DNA of 64,000 nt from positions 310,001-374,000 of the forward strand of contig NW_026855417.1 in NCBI RefSeq assembly GCF_026571515.1, written 5' to 3'. The DNA comes from Ruditapes philippinarum. Taxonomy: Eukaryota. Both the position numbers and the translations under genes were made by a program. The notes under the pieces are model-generated. The model saw only the letters and a program-made list of their open reading frames with translations. It did not search any database and was not told where the DNA came from. Below, in pieces: positions 1 through 64,000 of this stretch. Positions within the stretch are counted from its first letter, which is position 1. Every line of letters starts with the position of its first letter.

Positions 1-390
1 GACAGGACCACGTACCATACGTATTTTTTTCTTTTTCACGTTTGAAAGATTCCATGCGGTTATAAATATTCTTTGAAAATCATCAAAATGTAATTTCCAA
101 TTTATTTTTTTATTATTTAATTTATTTCTTTTCATCGTAGATGTCACTTATACAGGGTGACCTAAGCCGCATTTTATACCTGAAGATTTTCGTTTAGAGT
201 GTGCATGCGTGAGTTTAAGGCATATATGAGGTATTTATTACATGCTTTTCGGTGGTTTATAGAAATATATCAGTGATATAAAACTGGTAATTTCACTGTT
301 TGAAACAGTGAAATTACCACTTTGATAATTTCACTGTTTTGAATTTAAGCCCCTTACGTTGTTTCAGTAAAATACCAGCGTGCATAGAAC

Positions 391-456
391 TAGTCTGGTT
401 CCCGTCGTACTATAAAATTTATTGAACGGAGAGAAAAGGGCAGGTAATCCAGACTA
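391..456. mobile_element. 66-bp miniature TIR element (possibly AcademH-type MITE) nested in an older repeat
   Basis: Termini TAGTCTGG...CCAGACTA. Flanked by GCATAGAAC (382-390) and GCACAGAAC (457-465), a 9-bp TSD with one mismatch. Confidence 0.55.
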
Positions 457-1064
457 GCACAGAACTGGGTACCAACTTAATGACGTGACGTCGTAAATGA
501 CGTCACGTTGTATTATTATTTGGGGCGCTTTTCATTCAGTATTATGTTTAATGTCTTTTTAAAACGTTTCTTTGCATATAATAAAAAGAAAATTTGTTTA
601 GTTTAGTGAGAAAATTTGTTTAGTTTAGTGGAAGATCGAAATATATTTCACCTTGTGAACACCAAAAGTTCATATTTCACTCGTGGCTGCGCCACTCGTG
701 AATTATACATTTTGGGGCTCAATTGGTGAAATATATTCCGATCATACACTGAACTAAACAAATATCCTCTATTTAATGAATTTGCAGACGACATTTACAT
801 AACGTGAACATTATGAAATTCACGCCGTATTTTACACAGAATAATTTTATATTTAATTTAGCTATCGATCGTCCGGTATATAGTCGGAATCAAGTAACTA
901 GAATGACTTAGCAAGATATATGGTCGTTCGCTTATCAAAAAGACTTTGACAATTTTAAGCTATACTTCTACGAAATATAAGCTGGTCGTCGGAGCCTTGA
1001 AGTTATGGTCATGAACCGGCCAACATTGAGCCCGACCAGGCTCTATAATGTGGTGGTGGTGGTA

Positions 1065-1325
1065 GTAGATTTACTCCGGATTAAGGCAGTAAGCCACAAT
1101 GAATTATCAAGAGCATAGTTCAGCCACCGCATCATTCCTGGGCAGACTGTCAAGCATTTTACAAGTTCTAGTTGCCTTCACTTTTGCAAGGAACTGATTA
1201 CTTCTGTACAGGATGCAAGATCAGAGGTACAGAGCGAACGGCCGTAGATTAAACACAACAAAATTTACCTGCACCGTCCGGAAATCGACCCCCGGATGGC
1301 CGATTCTCAGCCCCAACCTCTAACT
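1065..1325 (-). mobile_element. Degenerate tRNA-derived SINE
   Basis: B-box-like GGTCGATTTCC on the minus strand near 1280-1292, a SINE-like body and a (GGT)n/(AGT)n tail at the left end. Boundaries approximate. Confidence 0.4.
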
Positions 1326-3045
1326 ATTGAGCTAAATAAAAGGTACCGTCTTGTATGTTTGTAAGTAAATTGTTATATTTTACGTTTTCAAATCCTTGAA
1401 CCTTAAGGGAACAGTCAATTAAGCTGTGCAAATCCGTTTGGTAAAGTCGTTTATTAGGTTGGGTTTTAAACGTTAGGTTAAAAAAGAGTTTTTTTGTGGC
1501 TATAATTCTAGTGTCAAAATTTGTTGAGTTTATCTTTGCTCCCAAGCTTTTTAATTAACACCAATAACCATCTGAATTTTTAAATGAGGGGTTTAGCTTT
1601 CATTTTCAGAATGATTATTATTATCAAAAATCATAATGGCGGCCAGATTAATAAAGTGATATATTGGATTGCCCTAACTGTTTAAATGTCAATATGCAAG
1701 TTAATAAAACCACCGTGGATTTGCGACTCCCAATATGGTATTTCAGGCGTGCAAATATTTGCGTGACGTCTTACCCTTTTTAAAATTATAGTTAAGAGCT
1801 AATTTAGCAGAAAGAAAAGAAGAATTTTTTTTCGACTTTCTAGGGAATCGTCTTGTTTACAAAAAATTTGTTAACATGTCAATGGGTCGAAACTACAAAT
1901 TTTAAAAAAATTCTAAAAAATAAACAAAGATTAAAAAAGGCAACTTTTTGCAAAATGATAAATTTAAAAAAGTTTGTTAGATTAAAGATTGCGTTTCTCC
2001 CGATAAAGATTCATGGAATATTTTTGATAACTTAATTAAAAAACTTTTATTTTGCGTTTAAAATGATTTTTAAATTTTAAAAACCCGATGGGCAAATATA
2101 AAAATTTTTAGAACGATTGAAGCTATTTTAAAAAAGGGATACCAATAAATGGTATTCATCCTTCTTTGTCACAATGTATTGCAAATAAACAATATCTGTT
2201 GATACGAGGTGTATTATTTCTATTGTATCTCCAGTCTTATTCTTAAAGGATTGTAAATAACTTTCTAACAAAAAATAATATCTATATTTACGAGGCAGAA
2301 ATCAAATAATTTCATACAAAATTTGCTTAAAAATTCTTGTAATTAACAAACTGGGCTCCGTTCTAATGAAGCAAACCCCCAACATAGTAACACCGGAACC
2401 CAGGCAAGGCGCCCACCTACTGATTTAAAAATTTTATTTACTTTGAGAATCAAGCTGGGGAATAAAGAGTAAACGAAAGTAATTTTTTTTAAGATCGTTT
2501 TAGAAAATTAAGTAAATGTTGTTATTTTTGTTTAGTAATTTTTTAATTTCAATTCAAGTGGTTTAGAATAAAAAAAAAACACATGTTTTTGGTTGAAGTT
2601 GAAGAATAATCCCGAGAGAAAAAAACGTGTCATCGAGGCATTATTCACATGTATCAATCATATAATGTTATATTAACCGAAAGAAATTGATTGCACTGGA
2701 TTTGTCAGTATCATGTGCTTAATGTTGCCAGGATAAAGCTCCACCATCCTAAACCTGCAAATCGTATTATCGACGATGAGCTAAAAGAGAAAGAAAATTT
2801 ACTAATGAGAATGCATTTTTCATTTTAAAAATGGTTAGACTGAAAATTTAACTGCATGATAGAGATAAAGTGTTGTTCCATTCTGTTGTGTTGTGTTATA
2901 TTCTGTTCCAATAAATAAATTGTAAGTTTAAAGATGGTTAAAAATAGCACATTAAAGTTTAAGTCATACGCGAGTGCATTTAAGTAAAAGTTTTAATTAT
3001 ATTTATGGTCACGGTGTTCTACTGCATATTGGTGATTTTCTTAAA

Positions 3046-3387
3046 GGGATCCCTGCGTGTTTTTAGACATGACGGGTCTATACATATGTGTTTGGAGATT
3101 GATGTTCTAGATGAAGGTTTAGACAAATAACATGTGTGCTAACTTTCAGATCATGCGCTCACTCTGTTATTTCGGTCTGATTATTCTAATTGCGAAAAAT
3201 GATCCAAAATTCAAAAGCGTTGCAACGCATGTCACTCAAATCGGGCTAAGAAAAAAAAGTTTATTTATTTCTGAGTATATTTTTAAATTTTCTTTTGAAT
3301 ATATTTATGTTTTGAGTGCCCCAATAGATCTATGTAAAAATCAAATTATATATTTTTTGAGCTTTTGGACCTTAGTGGATTTCCTTT
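3046..3387. mobile_element. Non-autonomous TTAA-flanked (Kolobok-like) DNA element
   Basis: Starts TTAA-AGGGATCCC and ends GTGGATTTCCTTTA. A related copy begins at about 60654 (TTAA-AGGGACTCCACTGGG...GACATG...GACGGG, later TTTTGGACCT). Confidence 0.4.
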
Positions 3388-3574
3388 ATAAAAAATCTCT
3401 GAAAAAAAGAATAATTGGATGAAACTGACATTTTCTTGAAATACAGGTATCAGTTATTTTACACTTTCATCCACAGTGTGTCCATTATCAAGCAAGTAAT
3501 TTAAGGATTCAGTTTGTTTATACAAATCTATTTTAGTTCAATTGTGATGGAAACTAAAAGCTTATTGAAACACT

Positions 3575-3722
3575 CGAAATCCATTCCTGGAACCAACCAG
3601 TACTAAGCAATGCATGTAGTTCCTTGCTCAAGATAACAACGATTCGCACCTAACTGGGTTTGAACCCACGCGATCAGCAATCCTTAGATTACTAGTCTGA
3701 CGCGTTAACAACACCGCCACCG
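3575..3722 (-). mobile_element. tRNA-derived SINE fragment
   Basis: Minus strand reads GTGGCGGTGTTGTTAACGCG...GGGTTCAAACCC (A and B boxes), followed by a conserved SINE-core-like segment (plus strand CCTTGCTCAAG). Confidence 0.6.
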
Positions 3723-5210
3723 ACAAAGGACTCTGTAAACTGTTGTAGAATGAATGTTAAATTTTATGCTAAGCATTATTATGAATAAGAATTAATGTTT
3801 TTATTTTAATTTTTAGGATGTTTTAAATATAAAAACAATACCTCCATGCTGTCATTTGTTTGGAATTTGAAAGTAATACGTGTTTTTCCTCTGAGATGCA
3901 CTTCTTACGATAGCCTGTGCCGACCGTTCCTTGGCATTCTCTTTGCCTTTAGTGTACATGACAACTGGCAATGGAAAAAAGTATAAATGCTGACAAAAAT
4001 ATGTTTGAACACCATCAATAATTCAACACAACATACAAATGGGAATAACATGTAGTAATATTTTATCAAAAACTGTATTATAGTAGATTGTTATTGGTAT
4101 ATGTATTGAATTCACCATTTGCAATGTTTTATCGGGCTTCTTGTATATAGAATTGAAATATTGCCATTATGATTATGTACGGAGCTCGAAACCAGTGTGT
4201 AGTCATCTACGAGTTAAACTATACTCCGAACAATTCAGTCAAAAGAAAACAAAATAGCTTTATTGTCTTTCATGAGAAAAAACAAAACGAAAAACTGACT
4301 GAACGGCGATTCCTGGCATTTTTGGAATTGCTTTTACTTCTTGTAATCTATGATTGTTTTATAAATTATGATTGCTTATAAACAATAAAATAATTATATT
4401 TACATGACCATTGAACTGCTGTTACTATTAAAGTAGTAGTCTGGACCTTTTATGGTGATATTGTCAGCAAATGTTATCCCATTCCTAAAAAAATGATAAA
4501 AGCAATTGGTATAAGTCTTTTCAGAAAACAGCACTTGTTAATTTAATAAAATTATGTTTAGAAAATTATAAATATGCTCTCGTGAATTAAATGAACACTT
4601 GTTCATATGCTGTGTAAGGGATATTAGACAATATTAGCTGGCAGTTATTTTAATTGCATTATTGTACTTTAAATTAAGATTTTTTTACAATCTTTTGTTT
4701 CCGTTCAAACACAGATGTCTTTTCAATTTCACATTCCAAGGTGAAAATTAAACGGTGACTTAACTAAATTAATCTCTGTTATATAATAATTGTTTCTTTG
4801 TTGTTGCTTTTTTTCACATCCATTTTGTTTCATTTTTCTTTTGCATGACCATTTAGTTTAGTATTTTTTACTTGCAAAATACCTCTTTTTTAAAAATAAT
4901 GTCTTTGATATTTTCAACTAAATGAATTTTGTGCATGATAATGCCATGAACTGTATAGATGTAAACTGTTTAAACTGGGACAGGACACTCATAAGCTTCG
5001 AAAGCTTTCTGCCTAATCCCAAATGTATTGTATAAATATTGTTCATTATAATGTAAATATATCGAATAAAATATGTTTAAACCAACGGATATTAGCCTGC
5101 TTGTCTCTCAGTAAAATTATCTTTTTTATAATACTTCACTATATAAATGAGATAGAAACATTTTTCTATGCTTGAGATCTGAGGTATATTGTATGTATTT
5201 GAACATGGCA

Positions 5211-6240
5211 CATATAACGTACATAAATATATGATCATATACCGTACATGAATACATGATCATATAACGTACATAAATACATGATCATATACCGTACATT
5301 AATACATGATCATATACCGTACATTAATACATGATCATATAACGTACATTAATACATGATCATATACCGTACATTAAAACATGATCATATAACGTACATT
5401 AATACATGATCATATAACGTACATTAATACATGATCATATAGCGTACATTTAAACATGATCATATACCGTACATTAATACATGATAATATACTGTACATT
5501 AATACATGCTAATATATCGTACATTAATACATGATCATATACCGTACATAAATACATGATCATATAACGTACCTTTATACATGATCATATAACGTACATT
5601 AATACATGATCATATACCATACATTAATACATGATCATATACCATACATTAATACATGATCATATAATGTACATAAATACATGATCATATACCGTACATT
5701 AATACATGATCATATACCGTACATAAATACATGATCATATAACGTACATTTATACATGATCATACAGCGTACATTAATACATGATCATATACCGTACATG
5801 AATACATGATCATATAACGTACATTTATACATGATCATATAACGTACATACATACATGATCATATACCGTACATTAATACATGATCATATACCGTACATG
5901 AATACATGATCATATAACGTACATTTATACATGATCATATAACGTACATTAATACATGATCATATACCGTACATTAATACATGATCATATACCGTACATG
6001 AATACATGATCATATAACGTACATTTATACATGATCATATAACGTACATTAATACATGATCATATACCATACATTAATACATGATCGTATAACGTACATT
6101 AATACATGATCATATAACGTACATACATACATGATCATATACCGTACATTAATACATGATCATCGTAAATTAATACATGATCATATAACGTACATAAATA
6201 CATGATCATATAACGTACATTAATACATGATCATATACCG
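5211..6240. repeat. 25-bp minisatellite, about 41 copies
   Basis: Consensus CATGATCATATACCGTACATTAATA, with period 25 read directly. Confidence 0.95.
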
Positions 6241-7032
6241 AAGAAAATTATATTGGATCTCAGTCAAACATTGTCTCAAATCTTTTGATTTTAAAATATT
6301 TTCAGTTAATGTGATTTTATCTTTAATTCACGCATGTAAATGCAAGTAACAATATAATAACATAAGATCTATTGCTATATACATTTGCATTATTTATTAT
6401 TAATTATTATTAATTATTAATAATTATTGATTATTAATTATTAATGATTATTTATTAATTATTGTTATAAATTACTAGACTTCGAATCTTTGTAAGCTAT
6501 GTCAATACAATTTTTAACGAATATTGTTTCAAAATTACACAAAATGATATCATTTTATGTGCCGATTTAAGATCCTGTAACACAATTTTTTCATGGTTTT
6601 ATTTCATAAATATAATGCTCAAATTAAGATTTGTCAATATTGTAAGTTCCAATAAGCATTATTTATAAAGATATTACCCAATTTAACATTTCATGTAAAT
6701 AAAGGGAGGTAATTAGAAATATATTTTCTATAAATTCTAAGTCAAATTTTCCAATAAGAAATAAATGCCTGTAATTTATTGATTAAATTTAATGTGCACA
6801 AATATTTGCAGTACACATTTTACATATTCTTCGATGTTTGAAAATTGTTTTATTTGCATAAATATGTACATATATAATTTTTTGCTAGTGTGGTATTCAT
6901 ACAGTAAAAATATCAATCACAAAACATACAGGATCTTTAACACAAAAACAATATGTTAATTTAACAGAAAACTAAACAGAAAACGACTTTATGCTATACA
7001 AGTAAATGCTTCACATAAAATCTTACATTTCC

Positions 7033-7118
7033 TCAATGGTCGTCACAATAGACAGGACTGTACCTCTCATCATGCCATTCATGAAATCTGGAATATCGAT
7101 GGGAATCCCAGCCGCTGC
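7033..7118 (-). other. Candidate orphan terminal coding exon
   Basis: GC-richer island with a TTTTAG acceptor (7120-7119). One frame reads (G)SGWDSHRYSRFHEWHDERYSPVYCDDH*. No recognisable family. Confidence 0.25.
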
Positions 7119-9099
7119 CTAAAATATTGATAAATATTTTATACATAGCACACACGCACGCACGCACGCACGCGAACGCACACATACTGACAAACACACA
7201 CACACAAGAGCGCACATACACACCAAAATCAATTAGGCAAATGTTCACAAAAATGTTCCTAAATCGACATTTAAGCGATAAAAACTAATTTTGTGTTGTC
7301 TCATTATTTTTTAACATAGCGTCCCGAGAGTTATTTTTAACGCAACTGTAACGTTCGTTTCTAAAAATTGAAGATCGGGGCTTACAGAAAGAGGTTCGGC
7401 AGATTAGAGGTATCGAAGGGCTTCCCTATTTCTTATGTTTTTTAACGATGGCGAATTTTATTTTTCACCTTAATTACAAGCAAGGATTTATCTAAAAATA
7501 ATATATAACTTTTAGAAAAGCTGAAGGCCGCTTTTTATATTTAGGTGATAATATCAATTTAGCCGTCTGTACTTAATAAGTTGTTAAACCTTATGACTGA
7601 TAAAATGTTTGGATTTCCAAGTGATAACATTGTGGCTTTCCACCAGAAATAATTGTAACTGTTTAATATCAATTTGTTAAATCAGGATAACCTGTGTATA
7701 TTTGATATATTATGAATGTTCCATTGTGTTGACATTGAATCCACTTTCAGAAGAACTATAAATTTTGCGCATAAAACTTGTATAAATAGAATATCCCTCG
7801 TACATTAATAAGTAAATAAATATAAATGAAAAATATCAAATATTCCAAAATTCATTGAATAAATAAAAATGTTAATAGAAATGTTTCAAATTTTATCTTT
7901 AAAATGTTTTAATAAAGAACACATGTTGTTTATTCATAGTTTCTATTTGGCATGTTGATGTCATGATATTTAATTTGTACCATATGTAAAACCCTGTATT
8001 GTACTATAGATATTTACAATGACCTTGACTGACTGACAGGCTGGCTGAACAGACAGACAGACAGACACGCTGTCATTGTATAGGTTAAAGGTCAAGGTCT
8101 TCAAGTTAAAAATTAAAACGTTACACAATTTCTATTAATCTTTAACACCTTGAAAGATTTTCTTCAAACTTGACTCAAATTTTCACCTGAACAAGACAGT
8201 GTGTGCAGGTTAAGGTCACCAGGGAAGGTCAAATGTCTAACAATTTGTGTGGCTTTCAGCTGAAGGATTTTCTTTAAACTTTGTTCTAATGTTCACATCA
8301 ACAAGGTCATGTGCATAACCTATGTCACGGCTGTGCAGACTCAGTATTAATATCATAAATTGAAACATATGTCATTGTTTATAGGATGATTTCGCACATA
8401 TTTTTAGCAAATTAACCCCATCCCGTTCCCTTTGAAGACATCTATTAGAAAAGCCATTATCGTTTTCTTAAAGGCACATTTATGTCTCAGAAATGCTTTC
8501 ATGTATTGTGTTCTCTAAAAAACTTTAACGATTTGTATCTTGTTACCAGTTTCCATACAAAATACTCATTTACTTATAGATGAACTACCCGTTTCTTCTT
8601 TTGCTCTGTTGGCAATTGCTGTAATTATAGTGAAGTAGTATTGTATATGTAAGTCAATATACTACTATATATTTACATTTTAGCACAAGAAGAAAAAGAT
8701 CATCGTTAAGTAAGTTGGTCAGCAAATACGAGTAGTGTAGAGATTGGTCCACAGACTGTCCTGAGGTCTATACTGGTTGAAAAGGTCAATTAGAGGGATA
8801 AGGGTAAGAAAGTTCCTTTTCAGAAATTTCCGTATAGCTAAAACACACACCTTAATTGCTTTTTAAGTATGATAACCTAATCTATGCCCATAATCGATTC
8901 TCTTTGATCAGGTTCATATAAATATTATATGTTTCCTGTAAAGTTCTTACATTACTTATCCTACTTGAAGTGGTACTTATAAAGGTAACTAGAGTGTGAG
9001 TGAAGTTGGTAGTGAGAGTGGTAGTTAAATTTGTAAGAGAGAGGGGAGAGGGTGGAAAATGAGAGTTTTAATGAAATTATAATTGAGTGTGGGACAGAA

Positions 9100-12058
9100 G
9101 CTGGTAGTTAGAATGATAGTAAGAGTGATAGAGTGATACTTAGAGTGATAGAGTGAAAGTTAGAGTGATAGTTAGAGTGACAGAGTGGTAGTTAGAGTGG
9201 TAATTAGATAGAAAGAGTGAAAGTTAGAGTGATAGAGTGAAAGTTAGAGTGGTAGTTAGAGTGATAGTTAGAGTGATAGAGTGAAAGTTAGAGTGGTAGT
9301 TAGAGTGGTTGTTAGAGTGGTAGTAAGAGTGATAGAGTGAAAAGTTAGAGTGATAGTTAGAGTGAAAGTAAGAGTTAGAGTGGTAGTCAGAGTGAAAGTT
9401 AAAGTGTACTGGACTTGTAAGTGAGAGTGGCACTAAACTTGTAAGTGAGAGTGGTACTGGACATGTTAGTGAGATTGGTACTGGACTTGTTAGTGAGAGT
9501 GGTACTGGACTTGTTAGTGAGAGTGGTACTGGACTTGTAAGTGAGAGTGGTACTGGACTTACTAGTGAGAGTGGTACTGGTCTTGTTAGTGAGAGTGGTA
9601 CTGGACTTATTAGTGAGAGTGGTACTGGTCTTGTGAGAGTGGTACTGGTCTTGTTAGTGAGAGTGGTAAAGGACTTATTAGTGTAATTGGCACTGGACTT
9701 GTGAGAGTGGTACTGGTCTTGTTAGTGAGAGTGGTACTGGCATTTTTAGTGAGAGTGGTACTGAACTTGTTAGTGAGAGTTGTACTGAACTTGTTAGTGA
9801 GAGTGGTACTTGACTTATCAGTGAGAGTGGTACGGCACTTGAACGTGAGAGTGGTACTGAAATTGTTATAGAGAGTGGTACTGGACTTGTTAGTGAGAGA
9901 GGTACAGGGCTTGTCAGTAAGTGTGTTACAGGACATGTTAGTGAAAGTTGTACTGGAATTGTTAGTGAGAGTTGTACTGGACTTGTTAGTAAGAATGATA
10001 CTGGACTTATTAGTGAGAGTGGTACTGCACTTGTAAGTGAGAGTGGTACTGAAATTGTTATTGAGAATGGTACTGGACTTATTAGTGAGAGTGGTACTGG
10101 ACTTGTTAGTGAAAGTGGTTCTGGACTTATAAGTGAGAGTGGTACTGGAATTGTTAGTGAGAGTTGTACTGGAATTGTTAGTGAGAGTGGTACTGCACTT
10201 GTAAGTTAGAGTGGTTCTGGACTTATTAGTGAGAATGGTACAGGACTTGTTAGTGAGAGCAGTACTGGACTTTTTAGTGAGAGAGGTACAGGACTTGTTC
10301 GTAAGAATGGTTCAGCACTTGTTAGTGAGAGTTGTACTGGACTTGTTAGTGAGAGCTGTATGGAACATGCAAGTTAGAGTGGTACTGGACTTATAAGTGA
10401 GAGTGGTTCTGGACTTATTAATAACAGTGGTTCTGGACTTTTTAGTTTGAGTAGAACTGAACTTGTTAGTGAGAATGGTACTGGATGTGTTAGTGAAATT
10501 GGTACTGGACTTATAAGTGAGAGTGGTACTGGACCTATTAGTGAGAATGGTACTGAACTTGCTAGTGAGTGTGGTACTGGACTTATTAGTGAGAGTGGTC
10601 CTGGACTTGTGAGATTGGTACTTGACTTATTAGTGACAGTGGTACTGGACTTGTTAGTAAGATTTGTATAAGACTTGTGAGTGAGAGTGGTACTGGACTT
10701 ATTAGTGAGAGTGGTACTGGACTTGTTAGTGAGAGTGGTACTGGACTTGTTAGTGAGAGTGGTACTGGACTTGTTAGTGAGAGTGGTACTGGACTTGTTA
10801 GTGAGAGTGGTACTGGACTTGTTAGTGAGAGTGGTACTGGACTTGTTAGTGAGAGTGGTACTGGACTTGTTAGTGAGAGTGGTACTGGACTTGTTAGTGA
10901 GAGTTGTACTGGACTTGTTAGTGAGAGTGGTACTGGACTTGTTAGTGAGAGTTGTACTGGACTTGTTAGTGAGAATGGTACTGGATTTATTAGTGAGATT
11001 GGTATTGGACTTGTTTATGAGAGAGGTACTGGACTTGGTAGTGAGATTGGTACTGGATTTGTTAGTAAGACTGGTACTGGACTTATAAGTGAGAGTGATA
11101 CTGGACTTGTTATTGAGAGTGGTACTGAACTTGTTAGTGAGGGTGGTACTGGACTTGTTAGTGAGAGTGGTACTGGACTTATTAGTGAGAGTGATATTGG
11201 ACTTGTTACTGAGAATGGTACTGAACTTGTTAGTGAGAGTTGGACAGGACTTGTTAGTGAGAGTGGTACTGGACTTGTTAGTGAGAGTGGTACTGGACTT
11301 GTTAGTAAGAGGGGTACAGGACTTGTTAGTAAGAGTTGTACTGGACTTGTTAGTGAGAGAGGTACATGACTTGTTAGTATGAGTGGTACTGGCCTTGTTA
11401 GTGAGAGTTGTACTGGACTTGTTAGTAACAATGATACTTGACTTATTAGTGAGAGTGGTTCTGAAATTGTTATTGAGAGTTGTACTGGACTTGTTAGTTA
11501 GAAAGGTACAGGACTTGTTAGTAACAGTGGTACAGGACTTGTTAGTGAGAGCTGTACTGGACTTGTTAGTGAGAGTGGTACAGGTTTTGTAAGTAAAAGT
11601 GGTACAGGACCTGTAAGTAAAAGTGGTACAGGACCTGTAAGTAAAAGTGGTACAGGACCTGTAAGTAAAAGTGGTACAGGACCTGTAAGTAAAAGTGGTA
11701 CAGGACCTGTAAGTAAAAGTGGTACAGGACCTGTAAGTGAAAGTGGTACAGGACCTGTAAGTAAAAGTGGTACAGGACCTGTAAGTAAAAGTGGTACAGG
11801 ACCTGTAAGTAAAAGTGGTACAGGACCTGTAAGTAAAAGTGGTACAGGACCTGTAAGTGAAAGTGGTACAGGACCTGTAAGTGAAAGTGGTACAGGACCT
11901 GTAAGTGAAAGTGGTACAGGACCTGTAAGTAAAAGTGGTACAGGACCTGTAAGTAAAAGTGGTACAGGACCTGTAAGTAAAAGTGGTACAGGACCTGTAA
12001 GTGAGAGTTGTACTGGAATTGTTAGTGAAAGTTGTACTGGACTTGTTAGTGAGAGTGT
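9100..12058. repeat. Compound satellite: 8/12-bp zone, then 24-bp GTTAGTGAGAGTGGTACTGGACTT, then 24-bp variant GTAAGTAAAAGTGGTACAGGACCT
   Basis: Periods read directly. Zones at about 9100-9400, 9400-11585 and 11585-12000. Confidence 0.95.
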
Positions 12059-13644
12059 GATTTGCCGTGGAGATTGTAGTGAGATTTGATTAGTGTAGGT
12101 CATAATCAAGTTGGGCTTCTTGAAGGCATGACCTAAATGATCGTTTTGTCCACGTATCCATTTAGAAATTACCAAGTTACAGCCAATTTTATCAAAAATA
12201 TAACAAGTTCAGTCAGGTCTACTTGAAGGTCTTCTCTAAAGGGTTGTTGTGTCCAAGTATGAAGACAATCCATTATGTAATAAAATGTAATGGCCAACGT
12301 TAAAGATTCTAGACAGCAACGGCAACAACCTAACTCTAGCAAAAGCTTGAATTTTTCTCGAAAAAGAAGAGCTAAAAGGGATGAAGAATTGTCTTCCAAA
12401 AATATATTTTATTCTTGTCAATGTATAAAGAATAGATAAAACATATCCTATAGAAGGAGTTAAATAATTCGTTACTATTCTATACATTATCCAGTTCAAA
12501 ACAATAAAACTATAAGGATCATACACCGGCTGTCGGTACAGACCGGAATATATAACTCTTTACGGCGATAACACGGTACTGCCGAGTTTCTGTTAAACAT
12601 TTACTTGAGAGCTATATATTCCTGTTTGTGACGACACCCTGTGTTTGATTCTTTTTCTTGCATATTATAAATTAATGATATTGAGGAAAGAAATTACAAA
12701 ATCTAATATTTTCATTTAGCACTATTTTCTTATAGAAGCGTATGAATTTATTACTTCATTCATAACGGCACATGACGTCATCCAAATAACGTAATTTATT
12801 CACAAAGGCGCGTGCGTATGACATCATTTAAAACACATGATTTGTCTTACAAGGGGATGCAAGACAAATTTTTCTGATATGCAAGTTCATTAGTCATAGC
12901 AAGACAACTTTATATCAATAATAAGTTGAAAACTTTGAATCAATTAAAAAATCAAATTTAACATAATGCTTGTTTCTGAAAAACAATATTAAAAAAAAAT
13001 AATTTGTTAGCAAAAATAAAAACATACTTCAATTCAACAGAAATCCCCCATGGTGTTCTTTGTTCAAGGTTTGCTTCAAACAACAGTTTACTTTATACTC
13101 ATACATGAAAACAAAATACATATTGCCTTGCTGAAGTTTACAAATGTAATTTAAACCGACAAATGAACATTAACAATTTGTCTTCATAGGATCTAAAATT
13201 TTGAAATATAATATCATTACATACAAATATGTATTATTAATATCAAACTTGTAACCATACAATGACACTTTATTATAACATTGAATATCTTCTATTATCA
13301 TTATGTACAGCGAGAGATATTATGAAGAAACTATTAGCAACAGTTAAAACAGTTTAAATTGCGGAAATATCAAACAGTATATAAACTTGTCAGAGATCTA
13401 TCATCAAAGTGTACTTGCTGTTAAGATAAAACTTGATGTTTCACCACCATGTCAACAATACAACTACAGAACAATATGGCACATTTATATAAATCCACAT
13501 AATGTCTTGTACATGACAAGAAACCCACAATAACATTAAAACCAGTATAACATTCATATCAAAATAAAATTATAACCTAAAATAATATTATAGGCGGAGT
13601 ATGGTTGAGACGATGTCGTCGTACGTTTTCCTAATACACAAAAA

Positions 13645-14135
13645 GTGCAGTAAGAAACTAAGAAACTGCAGTCAATAAACAAAGCGATCTGCAGCAAGAA
13701 ACAAAGAAACAAGCTGCAGCAAGAAACTGCAGTCAGTAAACAATGAAATCTGCAGCAAGAAACAAAGAAACAAGCTGCAGCAAGAAACTGCAGTCAGTAA
13801 ACAATAAAATCTGCAGCAAGAAACAAAGAAACAAGCTGCAGCAAGAAACTGCAGTCAGTAAACAATAAAATCTGCAGCAAGAAACAAAGAAACAAGCTGC
13901 AGCAAGAAACTGCAGTCAGTAAACAATGAAATCTGCAACAAGAAACAAAGAAACTGCAGCAAGAAAATGCAACCAGATAACAAAGAAACTGCAGCAAGAA
14001 ATAAAGAAACTACTTTCAATAAACAAAGAAAGTGCAGCACATAACAAAGAAACTGTATCAAGAAACTGCAGCACCTAAACAAAGCTACTGTAGCCAACTA
14101 ACAAAGAATCATCAGCCAATAAACAAAGAAACAGC
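13645..14135. repeat. 61-bp higher-order tandem repeat built from CTGCAG-containing subunits, with degenerate edges
   Basis: AGTCAGTAAA recurs at 13731, 13792, 13853 and 13914. Confidence 0.9.
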
Positions 14136-14295
14136 AGAAAAAAGTAACAGCAATAATTACAATATCTTATCCAAAAAATCATGCATGAAACATAGTATTC
14201 ATTTCATTTAATTAATATACTTAGATTAGCATTTAACCAAATAAGTTATGTTTAACACCAGAACAAATAAAAGCCTATGATTTTAAGATTATTTC

Positions 14296-14532
14296 ATAGT
14301 TTAACACATTGATTGTTTCATATTTTAACACATTGATTGTTTCATATTTTAACACATTCAATGATTGTTTCATATTTTAACACATTGATTGTTTCATAGT
14401 TTAACACACTGTTTTTTTCCATAGTTAAACACATTGATTGTTTCATAGTTTAACACATTGATTGTTTCATAGTTTAACACATTGATTGTTTCATATTTTA
14501 ACACATTGATTGTTTCATAGTTTTAACACATT
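14296..14532. repeat. 24-25-bp tandem repeat in the 3' UTR of MFSD13A copy A
   Basis: Unit TTAACACATTGATTGTTTCATA(TTT/GT), about 9 copies, ending about 13 nt from the stop codon. Confidence 0.9.
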
Positions 14533-14545
14533 TAAATTTTGCATT

Positions 14546-14849
14546 TTAAGTAGAGCATTCATTTCCACCTGCTAAAACTACACACGTGATTTCTACAGGT
14601 TTCTTTCCTCTGATAGAATAAAATGACCATGAACAAAACTGAATAAATCCAATAACACATGGAAAAAGACATAATAAGTTAAACATCACGCTGCTAAGTT
14701 CTCGGACATCTGTGGCAGTTAGTGTTCCGTCTTTTAAATGGTCGTATCCATAGGTGTTAAGTACTTTAACAACTAACATAGGACTTAAGGATATAGCAGG
14801 TTTCACCACCAGGGCGTTCATACCGTAAACCATCGAGGTTACCGGATGT
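14546..14849 (-). CDS. MFSD13A: MFSD13A/TMEM180-like copy A, coding exon 4 (last)
   Basis: TTTCAG acceptor, phase 2. Reads RHPVTSMVYGMNALVVKPAISLSP...ECST*. Paralogous to exon 4 of copies B and C. Confidence 0.9.
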
Positions 14850-15320
14850 CTGAAACCATATAAAAGAAATTACCGTCCATTAGGGTTCACGTGACAAAGG
14901 CTACAGATACAAAAAGTATATATGGTTAAATTCTTATGTTTATTTTTGTATTAGTTATATAATCGTTAAATCGCCTGACCATAGTTGTGACAATATTATT
15001 AACAATGACTTTTACTGTACTAGTACAAAGCCAAATGTTGTAAAGCTAAGAAACACCCTTGTTGCAAGTATATGTACATTGTAGTTCTTTAACAGAATTA
15101 CTGCTCACATAATTCGTAAAACATTGAAAGTCTATGTCTTCATTTATACTGTAAATAATGAATACTTTTGAAACGTAAACATGTCTAGTGTGAACACTAA
15201 CACATACTAGTTAATTAATCCGCGAAATTTCACAAAAAGATAATATAACTACTAACAAAAATAAGGGCAGTATGGCTGAAAAAATAGCTTGGAAGTGAAA
15301 TAAAATATATATATTTTTAC

Positions 15321-15404
15321 CTTCGGTTGTATCGTGCCAAATCATTGTCGGCTATATCAGAGAGTGGAAGATTGAACAGTGAAAAAATACCGTCTGCAAA
15401 AATG
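15321..15404 (-). CDS. MFSD13A: MFSD13A-like copy A, coding exon 3 (84 nt)
   Basis: AG/GT boundaries. Reads SIFADGIFSLFNLPLSDIADNDLARYNR. Same length in all three copies. Confidence 0.9.
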
Positions 15405-15647
15405 CTGAAATATATAGAAACATACCCTCAAATAATTGACATAAGATATATTTGATCAATTGTCCGGTGTAGAATAGGTTAAAATTCACTACAATATATA
15501 GGTTTTTAGGTCAACTGTACGGTCAACTTTGAAGGCTCTCCACTGAGGTTTTGTTTTGGCACGACGTAATTGAAATTTTTTTTTAACTATTCAATTTTGA
15601 ATAAAAAAAAAACATAAAAAAAGACAAAAAAAAATATGTAAACTAAC

Positions 15648-15802
15648 CTTTCTGTCAACATAAACAACATAAGCCACCAGTGGTTGCCCATTCCTATCAT
15701 GAAATAAAACAATCCATACACCATCATAAACACTTGACTGTAACGTATCACTTTAAAATATCCAAACCTGCCCACAACACCAGTTCCTAATATCACTACC
15801 AT
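15648..15802 (-). CDS. MFSD13A: MFSD13A-like copy A, coding exon 2 (155 nt)
   Basis: TTTATAG acceptor, GTTAGT donor. Reads MVVILGTGVVGRFGYFKVIRY...MLTE. Confidence 0.9.
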
Positions 15803-15966
15803 CTATAAATAAAATAATAAAATAAGAACATTGAAAAAATCATAGATACTCCTGGACTTAAACTCACTAAAAAGATGTTCAAATTTAAGTAGAAATAGCC
15901 CAAGAGTATAAATATACTTCAGATATATAGGTGACCATGGTTTTGGAATCTGCATCAATTCAGTAA

Positions 15967-16665
15967 AGGCCTCAACAGACGGTAGGATTTAGTTGTACAG
16001 CACTAATTAGAGATAAGATGTACAATTTTCAAAGCAATACAACGCTTGCATTCAGACTGTAATTCTGCATTGTAGGAATAATCTGAAGTTTCCCTAAAAT
16101 AAAGTTCCCTCCCAATTGATCCCTACATACTTTACTCACTATATATTTTTTTTCTCCATGAGTAATGATTGAAGCACCTTCATTATTTTCATTTTTTTTT
16201 CATATTATTTTTTAATGTGCAGTCTGACCGAGATTCGAACCAGGGACCCTCGGAATACCGTAATGCGGCTCTACTGACTGACCTATCCGGCCGCCTACAA
16301 ACTACATCCGTGATTGAGTTCAATACAGGGACATAATCATTTTCATTTTCGAAATAATTTGGGATTCGAGCATACCACAACTTTGGGTCTCCTGAAGAGT
16401 TTTTCAACATCATTTTTACCCCATTTTACTACTATGTTTACCTTTCAGCCCTAATTGTTCTGGAATTTCATTCATTACAGATAATTTGGTAATCTGTTAC
16501 TTGTCATTGTGGGAGGTCTGTAGAAATCTGTACGACAAGATTTTCAAAATAGAACATGTCCTATCATTCAAGAAATAGTACCCTTCATACATTAAGATTT
16601 GCCTGTACATCTTAGTTTTAATTAATTGGTGTTGTACTTCAAAATCCTACCGTCTGTTGAGGCCT
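15967..16665. mobile_element. MITE in intron 1 of copy A, carrying a nested tRNA-SINE head (16218-16294, minus strand)
   Basis: Perfect 24-bp TIR AGGCCTCAACAGACGGTAGGATTT, extending imperfectly to about 60 bp. Internal GGTTCGAATC B-box. Confidence 0.75.
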
Positions 16666-17380
16666 AACGGGTTGCTTAGTGGGGAAATCTGTATAAGTAC
16701 AATGAGAGTTAAGTGGAAAACCGTCCAAACGTGTCCACATAAACCACTTTAAAGACAAAAAAACAATAAAGTGTTATTTCATGAGCAGAGTAACATATAT
16801 GGAATTTTTTATTGACAACAGATGCTTGTTTGACCGACTGAATCCCTCAAGAATTGACATCACTCTAGTAAAATATATTCCCAGGGATATAAATGTCTTA
16901 TAGGTATGTTTCAAGTTGACAATATTTTACCATGTTGCCATGATATAGTATGTCAACCAAGTACAAAAATAGGGTGTATATAATTGTCTCCAAAATTGTG
17001 CAACTGCAATATATTTATATTTATATGTAAATATATAGACATTAAGCCTTACATAATTAGTGTTCATAGTGTGCAGGTATCATATGTTACAAAGAAATCA
17101 GCGACTCTCATTTCCTATTTTCTGGTCACAGCTGTCTAGATATATATTTGAGATCGACAGTGTTTATCAGAAATAATATAAGTTTATATCAGTACAATTA
17201 CACGTTGTTTTGTTGTTTTTGTCAGACATATATATATATTATTGGCTTTAGTAATTATTTATTGTGTCCTGACTTCTTAGGGGGTTTGAGAAATAGAGAG
17301 AGGACAGGATCATTTAATATAACTTTAAAATTTATCATGGAAGGATAGCACTCTCTACTATTCTCAGTGCTTGATAATAA

Positions 17381-17628
17381 AACAAGAGGCTGAATAATGT
17401 ATACATATAGATTTGAAAAAGGGCCATAATTCTGTCGAAATCCAAGTTAAAGTTATAGGCCTTGGGTAGTGACCTTCTATTATGTTCTCAAATATGAGTG
17501 TGAAGTTTCAAACCATTCCATTCAGTAGTTTTGGAGATACCAACTTGAACGCAAAAACTCAACCAAAGTGTGACCCTGGCCCTTGTAGTACAACAGTTCT
17601 CCCTATTCATTGAATAGCGAGCTAAAAA
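17381..17628 (+). mobile_element. Short HINE/pearl-type (Helentron-associated) non-autonomous element
   Basis: AACAAGAG start, GGGCCATAA core and CTATTC...GAATAGCGAGCTAAAAA hairpin end, the same architecture as 42889-44383. Confidence 0.5.
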
Positions 17629-17896
17629 GACTTTATTCTTCATACCTTATATATGTTATCAAGATAATTTTTAATCTACAGTATTAATTCATTGCCCTGT
17701 AAAATGAATAGTTTAACATTTTTCAACATCAAAACAGACAGGTTAACAATGGACTCTTGTGTTGATTATAATAATAAAGTAATTTTTTTGAGGAGAAAAA
17801 AACTCAATTCATACGCTCAATTTATAATCATCTTGTTAATTTGAAATTTGATCTTACAATATGCTATTAATAAGTACATTTATATATAAACTTTAC

Positions 17897-18784
17897 CTTT
17901 GGAACAGCAGAACTGGCTCCATAAAACAAGCTCCGTACAAATGATGGAATGGCTCCTTTTACTATCAACTGGTCCGCAAATATTGCAAAAAAGTTCGATA
18001 AGAAAGTCCTATGAAATTCTTGAAAAAAGTTCGTTATAACAAAAGCAAGAAAGTCCCTGTTAAATAGTATTTGCTTGGTAAGTGTAAAATAGGAGTATTC
18101 TTGTGATTTTATAACTTTAGGTTTCCCACATTTTACGTCTTTTTCTTGTTGAATTTCTCTTTCAGTATGTGCATATTTGCCGCAATAAATATGTAACAAA
18201 CAACTTAAAACTGCAACACCAACACAACCTACTTGGAAAGCTTGGAAATTTTCTAATTGATTTGACATGTATTGCAAAATAAAAATACTTGATGATCCCA
18301 CTAAACATCCTATATGATTGTACCTTATCATTTTAAGTCTTGCTTCATTATCAGACGCCAGTTCCGTGAATAAACAGCACGCAGCCAAACCGACGTATGT
18401 ATACATTGTGTCCCAGAAGCATAAAGCAGTTATCAGATGAATTCCAGTAACCCATGGCTGCAGCGTCTCTGGATCTCCCCATGGAAACCATGGAACGAGA
18501 AATGAGAGAGCAAATAATGGTGCTGCGTACAAAACACTTTCACGTCGAGTTCTTGAGCATCTGAAGTTTGTACTGTCTTGAAAATATGCAAACAGAGGGT
18601 CGTTAATGGCATTCCAAATCATGAAGAGTGTCTGGGACAGTTGAAACCAGCTTTCTTCTATGTGATAGTGGTTTAGAAATACTTTCACATAATAAAAGCT
18701 GAATGCCGAGCTCACCAGACTGAAACCAAATGATGAGGCTGCAAGTGCCACTATCCTAGTATGTAAGGAAACTCGTGACGTCAT
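17897..18784 (-). CDS. MFSD13A: MFSD13A/TMEM180-like MFS transporter copy A, coding exon 1 (888 nt); spliced product 476 aa
   Basis: YYVKVFLN...WNAINDPLF...RR...LSFLVPWFPW motifs typical of TMEM180 (MFS_2/GPH-like). AAG|GTAAAG donor. The join 18784-17897, 15802-15648, 15404-15321, 14849-14546 is 1431 nt and open. Confidence 0.92.
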
Positions 18785-19491
18785 CTTGATGTATATAAAT
18801 ATTCCGTTTCTGCACAGAAATTGTTGTAGTTGTACAAGTGTGACACGTACAACACGATACTGCTATCTTAAAACATGAGCTACATACGACAGCTGTCATA
18901 CCATTACTTCACCTGGGAGGTAAATATACAAACTTTATATCAATACAATTTATTGCACAAGTATCTTAAATCATTGAGCTATTATATCCCCTTATGATGT
19001 TAAAAACTTTAATTAACACAACATATAGATCACTGTCCACAGACTCAATGTAAACATTGTAATTTAGTTTATGAGTATACAAGTACATATGTAAACTATA
19101 CAGGTGTTGAAAATATATGTATATATCATATAGTATACGCTATTTTGTATATCATAGCATAATAGCAAAATATATTTGAAAGTTTTAGTTGAAAGGGACC
19201 ACTGATTGAGCTAAAAAGAAAATTTATTTTTTAATGAAATGCATTAAACAGTAAACATTAAAGCTGCATGCCTCCAGGTGAGCCAAAATATTTAAAGAAA
19301 ATCAAACTTGGAAAAAATGTATTGAGGTTTTATGAAAAGTAAACAGATTGAAAATAAAAGTGATAATTTCTATATGGTTTGCGATAAATGGCCGATTTTC
19401 AGTAATTTTCACCATATTTCTACTGCGTTACTTACCAGTAAGGGTTAATTTTGCATATTTTGATCTCTTTTTTGGTAATTAACATGCGTTG

Positions 19492-20309
19492 CAGGCCTAG
19501 ACATTAACTTTTGAATCAGGTTGTCCTGTCGGGCAAGTAGTTTTTAAAACTACTTGCCCGTGACCTAAGACTTACTTGTCCTGACCTAAAGATGGTAAAA
19601 ATGTATAAATCAGAAAAACAAACAAGCTCATAAATATTTTTTTGTATTTAGTAGTTTTTCTAAAACATCGGTTCATCTGTTTATTCAATGTGAATATACT
19701 ACGGTCATGTAAATTTGTTGATATAGGAAACGGAAGGAAAAATATGAGCATGCGCCGCGGTAAGGAAATTCCCAGTTCAATCATCAAGTCAACAGCCGTA
19801 AACGAGTCTTCGTTTACTAAGTTCATAATGTTGTTATATTAGATTAAACAATAAATCATTTTTAATGCAAAAACTTTATTTAACAATTATATTTAAAGAT
19901 CAATATGATTATCTACATATTTTCAATGATATCTTTACATGCAAACATCAAAATTTAAACAACAGCATAACCTGGGAATTACCTTGTACAAAATTAGATA
20001 TAGTCTATTATTAGAACAGAGAATTACCTTACCGCGGCGCATGCTCATATTTTTGCTTCCGTTTCCTATATCAACAAATGTACATGACCGTAGTATATTC
20101 ACATTATTGATAATAATTCATGGTGTATTTTTGTTTTAAAGATGTTTATAAATGAAAAGATGTTATTTTTATTCATTTTGTACATGCATTTGTCAATGAT
20201 GCTCTTTATTTTCACTTGCCCTGTCGGACAAGTGCTTTTCAAAATAACTTGCCCGGACCAAACTTTTAGTTGTCCCGGGCAGTCGGACAACCGTTAATGT
20301 CGAGCCCTG
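19492..20309. mobile_element. Non-autonomous TIR element (CAGG...CCTG, hAT-like termini)
   Basis: TIR CAGGCCTAGACATTAAC / CAGGGCTCGACATTAAC (15/17). Duplicated target (TG)CGTTG(CA). Subterminal TTGCCC/GGGCAAG motifs. Confidence 0.75.
19687..20105. mobile_element. MITE with about 85-bp TIRs, nested in the element at 19492-20309
   Basis: AATGTGAATATACTACGGTCATGT...GCATGCGCCGCGGTAAGG is present in inverted orientation at both ends with few mismatches. Confidence 0.75.
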
Positions 20310-22693
20310 CGTTGCAAGTGCCGTTTCCAATGTGCATATTATCTTCTTTGTCAGCTTCACAATAGTTTACTTTTGATACAATTTCAAATTTTAATGAAAA
20401 TTAACTGGAATCTGCAGAGGCGTGATACTTTAAAGAATAATTATGAATGTAGTTACTAGGAATCGAAGTAATGTACTTTGTAACTATTTTTGTTCATTTT
20501 TCAGAATTATATACATTACAAAGTTATTATCATTGTGCTGAATGTAGTCTGGGTTATCAGTAACCAAGATTTAGTATAAAATAATAAGCTGTATATTCAG
20601 GGGAATTAATAAGTCACATATAATCATACACGCAGTTGTCTCTGTTTTTAACAATTTTACAACATTTCTATGCAATTTGTAAATATCAAAATATCACATT
20701 AATTAACTATTCTTGATCTAGCATTTACATATTCTAGCTTTGATTTAAAACTGCGACATATATTTCTAAAGTTTAAATCTGTAAATCAAAAATGAAAGTA
20801 GCATACCTAGTTACTGTTCCATATTGTAAAACACGAGTTCGTTAACTAAAGTACCTGAGGCATATTCACGCGTGTATATGTTTTAACATAACATGTTTAA
20901 CATGTAAGATCACATATTGCGTATAAATGAATGTGTAAATTAACTTCTAGTAAATTGTACCTCAAAAGTTTACATGAATTGTACATTATCATTGATATTA
21001 AACCAACATAATTTATTTTAATATTTAAGGTAAATTACAATGTATTTAAATATACTCTTTACGTGTTAAAACCGACTTACCTTTAAACAATTTAGATCCC
21101 AGAAAATGTGATAAACGCGTAAGTCTGACATTCAACTTTGACAGTTTAAGTGTGTCAAATATAATATGAAAAGTTTAGACCTTGACCTTGATAGCTTTAA
21201 TACAAAACACACACTTGTTATATACACACTTGTATTATCTAGACGTTTTAGTGGTCATTGATCCAGTCAGTGCACTCGTGGTGTGCTACCTGATCAAATG
21301 TGTATATTTTATTTGCTTTGATTTAATGTAATGTAGCAAAACAACATCATCCTGTATATGATAGAGATACCGTTATTATTATAATAAAATCTACAGCACC
21401 ATATATTGTACCATATTTATCATAATACAAAAAAAAACTGAAACGGCTATATAGATCTATGACTGAATTAGTCATGAAGTAAATTAACGGGTTAAAAAAA
21501 ACAATTAGTTCCGTAATATTTTAAGTAGAAAGTTTATTCAATTACTGAACTAATGCAAAATATATTTTTGATACATCTGTATCAATAAGTTATTAATGAA
21601 CTCGTATTATTACGTTATGTTTTATTACCAATAATAATTTTGACGGAAATGGCCGATAAGTTACGACTGGTCAACATGATGTGGGTTTTGTGTGTGTGTG
21701 TGTGTGTGTGTTTTTTTATCGTGATTATCTTTGTAATTTACCGGTAATTATTATGAACAACAAATGAAATTAACAACAAAATAATCTTTTGAAATAAAAA
21801 TAGCTATGCATTAATATGGAAGACGTGACTGTCTTATATGTGATCTATCTCGAGAAATGATGATATAATTTTGTCGTTTAAGCGTGCTAACATGTGCAAT
21901 TTACAATGTCTTGTCACATAACATGTATATTACTAAGACTGAAATATGAAGAGAAAATACAACGAAACAATAAAACAATTAACACGGGAAATTAAATCTG
22001 AAAGTCCGATAAATAAAATGGGTAAAGTAAAATGTGATATAGGCGATGGTCGTCAAGTTAAAGAAACATACAACAAACGTTAATTTGTACCTGTGGGAAA
22101 TTGTTATATATAGTATTTGTATGTTATTTACGTGATATTGATACAGGAGATATTTAGAAATCGGTTGTCACTTCACATGTATGCTACGTTACTATAGTGA
22201 TATACTGATACAACGGACAGCACAATTTCAGATATACTGGTCCTTTCTAGGTACAATTAAAAGGGACAACCATTCTTAAACATTCACCATACCGAAAATT
22301 GTAGATTTCTTCAAAGTTATAAATAAAACTTACTTTTTACCATTCTTTCGTACATATGCAGACGATCTAAATACCGACACAAGAAGTATTGATATATTCC
22401 AACATGAAATATTAACGATTCCAGGTTTCCATTGAGTGCTTTATTGATATTACTTATGCATAACTTTGTACGTTAATGATTATCATTCTTTAGTAGAATT
22501 AAAACCTCATAGCGTTCATAGTTTATATATGTAATCGATACAAGAAAAATACAATACGACAAAACTATACATGTAGTACAAACAGCAGTGACTTTGTTCA
22601 ATATATGTACAGAGTCATCAATATCCTTACGCCAGTGTAGATCTTAAATAATATATGCACAGAAATAACAAGACGTTTTCGAAATGAAATAAA

Positions 22694-22710
22694 TGTTGTT
22701 GTTGTTGTTG

Positions 22711-22741
<31 letters not shown>

Positions 22742-22743
22742 TG
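22694..22743. repeat. Compound (GTT)n(GCT)n microsatellite
   Basis: Seen directly. A (GT)n run also lies at about 21689-21711. Confidence 0.9.
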
Positions 22744-23769
22744 TTTCTTCTTGTGTTAATTTGAATCCGTGAAGAAAAAAACTTCATGTAAGTTAGTAGT
22801 AGTATACATGTAGATATACATATATAATATTAAGCGAATTTGTTTTATATGATATAAGCCATCTGTCACCTGGAAATATCATGTTTTATAATGATCGGCA
22901 TTCCGTCCCTCAATAAAGTCTGAAGTTATTTCCCCTTACATTGTGATTTTCAGCAAATAATTTGTTAATAGAAACAATATATTACGACAACGAGATTCGC
23001 CAGTTTTCAATTATTGCATCTTTGTCATCATTAACCAAAAATATTGAATATTTACATTTAAAAGACTACTATAGTCACTGACTACAAAGTACTTTACAAG
23101 AAGACAGAACCCAGTTTCAAAATCATCCTTCTAGCATTGTTTAATGAATTGTGGTTCAGATGCTTTGTAATGATTTTAAAGTGTGCTTAATCAAAGCGAA
23201 TTTTTAAGGCATAAGTTTTTATAACGATTTAGAAATAAAAAACATTAGGTTATGGAAAGAAATCTTAAATTTGGAACTGAAACAATTTGATTCGTTGATA
23301 ATTACATTAACAATGTTTATTAGTTAAATTTGAAAAGTTAATACAATTTGAGTTACTTCCGGATCTATCATTTCTGGGATCATGCTATAACAGCAATACG
23401 TCATATTTTTTTTAAATTATAAAGTGGTATTCTATTTAGAGTGCGTAATTTGCATTTGTACATATATTTATAGTTTCTGGGCATAAGTAATCTTTTGATC
23501 TGTTAGAATGTTCTCATTTATTTGCACCTACTTGCTATGCATAAATGTTCTTGCTCAGAACAGATATGCACGGAGTTAAAAGTGTCTGGCTTAAAACTGA
23601 CTGGAGCTGCATGTGTTACAGATGTATGCTTTGAGGTTGTCTCATGCTGTTTTTGTATGCATGGTGCTACAAATATTAATTTTAGATTTTCACGTGTTGC
23701 AGGTATGTGCATTGTGCAACAGGTATACTCATTAAGATTGTCACGTCCTGCGCGACCGTATTTCTAACT

Positions 23770-24420
23770 GCAAGTTACCGTCCACGCCTCCTATAGCACC
23801 GACTTAAGCAGTGTTCAAAATTAAAACATGGAAGTGGTGAAATTTGAATTAAGAACCATCTGCATTTGTGTTCATACGGCGGTGATGATATCACTTACAA
23901 TGTGGCACGTTAATGCCATTCCATGAAAAGCGGCGTATCTTCCCCCAAGTTAAAATTGCATGTGCTCAAAACGAATAAACAATGGGCCCAAACTTTTAAA
24001 TAAAATGGAAAAATTGAAGGGGGTTTTGAGGGTTTTGAAAACCTGCACATCACCGAAAAAGCTTTCCCAAAAAACAAAATTTTAAAAAAGGGAAGGGAAC
24101 CCAAAATTTCCCAAAAAGGGGGATTATAAAAATATTCCCAAAAAGGGAAAACTATAACCCCCGAACCCCAGTAAAAAACGAATAAAAAAGAAAATAAGTG
24201 TACCACAAACACTAACGTGTCCTATTTTTGAGGTTCCATAAAAACCGCCGTATAAACACAATTGCGAAAGGTTACTAAAGTTAAACATCACCCTCACCAT
24301 ATCAAAATGTTGAATTCTGCTTAAGCCGGTGGGGGGACGTGGACAGCAGCTTCCGCCATGAACAGGCTCGATGAAACCGAGCCTAAAACAGTTTCAATTT
24401 GCTGTTTTGGACTTTCTAAA
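23770..24420. mobile_element. Degenerate inverted-repeat element; related arm at about 56545-56690
   Basis: CCGTCCACGCC...GCACCGACTTAAGCAG at about 23778-23810 is inverted at about 24318-24346. TGTTGAATT..GCTTAAG..GGTG...CCATGAACAGGCTC...AAACCGAGCCT recurs at 56546-56637. Confidence 0.5.
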
Positions 24421-26852
24421 AGTTACAGATTCTTATTTTTATTATTATATTGTGAAATTGTAAAAATATCGGAACATAAAATCTGTATTCACACTTAAAA
24501 TAATGTTCAGACAATATGCAAAGTTCAAGCAGTTCGTTCTGTATTATTCTATTTAACAAAATGAACACCAAAGATGGGCCACACCATGACTTCTAGATAA
24601 CTTTTGTTGTACCTTATATACAAGACATTGCTACATCTATACTTATTAATTTCTCTCCTGCCTTATATATTCAGATAACTATTTTTGAACACAGGGTTAG
24701 ATTCATATAACTTATGTAAAGGACATTAATGCATTACTCTAATGTCACATGTGTAAGCTCCCGTTCAACTAGAGAGTACCCAGAAGTCTACATTACTCGT
24801 GTGATCCCCGAGATTTTTTTGTATAAAGCACATAAATTTAAAACATTATTTTATTATTATATTTTTTTATTTTTTATTCATTTTTATTGAGTATATCCAG
24901 ACAATACAGCATGCTTAATAGCTGAGTTCTTTGGTTTGTATTTTTTGATAAGTTAAAATTGTTTCTTTTTGATATTAGTATGTGTGAGAATCATGCACTT
25001 CTGTCACCGTTTATATATAACCGTTTTAGAGTTCCACTAACCAATCTTGTAACCACGTCTTTTTTGTATCTTAATTGTTACCTATTTATGCAAAACAGCA
25101 CCAATACTCCTATTAAGGTTGATCCAAGTCTGCTTTGAGGTTTGGAAGGAGAAAGTAATTGAGGATAATTTGTTTAAACACATTATATTTCAAACATTTT
25201 GCACAAACATATCTTACATATACAATGACTACTTGCGCAATACAAGGGTATAGAAAAGAAGCACATCCGAAATTATACAATGCTTATAAAGGTCTTTTCC
25301 TAATACATGTAATTCATTACTGTATTTTTTTCTGAGATTTTTGTAAAAGATACATATGAAAAGTTAAAAAAAAGAAAATATTCTATTTACGTTAAATTCA
25401 AAAAGATAAGAAAAAAATGCAATAGTGTAAATCTAAAGCTAAAAATAGACAATTATATAGAGTTATAATCATTACATGTTAAACCACAGGGGCATGATTT
25501 TTAGCCTCGAAACTGTGGATAGTTCTCGATTAAACATAGCATATAGCAATGTATGAGAACTTTATTGCTGTACCCAGGTGAGTCAGAAAGACATCATATT
25601 GTGAAGACTCCTTCATTTATCACTGAGGAATTATTTATAGATAGGTCAACAATTTTTGGCTCGGTCGACAGCAAATGAGAGTAAATCCTTGGCAGAAAAA
25701 CAAAAGGTAAATAAGGATGACCACAACTTAAAGGAAGACAGAGCAGCAAGAATACCGCCTACAAAGGCCCGATGAAGCAAGACAGAAGACGAAAATTAAG
25801 ACAATTCAGTCCCAATGGGTTTTAAAAACTGTCCCTCATAGAGTCTCCCACTTGGTCCGTCAGATGAAATCAAAAGACGAAAGCGTTGTGTTCAACTGTA
25901 TAGGGGTTGAACACTAAGCATGCGGTATGTAATAAAAAAGTAGGGTCATAATCGTTTTTAATAAAACGTTTAAAATTTCAGGAAAGAAAAATTATCATAA
26001 CCAAAGTTTGTAAATTACATCTCGATAGAAATTTCACTTGCTAATCGAATCAGGTTTATGGAAAACTAAATTGGTTCAAAAATTAATGAATAAACGCAGG
26101 AAGACTATGAAAATGATTTATCGTTTGGAAATAATCCACTTGGCACTTGAGAAATAAGCGAATCAAAATGTTGTTTCCTTTGTCTGCTCTATTGTCAAGC
26201 TCAATGACGTTCACGCACTTAATTGAGCACCATACAAGACAGTTATACATTAAGCGGTTTTGATCCAATCATATGTTAAGCTCTAGTAGAATTCATCTAA
26301 CTCTTACCAAAACCCTAGTTGTAATGTAACAAGCTTGATGTATTCACAAATAAGGAGAAGATAATGAAAGGTTATCGGTATTTAAAACATCGGGCCCAAC
26401 AAGATTAATTTCAAAATAAATATAAGAATGCTACAAACTAAGTTTAATGAAGCTCCATTAATTTGCTCAAGTGAAGTTATTCTTAAGGGTGTTGTTCAGC
26501 TATAGTGATATGTAAAAGGGGACGCATCAAAATACTTAGACAAATTTTAACAATCGAACATTGCTATAATGGCAAAGGTAATTTCAGAAGTAAATCAGAC
26601 ATATGTGCTATTAGAGGAAACAAAGTGAATTGTTTATGTTGGATTTTTCATTTAAACAAATACATAGTACCTTAGCAATTCAAACGACCTAACAAAATTT
26701 CTTCAAAAATAAATATACGAAGCAAATACATGTAATTATAAAATATGCATTAAAAATGATAAAAGTAAATCAAATTCTTTATCACAGCAATCAAAATAGT
26801 AGAAATAGAAATAAACTAAATACAGTGCCGTTGTTAGAGCCAACATTTAAAA

Positions 26853-27129
26853 TCATGTCGAATGACTTTTTTCTCCTTGCTTTCCCCCCCTGATTCTATA
26901 AAATGACCAGGCACAGAACTGAACACATCCAATAACACATGGATAAAGACATAACAAGTTAAACATAGCGCTGCTGAGATCATGAACCTCATTGGCATTT
27001 AGTGTTCCATCTTTCAAATGGTCGTATCCATACATGTTTAAAATCTTAACAACAAACAAAGGTGATAATGATATAGCAGGTTTCACCACCAAGGCGTTCA
27101 TGCCGTAAACCATGGAGGTAACTGGATGT
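26853..27129 (-). CDS. MFSD13A: MFSD13A-like copy B, coding exon 4 (last)
   Basis: TTTTCAG acceptor. Reads RHPVTSMVYGMNALVVKPAISLSP...GEKSHST*. Confidence 0.88.
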
Positions 27130-28178
27130 CTGAAAAGATTCATAAGAATGTTGTAAAACACATGCATCGTGCATTTAATCCTGTCAAAGACAAAAAGATG
27201 TACATGGTAAATGTTGAAACAATTAAACATTATACACGGGTAAATAGTGATCAGCACACAGGTTTTTAAATGCAATTAATTTCCTTTCATGAAAGCTGCA
27301 AGAGAGTTGAAGAAAAAGGGGATAATTAAATATGACGTTATCACATTTACATATGGTCTTATGGAGGTCCTTCTTGTATCCTGCATTTACCCAGTTTGTG
27401 CTTGGCTTTGAAGTCATTTCGATATTGTAATGGACATATCGAGACATTTTAGCTTTAGTGGTGGAAGAAGACTCAGATGCCTCTTCGTGCAATATTTTGG
27501 GCGCCAGCGGACATCTGATTAGAACAACTGACTTTCCGTAATATTGATGTAGAAAGAAACCAGTTACTGGCAGGATTCGATTTTATTTCTTGAATCATCG
27601 TTAAAAATTAATGAATAAAGCCTCAAAACATATTTTTTAACATAGATTAGCAGGGGCAATAGAAAAAGAAAAACGTACAGAAGATAAGTTAGAATTACAA
27701 AACAAATCCCCGAAAATTGTATTTTTATGCTTTTCTTATTCCGTTTTGAGTGCAACACTTTACAATTTGACCCATTTTTCAGTTAAAATAATTATTCTGG
27801 AAAAAAAAAAACAGACTGAGCGAATAAGCTTAATTTTGTACAAAAGTTGTTGGTATAGATCTTAATCAAATGAAACATTAATCTCGAAAAAATATTTTCA
27901 GTCCCGTCATCTCAAAAAAACTTCAGTGGAGTCCATTTAACAATAATACATGTTCTAAAAAGTAGAAATGATGTTCAAACAACATTTAGTTAACTTCGAA
28001 ATATGGTCACAATCAACGCTTTATGAAAGCCAAACTTTGAAAGCCAAATATATATTCAACGGTATTTCAACTTTAAATTAAGTCTCTGTGATAATCAAAT
28101 GTTACAACATCAATCTGTCTACAGGATACACGATTGCAGGCAATGCTGTTGTCTTATACATCATGACTCACATTATAA

Positions 28179-30239
28179 AGAAGTAAAATAAAGAAAACAC
28201 CCTTTATATAGAAGTAAAATAAAGAAAACACCCTTTATATAGAAGTAAAATAAAGAATACACCCTTTATATAGAAGTTAAATAAAGACAACACCCTTTAT
28301 ATAGAAGTAAAATAAAGAAAACACCCTTTATATAGAAGTAAAATAAAGAAAACACCCTATATATAGAAGTAACATAAAGAAAACACCCTTTACATAGAAG
28401 TAAAATAAAGAAAACACCGTTTATTTAGAAGTAAAATAAAGAATACACCCTTTATATAAAAGTAAAATAAAGACAACACCCTTTATATAGAAGTAAATAA
28501 AGAAAACACCCTTTATTTAGAAGTAACATAAAGAAAGCACCCTTTATTTAGAAGTAAAATAAAGAAAACACCCTTTATATAAAAGTAACCTAAAGAAAGC
28601 ACCCTTTATTTAGAAGTAAAATAAAGAAAACACCCTTTATATAGAAGTAACATAAAGAAAGCACCCTTAATTTAGAAGTAAAATAAAGAAAACATCCTTT
28701 ATATAGACGTAAAATAAAGAAAACACCCTTTATATAGAAGTAAAATAAAGAAAACACCCTTTATATAGAAGTAAAATAAAGAAAACACCCTTTATATAGA
28801 AGTAACATAAAGAAAACACCCTTTATATAGAAGTAAAATAAAGAAAACACCCTTTATATAGACGTAAAATAAAGAAAACACCCTTTATATATAAAAGTAA
28901 CATAAAGAAAACACCCTTTATATAGAAGTAACATAAAGAAAACACCCTTTATATAGAAGTAAAATAAAGAAAACACCCTTTATATAGACGTAAAATAAAG
29001 AAAACACCCTTTATATAGAAGCAACATAAAGACAACACCCTTTATATAGAAGTAACATAAAGAAAACACCCTTTATATAGAAGTAACATAAAGAAAACAC
29101 CCTTTATATAGAAGTAAAATAAAGAAAACACCCTTTATATAGAAGTTAAAAAAGAAAACACCCTTTATATAGACGTAAAATAAAGAAAGCGCCCTTTATA
29201 TTGAAGTAAAATAAAGAAAACACCCTTTATATAGACGTAAAATAAAGAAAGCGCCCTTTATATAGAAGTAAAATAAAGAAAACACCCTTTATATAGAAGT
29301 TAAAAAAGAAAACACCCTTTATATAGACGTAAAATAAAGAAAACACCCTTTATATAGAAGCAAAATAAAGAAAACATCCTTTATTTAGAAGTAAAATAAA
29401 GAAAACACCCTTTATATAGAAGTAACATAAAGAAAACACACTTTATATAGAAGTAACATAAAGAAAACACCCTTTATATAGAAGTAACATAAAGAAAACA
29501 CCCTTTATATAGAAGTAAAATAAAGAAAACACCCTTTATATAGAAGTAAAATAAAGAAAACACCCTTTATATAGAAGTAAAAAAAGAAAACACCCTTTAT
29601 ATAGACGTAAAATAAAGAAAACACCCTTTATATAGAAGTAAAATAAAGAAAACACCCTTTATATAGAAGTAAAATAAAGAAAACACCCTTTATATAGAAG
29701 TAAAATAAAGAAAACACCCTTTATATAGACGTAAAATAAAGAAAACACCCTTTATATAGAAGTAAAATAAAGAAAACATCCTTTATATAGAAGTAAAATA
29801 AAGAAAACACCCTTTATATTATTAGTTATAAAGATCGTTGACTGGTTATATGGCCCTATATAAACGGCTATTTGTAAATATAACCCACCGTTAGGGAGGG
29901 TTTTATTGGGGAAAAAGCCGTTTATTAAAGGAATATAACCTTCAAAATCTTTTTAACGAAAATTATAATACAGCAAGACATTTTAGAGAAAAAAATAAAA
30001 TTTCTTCATGAATCGACAGCAGCCGTGTATATAAAACTATATAAACGTCACGATTATCCAATGAAAAATGACGTTACAAACGTGCAGTATTATAAGAAGT
30101 AAAATAAAGAAAACACCCTTTATATAGACGTAAAATAAAGAAAACACCCTTTATATAGAAGTAAAATAAAGGAAACACCCTTTATATAGAAGTAAAATAA
30201 AGAAAACACCCTTTATATAGAAGTAAAATAAAGAAAACA
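28179..30239. repeat. 31-bp satellite (about 53 + 5 copies) in intron 3 of copy B, split by a 275-bp insertion at 29820-30094
   Basis: Unit AGAAGTAAAATAAAGAAAACACCCTTTATAT. The array ends 9 nt from the exon-3 boundary. Confidence 0.95.
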
Positions 30240-30248
30240 GAGTCTCAC

Positions 30249-30332
30249 CTTCGGTTGTATCGTGCCAAATCGTTGTCGGCTATATCAGAGAGTGGAAGAT
30301 TGAACAGTAAGAAAATGCCGTCTGCAAGAATG
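30249..30332 (-). CDS. MFSD13A: MFSD13A-like copy B, coding exon 3 (84 nt)
   Basis: TTACAG acceptor, GTGAGA donor. Reads SILADGIFLLFNLPLSDIADNDLARYNR. Confidence 0.9.
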
Positions 30333-30354
30333 CTGTAATATACAAAAAAACATA

Positions 30355-30591
30355 TGAGCCGTGTCATGACAAAACCAACATAATGGGTTTGCGACCAGCA
30401 TGGATCCAGACCAGCCTGCGCATCCGCGCAGTCTGATCAGGATCCATGCTGTTCGCTATCAGTTTCTCTACTTGTTATAGGGTTTGTAAGCGAACAGCAT
30501 GGATCCTGATCAGACTGCACGGATGCGCAGGCTGGTCTGGATCCATGCTGGTCGCAAACCCATTATGTTGGTTTTGTCATGACGCGGCTCA
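30355..30591. mobile_element. 237-bp palindromic (fold-back) MITE
   Basis: About 103-bp near-perfect inverted arms TGAGCCGTGTCATGACAAAACCAAC...GCTGTTCGCT. Absent at the homologous site of copy A. Confidence 0.92.
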
Positions 30592-31810
30592 ATTATATCC
30601 ATAAAATTGACATATTTTAACTTTACTTTATAGGATTTGAGAAGAATGTTTACTTACTTTTTAATTTTTGTAATTATTGAACAATAAAATTCAATAAGAA
30701 ATATCTTTTCCTATTTAATACACTAGACACATAATGACAAACAAAAGGGTAATAGCCATGAAGTGGCTCACCTGGCTTAAGAGTACAATTGGGAACTCAC
30801 GAATGATTTAAACATATTTTACAAGTTCTTGTTCAAGTACTAACTTAAGAACTGTAGAAGGTAAAACTATACAGTTCTAAATAGAGTTTCCAAAACACTA
30901 TTAAGCACTTTAAAAATGTGAAGAAAATTGATTTACAAAAAAGTAACAAGAGCATGAAAATCATAAAATGAAGATAATAATAATATTTTTCCCACTGATA
31001 ATACATTGATTGCCGCGTGAATGGCAACGTAATGGGGGTAACAATTGTACGTAGTCTTCGTGATTTTGTCCGATAAAATTCTGGATAAAATGTGATCCCT
31101 CGGAAGCATTAATCACAAGAAAATTACATGAAAATTGCAGACTCGGCTTTATGTAACACTCTTTTTATCTATCTCCGATAAGCTCTTAGATTCTAAAAAA
31201 AAGTCACAATTATAAATCGGCTTTAAAATTCTGACTAAATGCACACTGAATACAATTGGCAAACGTAAACATGTGTTGTACGATGTTCGATATTAAAAGG
31301 AACATTCTATTAAAATGATATTAAAATAAAAGATAATAAACATCATATCTCTTGATTGTTTCTTTATTCTTTGAAATTGAATGTCAAGCTTTAAATCTTA
31401 ATTATCCTGTAACTTTAATAGGCATTCTTGATGCCAGGTCTATTTATAAAACAATATATAAACTTGAAAGAATAATACCACACTGCTTAAATCTTTACAT
31501 CCAAATCAAAAATAGAATAAAATCAAAAATAGAATAAGAAACGCTATCTTTATAAATAAGATATATTTTTCTCTTCCTATCCACACCAACTAGAGACAAC
31601 CTTCAATTAATTTTCATGATTTCTTATGATTAAGGTGAACACATTTATGCTAGATATCTAAGCTATAGGTCTGGTATTTATACACCGATCTCTAAAGACA
31701 TTCCGTACATTATAAGTTTATGTTGAAATAAATGACCCCTAGGACGGAACAATTTTGGATCCCATGGATATATAGATTTGTAAAGATCCACTAGATGATG
31801 ATATACAAAG

Positions 31811-32250
31811 TGTTGATGCCGTCGCGTTGGTTGTGGTACGAATTGGCTTAGTGCGAAACATATTTAATTCCGACGTGATTATCTCCCTTTGACTTTTCTG
31901 CGGCATTTGTAACGATTGTTAAACGTTTTGGGGGAAAACGATCTTCGAAGAGTTTTTAAGTTCTAAATAGTGGCAAAGAGGTTTGTTATGCAGAATTGTT
32001 GTCTATTTTATAATATTTTGACTATATTTTTCTATGGAGTATTGTATTGTTGCATTTCGAACCAAATGTTTGATATTTTAAGTCTCAGAATTCGATTGTG
32101 TTTTGTCTTTTCAGTTTTCACGTGAGCATTGCGAACAATACAATCGAAATTGCGGAAATAAACTGTATTAAGCTCTCAGTGTATGTCTTTGTCAATCGGC
32201 CAGATTGCGCGCCATCAGCTCGATACCCTGAAAGGCGACTGGTCGCCATA
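31811..32250 (+). repeat. 5' LTR of the BEL/Pao element
   Basis: Starts TGT, contains AATAAA (32157-32162) and is co-linear with 40031-40406. Right boundary approximate. Confidence 0.8.
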
Positions 32251-35200
32251 GTGAAAACTCTTCACACCGTGTAATCCTGTTACAAGATCTGTGGAACATC
32301 TCCCCAGCTAAGATTGTTATAGATGAGTTTAAGTAGGCTTCAGAAAAATATTTGTAAAGCTACCACTTCATCTGATAATTCACAGACAGACCTGGCTTGG
32401 AAACCAGTCATTATAAGTGACAGTAAGGGTAGATATATAAAGTTAGCTGTCAACAAAAGTGTTTCTCATGAAAACGAAAATAATATGGTGTTTTAAAAGT
32501 GGAGGCAAATTGCCACGAAAGATATATTTGGTTAGAACACAACATTGAAGATCTTTTAAAGAAGCATAGAAGAATTGCCTTATTTATATGGTTGGGCACA
32601 TGTGACCTCACTAGAAAGGTTAATAAATATATTAACTTAAAACCAAATCCAGTTGCTAAACTTGAAAAATGATCTGCAAAAGTACAAGGACCTTGCTGAC
32701 AAGTACTCCGAGGTAAAAGATCTGTTTCATTCATGTTCCCTATTACTCAATTTAAAAGTGGGAACAAGTTAAAGGTCAAATTTAAAAATTTTGAAACAAA
32801 TTTAAAGAAAGACCGAAGACCCCACAGATTATATAAAATGAAAATTTAAAAAATTTATAGAAAGATTTTTAAAAATTTTCAAAACCCGGGGAAAAACCTC
32901 CAAAAATTAAAAACAGGATTTTGTGCATAATCGTAAAAAAAAAAATTCCAAAACAAGATAATTTCCGGAAATTCAATTTTTTTGTTTTTCCCGGGGAAAA
33001 AAATCCATCTTTATTTTTCCCAAAACGTTTTAAATCAAATTTTTGAACCCAAAATTTGGGGTTGTTTTTAAACTGGGAAAAACAGTTGTTTTTCTTAAAG
33101 GGAGGGGTTTCCGCCCAGAGTTTTTTAACATAAAAAAAATTTTTTACTTATATTTGGGATAAAATTTCCCTTAGATTTATTTGTTGTTTTTGTAAGCAGG
33201 GAATTCCAGCTACACCTTTATTCTAAGGTAATTTAATTTTTTTTTTTATATTAACTCAGATCATTCAATTTTGAAAAAACTAACCACATATATTAGCATA
33301 GTAGGTGCATACAAACATTCATTTAAGATGGCAGAAGGGCAGTCACTTGAATAAAAAGGTTGTAAACTCTGACAATACTGAAATTCAGAGCGCGTCGCCA
33401 GATTTACATCTAGTTCTAGGAATCCGATCTTAAAGCCGAGAAAGGTTTACCAATATCAAAGGGATATATATAACAAAAATTTCAGGTCTTGCGTGTCCAA
33501 AATGGCGAAGGCAATCTGTCCAAGTATCTATAATTATGTCGGACAGTTCAGAAGTAAAAGCGCTGCGCGACGAGAGAACAAATCTCGAAAATTCTTTTGC
33601 TGAACTGTGTACGGCTTACGATCAGTTAAACAATTTAAGCGCAGATGATAATATTGAAGTTTCGTAGTTCTGAAACATTCGATAAAATTGAAATTGAGCA
33701 TCAGCTGATTATGTGTAGGATATCTGAAAAAATTTCGGAACTTCAAGTCACAGATTTTGACTTACAGTCAATACGTTCGCAACAAAGTAATAGGTCTTAT
33801 AGATCGCGACGTTCTTTATAATTCAGTTGAATATTAAGACTTCTAATCGGCAACCGAAGCCGCTGTTTTAAGTGCTAGACTCAGATACATAGAAGCAGAA
33901 GCTCATTTCTCGCGCTCCAGTTTGAAAAAATCACAACAATTAAGAAATTAAAAAATGGCTAAAGCAAGATTAATGGCTCTAGATCAGGAGTTGGTTGGAG
34001 ATAATCAGTCTGATACTGTGACTAAACAATTGCAGTTGCCAGTTGCATATTGAAGATAAATCTGATTTCGTTCAAAAATATGTTGATACACAATCTCATA
34101 GCATTCAAAAAATGACTATAAATTATTTAAGTCATCGCATTCACAATACACTCAGGGCAGTCAAATACACATATGCCACAATTTACAAACTTCTTCTCTG
34201 CCCATTTGATTCAACACCTGTTGCAGCTCTGAATCGCTGCCAGTAAGACCCGTTTATGCCTAAAAGTTCACTTTCTAATGGCATCAGTATCTCATGATTC
34301 ACAATCTGCCATAAACAAACAAGCAGGTCAAGATCGTATTAATAATCAACGTTACAGAAGGGTTTTTTGATAAAGGGGTCGAGCAGATTAACTTTAAGTC
34401 ATTTGGTTTGAACAAATAGGGTCTTAATAGAACTACCCCTCCTGGAACCTGGAATATTTTTTGGAGATCCGTTGAAATACCCCCGATGTAAACAGTTTTC
34501 AATACTTTTTTGAAAAAAAAGTCCCTATTCGCCTTTTTGAAAAAATTCATTATTTGAAGAAATACATTTTTGGAACCGGTTGGGTAGTTGAGAGTTATTT
34601 CCCATCTTTTGTGATTTTTAAAGATGAGCAGAAGTTTGTTGGGTGAAAATAGGCCCCTCCCTTTTAAATTTTTTTCAAAAGCCCTTTTGTGAAAGGGTTG
34701 AAAAAAAGGGCCCAAAATAGCTGCGAGGGGTTTTCATGGTCTTAGGCGATTTTCAATTTCTTGCCGGGAGTGTGACAATGCAATTTTCGGGTTATTGGTA
34801 AATCTTGGGTGTCTCCAAAGAGATAGAAAAAAGAAGTTTTGCTTAAGTTAAACCAAGTGGAATTTGTCACACGTTGGGGAACCCGGGTTTTGTAGTAAAA
34901 TGAAGGGTCAGAAGGGGTTTATTTCCCCCCCTTTTCCCAATTTTTGGGAATTTTTTTGTCTGGTTTAACCAAAATGCTTGGGGACCAAAACATCTCTTCA
35001 GTCCCCTTAAAACAATCAACCCACTCTGAGTCAGATAAATCGGGTAAGGTTTCCCAAGGGGGATGAAACACGGGGGGACCCCCCTTTTGAAAGGGTTTTT
35101 CTAATTTTCTGATATTTAAAAAAAAAACCCCCTTAAATTCCCCCCTAATTCAGGGATTTTTAGTAATTTGTCAAAAAATTTTAAGGGGGAAAACCCTTTA

Positions 35201-38200
35201 TTTAAATCAGTGTTTTGCAGTTTGTCCCGTTAAAACTTTAAATGCCCGAAAAGGGTTTTATTAAAGAAAAACAAATTTTTCTTTGTTGTTTTAAAAACCC
35301 AAAAAAAAGTTTCAAAATTTGTAAAGGGAAGGAAAATGAAAACAAAGCTCTAAAATTTTACCCAAAGTCTTTGGGAAAGGTGGTGTTATAAATTTGGGAA
35401 AAACCCACAGAAAATCCTAAAAAAGGGTTTCCCAAAAAATAAACCCCCGTTGGGTTTTTAAAAACCCGTAAAAACATTTTCTACGACACCCTTTTTATGT
35501 TTTAAAAAGCTACCATGATAGTACCAGTATAGTTTTCCCCAGAAAGACAAAACCCCACTTATTTCCTACGAGCACCATTCATGGGTTTTAAATGGGTCCA
35601 TAAAAGTACCAGTATTGTGTTTAGAAAAAAACAATCCCACAGAAAAAAACGTTATTTCGCTTTTAGAGCAATCAATAGACCAAATTTCATTTATTCTTAG
35701 TCCCACCTGTCAAAAACCTTTTGGGATTTCAGGTCAAAGGAAAAAATTCTTCTTTCCACAAAACATTCTGAAAAACGTTTTTTTCCATGAAAGAAATTTA
35801 AAAATTTTCTTGTGCCCCCCTTTATAGCGGGCTTTTCGTATGGATTCCCAAAAGCTAAACCAAAAAGATTATGCACCATGATCACCATTCCGTTTCCTCA
35901 AATTGGGAGTGGCCCCCATTTCACCTATGTTGGGCAAGTTTAAATGCCTGTCCCTTTAAATGCGAAGGGACGCCTCATAAGGGATAATTTTTCTAGGGCT
36001 TCTTCTTTTAGAAAAAAATTCCCCAGATGGCCCAAAGGGCTTTAACCCCGAGGGCAGATTTAGTTGGGGGATCGTTTGGGATTTGTTGGGGTTTGGGTAA
36101 TGTGCACAGTTGTAAAAATGAAATTGGAGTAGTCATTTTGTAGTTGTTTCCCCGTGAAGTTCCCCCCAATTTTTTTTCTGGGCTACTCATTTTGCTAGGT
36201 CTCCCGAAAAAGCGTTAAAAAAAACTTGTTTAACCCCAAAAAAATTTTCGAAAATGACGAATCTAGATTTTTTGTACTTTTTCCATTCTTGTGAAAATTT
36301 TGTCTCGAGAAGACCAAAATTTATATTTTGTTGCAAGAAGGTAAATTTACAACCCGATGGTCCCTATAAATCCGTTACCTTTTAAAATTTTATTCCCGTT
36401 TACCCATTAAGGATCCTTACTCCCTTATTTTCCCTCTTTGGTTTAGTTGGGAAAAAAACTTGCCAAAAGGGTGAAATATACCAAACCAAATACTGCATTT
36501 TTTGAAACCCTTAAACAAGAAGGGTTTTGCTAGGGTCCCCCTGGAAAAATATTGACCGTTTAAAGGGTTTGGGCCCCGTGTGGGATACCAAAACCATGGT
36601 GGGGTTCCATCCGCAAAAAGCCTGCAAGATCAGGGGTTTTTGACTGTAAATTTCTCAGTTAAGGGTAAATCCTTAATGGGCTTTTAAACCCCGGGGCCAA
36701 TTTTAAAGTAAACTATGGGGTTCTTTTTAGATTTAAGGGAAAAGGGAAATTGTGGCCTTCACCTTTCGACAAAAACAAAAGTTTCCCCCAATTTGGGTAA
36801 AATAGGAAAATTGGGATTTTTGGTTTTGGGGGTGGAAGGATAGGGTCTTAAAATTTTGGTGGATGTTGAAAAATATCACATGAATGCCCCCTTTTTTGGG
36901 GCGGTTTTGTCCCCGGATGTTCAAATTTTTCTCTTAAACAGGGTGCTTTGATTACGAAGCTGGTTTGGGGGCTGAAATTTTAAATTTTATCAGGGGAGAT
37001 TTTATGTTGATGACGGATTTAAAATCCTGCCCTCCCCTGAACGATCCCAAATTTGTTTTTATAAATCGAGCAAAGAAATGTTGCAGTAAAGCTGGTTTCA
37101 AATTGGGACAAGTTTTAATCCAGCAAAGAAAGGGCTTAAACACATACCTGTTGATGAAAAGGTCTAGTTCCCTTTGAGAAAGTCATTTGTTTGGGGTTAT
37201 TTTCCTGTTGGGGCGTACTCTTTTATACAAAAGTTGTGGAAAACGGAAAAACCCTTCCCGTTCCGTATCACCTTAAAAAAATTTCCCTTTTTTCCCGTCG
37301 TGGGGTTTTGTCCAATTGATTCCCGTTTATACCCTCTTGGCTTTCAGCCCCCTGTGATTTTGATAGGGAAACAGCTTTTCAGCAAATTGTGTGAAAAAAC
37401 ACTTTATTGGATATTTTTTATCTGATGATTTTAAGCCCCCCGGGGAATGGGACATTAATCTTGCCCGGTTTGCATTCCTTTTCAGTGCCAAGGGGTAAAA
37501 ACCGAGAAATTTTGGTTCTTCGTGAGTAAACCCAATTAAAATTTAAATTTTAAAATGCAAGCTTTAAGGGTTTTGCCCGTGGGTCATACCTGAGAATGAT
37601 AGACCTAAGAAATTTAAAGTTCATTGTTCGCTGTTGTTAGGGGAAATCAAAGTTCATCCCCCTTTAAAAAAAACAACAAATTTCCCCGGGCTAGAACTTA
37701 CTGCAGCCGTGGGTTTTAATTAAAAGGTTTGGGAATTTGGGGCAGCTGGGAAATTTGACTTTGGGGTCAAAATTTTTTCCCAGTGGTTTTTACCCACCAA
37801 ATTTAAAAATTTTTCTTGGTTTATATTTTCCAAAGACTCCCGTAGATTTTAACCCTCTTTTTCGCAAATAGAGTACAGAGATTCCGGGAAACCAATTTCA
37901 GAAGAAAAACATTTGGGAAAAATTTGTTAAAAAGCTGCAATCCCGCCGACATTGCATCTAGGGGCGTATGCTCAAGAAAAGGGTTTGAACCCCTTGGTTC
38001 ACTGGGCCCAAAAATTTTTTGTGGAGCCTTTTAAAACCTTCTGTTAAAAGAAAGTACCCAGATCAGAAAATTGTCTCCCGTGACCAGAAGTTTAAAAAAT
38101 CATTGTTCATACTTCTTTAGCCAAAAGTGCTCATTCCATATTTTTGAAAGAAAAGGGTATTTTTTTTATTGGGCTCTTGCAAAGGGGGCAATTTCGGGCT

Positions 38201-40030
38201 TCCTTTGTTAGGAAAAGCTTGGGCAAAATTCTACCCAAAAGGTGTTCAATGGCATGTAAAATTTTATCGTTTAGGGTGCGTTTAAAAAATTATATCCAGT
38301 TCAGGGGAAAAGAGGGTTAATCACCGAAAGAGAAAACATAAAAATTTGGGGCAAAAAAGGGTTTCAAACGATGAGCAAGCACGAAAATTTTTGCAGCATT
38401 TTCAAGTCTCAGAACAAAAAAATTTAAAAAAATTTTAAAACATTTTAAAGTTTTTCCCAAAAAAGGGTTTTTATTTTTAAGTTAGACCCCTTTTAAAGGT
38501 GGGGGAAATTTTCTTAAGTTGGGGGTCGTCCCAGCTAATTTGCAGTTTTTTTCTTAGCGAGACACAAAACCCCTTTCTTAAACCCCGGGAAAGGGAAAGA
38601 AACCTTTATCTGATTCTTTTGAATTTTCCCTGAGAGAGTAAAAAACCAAGGTGGGGAAGAAACCCTAAATGAAATCAGAGCAAAAGGGTTTTTGCTTTTT
38701 CGGGTTTCAAACTCTGCCCTTTTTTTCCCGAAATCTTGCCCGCTTTATTTGCCCCTAAAAATGAGAGGCTCATTGCCCAAAATACAAAAAATGGCCCAAT
38801 TCCTTGATGAACTCGAACCCAAAGAATCCGTTTTAAATTTTTTGGTTGTAAATTTCTGGAAACCCTTTTACCTTTTAAAAAAAGGGAAAAAGAACTTTAA
38901 AAAATTTGGGGTTTTGTTTACGGGCTCTGGGTTTTTAAGCCCTGCATGTAAAAGGGAAACAGTTCTTTTTAAAACGAGTCCTTTTTAAAAGCTCTTCTTT
39001 GTTTGGGTCAAAATTTGTGGTTTGGGTTTGTTTTTCCAAGATCTGACCGGGGGCCCAAATTTTTTAGAGACAGAAAGAGCTCAAAAACGCCCTTTTTTTA
39101 GAAAGAATTTTTGACCCAAAAACCCTCACTTTTCTAAATTTAAAAGAGGGGGGGGACTTCCCATTTAATATGAACGTTCTTTCCCAGCCAATGGGGGGCA
39201 AATTTGGGGGGCGCCGAATTCCGCTCGGTTTCGCAACCCTTTTATTTCCCCTTTAAAATTTTTAAAAAAGGGGCACAAATTTGGGTGAAGAAGCCTTTCC
39301 CAAATTTTATGTGCGAACCCCAGCCCTTGGGTTTAAAGTCCCTCCGATTTCTGTTATGATGTGAAATCCTTTTTTCTGCTGAACCCCTAACGCCAAATCC
39401 CCTTTTTACTTTAAATCCAAGATCATTTGCAACCCTCCCGGAAACAAAAAAAAAGCCCCATTTTTTTTCCAGAAAACATTGGGCCAGGGAAACCAATATT
39501 TGGGAATGAGTTCTGGTTAGATGGAAACGGGAAATACTTAAAATAACCCTTTGGGAAAGGGTAAAAGGTTCCTGCTCGGGCCGAAAACTTTGCGTTGGTG
39601 ATGTCGTTATGATTTTTTTACGAAAACCTCCCTAGAGGTCAATGGGGATTTGGAATGGTTTTTTGAGGTTTTTCCCAAATAAAAATGATAGTAAAAAAAA
39701 AGGGCAAGGTAAAAAGTAGGGCGAACCCGGGTTTAAAAAAAAGGCAACAAAAAAGAAATAGAAATTTCTTAAAAAAAACCTGTTTATAAACTATTCTTTT
39801 TAGAGGGGACCGAGGGGATTCCCCCGTTTGAAGGCCAGTTAATATCCCTTTGATTTAAAAATTTTTTTTTCTTTCTAGCATTATATTTTATTTTTAAGAT
39901 GCCCAAAAGTTTAAAATCGATCAAATTTCGTCAGAACAATTTTTTTAAAAAGCGTTTTATAATTAATTCCCCTTAAAATTTTTTTTGTTGTTTTTAAAAA
40001 TTTTGTAATCCCAAAATTTTTTGGAAACCC

Positions 40031-40406
40031 TGTTGAAAACCCGGGCGCGTTTGGGTTTTGGGAAAAATTGGGTTATGGGGAAACATATTTTTTTCCCCAC
40101 GTAATTTTCCCCCCCTTTGAAAATTTTTTGCGGCATTTGTAAAGATTGTTTAAAAGTTTTGGGGAAAAAGGCCCTTTGAAAAGTTTTTAATTCTAAATAG
40201 TGGCCCAAAAAGGGTTTTTTATGGGAGGTTTTTGTCATTTTATAAAAATTTTACTTATTTTTTTTAAGTATGTATTGTTTGCATTTCGAAACCCAAAATG
40301 TTTTATAAATTTTTAAAAATTCCCGAATTCGAAATTTTGTTTTGTTTTTTAGTTTTTTACGTTTGGGATTCGGGAAAAAAACAATCGAAATTGCGGGAAA
40401 AAAACT
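40031..40406 (+). repeat. 3' LTR of the BEL/Pao element (truncated, homopolymer-distorted)
   Basis: Shares ordered blocks TGTTGA, TGCGGCATTTGTAA, TTCTAAATAGTGGC, TTGCATTTCGAA and CAATCGAAATTGCGG with the 5' LTR. Confidence 0.8.
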
Positions 40407-40409
40407 AAC

Positions 40410-40564
40410 CTTTCCGTCAACATAAACAACATAAGCCACCAGTGGTTGCCCATTCCAGTCATGAAATAAAACAAGCCATACACCATCATAAACACTTGAC
40501 TGTAACGTATCACTTTAAAATACCCAAACCTGCCAACTATACCGGTACCAAATATCACTACCAT
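40410..40564 (-). CDS. MFSD13A: MFSD13A-like copy B, coding exon 2 (155 nt)
   Basis: TTTTAG acceptor, GTTAGT donor. Reads MVVIFGTGIVGRFGYFKVIRY...MLTE. Confidence 0.9.
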
Positions 40565-40766
40565 CTAAAAATAAAACATATAAACATCTTTAATGTTAAT
40601 ACTTAAAAACTTTGTATACTGAAAACTGCTTTATCACCGAGAATAAACTCGACAAAACATTTTTGTAACAAATATGTTGATGTCAGCTAGTGTTCTAGAA
40701 AAACCATGTTGATGCCAGTATTTAGTAAATAAATTTATAATTAATGTAGAATAAAATAAACTTTAC

Positions 40767-41654
40767 CTTTGGAACAGCAGAACTGGCTCCATAAAACAAG
40801 CTCCGTACAACCGATGGAATGGCACCTTTTACTATCAACTGGTCCGCAAATATTGCAAAAAAGTTCGATACGAAAGTCCGATGAAATTCTTGAAAAAAGT
40901 TCGTTATAACAAAAGCAAGAAAGTCCCTGTTAAATAGTATTTGCTTGGTAAGTGTGAAATAGGAGTATTCTTGTGATTTTATAACTTTAGGTTTCCCACA
41001 TTGCACATCTTTCTCTTGTTGAATTTCCCTTTCTGTATGTGCATATTTGCCGCAGTAGATATACAGCGAGCAACTTAAAACAGCTACAGCGACACAACCT
41101 CCTTGAAAAGCTTGGAAATTCTCTAATTGATTTGACATGTATTGCAAAATAAAAATACTTGACGAACCAACCAAAGACCCAATATGATTGTACCTTATCA
41201 TTTTTAGTCTTGCTTCATTATCAGACGCCAGTTCCGTGAATAAACAGCACGCAGCTAATCCAATGTATGTATACATTGTGTCCCAGAAACATAAAGCAGT
41301 TATCAGATGAATTCCAGTAACCCATGGCTGCAGAGTCTCTGGATCTCCCCATGGAAACCATGGCACAAGGAATGAGAGAGCAAATAATGGAGCTGCGTAC
41401 AAAACACTTTCACGTCGAGTTCTTGAGAACCGAAAATTTGTACTGTCTTGACAATATGCAAACAAAGGGTCGTTAATGGCGTTCCAAACCATGAAGAGTG
41501 TCTGTGACAGTTGAAACCAGCTTTCTTCTATATGGTAATGGTTTAAGAACACTTTAACATAATAAAAGGTGAAAGCTGAGTTAACCAGACTTAATCCAAA
41601 AGATGAAGCTGCGAGCGCAACTATTCTCGTATGCAATGATGCTCCTGACGTCAT
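40767..41654 (-). CDS. MFSD13A: MFSD13A/TMEM180-like copy B, coding exon 1 (888 nt); spliced product 467 aa
   Basis: Close paralogue of copy A exon 1. AAG|GTAAAG donor. The four-exon join is 1404 nt and open. Confidence 0.92.
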
Positions 41655-42888
41655 GTTTTATGTATGTACAGTTAAATTTTGTAGTTGAAAATTCCCAAAA
41701 AATTAAAAATCATGTACAAATTGATTTCGGTTATCTCAAAAAGCATCCCGCTATTTGTATCAATATTGAAGTATAATAAAGCTTAGTTTAAAATTTAAAT
41801 AAAATTTAAAACCATTCACGATAAAAATTTTAAAATTTAAAACTTTTATAAAATTAAAATTTTGTATACACGTAAAATTTTCCCCAAATTTAAAAAATGG
41901 GGTATTTTTTATAATTTTTAAGCAAGTGTATGAAACTAACATCAACATACATATAGTCAAACCTGCGAACAAAGGGCCCACCCAAGGCAATGACAAATGA
42001 CCTTTATTTGCAGGGTTATCTTTATTGAGAAGAGGTCTTTAACACAGGCTTGCCTGTATATCATTGTTAATATTGCTCGTAATGCGTTTGTTGTTATTTA
42101 AACTTATTAACAATATAAAATTAAACACAAGGAAAATATGCATTTATTCATAGTTTCCTTGCTATACATTTGTAATACATGTAAACAGCAATTACAAAAT
42201 ATTCTACATTGAAAATTCAAACTATCTAATATTCAGGAGAAATTGCAGTAAAACCTTTTCCTGCTTAATCAGGGGATACAAATCACCAGTATCATGGCGA
42301 GTTTTAATTAATTTAACAACCCAACTATAGATCGTGTATTTAATTATTCTAATGTTAAGGTTTTTTCCTTGTCTATTATTCACTATAGTTTATATTATTA
42401 ACGTGTGTAAAATGCATGACTGCGTATAAAACAGCTTACGGAATGTACAATTTTTAAACTTCCTCAAAGGTTTAATGTAAATAAGGTAAAAAGTACAAGC
42501 CAACATAACATTAAAACTAAAAGTTTACTTTAAACCATATACCTTGTATTCACGCGTGAAATATATTAAAATTAAAACTAATATTATTACCTTTGATATG
42601 GTACAATCCGAGGAACTGTGTAAACTATAATATAAAACTATTTGTCCCCGACTGGAGTTCAATAAAAAGTCTAATGGGCGGTTATTGATTAAGTCTGTGT
42701 GCACATTGTGCATGTAAAGTTTCAGTTTAAGCTTTTTTGTATTTTTGACTAAATAAAGCACGAGTGAAATTCTCTAAACACTTCCATATTGATTTTTCTA
42801 TACATGTACAGTACAATGGCGACGAGGATCAAAATGAAATTGATTGGTTTAGTTTTTGAAATGTTCTACTAGCGAAATAATAAAAATA

Positions 42889-44383
42889 AACAAGAGGGTC
42901 ATGATGGCCCTTAGTCGCTCACCGGAAACAACTGCTTTTCAGAGTTGCAAATTATCCATTGTCAATATTTTCTGATATTTAATATGAGCATAGAATATGT
43001 TTAAACAATAATTTGAAGAAATGCCATGACCTGAGGCATTTAAGCTTTAGCTTAAACAGTGCCAATCAAATTAATATGAGCAACTTGATAAAAGACTACC
43101 TAATAATGCTACAAAGTTTGGTGATCACCTATCAATTATTTCAATAGGAAATGGTCAAAGGTTTTTCTATTTTTAGCCCTAGAGACCCCTAAAAGGGCCT
43201 AATCAAATTAATATGAGCAAACTTGATAAAAGCGTACCTAAGAATGCTACAGACAAAGTTTGGTGATCATCCATCAATTAGTTCTGTAGAAATTGACGTT
43301 AAAAGGTATTTCTATGTTTAGCTTTAGCGGCCCCTAAAAGGGGCCAATCAAATTAATATGATCAAAATTGATAAAAGACTACCCAAGAATGCTACAAAAT
43401 TTGGTGATCATTATAGAAGAAGATGTTTAAAGATTTTTCTATTTTGAGCTCTAGAGACCCCTAAAAGGGGCCAATCAAATTTAAATGATCAATCTTGATA
43501 AAAGACTACCCAAAAATGCTACAGACATCCATCAATTAGTTCTGTAGAAATAGACGTTTAAAGGTATTTCTATTTTTAGCTTTAGCTGCCCCTAAAAGGG
43601 GCCAATCACATTAATATGAGCAAACTTGATAAAAGACTATACAAGAATGCTACAGACCAAGTTTGATGATCATCCATCAATTAGTTCTGTAGAAGAAAAC
43701 ATTAAAAGGTTTTTCTATTTTAAGCCCTGGAGACCCCTAAAAGGGGCCAATCAAATTAATATGAGCAAATTTGATAAAAGACTACCCAAGAGTGCAACAG
43801 ACAAGATTTGGTGATCATCCATCAATTAGTTCTCTAGATATAGATGTTCAAAGGTATTTCTATTTTTAGCTTTAGCGGCCCCTAAAAGGGGTTAATCAAA
43901 TTAATATGAGCAAATTTGATAAAAGACTACCCAAGAATGCTACAGACAAAGTTTGGTGATCATCTATCCATTAGTTCTGTAGAAGAAGATGTCTAAAGGT
44001 TTTTCTATTTTTAGCCCTAGAGACCCCAAAAAGGGGCCAATCAAATTAAAATAAGCAAATTTGATAAAAGACTACCAATTAAAATTAAAGAATGCTACAA
44101 GCAAAGTTTGGTGATTATCCATCAATTAGTTCTGTAGTAGAAGATGTTTAAAGGTTTTTCTATTTTTAGCCCTAGAGACCCCTAAAAGGGGCCAATTGAA
44201 ATGACATGAGCAAATTCAAGTGTGACTGTCACAAGGATGCTACAGACCAAATTTAAAGTAAATCTGCCCAGCGGTTTCAGAGAAGAAGACTATTGTTGAC
44301 GCATGACGACGGACGACGGACGCCGAAGTATCCCCCTTTGATACTAATAGCTCACCCTGAGCCTTCGGCTCTGGTGAGCTAAA
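42889..44383 (+). mobile_element. HINE/pearl-type (Helentron-associated) element with an internal array of about 145-bp units (about 8-9 units)
   Basis: AACAAGAG...GCTCACC left module, repeated CCCTAAAAGGGGCCAATCAAATT units, GACGACGGACG microsatellite, and a terminal hairpin AGCTCACC...GGTGAGCT-AAAAA. Confidence 0.8.
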
Positions 44384-46915
44384 AATAGTAATAGAAAACT
44401 ACTAGTGTACAATACCTGTTTTGGAACTGATGTCCTTTTATCAGAAAACTGATACGGTGTCAAAAATAATACAAACATTACCAGTTGTTTGTGACTGTAT
44501 CATATAGATAAGATGGATCAATATATTTTAACATTTGAATCAACGGGTTTGACATATCTAAGACAAGAAACACCATACCTCTTGTATTTACTATTCGGAG
44601 GGTAAGCAAATTGCATTTTGACACATTAGAAAGCACGGAGAACCGCACAATTACAGTTAACAGAATACTCCGCCCAAGAAAAAAATCAATGAAATATAGC
44701 ACGGTAGGCAAACTAAATAGAAAACTGATAAAAATATAAAGGAGAGATCACGATTAGATAACATACATTGGACAGGCACACACAAGAAGTTGGAACACTG
44801 GAATTATCAGATTTTCAAGCATCTGAAATTGTACGTAAAGCAAAGCATGGTCCTGTTAATGCCATGAAAATACGACGAAGAGAATCAAAAAGTGGTCAAA
44901 TGATCAGTAAGAAAGCGACACGAAGCCATTATTAATTAATGGAATAACCAAGACTTTCGGAGAATTTTATGCTATTAAAGAGCAAATATGAAAGAATCAT
45001 AAATACCGTTGAAAAGTAAAGCCAGGATCATAAATCAGTGTGTTTGATGAAAAAAAAGAACTATATACTGATAAAATAAACGAAGTTTCACGGAAATTCG
45101 GCAGAAAAATATTAAACTGAGTTAAAAAACACATCAGAAAAACCTCTTCGGGTATATTTAAGCATTGGTGGAATGACAGCAGTTCCGAGAAAATTTTTAT
45201 TGAAAATATATAGCACAGCAAAAACTGTGCCAGAGGTGAGAATGGTAAGCTGCTAAGCTATGACAAACAATATATGCGTCACACTTTGAATCAATTCACA
45301 TCAGAGCTAATTCGTCATTTTATTAAGAAAATGCAAAATGGATACGGCAAAATTAACAAGAAGCCTTTCATAAAATCAAATCTACTTTTAGTACTGACAC
45401 TGTTATGGCATACTTTGGCTCTTATAAGGAAATATATATAATCACTGAGGCATCGTTATTGGGTAAGGGAGCTGCTATCTTCCAAAGTATGAAATCTAGT
45501 GTAGATCATGCTTGAAAATTACTTAAAAGGTTGTTTTGAAAATTCCTTGACACCAAGTTCTGCCTTGGAATTTTCTTATAAATTATCAATGGATAGTTTT
45601 CAAAAGTACATGTATATGAATTTAATTCTTTGCATTACAATGGCAAAGAATCATTTGATACTGTTTCTGTTGACAGAAAACAAGAGAAGCGTCAAGTTTG
45701 AATACTAAGGAAGAAACGAGAAACCAAACATTGTGTAAGAGGAAGGATTGAGGAAGCAAATGTTTATATTGTGCCGCTTAGAAAACATGTTATATCATAC
45801 AGAAGAATCAAGATCTCTGTTGTTAAGACTCATTATGCGCACTTTTTACAGCACTTTTTTACATCGTCAGTGCCAGCTTTAAAACTGGTTCTGTAAATTT
45901 CCAGTACTACCAGTACGCATTTGAAGAGAACTATATCAAGGTAGCACAATTCTTTAGGACTGAAATCCCTTAAATGTTTTTTTAAAATAGAAAACTAGTT
46001 TATTTAACCAAGCTACCGTCAAATAATAGATAAAGTATAAATTCTGCTAGTTCTTCTCTTTTATTTTCATAAATGATAATTATTTCATAAACATTTGACT
46101 AGAACCATCAAAATAAAATATATAATTTTTGTACATGGCATGATAATTGATACAACATTTCTAAATATTAACCCGCCATTCCAATAAAGGATAAGTTATA
46201 CAATTTTCTAATGTGGGTTTGTCTGATGCACTGTTTGGTTATCCAATTAATACCGAATTTGGGTCATGATTTATCGACTAAAAATTTCTACATCATTTCA
46301 TTTACATCGTAACGTGATTATCCATCCACACATTCATGAAAAAAAGTACAAAGGTGTTTTTTCACAAGCTTTAAAAAGTTATATACATTGGATAAAGAGG
46401 AGATATCGAAAAGTCAATGATATTTAAAAGCTATGTACCATTCATTTGTTTGTTTGTAATCTATGATACTACTGATTTAGTTTAGTGAAGACCCATAAGC
46501 TCACTTGAAAAATGTCCTTAGTTTTTTCCTATAGTAGGTTCAGTAGTGTGTACTAAAGACTTATCAAATTATGAAATTACTTTGATCAGCGTTAAAAGAA
46601 GACAACCCAAGAATGGCACAGGCAAGATTTAAAGTGAAACAGACCTAATGTATCAGAGAAAGAGGAAATTTAATCACAAATGTAGATTATCTGCCTATCA
46701 TAAATGCTTACCCTGAACCTTTAGTAAGGGTGAGCGAAATATATACATATTGTTTACAAAACAACAACAACAAATACCCGGTACAATCAATATCCAGCAA
46801 TTCAAAACTTAATAAAAGTTCTTCTAAAATTAATTTTTCAAACAAACATAAAATAGGCATCAAAATATAGATACATAAATTAAGAAATGTATAAATAATA
46901 AAACTACTACTCCTG

Positions 46916-47213
46916 TCACACTGTATCGGTCCCTGCACCAACATATACAGTCATGTCAAATGACTGTTTCTCCCTGATTCTATAAAATGACCATGAACAA
47001 AACTGAATACATCCAATAACACATGGATAAAGACATAGCAAGTTAAACATAACACTGCTGAGATCTTGAACCTCTGTGGCATTAAGTGTTCCATCTTTCA
47101 AATGGTCGTATCCATAAACGTTTAAAATCTTAACAACAAACATTGGTGACAATGATTGGGCAGGTTTTACCACCAGGGCGTTCATTCCGTAAACCATCGA
47201 GGTAACTGGATGT
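46916..47213 (-). CDS. MFSD13A: MFSD13A-like copy C, coding exon 4 (last)
   Basis: TTTTCAG acceptor. Reads RHPVTSMVYGMNALVVKPAQSLSP...GTDTV*. Confidence 0.9.
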
Positions 47214-48210
47214 CTGAAAAGATTAACAAATCTCATTGTTGACAACATCAGTATCAAAATTTTATTCTAATTAAAACCTGCACTTTATATATTAGAGACA
47301 TGATAATTTCACGGCTATATGCATTTTGCATGGTGTAATTTAGGAATCCTTATCTGAAACTTGTTGGTTTGAGTCCACTGAAAAGAATATTCTCTTTTGG
47401 ATTCCTTAACCAACAGTTACGTAATTACTGGTTATGACATGTATGAAGCATTTATATTTTATATTTACATCCCCCTAAAAAAGATTTGACATTAACGAGG
47501 AAAAAGCCAACAGGTCGTAGAATGAAGATATAAGGTAAATATTGATGTTAAACCACTGTTTACCGGTACATATCCAATATCTCAAAGTTTAATTCCCCAT
47601 CAACAAAACACAGACAGGCACTCGTACAAAACAAAAAACATTATAACAGCCACAAACTCATAAACTGTCCTTAAAATGCCATGTACTTTAGTCAGCAGGG
47701 AAAAGATTTGGGCACTATCCAAAACCTGATAACTTTTGCAATAAAAGGGCATTAATGTAACAGAATTATACTCCATGTAACAGCATTCAAATCATTTTCA
47801 AAATGATGTATTGTAAATTCACTAAATAGTAAACATTTCTTAAGCAACATTGTAGTTGTCAACTTTTCTTTTTCTTCCTAAGAAAGATGAATCGTCATTA
47901 TCAACCTCCTTCTTTATTTCAGAAGTACAATGCATGTTTTTAACTTTTATTTATTTCCATGACAACCAGGTATGTGTTACAAATACAAAACAGCAAAAGA
48001 AATGAATGATATCAAAGGATGTCACTAAAGAAACATTCCTGTTATTGAAAAGTTTGCATATGCATAAAGAAAAACTTCCTTTATATTGACCACCCTGTTT
48101 TACAGTACAACGAAAAGTATACCCTCTTAGAGTATTTCATACGAGTATAAATATAAATACAAGAAACAAAATTTAATATGTAAAACTCTAAAAATAAAAA
48201 TAGTTTTTAC

Positions 48211-48294
48211 CTTCTATTATATCGTATCACATCATTGTCTGCTACATCTGACAAGGCAAGATTGAACAGTGCACTTATACAATCCACTAAACAA
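48211..48294 (-). CDS. MFSD13A: MFSD13A-like copy C, coding exon 3 (84 nt)
   Basis: TTACAG acceptor, GTAAAA donor. Reads SCLVDCISALFNLALSDVADNDVIRYNR. Confidence 0.88.
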
Positions 48295-48627
48295 CTGTAA
48301 TATCAAACAAACAAGACTTGCTATAACAAATCATACTGTAATTTTCTCATTTCTCAGTGCTTTAAAGTAAAACAGGAGCCAAACAAAATTTCACAGAGAA
48401 GAGTTATCCAGTAAAATTCCGTGCCAAGGTTATGGGTCTTGTCATAGACCTAGATCTATTTCCTTTACCATATGTCTAGGTTTCAAGTGAATGCTTTCAG
48501 TGGTTATGGAGAAAAAGAAACTTAATCCAGGAGAATACTAAGTTCAGAGTAGAAATGATTCGTCAGAAATCTATAAAAAATAGCGGCAAAGGGAGGTACA
48601 TGTAATGTGTGAAATAATATAAACTAA

Positions 48628-49175
48628 TTACTCCATGATCCTACAAAGTTTGTACACCTTATCTCCATAGAAATCAGGTTGGCTAATACTTAGTCGTAAA
48701 AGAGTTTTCAAATTACAATTAAATTTTAAAACTAAATCTGAATTACGATGGTAAAACTTAGAAAAATATTTACGCAATTTATGATAGCGATAACCTTGTT
48801 TAAGAAGTTTGTAAGTAATAAATAAATTGCGTTCATTAAAACCATCAACACGACTGCACGCCCTAGCAAATCTAATTAATTGAGAAATATACACCCCATA
48901 TGATGTAGCATGAGGTACATCTCCATCTAAATGCGGATAGTTAACAATATTAAAATCAAAATCATCTCTTTTATCGTAGATTTTAGTTACTATAGTATTG
49001 TTAATGATAGAAATGTTTAAATATAAAAAAGATGTAATAACGTCTGATGAGTTAGTTTTATTCAATTTAAGTTCACTGGGATATATTTTAGAAACCAATT
49101 GATCAAAATAAGGATTAATCATGTTAAGGATATCATCTAGATAGCAGGAAGTGTAATTAAATGCATGTCAAAGAC
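48628..49175 (-). mobile_element. Penelope-like retroelement RT C-terminal fragment in intron 2 of copy C
   Basis: AFNYTSCYLDDIL immediately upstream of the ORF, then IYPSELKL, KIYDKRDDFDFNIVNYPHL and SYGVYISQLIRFARACS, typical of PLE RT/thumb regions. Confidence 0.8.
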
Positions 49176-49753
49176 ATGTGTGGAGTTTTAAATGAAAACC
49201 ATCAGAGCATGAAAAATCTGAACCAAATATTTGCAGTGAGATAAAAGGAAGTAGTGGTCTAGGGTTAAATTGTCAGTGTTTCTTAATCCAGGGGTCATGA
49301 GTCTGAACTTTGCGGCCTATAATATTGGATGTTACCAATGACTATGTTTCCTAACATGACAGCAGTTCTGGATAAATACAGGAAACATATTTGAGAAAGA
49401 TTCAAATAAGCTGAAAGTTTTCTTCACATTCATGTTTATATAAATGATGTTCAAACTAACACCAGGGTGTTTAAGATAGTACTACTTTTATTCAAATAAG
49501 TGTGCTTAAAAAACTGAAGAAAAATAAAACACCATAATTTTTGCACAAAGATTGGGGTTACATTCATTCATTGAATGCTGCTCTTTCTTGTTAATCTTTG
49601 TACTCAATGATAGCCAGCAATTCTTATTGTAGTTTTGGTTTGCAAGTACCGGGTATTCTGGTGATAATCAGAAAGACTGATAAAGTTATATGACTGGTAA
49701 AGTGGTGATTCTATATTTACAGATGATATATATGTATTATTATTAAATTTTAC

Positions 49754-49908
49754 CTGTCTAATAGCATAAATAACATCAAGCACCACTGGTTGACTGGACC
49801 AATGATATAATAAACTAGCCCAGAGATTACCAAGATGATCTGACCATAACGTAACACCTTGAAATAACCATAGCGACTGACAATACTTGCTCCAAATATC
49901 ACAGTTAA
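49754..49908 (-). CDS. MFSD13A: MFSD13A-like copy C, coding exon 2 (155 nt)
   Basis: TTTTCAG acceptor, GTAAAA donor. Reads LTVIFGASIVSRYGYFKVLRYGQIILVISGLVYYIIGPVNQWCLMLFMLLD, which is not the frame shown in the ORF track. Confidence 0.88.
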
Positions 49909-50195
49909 CTGAAAACAAATGAATTATTGTTAAATGAACTAAAAAAACTTTATATTGCCATGATAAAGTTTTTGAAGTTCATTCAAGACAAATCCCCCTA
50001 TTTGGGAAACTGGGAAATATGGCATGTATGATTCATGCTTTGTCTAATTATAAAAGTATTACTTTAATTATTTACAATTAATTTTCTTTCAAAGAAGTAT
50101 ACTACTAATATCTTTTAACTTAAAACTTTAATTATTAACTAAATACATATTAAATATAATTTTTTATATGTGTCTGTGTGAGGTAATGAACCAAC

Positions 50196-51080
50196 CTTTG
50201 CACCTGTTGTACTAGCCCCATAAAATGTGCTTCTCACAATAGATGGAATGCTCCCTTTTTCAATCAGTTGGTCCCCAAATATTGCGAAAAAGTTTGATAC
50301 AAATGTCCGGTGAAATTCTTGGAAAAAGTTCATTATCACAAATGCAAGGAAATCTCTATTAAACAAAATTTGTTTAGAGAGTGTAAAATAGGAATATTCC
50401 TGGAATTTAACGATTTGAGGTTTGCCAGATTTTGCATCACTTTCTTGCTGAAGTTCTCTCTCTGTGTGAGCATGCTTCCCACAATACATCATAAATAAAC
50501 AGCTGATCACTGCAACTAAAATACATGTCGTTTGAAACATCTGAAAGTTTTCTAACTGATCTGACAAATTCTGTAGAATAAATACACTTGAGGATCCCAA
50601 AAGGCTACCTAACTGAGTATATCTAATCAATTTAAGCCTTTCATTATTGTCTGAGGTCATTTCAGTGAAAAGACAACAATAGCCTAATCCTACATATGTA
50701 AACATAGTGTCCCAGAAGCATAAGGCTGTAATTAGATGAATTCCTGTAACCCATGGCTGCAGCGTCTCTGGATCTCCCCATGGAAACCATGGCACGAGGA
50801 ATGAGAGAGCAAAAAATGGTGCTGCATATAAAACACTTTCACGTCGAGTTCTTGAGCATCTAAAGTTTGTACTGTCTTGACAATATGCAAACAGAGGGTC
50901 GTTAATGGCATTCCAAATCATGAAGAGTGTCTGGGACAGTTGAAACCAGCTTTCTTCTATGTGATAGTGGTTTAGAAATACTTTCACATAATAAAAGCTG
51001 AATGCTGAGCTTATTAGACTAAATCCAACTGATAGAGCAGAGAGTGCCAATATCCTGTTCTGTAGAGATTCCTTTGACAT
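50196..51080 (-). CDS. MFSD13A: MFSD13A/TMEM180-like copy C, coding exon 1 (885 nt); spliced product 473 aa
   Basis: Same family motifs. AAG|GTTGGT donor. The four-exon join is 1422 nt and open. In-frame TAG just upstream of the ATG. Confidence 0.92.
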
Positions 51081-51437
51081 ATTGCTGAACTATTAGGAAT
51101 CCCTTCTAGAATTGCAAGCTCAGCTCATTTGATACTCTTTTCAAGAGGGTGTTTCAACTCTACTTGTGTAGAATAGTTCCTCTGTGTATATGCTTAACAT
51201 CTGTAAATCATTAATGTCAACTTTACCTTTCCTGAAATAAAAAAAGAGATTTATGTAATTTTCTATCAAAATAACATTCCTTTTACTTGATTGTATATAC
51301 CTGGAGGGGTATTCATTTCCATTAATTGAATCTAAAAAAAGAGCTTCCAAACCTTGGGGAGAACTGTCAGGGAAGGAACTGGTAAGGGTCATTCGTTTAT
51401 ATTATATTTCCAGAATAAAAGGATCAAATTTAATATA

Positions 51438-54400
51438 CATCTACATCTACATGTTACTCCCGAACAATCAATTCTGACTATGACTGGGAGGCGCTTGTCA
51501 GGAAAACTGTGTTAAAAGAATTAGTGCATACTAAAAGATAAAGATCACAGATAAAAAAGGTGCAGGATAAAAAGAATAGTGCAAGATTAAAAATATACTG
51601 GGGAGGGGACTAGAAGGTGACTGTCGCCAGCCTATCCTTGAAGGTATCTAGGCTGGGACTGGATTTGACCTGATATGGAAGGCTATTCAATACCTGAGAG
51701 TTCTAGGGAAGTAGGAATTTAGATGATATTGGGTACGGGACTGTGGGATCAGGAAGTTCAGATTTCTAGTTGGGGTCAGATGGTTATGGTCAACATATAC
51801 AAGTTTGTATTGGATTTTATAGAACACTACTAGAGAGGACTGGAGTCTGCGGCTTTCTAGGGAAGGCCACCCAAGTTCATTTAGCATTTGGGTTACACTA
51901 CTGTCGAAATTATAATTATTACAGACATATCTGGCCGCAGCTTGTTGGACACTTTCAATCTTATGACTTAGATGTTTCTGCCAGGGGTGCCATATGGTGG
52001 AACAATATTCTAGTTGTGGTCGGACATAAGTAACATAGGCTGATGTTTTGAGTTGCCTGTTTTGGGTTTTGACGTTTCTCTGGATGAATCTTAGAGAATT
52101 TTTGGCCTTGGAGGTGATGTTATTTATGTGCTGTGTCCAGTTTAGATCTTAAGAGATAGTTACTCCAAGGTATTTTGCAGATTCTGCTGATTTGAGAGTT
52201 TTATTATTTAAGGGTGTATGGCAAGATGGTGGGGTTCTTTTTACGGGTGATCCTCAGCAGCTCACACTTGTCTGGGTTGAACTCCATAGCCCAGTCCGGG
52301 TACCACTAAAATACGCAACGGAGATTTTTTGGCGCAACGGACGCAACGGGCGCAACGGAGATATTTTTTTTAGAAAAACCGGCACAACGCCTTTTTTTAA
52401 GTCAATGTGCTATATTTAAGCATCTAAAATGATTAATTAGCATTATTAAGTAAGTATGTTTTAAAATGTTTCATAAATTGAACACGTTTAATTGCACTGA
52501 AGAGTTATATGCCTGGCGAAATGGAAATTTCATGGCGCAACGGAGATATTTAAAAAAACAACAACGACACAACGCCTTTTTTAAAAGTCAATGTGCTATA
52601 TTTAAGCATCTAAAATGATTGTTTAGCATTATTAAGTAAGTTTGTTTTAAAATGTTTCATAAATTGTATATGTTTAATTGCACTGAAGGGTCATATGCCT
52701 GGCGAAATGGAAATTTCATGGCGCAACGGAGATATTTTTTTAAAAAAAAAACGACACAACACCTTTTTTTAAGTCAATATGCTATATTTGAGCATCTAAA
52801 ATGATTGTTTAGCACTATTAAGTAAGTATGGTTTAAAATGTTTCATAAATTGTATATGTTTACACTGAAGGATTATATATGCCTGGCGAAATGGAATTTC
52901 ACGGCGCAACGGAGATAATTTTGGAAAATCGGCACAACGTATGTACTAATATATGAAATTAATTAACACCAATGTTATTTAATAAATTAATTTTAAAAAA
53001 GACATAGAAACCTTAATCGTATATCAAATATAGCTGCAATGTTGATGTTGTAAAGGATTGTGTGCCGGCGAAATGGACATTTTGTATTCGCAACGGAGAT
53101 TTTTTTTCGGCGCAACGGAATTTAAAGAGAAAACAATGTTTTTATCGTAATGGCTGACACTGGAAGACAAGTATGGATTTTACAATCTGTTTCATTTTTT
53201 CCCCGTTTAATTCGTTATTTTTACGAAAAGTACTGTAATAGCTTAATTTTCTATACATAATTTTCAGAATTTTACTTAAAGAATACGAAAAGTCCGTAAT
53301 GCATACGCTGTGGACTTTCTAATGTAATCTTAACAATAAATTACCACAACCAATTTCAACAAAACGCTGCTTAATGGCTTTATTGCTACACAAATAAATA
53401 CGTTTATTTCCGTCATGGCTGATATTCGAAGATAAACATGAGTCTTTAAATCTATTTCTTTTTTTCCCGTGTATTACGTTATATTTACGTTAAATATTGT
53501 AATGACTTTAATCAATGACATGATTGTAAAACAAAGTCATATCTTTATTCAAAAGATTTGTATTACAAATAGTTAAAACGACATGCATGTAGAATTTGCT
53601 GATCTTTCTATATCCATTTTAAAACAGTAAAACACATAAAATAATTAAATTGAACATTACTTATAACAATTCCTTCCCCAATCAGAAAACCCCGTTAAAA
53701 TCAAATGCAGCTACTGTTTATTTAGCGAAACAACAGCAATTTGGTGATTGGCAGAATGTTTATCACGGGTGTTAAGTACCGATAATTAAATTACCAATGA
53801 CACGTGGTTGATGTTTATTGGACACGTAAGCGTTTTCACACCATTTAGATAATGTGATAAAGAGAAACATGTATTGACTCTAAGATATTAAATTTTTTTT
53901 TTATAACTTGTTATTGTCGAAAATATTGCTTTTTGAAGCTTGTTATGCCAATATTTCACTCAAACTATGAGAAAAAATGGTGTATATGAAATGTGAGACG
54001 TAATAAAACATTTTGGAGTCTGAATCGCCACTGATGACGGTCAAGTTTTCTATTACAAGTGTTAAAAACATTAAAACACCCGTGCCATACACATGCACGA
54101 TACGTTGCTAATTGCTAACAATTCTCTCGTAATTGACTACCTTTTGTTAATATCATAATTATGAAATATTTGGATTGCTCTTGATGAAATATACGAATAC
54201 GCAACGAACTGTTATTGAAAAAGTACACAATGATTAATGAAAGATAATAAATTGATAAAATAATATAATATGATAAAACTGTTATGATAATCCCCGTTGC
54301 GTCGAAATGTGTCCATTTCGCCGTAATTTTAAATATCTTTTACAATATCCTATTTTCAACATTTTCTAAAAAATAAAGGAAAGTAAATCAGTTTTAAAAG

Positions 54401-55220
54401 ACTGTTACTTATTATTCTCAAATTCTTATGTTATGTTCAAATATAAGATCTACCCGTTATGCAAATCTTTATTTTCCGTTGCGCCGAAAAATTATGTCCA
54501 TTTCGCCGTCCATTTAGAATCTGATATATCCAGTATTCTACCTAATAAAATCAAAACTTATACAGTATATGTTAAAAATATGTATAAATATCAACAATAC
54601 CAACTTATATAATTATTTTATGTTTTAGACATAAAAACAGTATACACAGTTTTGAATATAAAATCTCCGTTTCGCAATAATCCATCGGCGCAACGGAGTT
54701 TATGAAAGGTATATAACAACAATACAATGAATGTTTATAATAAAAAATACTTAACATTGATTCTGTAATATCAACATATGACTTTATTTAGTATATACTA
54801 ATGCAAATTCAATTAAAAGTACTTTGTTTGCTAGTTTAAAAAAAAATAAATCTCCGTTGCGCCAATGAATTTTTGCGCAACGGAGTTTTGAGCGGTATTA
54901 CAATAATACAATGCTTATTATATAGAACATATTGTTTTTAGATGATTTCTATAAATTCAAAATATTATTTTATTAAGCACATACTAATATAAATTGAAAA
55001 AATGCATTGCTAATCGTATTTTATTGCCACATTTTAAATTTTGAACTCCGTTGCGCCCGTTGCGTCCGTTGCGCCAAAAAATCTCCGTTGCGTATTTTAG
55101 TGGTACCGGCCCAGTCCCGTTCCCAAACTTCAAGTTTATGTAGGTCGTCCTGTAGTCTGTCAGCGTCAGTCTGGTCTTTAATTGTCAAGTAGACTATAGT
55201 GTCATCCGCAAATAACCTAT
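51438..55220 (-). mobile_element. 5'-truncated non-LTR retrotransposon (CR1/L2-group RT C-terminus), interrupted by a DNA transposon
   Basis: RLFADDTIVY...LQDDLHKLEVWERDW | AMEFNPDKC...KYLGV...VRPQLEY...SSVTQMLNELGWPSLESRR...YFPRT. (ATGTAG)n 3' tail at about 51438-51452. Possible TAATATA TSD (51431-51437 and 55225-55231). Confidence 0.85.
52298..55108. mobile_element. 2811-bp non-autonomous TIR DNA transposon (Mutator/Foldback-like)
   Basis: 63-bp TIRs (52298-52360 and 55046-55108; only the terminal base mismatches). Perfect 9-bp TSD GCCCAGTCC. Many CGCAACGG motifs and about 190-bp subterminal repeats. No transposase ORF. Confidence 0.92.
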
Positions 55221-55778
55221 AACCTAATATATAATTAATGGACGTGAAATGACCCATTTACATTTGTTTATATGATTATCTGTAATCAACCAGGTACGTA
55301 CATTACCTGAATCAACAGACAAGTAGGCCTACAGAATATATATGTATATCATCCTTTAACATCATTGAAAAATAATTGTGTTTCTAGCCTGAAAAGACCC
55401 ATGATTCTATAATATTTTGCTAGCAACCATTCAGAACTTGACTTTCTGCTAATAATATGTTAAGTAGGAAAGGAATTTACTTAAAATCTTACCATCCATA
55501 GTCTTACGTTGACGTACGTACATATGGCGCAAACTAAATAAAGGGAGAAAACTCTTACTGTCTTACTCTCTTTATCTCTACTGTAACAGGCGTTCTGCCC
55601 CTCAATAAAACCAACTCAAAACAAAGTAAAAACTGGATGCTTTTTGTTTAAAATGTAATAATGTATAATGGTAATGCATTGTCCAACTAATTAGAATTGA
55701 TTCAAGCACTTTTAAGTGTTGAAAAATAAATACCGATCAATCAGGTGCAATCAGGTGCTAGGGTGCGTCAAATTAATT

Positions 55779-56037
55779 AAGGTGCTAGTCGCATTGATTT
55801 GACCTAAAATGTCTTCAGTCTTGTTATTCTTGTAATATGAGAGCTATATCAATATACTAAAAAATTAAAAGAGGGGAAAAAAAAGATTATTGTTATATTG
55901 TTATAGACATATTGTTATTGTCTATAACAATATAGCAATTTTTTTTTCTATTTTAATTGTTTTAGTATATAGATATACTATTACAAAAATAACAAGATTA
56001 AAGATATTTTAGGTCAAATCAATGCGACTAACACCTT
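55779..56037. mobile_element. Fold-back MITE (near full-length palindrome)
   Basis: AAGGTGCTAGTCGCATTGATTTGACCTAAAAT... is inverted at the right end. Inner arms ATATTGTTATAGACA / TGTCTATAACAATAT. Confidence 0.8.
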
Positions 56038-58243
56038 TGGGGTGCGCAAGAGGTGTTGCATTTTTTTCATTACGCCTCATGTACAGATTCAAACAAACCG
56101 AGTCTGCAATTTTCATATAATTTTTTGTGATTAATTCTTCCGAGGGAACAGTTTTTCTCCAGATCTAGATCATTATTACATCACAACAGCGGATGTCAAG
56201 TCCGTTATGGCAGCTGTCACTATACTGTAGTTGCCCCATACTTCACTTTGTTATATTTTTCTGGTCCTTCGGGATCATTGATTCCAGCACTTTTAAAGTC
56301 AAGTCAGGTACGTATATTAATATACGTACCTGGTCAAGTCAAGTAAATTTTAATTATAAGTCGAATTCGTATAATAACAAACATATAAGCTCTAATGAGC
56401 TTTTTAATTACACCGTCTACTGTAATATATTACATTTGGTAAAGATATGATATATAAAAAAAAACATGGTTACAATACAACGAAAGGCTTTAAGCTTCAT
56501 GCGGATGTTTATTAATTCAAAATTTTACCATTTTCGTGATTAAATGTTGAATTTTGCTTAAGTCGGTGCTTCGGGGCGTGGACGGTAACTTGCACTTTCC
56601 AGTACCGTCCATGAACAGGCTCAATCAAACCGAGCCTGCAACATTTTCAATATTGCCGTTTTGGTCTTTCCTAATTAAGGATTCGGTTTTCCTCTATTCA
56701 GATAAGACAATATTGTACTAACATTTATCGATATCAGCAAAAGTAAGAAGATCTGATATAAATAGATATAAACAGCAGAATACATGCTACAGCTAGACTA
56801 CATAAAACACACAACATTTAAGCATTTGAAACGTATTTCACTCAAGCCAGACTTAGAACAGCAAAAATTAAAATACGATTTTAAGAATTCAATTTTATAT
56901 GATCTATTTCTGAGTATATTTTGTTATTTATTTTTATATATCTATATCTGTGAACAAGTCAATATGTGCGAATTAATAAGTAATTTGGAAATTTTACTCA
57001 AACTTACCAGATTTTAAACAAGAGACGATGAAAAAATGACTATAAATTATTTTTGGACACATAAAATATAAATTGGATATGTAAGGCAAGCCTAATAATC
57101 ACCAATGTTTAATTTAGCACCTCAAACTCACTTTTGAAAGATGAAAATTACCATTTTTGACGAGTGTTTTATTTGTATATACAAAAGTTTCCGTCGAACT
57201 CCGTACCAGTTATGACAAGTTATCATAAGAACCGTAACAGTTCCTCCCCCGTGATGATAGGACTTGAAATAGTGCAGATCTTATTATAGTTCACAACTCT
57301 TGCTGAAAAACAAAACAATATTATCAATCCATACCTTTTCAATTTGTCGTGGTCAAATTCTATATCAACAGATATTTCGCAAGGTCAAATTCTATATCAA
57401 CAGATATTTCGCAATGTATCACGTATGCCATGTGAAGTTTAACGATAGCTATTATGTCAATACAGGAAGGTTTAACTTGCTTAGCTGGTTATTAATCATC
57501 CGTTATCACGTGAAATATGTAAACAAAGTTGTTTCAAAATTAAGGTGATCTAAAAACATGTATGTTGGCTTGCAAAATAACATTGCATATTTAAACATTT
57601 GCAGCATACATTAACAAACTTATTCGAATTGTAGCCTATGATAGTTGATCAACGATCAGGATATTTTCTTAAACGTAAGTTGTTTCTACATTATAATAAT
57701 TATCTATGAAAATTATTTTATTGAAGGAGAACATATGTGATATTAAAAAGTAGAAATATGTCCAAACGTAAATCACGGATGCCGCCGCCTCCATCCCGGG
57801 CTTCAATTGTCAAAAGTCCGTGCCTCCACCATGCAAGTATCTTTGACATTACTGGGAATAAAGGCATCTATCGGATCACCATATAAATATTCACCTTCAG
57901 GACACTCTATATTTATTTCTTAATTTAAACATGGCAACATATTTCCCAATTTGGTATTTTTTATCAACCGAAACACCGCAAAGTCCGTGCGCCGAAACAT
58001 ATAGAATGCAATCTAAAAACAGACTATAGGACATCTGTACAGTAGAAAACAGATAGTTACAAAAATTGAAACAGACTATACAGTATCAGTTCAATATTGA
58101 GGACATGATAAGAAGAGTGATTGGGGTTGTAAATCTTTAGGAAAGGGTGGATATTTGTCACAAACTCTGATGATAAGAGGATAGTTTCATAGTAGGTACT
58201 TTATATTTTCTTATCTAACAGAAAAACTCGTTTTCCTTTCAGA

Positions 58244-58257
58244 ATGGATAGAAATGG
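58244..58257 (+). CDS. ABCA5-like transporter, putative first coding micro-exon (MDRNG)
   Basis: CTAAC branch-like site, TTTTCCTTTCAG acceptor, 15-nt exon AATGGATAGAAATGG, GTAAGC donor. Phase 2 joins in frame to the next exon. Confidence 0.6.
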
Positions 58258-61200
58258 GTAAGCCTTTATCAGTTTATTCGAGGTGTTATTAACTGGTTAT
58301 AATTTATTTAATATTTCAAAATGATGTTTACAAACAGTTAACTAGGTAAACAGGACCTTCAGAGAACTAAGAAATTGGTATATTGTTTGGCTTCCAGAGT
58401 GACTGCTTTAAGGCTTAATTAATTATTATTTATAGAATTAAACACTGTTAAATACTGTATTTTTTCATTTAAGTGGCAGAATATGTCTTGGCATCTTTTA
58501 TGTGATCTGGTCCCACATTAGTCCTATAAATATGACGTCGCTTTGAGATATTTTTGCTTCTGGGCAGCTTGACCGACAAAAACTATAACAAGCCTGTAAC
58601 GTCTAATATATTGGACTAGTCCCACATGTGATCACTGAGCTTAATCTACTACGGTTATACAGTTGAGTTCAAAGTAAATTTTCCATCCTTGTGCACACCA
58701 TGTGCAATTGTAATTGTTAGGTATGTTTTATTCATAATTCCATTTTTGATAAATTGATAAAGTTTATTTTATTACAGGTATTAAAATGCATGATATTATT
58801 TGGACTTTTGTGAGCTATCAAAAGCTAGCTAGTGCCTGTAGTTGATTGTTTTATATCATGCATTCATGTTTGACTGAATATAGTGATATAGATATGTACA
58901 TTTGACTGTGTCATCCAGTTGGCCTGCATTAGGTTGCATGAATCACACACCTCTATGTCACCTTTTTATGCTCCCACTCCAGGGAGGAGGGGGGAAGGGG
59001 GTATTTAAGTTTGCCCTTGTCCATCCATCAGAGTGCGTGTGTGCTGTGTCACATATGTAGCTCTAACAGTGCTTGAGCTAGTGTAAACAAACTTTACAGG
59101 TATGTTGATCAGCATGTGAAGTTGTGCACCTGGGATTTTGCTTGTAAAATGTATATTTATTCAGTTTTGATAGTTATTGCTCATGACTAAGTAAATATAT
59201 TTTGCAATTTTCAAATTGTGTCACATGCAGCTCAAAACATATTTGACTTGGAGTCATGAAACTTTACAGAAATGTTGGTCAGCAGGTGTAGTTGTGCATT
59301 GTATTTTGCTTGTTTTTAATTTCTTTTAAACATACATCTAAAATTGAAATTTGAAATTCTTGCAGCTCAATATTGGGAGAAATCAAGATAATCAACATTG
59401 TAAAAATAGGAGGTTATTTTATGCAGGAAGGGGGACATGTAGAATTTCCTTTGTTTGTCTGTCTGTCTGTTTGTCTGTCTGTCATACTGTCATGTTGTAT
59501 GTCAATAGACTAACAATTTTAAGCAGTAGAATGTGGGGACATCAGTGTCCTATGGACACATATCCAGTTCTACAGTGTTTATGTTTCAATTATTTGTTTT
59601 ATAATTTTGATGCCACTAAATTGATGATGTTAATTAGCGTCCACGCCGAAGGGCGACACCCTTATCAAATGAAATCAGATTTTGTGAAAGGGCAATTGCA
59701 ACTTCTAGAGCCTTTTTGTCGGCCATAAAAGCCGAACATTCGTATTGATATGAGTGTTTGATTATCGAAAATGAAATGTTGCAATATGTAAAATGAGTTG
59801 TCATGGGTTTATTGATAGGCATGTAAACACACTGAAGGGTCAGACTAGGTCATTAAAATAGTAGATTGACCTCCCAAATAAATAAATTAATAGACTTTGT
59901 TCATTTTGACTATTATGTTGCATGTTCCAAAGAAAATACCACATGAACTTGAAATTCTATCAAACAACCAATATAAATGATACTATTCAAAAATACCCTA
60001 TATTATAGTATAAATAAACTTATACCATATAGGGGGTATATATTTTGGATATTATAGAACTGTGTATTTTGGATATTATCATTAACATTGATAGAATTAA
60101 AGTTCTTACGGAAAAAAATTAAATATTTAAATGTCTAGTAATACAATACTTGTTATGTTGGACAATAGCTTATATAGCTAATGTTTATATGTTTTTATGA
60201 AACCGACTATAAATAAAGATTATCTTATCTTATCTTTGTTAAATTAAAACAATTAACCATTGAAAAGTTTATAATCAGATGTCTACTAGTTCATCTTCAC
60301 TTGCTGCATTTCTTTTTTTGCTTTGCATCAATGCTTTTCTTGTACATAATTTATATAATATCTTACTTACTTGGTGTAAGATGAGTTTTAATGATAATTA
60401 CAAGTAGAAGTGAGGAGGATACAACCAATCATCAAGCATGAAACACATTTTAAGATAATTGACTTTAACTCACATATCATATGTTCAGATGATGTTCATA
60501 TCATATAACATTATACGTCTAGTATATGTGTATTTGCCTTATAGTATTGCAAACTGTTTGCTTTCTAAATGAATATATTGTGACTTAGAAAACTTTTCTG
60601 CAAAATGAAAGATTTGTCAAGCTCGTAATGTTGAACATGAACTATGAAGTTAAAGGGACTCCACTGGGTTTTTTTGACATGCTTGGACGGGAAATTATTT
60701 TACGAGATTACTGCTTCAGTTGATATAAACTAATAATTATATGCACGATAACAGATAACAGGTTTCACTCAAATTTGGATAAGGATAGCAAAAATTTACG
60801 ATCAGAGTACATTCTTAATTATCAGTATCTTTTAGCAAATCATTCATTTTAAATGCCCCATCAGTTCTGTTCTATTTAAGGAATTTAAATTTAATGCTTT
60901 TAGGTTTTTGGACCTCAGACGCAGCAGTCAGAGTTGAGCTCCTTAAATAGTTTAATACATTTGTAAACTTTTGGACTGACTCTACAAAGTTTTGATTACT
61001 TGCATTGTGAAGTTATTTAAACACTTCATCTTTATATAAACAGTTAAATGATCCCAATCATAGTTTATTTAAACAGGAAGGTCAGTTACTGGTGAGACTG
61101 TAGTATAATTCATTGTAGAGACTAAGACTGGTAGAGTACATACCATCAACATTGTCAAAAGTTATATCAATAAACACCATATAACAATTAGAGGAAGCCA

Positions 61201-61896
61201 GGGTCATTTCTGTGTTATCCTTTCATTAGCCAAGGATTATGTCCAGTTATAATTTTTGATTGGTTAGGCATCATTGTTGTCATCATTATTGTTGTCATAC
61301 AAAAACTTAATATAGCCCATACACGAAAAAATTCTAACAGTATCACATTTACATTGCTCGTTAATCTTGACAAGGGGCACTAATTTGAAAAAGGGGCATT
61401 TCTCTGAAAGCTATATATGTGGAGTAATAATGCCTCCTAAGTTTGAATTTAAGAGTTTTTGTTTTAATTGTTTATTAAGTTGAATAATTTCAAAACAATG
61501 TGAATCTTGGAAGACTTGAAGACAATGACAAGGCATAGTTGTAAAGCAAGGGACTTTATCCTGAAAGCAATATATTAAAGCTATTTTTTAACTTAGAAAT
61601 TTGTAAAAAATTCTTATTATTAATAGAATAATTTAAACATGTCAAAGATATCAACTTGAAACTTTTAATACTTGATTTATTATCTGGGCATGACGAGGTA
61701 CAGTTGTAAGATCCCGAAAGTAATACTTTTAGAAGTTATGCCCCTTTTAAAATTTATGATACCGTATTTATAAAAATCAGTTATTGATAGTGGTTACCCT
61801 TTACAGACAAGCATTAACACTGTATGTAGTTCTCTAGTATATAACATTTTAGGATTAGTGTTTAAATGATCAGTATTTCACTTTTATCTTTTTCAG

Positions 61897-62041
61897 AACT
61901 CCATTCTCAAATAAAGTGACACCTGACATACAATCAGGTCAACAACGTTTGACGATGCAGTCAACATGGTTTGGTCAGTTCAAGGCTATGATGTACAAAG
62001 TTCTTCTCTTAAAAAGAAGAAATAAGAAAACAACAATATAT
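61897..62041 (+). CDS. ABCA5-like transporter, coding exon 2
   Basis: TTTTTCAG acceptor. Reads TPFSNKVTPDIQSGQQRLTMQSTWFGQFKAMMYKVLLLKRRNKKTTIY, matching the ABCA N-terminal Q-x-K-x(5)-L-x-K-x-R pattern. TAT|GTAAGT donor, phase 0. Confidence 0.85.
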
Positions 62042-62832
62042 GTAAGTTGTCTAAGAAAATGACAATATAGATGTAGGTTGGATAACAAAACAACAATATA
62101 TGTATGTTTGTGTAAGAAAACAACAATATACATGTACAAATATAAGATGTATAAGAAAACAACAATATATGTAAGTTGTGTAAGAAAACAACAATATATG
62201 TAATTTGTGTAAGAAAACAACAATATATGTAAGCTGTGTAAGAAAACAACAATATATGAGAGTTGTATGATAAAACAACAATATATGTAAGTTGTGTAAG
62301 AAAACAAGAATAAATTTTTGTTGTGTAAGAAAACAACAATATATGTAAGTTGCATAATAAAACAACAATAAATGTAAGTTGTGTAAAAAAACAACAATAT
62401 ATGTAAGTTTGGTAAGAAAACAACAATATATGTAAGTTGTTTAAGAAAACAACAATATATGTAAGTTGCAATTAATAAAACAACAATATATGTAAGTTGC
62501 ATAAGAAAACAACAATATATGTAAGTTGTGTAAGAAAATAATAATATATGTAAGTTGTGTAAGAAAACAACAATATATGTAAGTTGTTTAAGAAAACAAC
62601 AATATATGTAAGTTGTGTAAGAAAACAACAATATATGTAAGTTGTCTTAGAAAACAACAATATAGATGTAAGTTGGATAAGAAAACAACAATATATGTAA
62701 GTTGTGTAAGAAAATAACAATATATGTAAGTTGCATAATAAAACAACAATATAATGATGTAAGTTGTGTAAGAAAACAACATTATATGTAATAATGAAAG
62801 GCATATAAGAAAACAACAATAAAATGTAAGTT
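62022..62832 (+). repeat. 29-bp tandem array made from the exon-2/intron-2 junction of the ABCA gene (about 27-28 units)
   Basis: Unit TAAGAAAACAACAATATAT|GTAAGTTGTG. The first unit is the coding end of the exon plus the real donor. Confidence 0.95.
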
Positions 62833-63179
62833 AATATTTGTATTAAGATGTAAAATGTTACTTGTATAAGAAGCAAATGTATATAATATAATTCATGTAA
62901 AATAACAATGTTTGAAAACATCAATATAATAACACTAATTTGATACGCATACATTATGTCAGTTTAATATGTATCCAACAATAGATGTTCATGTATGTAA
63001 AACATTTAATGGAAATGAACAATTAATCATTATATAAGTTATTTGAAAACAACAACAGCAATATGTATGCTTTAAAGTATAAAGAAATTTCAGTATATCA
63101 GTTATAAAAAGTTAGGTACATCCTATTAGTGACTATACATATAATGTCCTTGTAATAAGATATTTACATTTCTCTACAG

Positions 63180-63955
63180 GAGTTCTTCTTACCGGTTTAC
63201 TTTATCGTGATACTGGCAATCATTCGATTAACTTCACAAAATGACCCGCTTGATCAGTTTGGCAACTTTCCAAATTATTCACTATATGATAGTAGATTCA
63301 CCTGGACAATGGCTAACAAAAACCTTATAGTATCACCAGATACTGCAGAAGTTCAGCAGTTGATGGCGAACGTGAAACAGTTGATTCTAGACAAGACAAA
63401 TCAGACGATAGTTATTCAGTATTTCGCTAATGCAACTGAGGTGGAGGCTGAATACGTTCGTAACAAGACAAATATCCTAGCTGGTATTGTCATCAATTAT
63501 AATAATGGTTCAAATTTGACCTATGCTCTAAGATTTCCCGATGGTAAATTACCAAATACAGACATTGGTAAAACGTATACTGGACAAGGAGGTTGTCGTC
63601 GTAGAGATGGAAAAAACGGACAGACTAATGATGGGGGTCTTCAAAATGACTATAGTTGTCAAGTCAATAGCTACCTGTTTGCAGCATTTTCAATATTACA
63701 GTCGGCAATTGATACAGCACTGATACAAAAAGAAACCGGAGTTATGACATTTTCTTTACCAGATATACTGGTAGAAATGTTACCGAAATCAGCTTTCCTG
63801 CAAGACACAAGCTACATACAGATTGTATCATCAATATATTTCGTGATCGCGTATTCGCCGTTAATAACAATGTTAACTGTAGCATTGGTGGCAGAGAAGG
63901 AAAAGAAGATAAAAGAAGGCATGAGAATGATGGGACTTAGATCTTCTGCATTCTG
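63180..63955 (+). CDS. ABCA5: ABC transporter subfamily A (ABCA5-like), coding exon 3 (TM1, extracellular domain, TM2); gene continues beyond the window
   Basis: TCTCTACAG acceptor. Reads EFFLPVYFIVILAIIR...LQSAIDTALI...VAEKEKKIKEGMRMMGLRSSAFW, with the ABCA EKE..K(E)...MGL hallmark. TG|GTAAC donor. Exact ABCA orthology uncertain. Confidence 0.85.
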
Positions 63956-64000
63956 GTAACATTTTCCTCATTTAATAGTACGGTATTATGGGACTTTCCC

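What the first reader, a model, noticed from the sequence alone, without database searches (positions are those of the whole stretch)
62022..62832. Tandem array of splice donors: the exon-intron junction itself has been amplified about 27 times
Seen: the 29-bp unit equals the last 19 exonic nt (encoding KKTTIY) plus the first 10 intronic nt, giving about 18 further perfect TAT/GAT/AAT|GTAAGT donors downstream. The three copies nearest the true donor are weakened (GTAGGT, GTATGT, GTACAA). Unit 2 alone carries a CA-to-TG change creating an in-frame TGA at 62060-62062, so extending the exon to any later donor gives a premature stop. Each unit also has AG-[AAAACAACAATATAT]-GT, an in-frame 15-nt KTTIY cassette with a weak acceptor. 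Inference: a U1-site or decoy-donor array that could tune productive splicing through NMD by copy number, or seed new micro-exons. Simple edge decay is the null explanation.
Basis: partly seen in the sequence, partly recalled or inferred. Interest (0 to 1): 0.78.

Follow-up and report, generated by a model that had tools for sequence, protein, structure and literature searches.

The report
Splice-donor minisatellite in clam ABCA gene
The first intron of an ABC-transporter gene begins with 27 tandem copies of its own exon-intron junction, a real but already described kind of repeat, and nothing shows that the extra splice sites are used.

Summary
A 29-bp minisatellite of 27 units (62022-62840) starts 20 nt inside the first coding exon of an ABCA-type gene. 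It repeats the donor, giving the true donor plus 18 further NNT|GTAAGT sites. The unit occurs nowhere else in the 1.4-Gb genome.

A paralogue and 12 of 12 homologues inspected keep the same exon end and intron position, and the paralogue has no array. So the junction seeded the array, not the reverse. Assembled RNA-like contigs join 62041 to 63180, and no alternative junction appeared, though power was low.

This is a known kind of repeat: a boundary-spanning minisatellite, as in human F7 IVS7, IFI6, CBS and ABCA7 intron 18, and the amphioxus "mirages". This scan has already noted it at least 12 times elsewhere in this genome.

The same gene holds eight more junction arrays. In both other exon-spanning donor arrays the nearest decoys are intact, so the weakened units 2-4 here look like ordinary edge decay. 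The TGA matters for only 2 of 22 candidate donors. The decoy/NMD-tuning and micro-exon ideas have no support.

It is a new member of a known kind, of low to moderate interest. The excess of arrays at junctions (8-9 of 16 against about 3 expected) is the part worth following.

The parts
61897..62041 (+). First coding exon of the ABCA-type gene. ATG at 61955; 29 codons ending ...NKKTTIY.
   Evidence: Translation. The acceptor cag ends at 61896. X1 contig record 2 covers 61895-62042 at depth 56. This DNA is unique in the genome (0 of 39 outside matches reach it).
62042..62047 (+). Authentic 5' splice site, TAT|GTAAGT.
   Evidence: The X1 contig leaves the genome exactly here. Contigs that start at 63180 carry the exon-1 end in front of them.
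62022..62840 (+). 29-bp minisatellite of 27 units. Unit 1 spans the exon 1 / intron 1 boundary. The array fills 799 of the 1138 intron bases.
   Evidence: All 15 genome matches to the unit lie in this array.
62051..62150 (+). Units 2-4: the diverged proximal edge, with donors GTAGGT, GTATGT and GTACAA and with indels.
   Evidence: 7, 3 and 12 differences from unit 1.
62060..62062 (+). In-frame TGA in unit 2, the first stop met if the exon reads on.
   Evidence: The next in-frame stop is the TAA at 62201.
62151..62767 (+). Homogenised core, units 5-25. Units 5, 17 and 23 are identical to unit 1. Units 21-23 are the closest relatives of units 1-3.
   Evidence: distance matrix and block comparison.
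62768..62840 (+). Units 26-27: the diverged distal edge.
   Evidence: 12 and 9 differences from unit 1.
62841..63179 (+). Non-repetitive remainder of intron 1, with a pyrimidine-rich acceptor.
   Evidence: Single copy in the genome. Sequence.
63180..63956 (+). Exon 2, 259 codons, start of the first membrane domain (ABC2_membrane_3).
   Evidence: Translation. Pfam PF12698, E 1.4e-11. RNA-like contigs at depth 42-91.

Best explanation
This is a boundary-spanning minisatellite of the kind called a "mirage", as also seen in human F7 IVS7.

Origin (inferred): a tandem duplication of about 29 bp straddling the exon 1 / intron 1 junction of an ABCA-type transporter gene was expanded by slippage or unequal exchange to 27 units. 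All extra copies lie on the intron side.

Maintenance (inferred): unit 1 is held constant by selection on the coding sequence and the donor. The inner units are kept alike by concerted evolution. The edge units (2-4 and 26-27) escape homogenisation and decay.

Splicing: the most upstream site, which is the authentic one, is used. This is shown by contigs only. It is what the 5'-to-3' selection of the first functional donor, demonstrated experimentally for F7 IVS7, would predict.

Consequence (inferred): the 18 identical downstream donors are silent or rare. Their use would give frameshifted or stop-containing mRNA. The array is a tolerated by-product of a repeat-rich genome, not a regulatory device.
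For: - The anatomy is confirmed.
- All 15 genome matches to the unit lie in this array, and the reversed control pattern gives 0. The distal intron is single copy.
- Direction of descent: the only paralogue found (2 matches, self plus one at 42% identity) has the same phase-0 intron before the conserved E. Its exon 1 ends ...KKRNKKQTIQ|GTATTG. Its 682-nt intron 1 has no tandem repeat.
- All 12 homologues inspected (of 150 listed, 234 hits) are collinear through this segment, for example ...KRRNMNTTFW then EFF.
- RNA: X1 record 2 runs 61895-62042 at depth 56 and then carries 16 letters that do not fit the intron. Two contigs starting at 63180 carry 13 letters of the exon-1 end in front. Intron bins have depth 0 to 3 against 31 to 91 in exons.
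- Concerted evolution with decayed edges: units 1, 5, 17 and 23 are identical. Unit 2's nearest relative is unit 22 (4 differences). Block 1-3 is nearest to block 21-23.
- It is part of a wider pattern. Eight further arrays in the same gene touch a splice junction, and this scan holds at least 12 earlier notes of the same kind in this genome.
- Precedents, read in sections or passages: PMC1557585 (abstract, Introduction, Discussion), PMC5954066 (passages) and PMC3087553 (passages).
Against: - RNA evidence is thin. The junction rests on contigs of one run whose RNA label is a guess. The 16 letters beyond 62042 were not displayed, and contigs drop rare variants.
- The two raw RNA runs gave depth of about 4 or less (X21) and 0 (X23) over the exons, so no junction count was possible. 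No NMD-blocked data exist.
- X1 does hold low-depth pieces of the array (62164-62222 at 6.8; 62762-62835 at 4.5). These could be precursor RNA, retained intron or DNA carry-over.
- Under uniform placement, all three nearest decoys being among the 8 weakened of 26 has P = 0.02, so weak selection against proximal decoys is not excluded.
- The TGA is the only in-frame stop for the first perfect decoy (62171, +129 nt, in frame).
- Copy-number variation was not measured.
Confidence: 0.8

Rival explanations
1. One reading: the array is a decoy-donor or U1-site device. Some transcripts splice from downstream donors, meet a stop and are degraded by NMD, so copy number sets the output of productive mRNA. 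Selection has weakened the three nearest decoys and installed the TGA.
For: - There are 18 decoys identical to the true site.
- The three nearest are weakened, P = 0.02 under uniform placement.
- The TGA is the only stop protecting against in-frame use of 62102 and 62171.
- In human IFI6 and CBS the two nearest pseudo-sites are used (PMC1557585, Introduction).
- In human ABCA7 one-unit retention occurs at about 2%, and VNTR length correlates with expression and exon skipping (PMC5954066, passages).
Against: - No alternative junction was seen (low power).
- In both comparable exon-spanning donor arrays of the same gene the nearest decoys are intact: the first six donor contexts of the 49-bp array are identical, and both extra copies of the 63-bp array are identical to the true site.
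- Units 2-4 differ from the consensus along their whole length and by indels.
- 20 of 22 candidate donors give a frameshift or another stop without the TGA.
- Acceptor-type arrays are as common in the gene as donor-type arrays, which fits a general mutational process.
Confidence: 0.1
2. The array acts as a cluster of U1 snRNP binding sites without splicing. It might suppress premature cleavage and polyadenylation in an AT-rich first intron, or boost promoter-proximal transcription.
For: There are 19 consensus GTAAGT sites within 800 nt, close to the start of the gene. The functional idea rests on general knowledge of U1 roles, recalled and not tested here.
Against: - No test was possible.
- The same gene carries acceptor-type arrays and donor arrays with non-consensus sites (GTAATT, GTTTGT) at internal exons, so no special role for U1 sites is needed.
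- The paralogue does without an array.
Confidence: 0.04
3. The array came first, as an intronic or transposon-borne satellite, and the exon later extended into it by adopting a donor from a unit.
For: Unit 1 is identical to the array consensus and to units 5, 17 and 23. A dispersed repeat lies just upstream at 61600-61841.
Against: - The exon end and the intron position are shared with the paralogue and with 12 of 12 homologues inspected.
- The unit is found nowhere else in the genome.
- The dispersed repeat ends before the exon.
Confidence: 0.02
4. Assembly artefact: the repeat is a mis-assembly of the reference.
For: Tandem repeats are prone to collapse or expansion in assemblies.
Against: Other runs hold array pieces with unit-specific variants: X15 at 62678-62835, and X1 at 62164-62222 and 62762-62835. 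X15 has depth in all 30 of 30 bins. Copy number itself is not confirmed.
Confidence: 0.02

Closest known systems
Human F7 intron 7 37-bp VNTR (Borensztajn et al. 2006, PMC1557585; abstract, Introduction and Discussion read)
   Same: The first monomer spans the exon-intron boundary. The authentic donor is followed by pseudo-donors of identical sequence. Only the most upstream site is used.
   Different: F7 has 5-9 units with 4 exonic nt per unit and a weak site (gugggu). Here there are 27 units with 20 exonic nt and a consensus GTAAGT. Silence of the decoys was shown experimentally for F7, but only by contigs here.
Human IFI6 (6-16) intron 2, CBS intron 13, LMNB2 and PDGF boundary minisatellites (as listed in the Introduction of PMC1557585; original papers not seen)
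   Same: A donor reiterated 10-25 times in the intron. IFI6 has 25 pseudo-sites, a number like this array.
   Different: In IFI6 and CBS the two nearest pseudo-sites are used constitutively. Here the three nearest are degenerate and no use was seen.
Human ABCA7 intron 18 25-bp VNTR (De Roeck et al. 2018, PMC5954066; passages read)
   Same: An ABCA-family gene with a VNTR that begins at the donor of the preceding exon. Use of the next unit's donor gives a frameshift and a premature stop.
   Different: The ABCA7 unit starts at the GT and holds no exon sequence. It lies at an internal exon. Its length effect is mainly on skipping of the next exon. The position is not homologous, so this is parallel origin.
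Amphioxus "mirages" (Adh3 and globin genes; Ebner et al. 2010, PMC3087553, passages read; the original Adh3 paper not seen)
   Same: [quoted passage not shown] Regular splicing is undisturbed. There is concerted evolution inside the array, with the array boundaries excluded from it.
   Different: A different phylum. The globin units are 150-160 bp with few copies. Here the units are short, the copies many, and nine arrays sit at junctions of one gene.

Membership tests
Boundary-spanning minisatellite ("mirage" / F7 IVS7 type) | Head-to-tail array of a unit of roughly 10-160 bp | tested here: met
   29 bp, 27 units. 20 matches against 0 in shuffles.
Boundary-spanning minisatellite ("mirage" / F7 IVS7 type) | The terminal unit spans an authentic exon-intron boundary, so the splice site is reiterated in the intron | tested here: met
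   Unit 1 is 62022-62050 and the donor cut is at 62041|62042. The junction 62041^63180 is supported by contigs.
Boundary-spanning minisatellite ("mirage" / F7 IVS7 type) | The exonic part is genuine, older coding sequence (array derived from the gene) | tested here: met
   The paralogue and 12 of 12 inspected homologues keep the segment and the intron position, and the paralogue has no array.
Boundary-spanning minisatellite ("mirage" / F7 IVS7 type) | Normal mRNA is made from the authentic site | tested here: met
   X1 contigs only. Raw reads were too shallow to exclude minor isoforms.
Boundary-spanning minisatellite ("mirage" / F7 IVS7 type) | Concerted evolution inside the array, with diverged edges | tested here: met
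   Units 1, 5, 17 and 23 are identical. Units 2-4 and 26-27 are the most diverged.
Boundary-spanning minisatellite ("mirage" / F7 IVS7 type) | Length polymorphism between individuals | tested here: inconclusive
   X15 shows a 4-nt deletion at 62752 and C>A at 62366. Copy number cannot be read from short contigs.
   No such junction in 4 of 24 offered runs. Exon depth in raw reads was about 4 or less, and no NMD-blocked data exist.
   In both other exon-spanning donor arrays in the same gene the nearest decoys are intact.
   This needs genotyped individuals with matched RNA.
Dispersed or transposon-borne satellite | Unit or flanks repeated elsewhere in the genome | tested here: not met
   All 15 unit matches lie in this array. 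The distal intron is single copy. The dispersed repeat at 61600-61841 stops before the exon.
Recursive-splice / micro-exon cassette | A competent 3' splice site (pyrimidine tract plus AG) directly before a 5' splice site or short exon | tested here: not met
   Read directly. The 18 nt before the unit's AG hold 8 pyrimidines, with the longest run 2. The true acceptors at 63179 and 61896 hold 13 and 15 of 18. No RNA support.
ABCA subfamily transporter gene (host gene) | Two membrane domains and two ABC domains in ABCA order | tested here: met
   Exon 2 hits PF12698. The locus matches a 1696-aa homologue collinearly over residues 27-1630. That homologue has 2x ABC_tran, 2x ABC2_membrane_3 and R1_ABCA1. 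One source names a 98%-identical fragment ABCA protein 5.

The most novel reading that the evidence does not exclude
In this bivalve-like genome, minisatellites may be born or retained preferentially at splice junctions. In this one ABCA gene, 8 of 16 arrays span a junction and a ninth starts at the donor GT, against about 3 expected from simple geometry. Possible causes are a selection-anchored master unit that keeps re-seeding the array, or instability coupled to transcription or splicing. Such arrays would then be a standing source of new splice sites and shifted intron positions. They would also be natural experiments in splice-site choice, since here 18 consensus donors are apparently ignored in favour of the first.
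Probability: 0.3. Interest if true: 0.6.

Novelty: new member of a known kind. Interest (0 to 1): 0.3.

Why it matters
On its own the array is one more example of a repeat type known since the F7, IFI6 and amphioxus Adh3 work. It is worth noting in annotation, because gene predictors and read aligners can pick the wrong one of 19 identical donors.

Its value is as a natural test of donor choice. There are 18 decoys with the same consensus hexamer and the same 20 upstream bases as the true site, at 29-bp spacing, and the first site appears to win.

The wider point is the density of such arrays. One gene has nine arrays at splice junctions, and this scan holds at least a dozen further notes of the same kind in the genome. 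If the excess over geometric expectation holds genome-wide, it bears on how minisatellites arise and on intron and splice-site evolution in molluscs. My two searches found no report of this for bivalves in the held library.

Tried and rejected
A 76%-identical exon-2 fragment (P0152) exists on a 4.9-kb contig that I could not read.
- Spliced isoforms at protein level: the search for homologous proteins with exon 2 (17 hits; 6 fetched) returned only single-exon reading frames from genomic contigs. It gave no evidence for or against inserts between exon 1 and exon 2.
- Position-wise variability: the donor hexamer varies slightly more than the A-rich core (13 changes over 6 columns against 18 over 17). 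This gives no sign of either conservation or purging of donors.
- An idea from memory, that the first intron of vertebrate ABCA genes lies a few codons upstream, was not testable here and was dropped. The paralogue shows that the position is old within this lineage.
- Transposon origin, reverse direction of descent and assembly artefact were all rejected (see the rival explanations).
- The geometric null is crude. It assumes 60 junctions and 12-22 kb of collapsed intron. Exons between 391363 and 395511 (contig coordinates) were not mapped. Long-period arrays inflate the expectation.
- Supplements of the papers were not opened. Figure S2 and Table S3 of PMC5954066 and the additional files of PMC3087553 may hold unit-level detail that I did not see.

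Full report
**What is there.** The window is G000:C3904:310001-374000 of a 1.41-Gb assembly.

- Tandem Repeats Finder reports one array at 62022-62791, with period 29, 25.8 copies and 79% matches.
- Anchoring on the A-rich core, I parse 27 units over 62022-62840.
- The exon upstream has its acceptor at 61896|61897 and an ATG at 61955. It codes 29 residues ending NKKTTIY at 62041.
- The next exon starts at 63180 and runs to 63956. It matches Pfam ABC2_membrane_3.
- Unit 1 (62022-62050) therefore holds the last 20 exonic bases and the first 9 intronic bases.
- 19 of the 27 units carry NNT|GTAAGT, meaning the true donor and 18 more. Units 2, 3, 4, 6, 7, 8, 10 and 26 do not.
- Reading on from the exon meets a TGA at 62060-62062.

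The array fills 799 of the 1138 intron bases.

**Not chance, not a dispersed element, not an artefact.**

- A 21-nt core matches 20 times in the window with up to 2 mismatches, against none in 100 shuffles.
- In the whole genome, all 15 matches to a 24-nt part of the unit (up to 1 mismatch) lie in this array. The reversed control gives none. That tool warns that repeat counts are lower bounds.
- The rest of the intron (62841-63179) is single copy.
- A dispersed repeat with at least 39 other copies covers 61600 to about 61841 and stops before the exon.
- Independent runs hold array pieces with unit-specific variants: X15 at 62678-62835, and X1 at 62164-62222 and 62762-62835.

**Which came first.**

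- The genome has one paralogue of exon 2, at 42% identity over all 259 residues (2 matches, self and this one).
- The paralogue's exon 2 begins at the same conserved E after a cag acceptor. Its exon 1 ends ...KKRNKKQTIQ before GTATTG.
- The paralogue's 682-nt intron 1 has no tandem repeat.
- A search of 1.84 billion representatives gave 234 hits. I fetched 12 of the 150 listed. All 12 are collinear through this segment, with a basic stretch, about five residues and then E. The closest, at 48% identity, reads ...KRRNMNTTFW then EFF.
- Exon-2 reading frames from other genomic contigs, at 65-76% identity, also begin at an acceptor just before the E (6 of 17 fetched).

So the exon end and the intron position are old and the array is younger. 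The junction was copied into the intron.

**RNA.** I laid 4 of 24 offered runs on 58501-64000.

- X1 is kept as contigs and its RNA label is a guess. It has depth 31-91 over the two exons and 0 to 3 in the intron bins that contain no exon sequence, which fits RNA.
- X1 record 2 (164 letters, depth 56) lies on 61895-62042 and then carries 16 letters that do not fit the intron.
- Two X1 contigs that begin at 63180 carry 13 letters of the exon-1 end in front.
- Together these support the junction 62041^63180. The 16 letters were not shown, and no joint row was listed because the sides are short.
- X1 also holds two low-depth array pieces (depth 6.8 and 4.5). In these the decoy donors of units 5 and 6 are uncut. 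They may be precursor RNA, retained intron or DNA carry-over.
- X15 has depth in all 30 bins and looks like DNA. It shows a 4-nt deletion at 62752 and C>A at 62366.
- The raw RNA runs gave depth of about 4 or less (X21) and 0 (X23) over the exons, so rare junctions could not be counted.
- Contigs drop rare variants. This shows that the canonical junction exists, not that others are absent.

**Internal structure**.

- Units 1, 5, 17 and 23 are identical.
- Unit 2's nearest relative is unit 22, at 4 differences. They share a CT start, a 2-nt insertion and a TTGG end.
- The block of units 1-3 is closest to units 21-23.
- Relative to those partners, units 2 and 3 carry three derived changes each, against one and none in units 22 and 23.
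- Units 2-4 and 26-27 are the most diverged. They differ along their whole length and by indels, not just at the donor.
- This is the pattern of concerted evolution with edges left out, as described for amphioxus mirages (PMC3087553, passages).

- Under uniform placement, the chance that the three nearest decoys all fall among the 8 weakened of 26 is 0.02. Edge decay predicts exactly this.
- The same gene provides controls. In a 49-bp array of about 63 units that starts in the exon ending ...LALGIDQ|GTAAT, the first six donor contexts are identical, and 39 of 54 anchored units are identical. In a 63-bp array of 2.9 units, both extra donors equal the true one.
- Neither comparable array shows proximal weakening.
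- I tallied 22 candidate downstream donors. Without the TGA, only 62102 (GTATGT, +60 nt) and 62171 (GTAAGT, +129 nt) would give in-frame insertions free of stops. The other 20 give a frameshift or meet the TAA at 62201.
- The TGA therefore does shield against the first perfect decoy. It is still one of several changes in a decaying unit.
- The 15-nt cassette has a poor acceptor. There are 8 pyrimidines in the 18 nt before its AG, with the longest run 2. The true acceptors have 13 and 15 of 18 (read).

**Known relatives.**

- Borensztajn et al. 2006 (PMC1557585; abstract, Introduction and Discussion read) describe the F7 intron 7 VNTR, whose first 37-bp unit spans the boundary. The pseudo-sites are identical and functional but silent, and the most upstream site is chosen by a 5'-to-3' process.
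- The Introduction of that paper lists IFI6 (25 pseudo-sites, the two nearest used), CBS, LMNB2 and PDGF.
- De Roeck et al. 2018 (PMC5954066; passages read) describe a 25-bp VNTR in human ABCA7 that begins at the exon 18 donor. One-unit retention occurs at about 2%, and there are length effects on expression and on exon 19 skipping.
- Ebner et al. 2010 (PMC3087553; passages read) use the name "mirages" for such repeats in amphioxus.
- I found the F7 and ABCA7 papers by search. The word "mirage" came from earlier notes of this scan, and I checked it in print.
- Two searches found no report for bivalves in the held library.

**The same gene, further on.** I mapped the gene with two stored homologues (P0009 and P0003) against 44 kb of the contig. 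The match is collinear over P0009 residues 27-1630 up to contig position 403977.

- TRF gives 16 non-overlapping arrays of score 100 or more between 371955 and 404000. A further 5 lie beyond 404000.
- Eight of the 16 span a junction:
  - donor type: this array; 375239-378357 (49 bp x 63); 399502-399684 (63 bp x 2.9);
  - acceptor type: 385298-385618; 388944-389635; 396747-397487; 400278-400364; 402495-403180.
- A ninth (386926-387170) starts at the donor GT. Two more end 9-25 nt from an acceptor or are too decayed to call.
- A crude seeding null gives 2.4-3.7 expected. It assumes 60 junctions, 12-22 kb of collapsed intron and a unit placed at random.
- Under that null, the tail probability is 0.0005-0.011 for 8 arrays and 0.00006-0.002 for 9.
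- I take this as a real but roughly measured excess. A selection-anchored unit that outlives purely intronic arrays could explain it without any special mechanism.

**Verdict.** The structural reading, that the junction was amplified, is supported. The functional reading is not.

Noticed in passing
L016:1239-4357 (contig C3904:375239-378357): A 49-bp array of about 63 units whose first unit is the end of the ABCA exon coding ...RWLLCLLSPVALALGIDQ plus GTAAT. That gives about 60 reiterated CAG|GTAAT donors in a 3.1-kb array. I read it as donor type.
   Followed up: partly
L017-L019 (contig C3904:385298-403180): Seven further arrays sit at splice junctions of the same gene. Five are acceptor type (45 bp x 7, ~66 bp x 10, 41 bp x 18, 33 bp x 2.8, 78 bp x 9). 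One is donor type (63 bp x 2.9). One starts at a donor GT.
   Followed up: partly
window 5211-6237, 9406-12057, 13660-14137, 14287-14532, 28173-30239, 43061-44216, 52349-52922: There are many other large minisatellites in the window, for example 25 bp x 41, 24 bp x 111 and 31 bp x 53. I did not check whether any touches an exon boundary.
   Followed up: no
window 61600-61841: A dispersed repeat with at least 39 other copies at 67-89% identity lies just upstream of the exon-1 acceptor.
   Followed up: partly
window 58501-60340: Several stretches have very high depth in both RNA and DNA runs (up to 152,725 summed word depth), with many odd joints and loose ends at 59134, 60274 and 60314. They are probably transcribed transposon copies.
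   Followed up: no
window 62022-62840: 14 of the 27 units begin with a second donor-like motif, GTAAGA, 9 nt after the GTAAGT. Each regular unit therefore carries two donor-like sites.
   Followed up: no
P0001: A 3240-aa representative matches the exon-2 query in 39 separate stretches at 30% identity. It may be a mis-predicted protein read through a tandem repeat of this kind.
   Followed up: no
L019 (contig C3904:405665-407145): A 43-bp x 34 array lies just beyond the last mapped ABCA exon. Its relation to the gene's 3' end is unknown.
   Followed up: no
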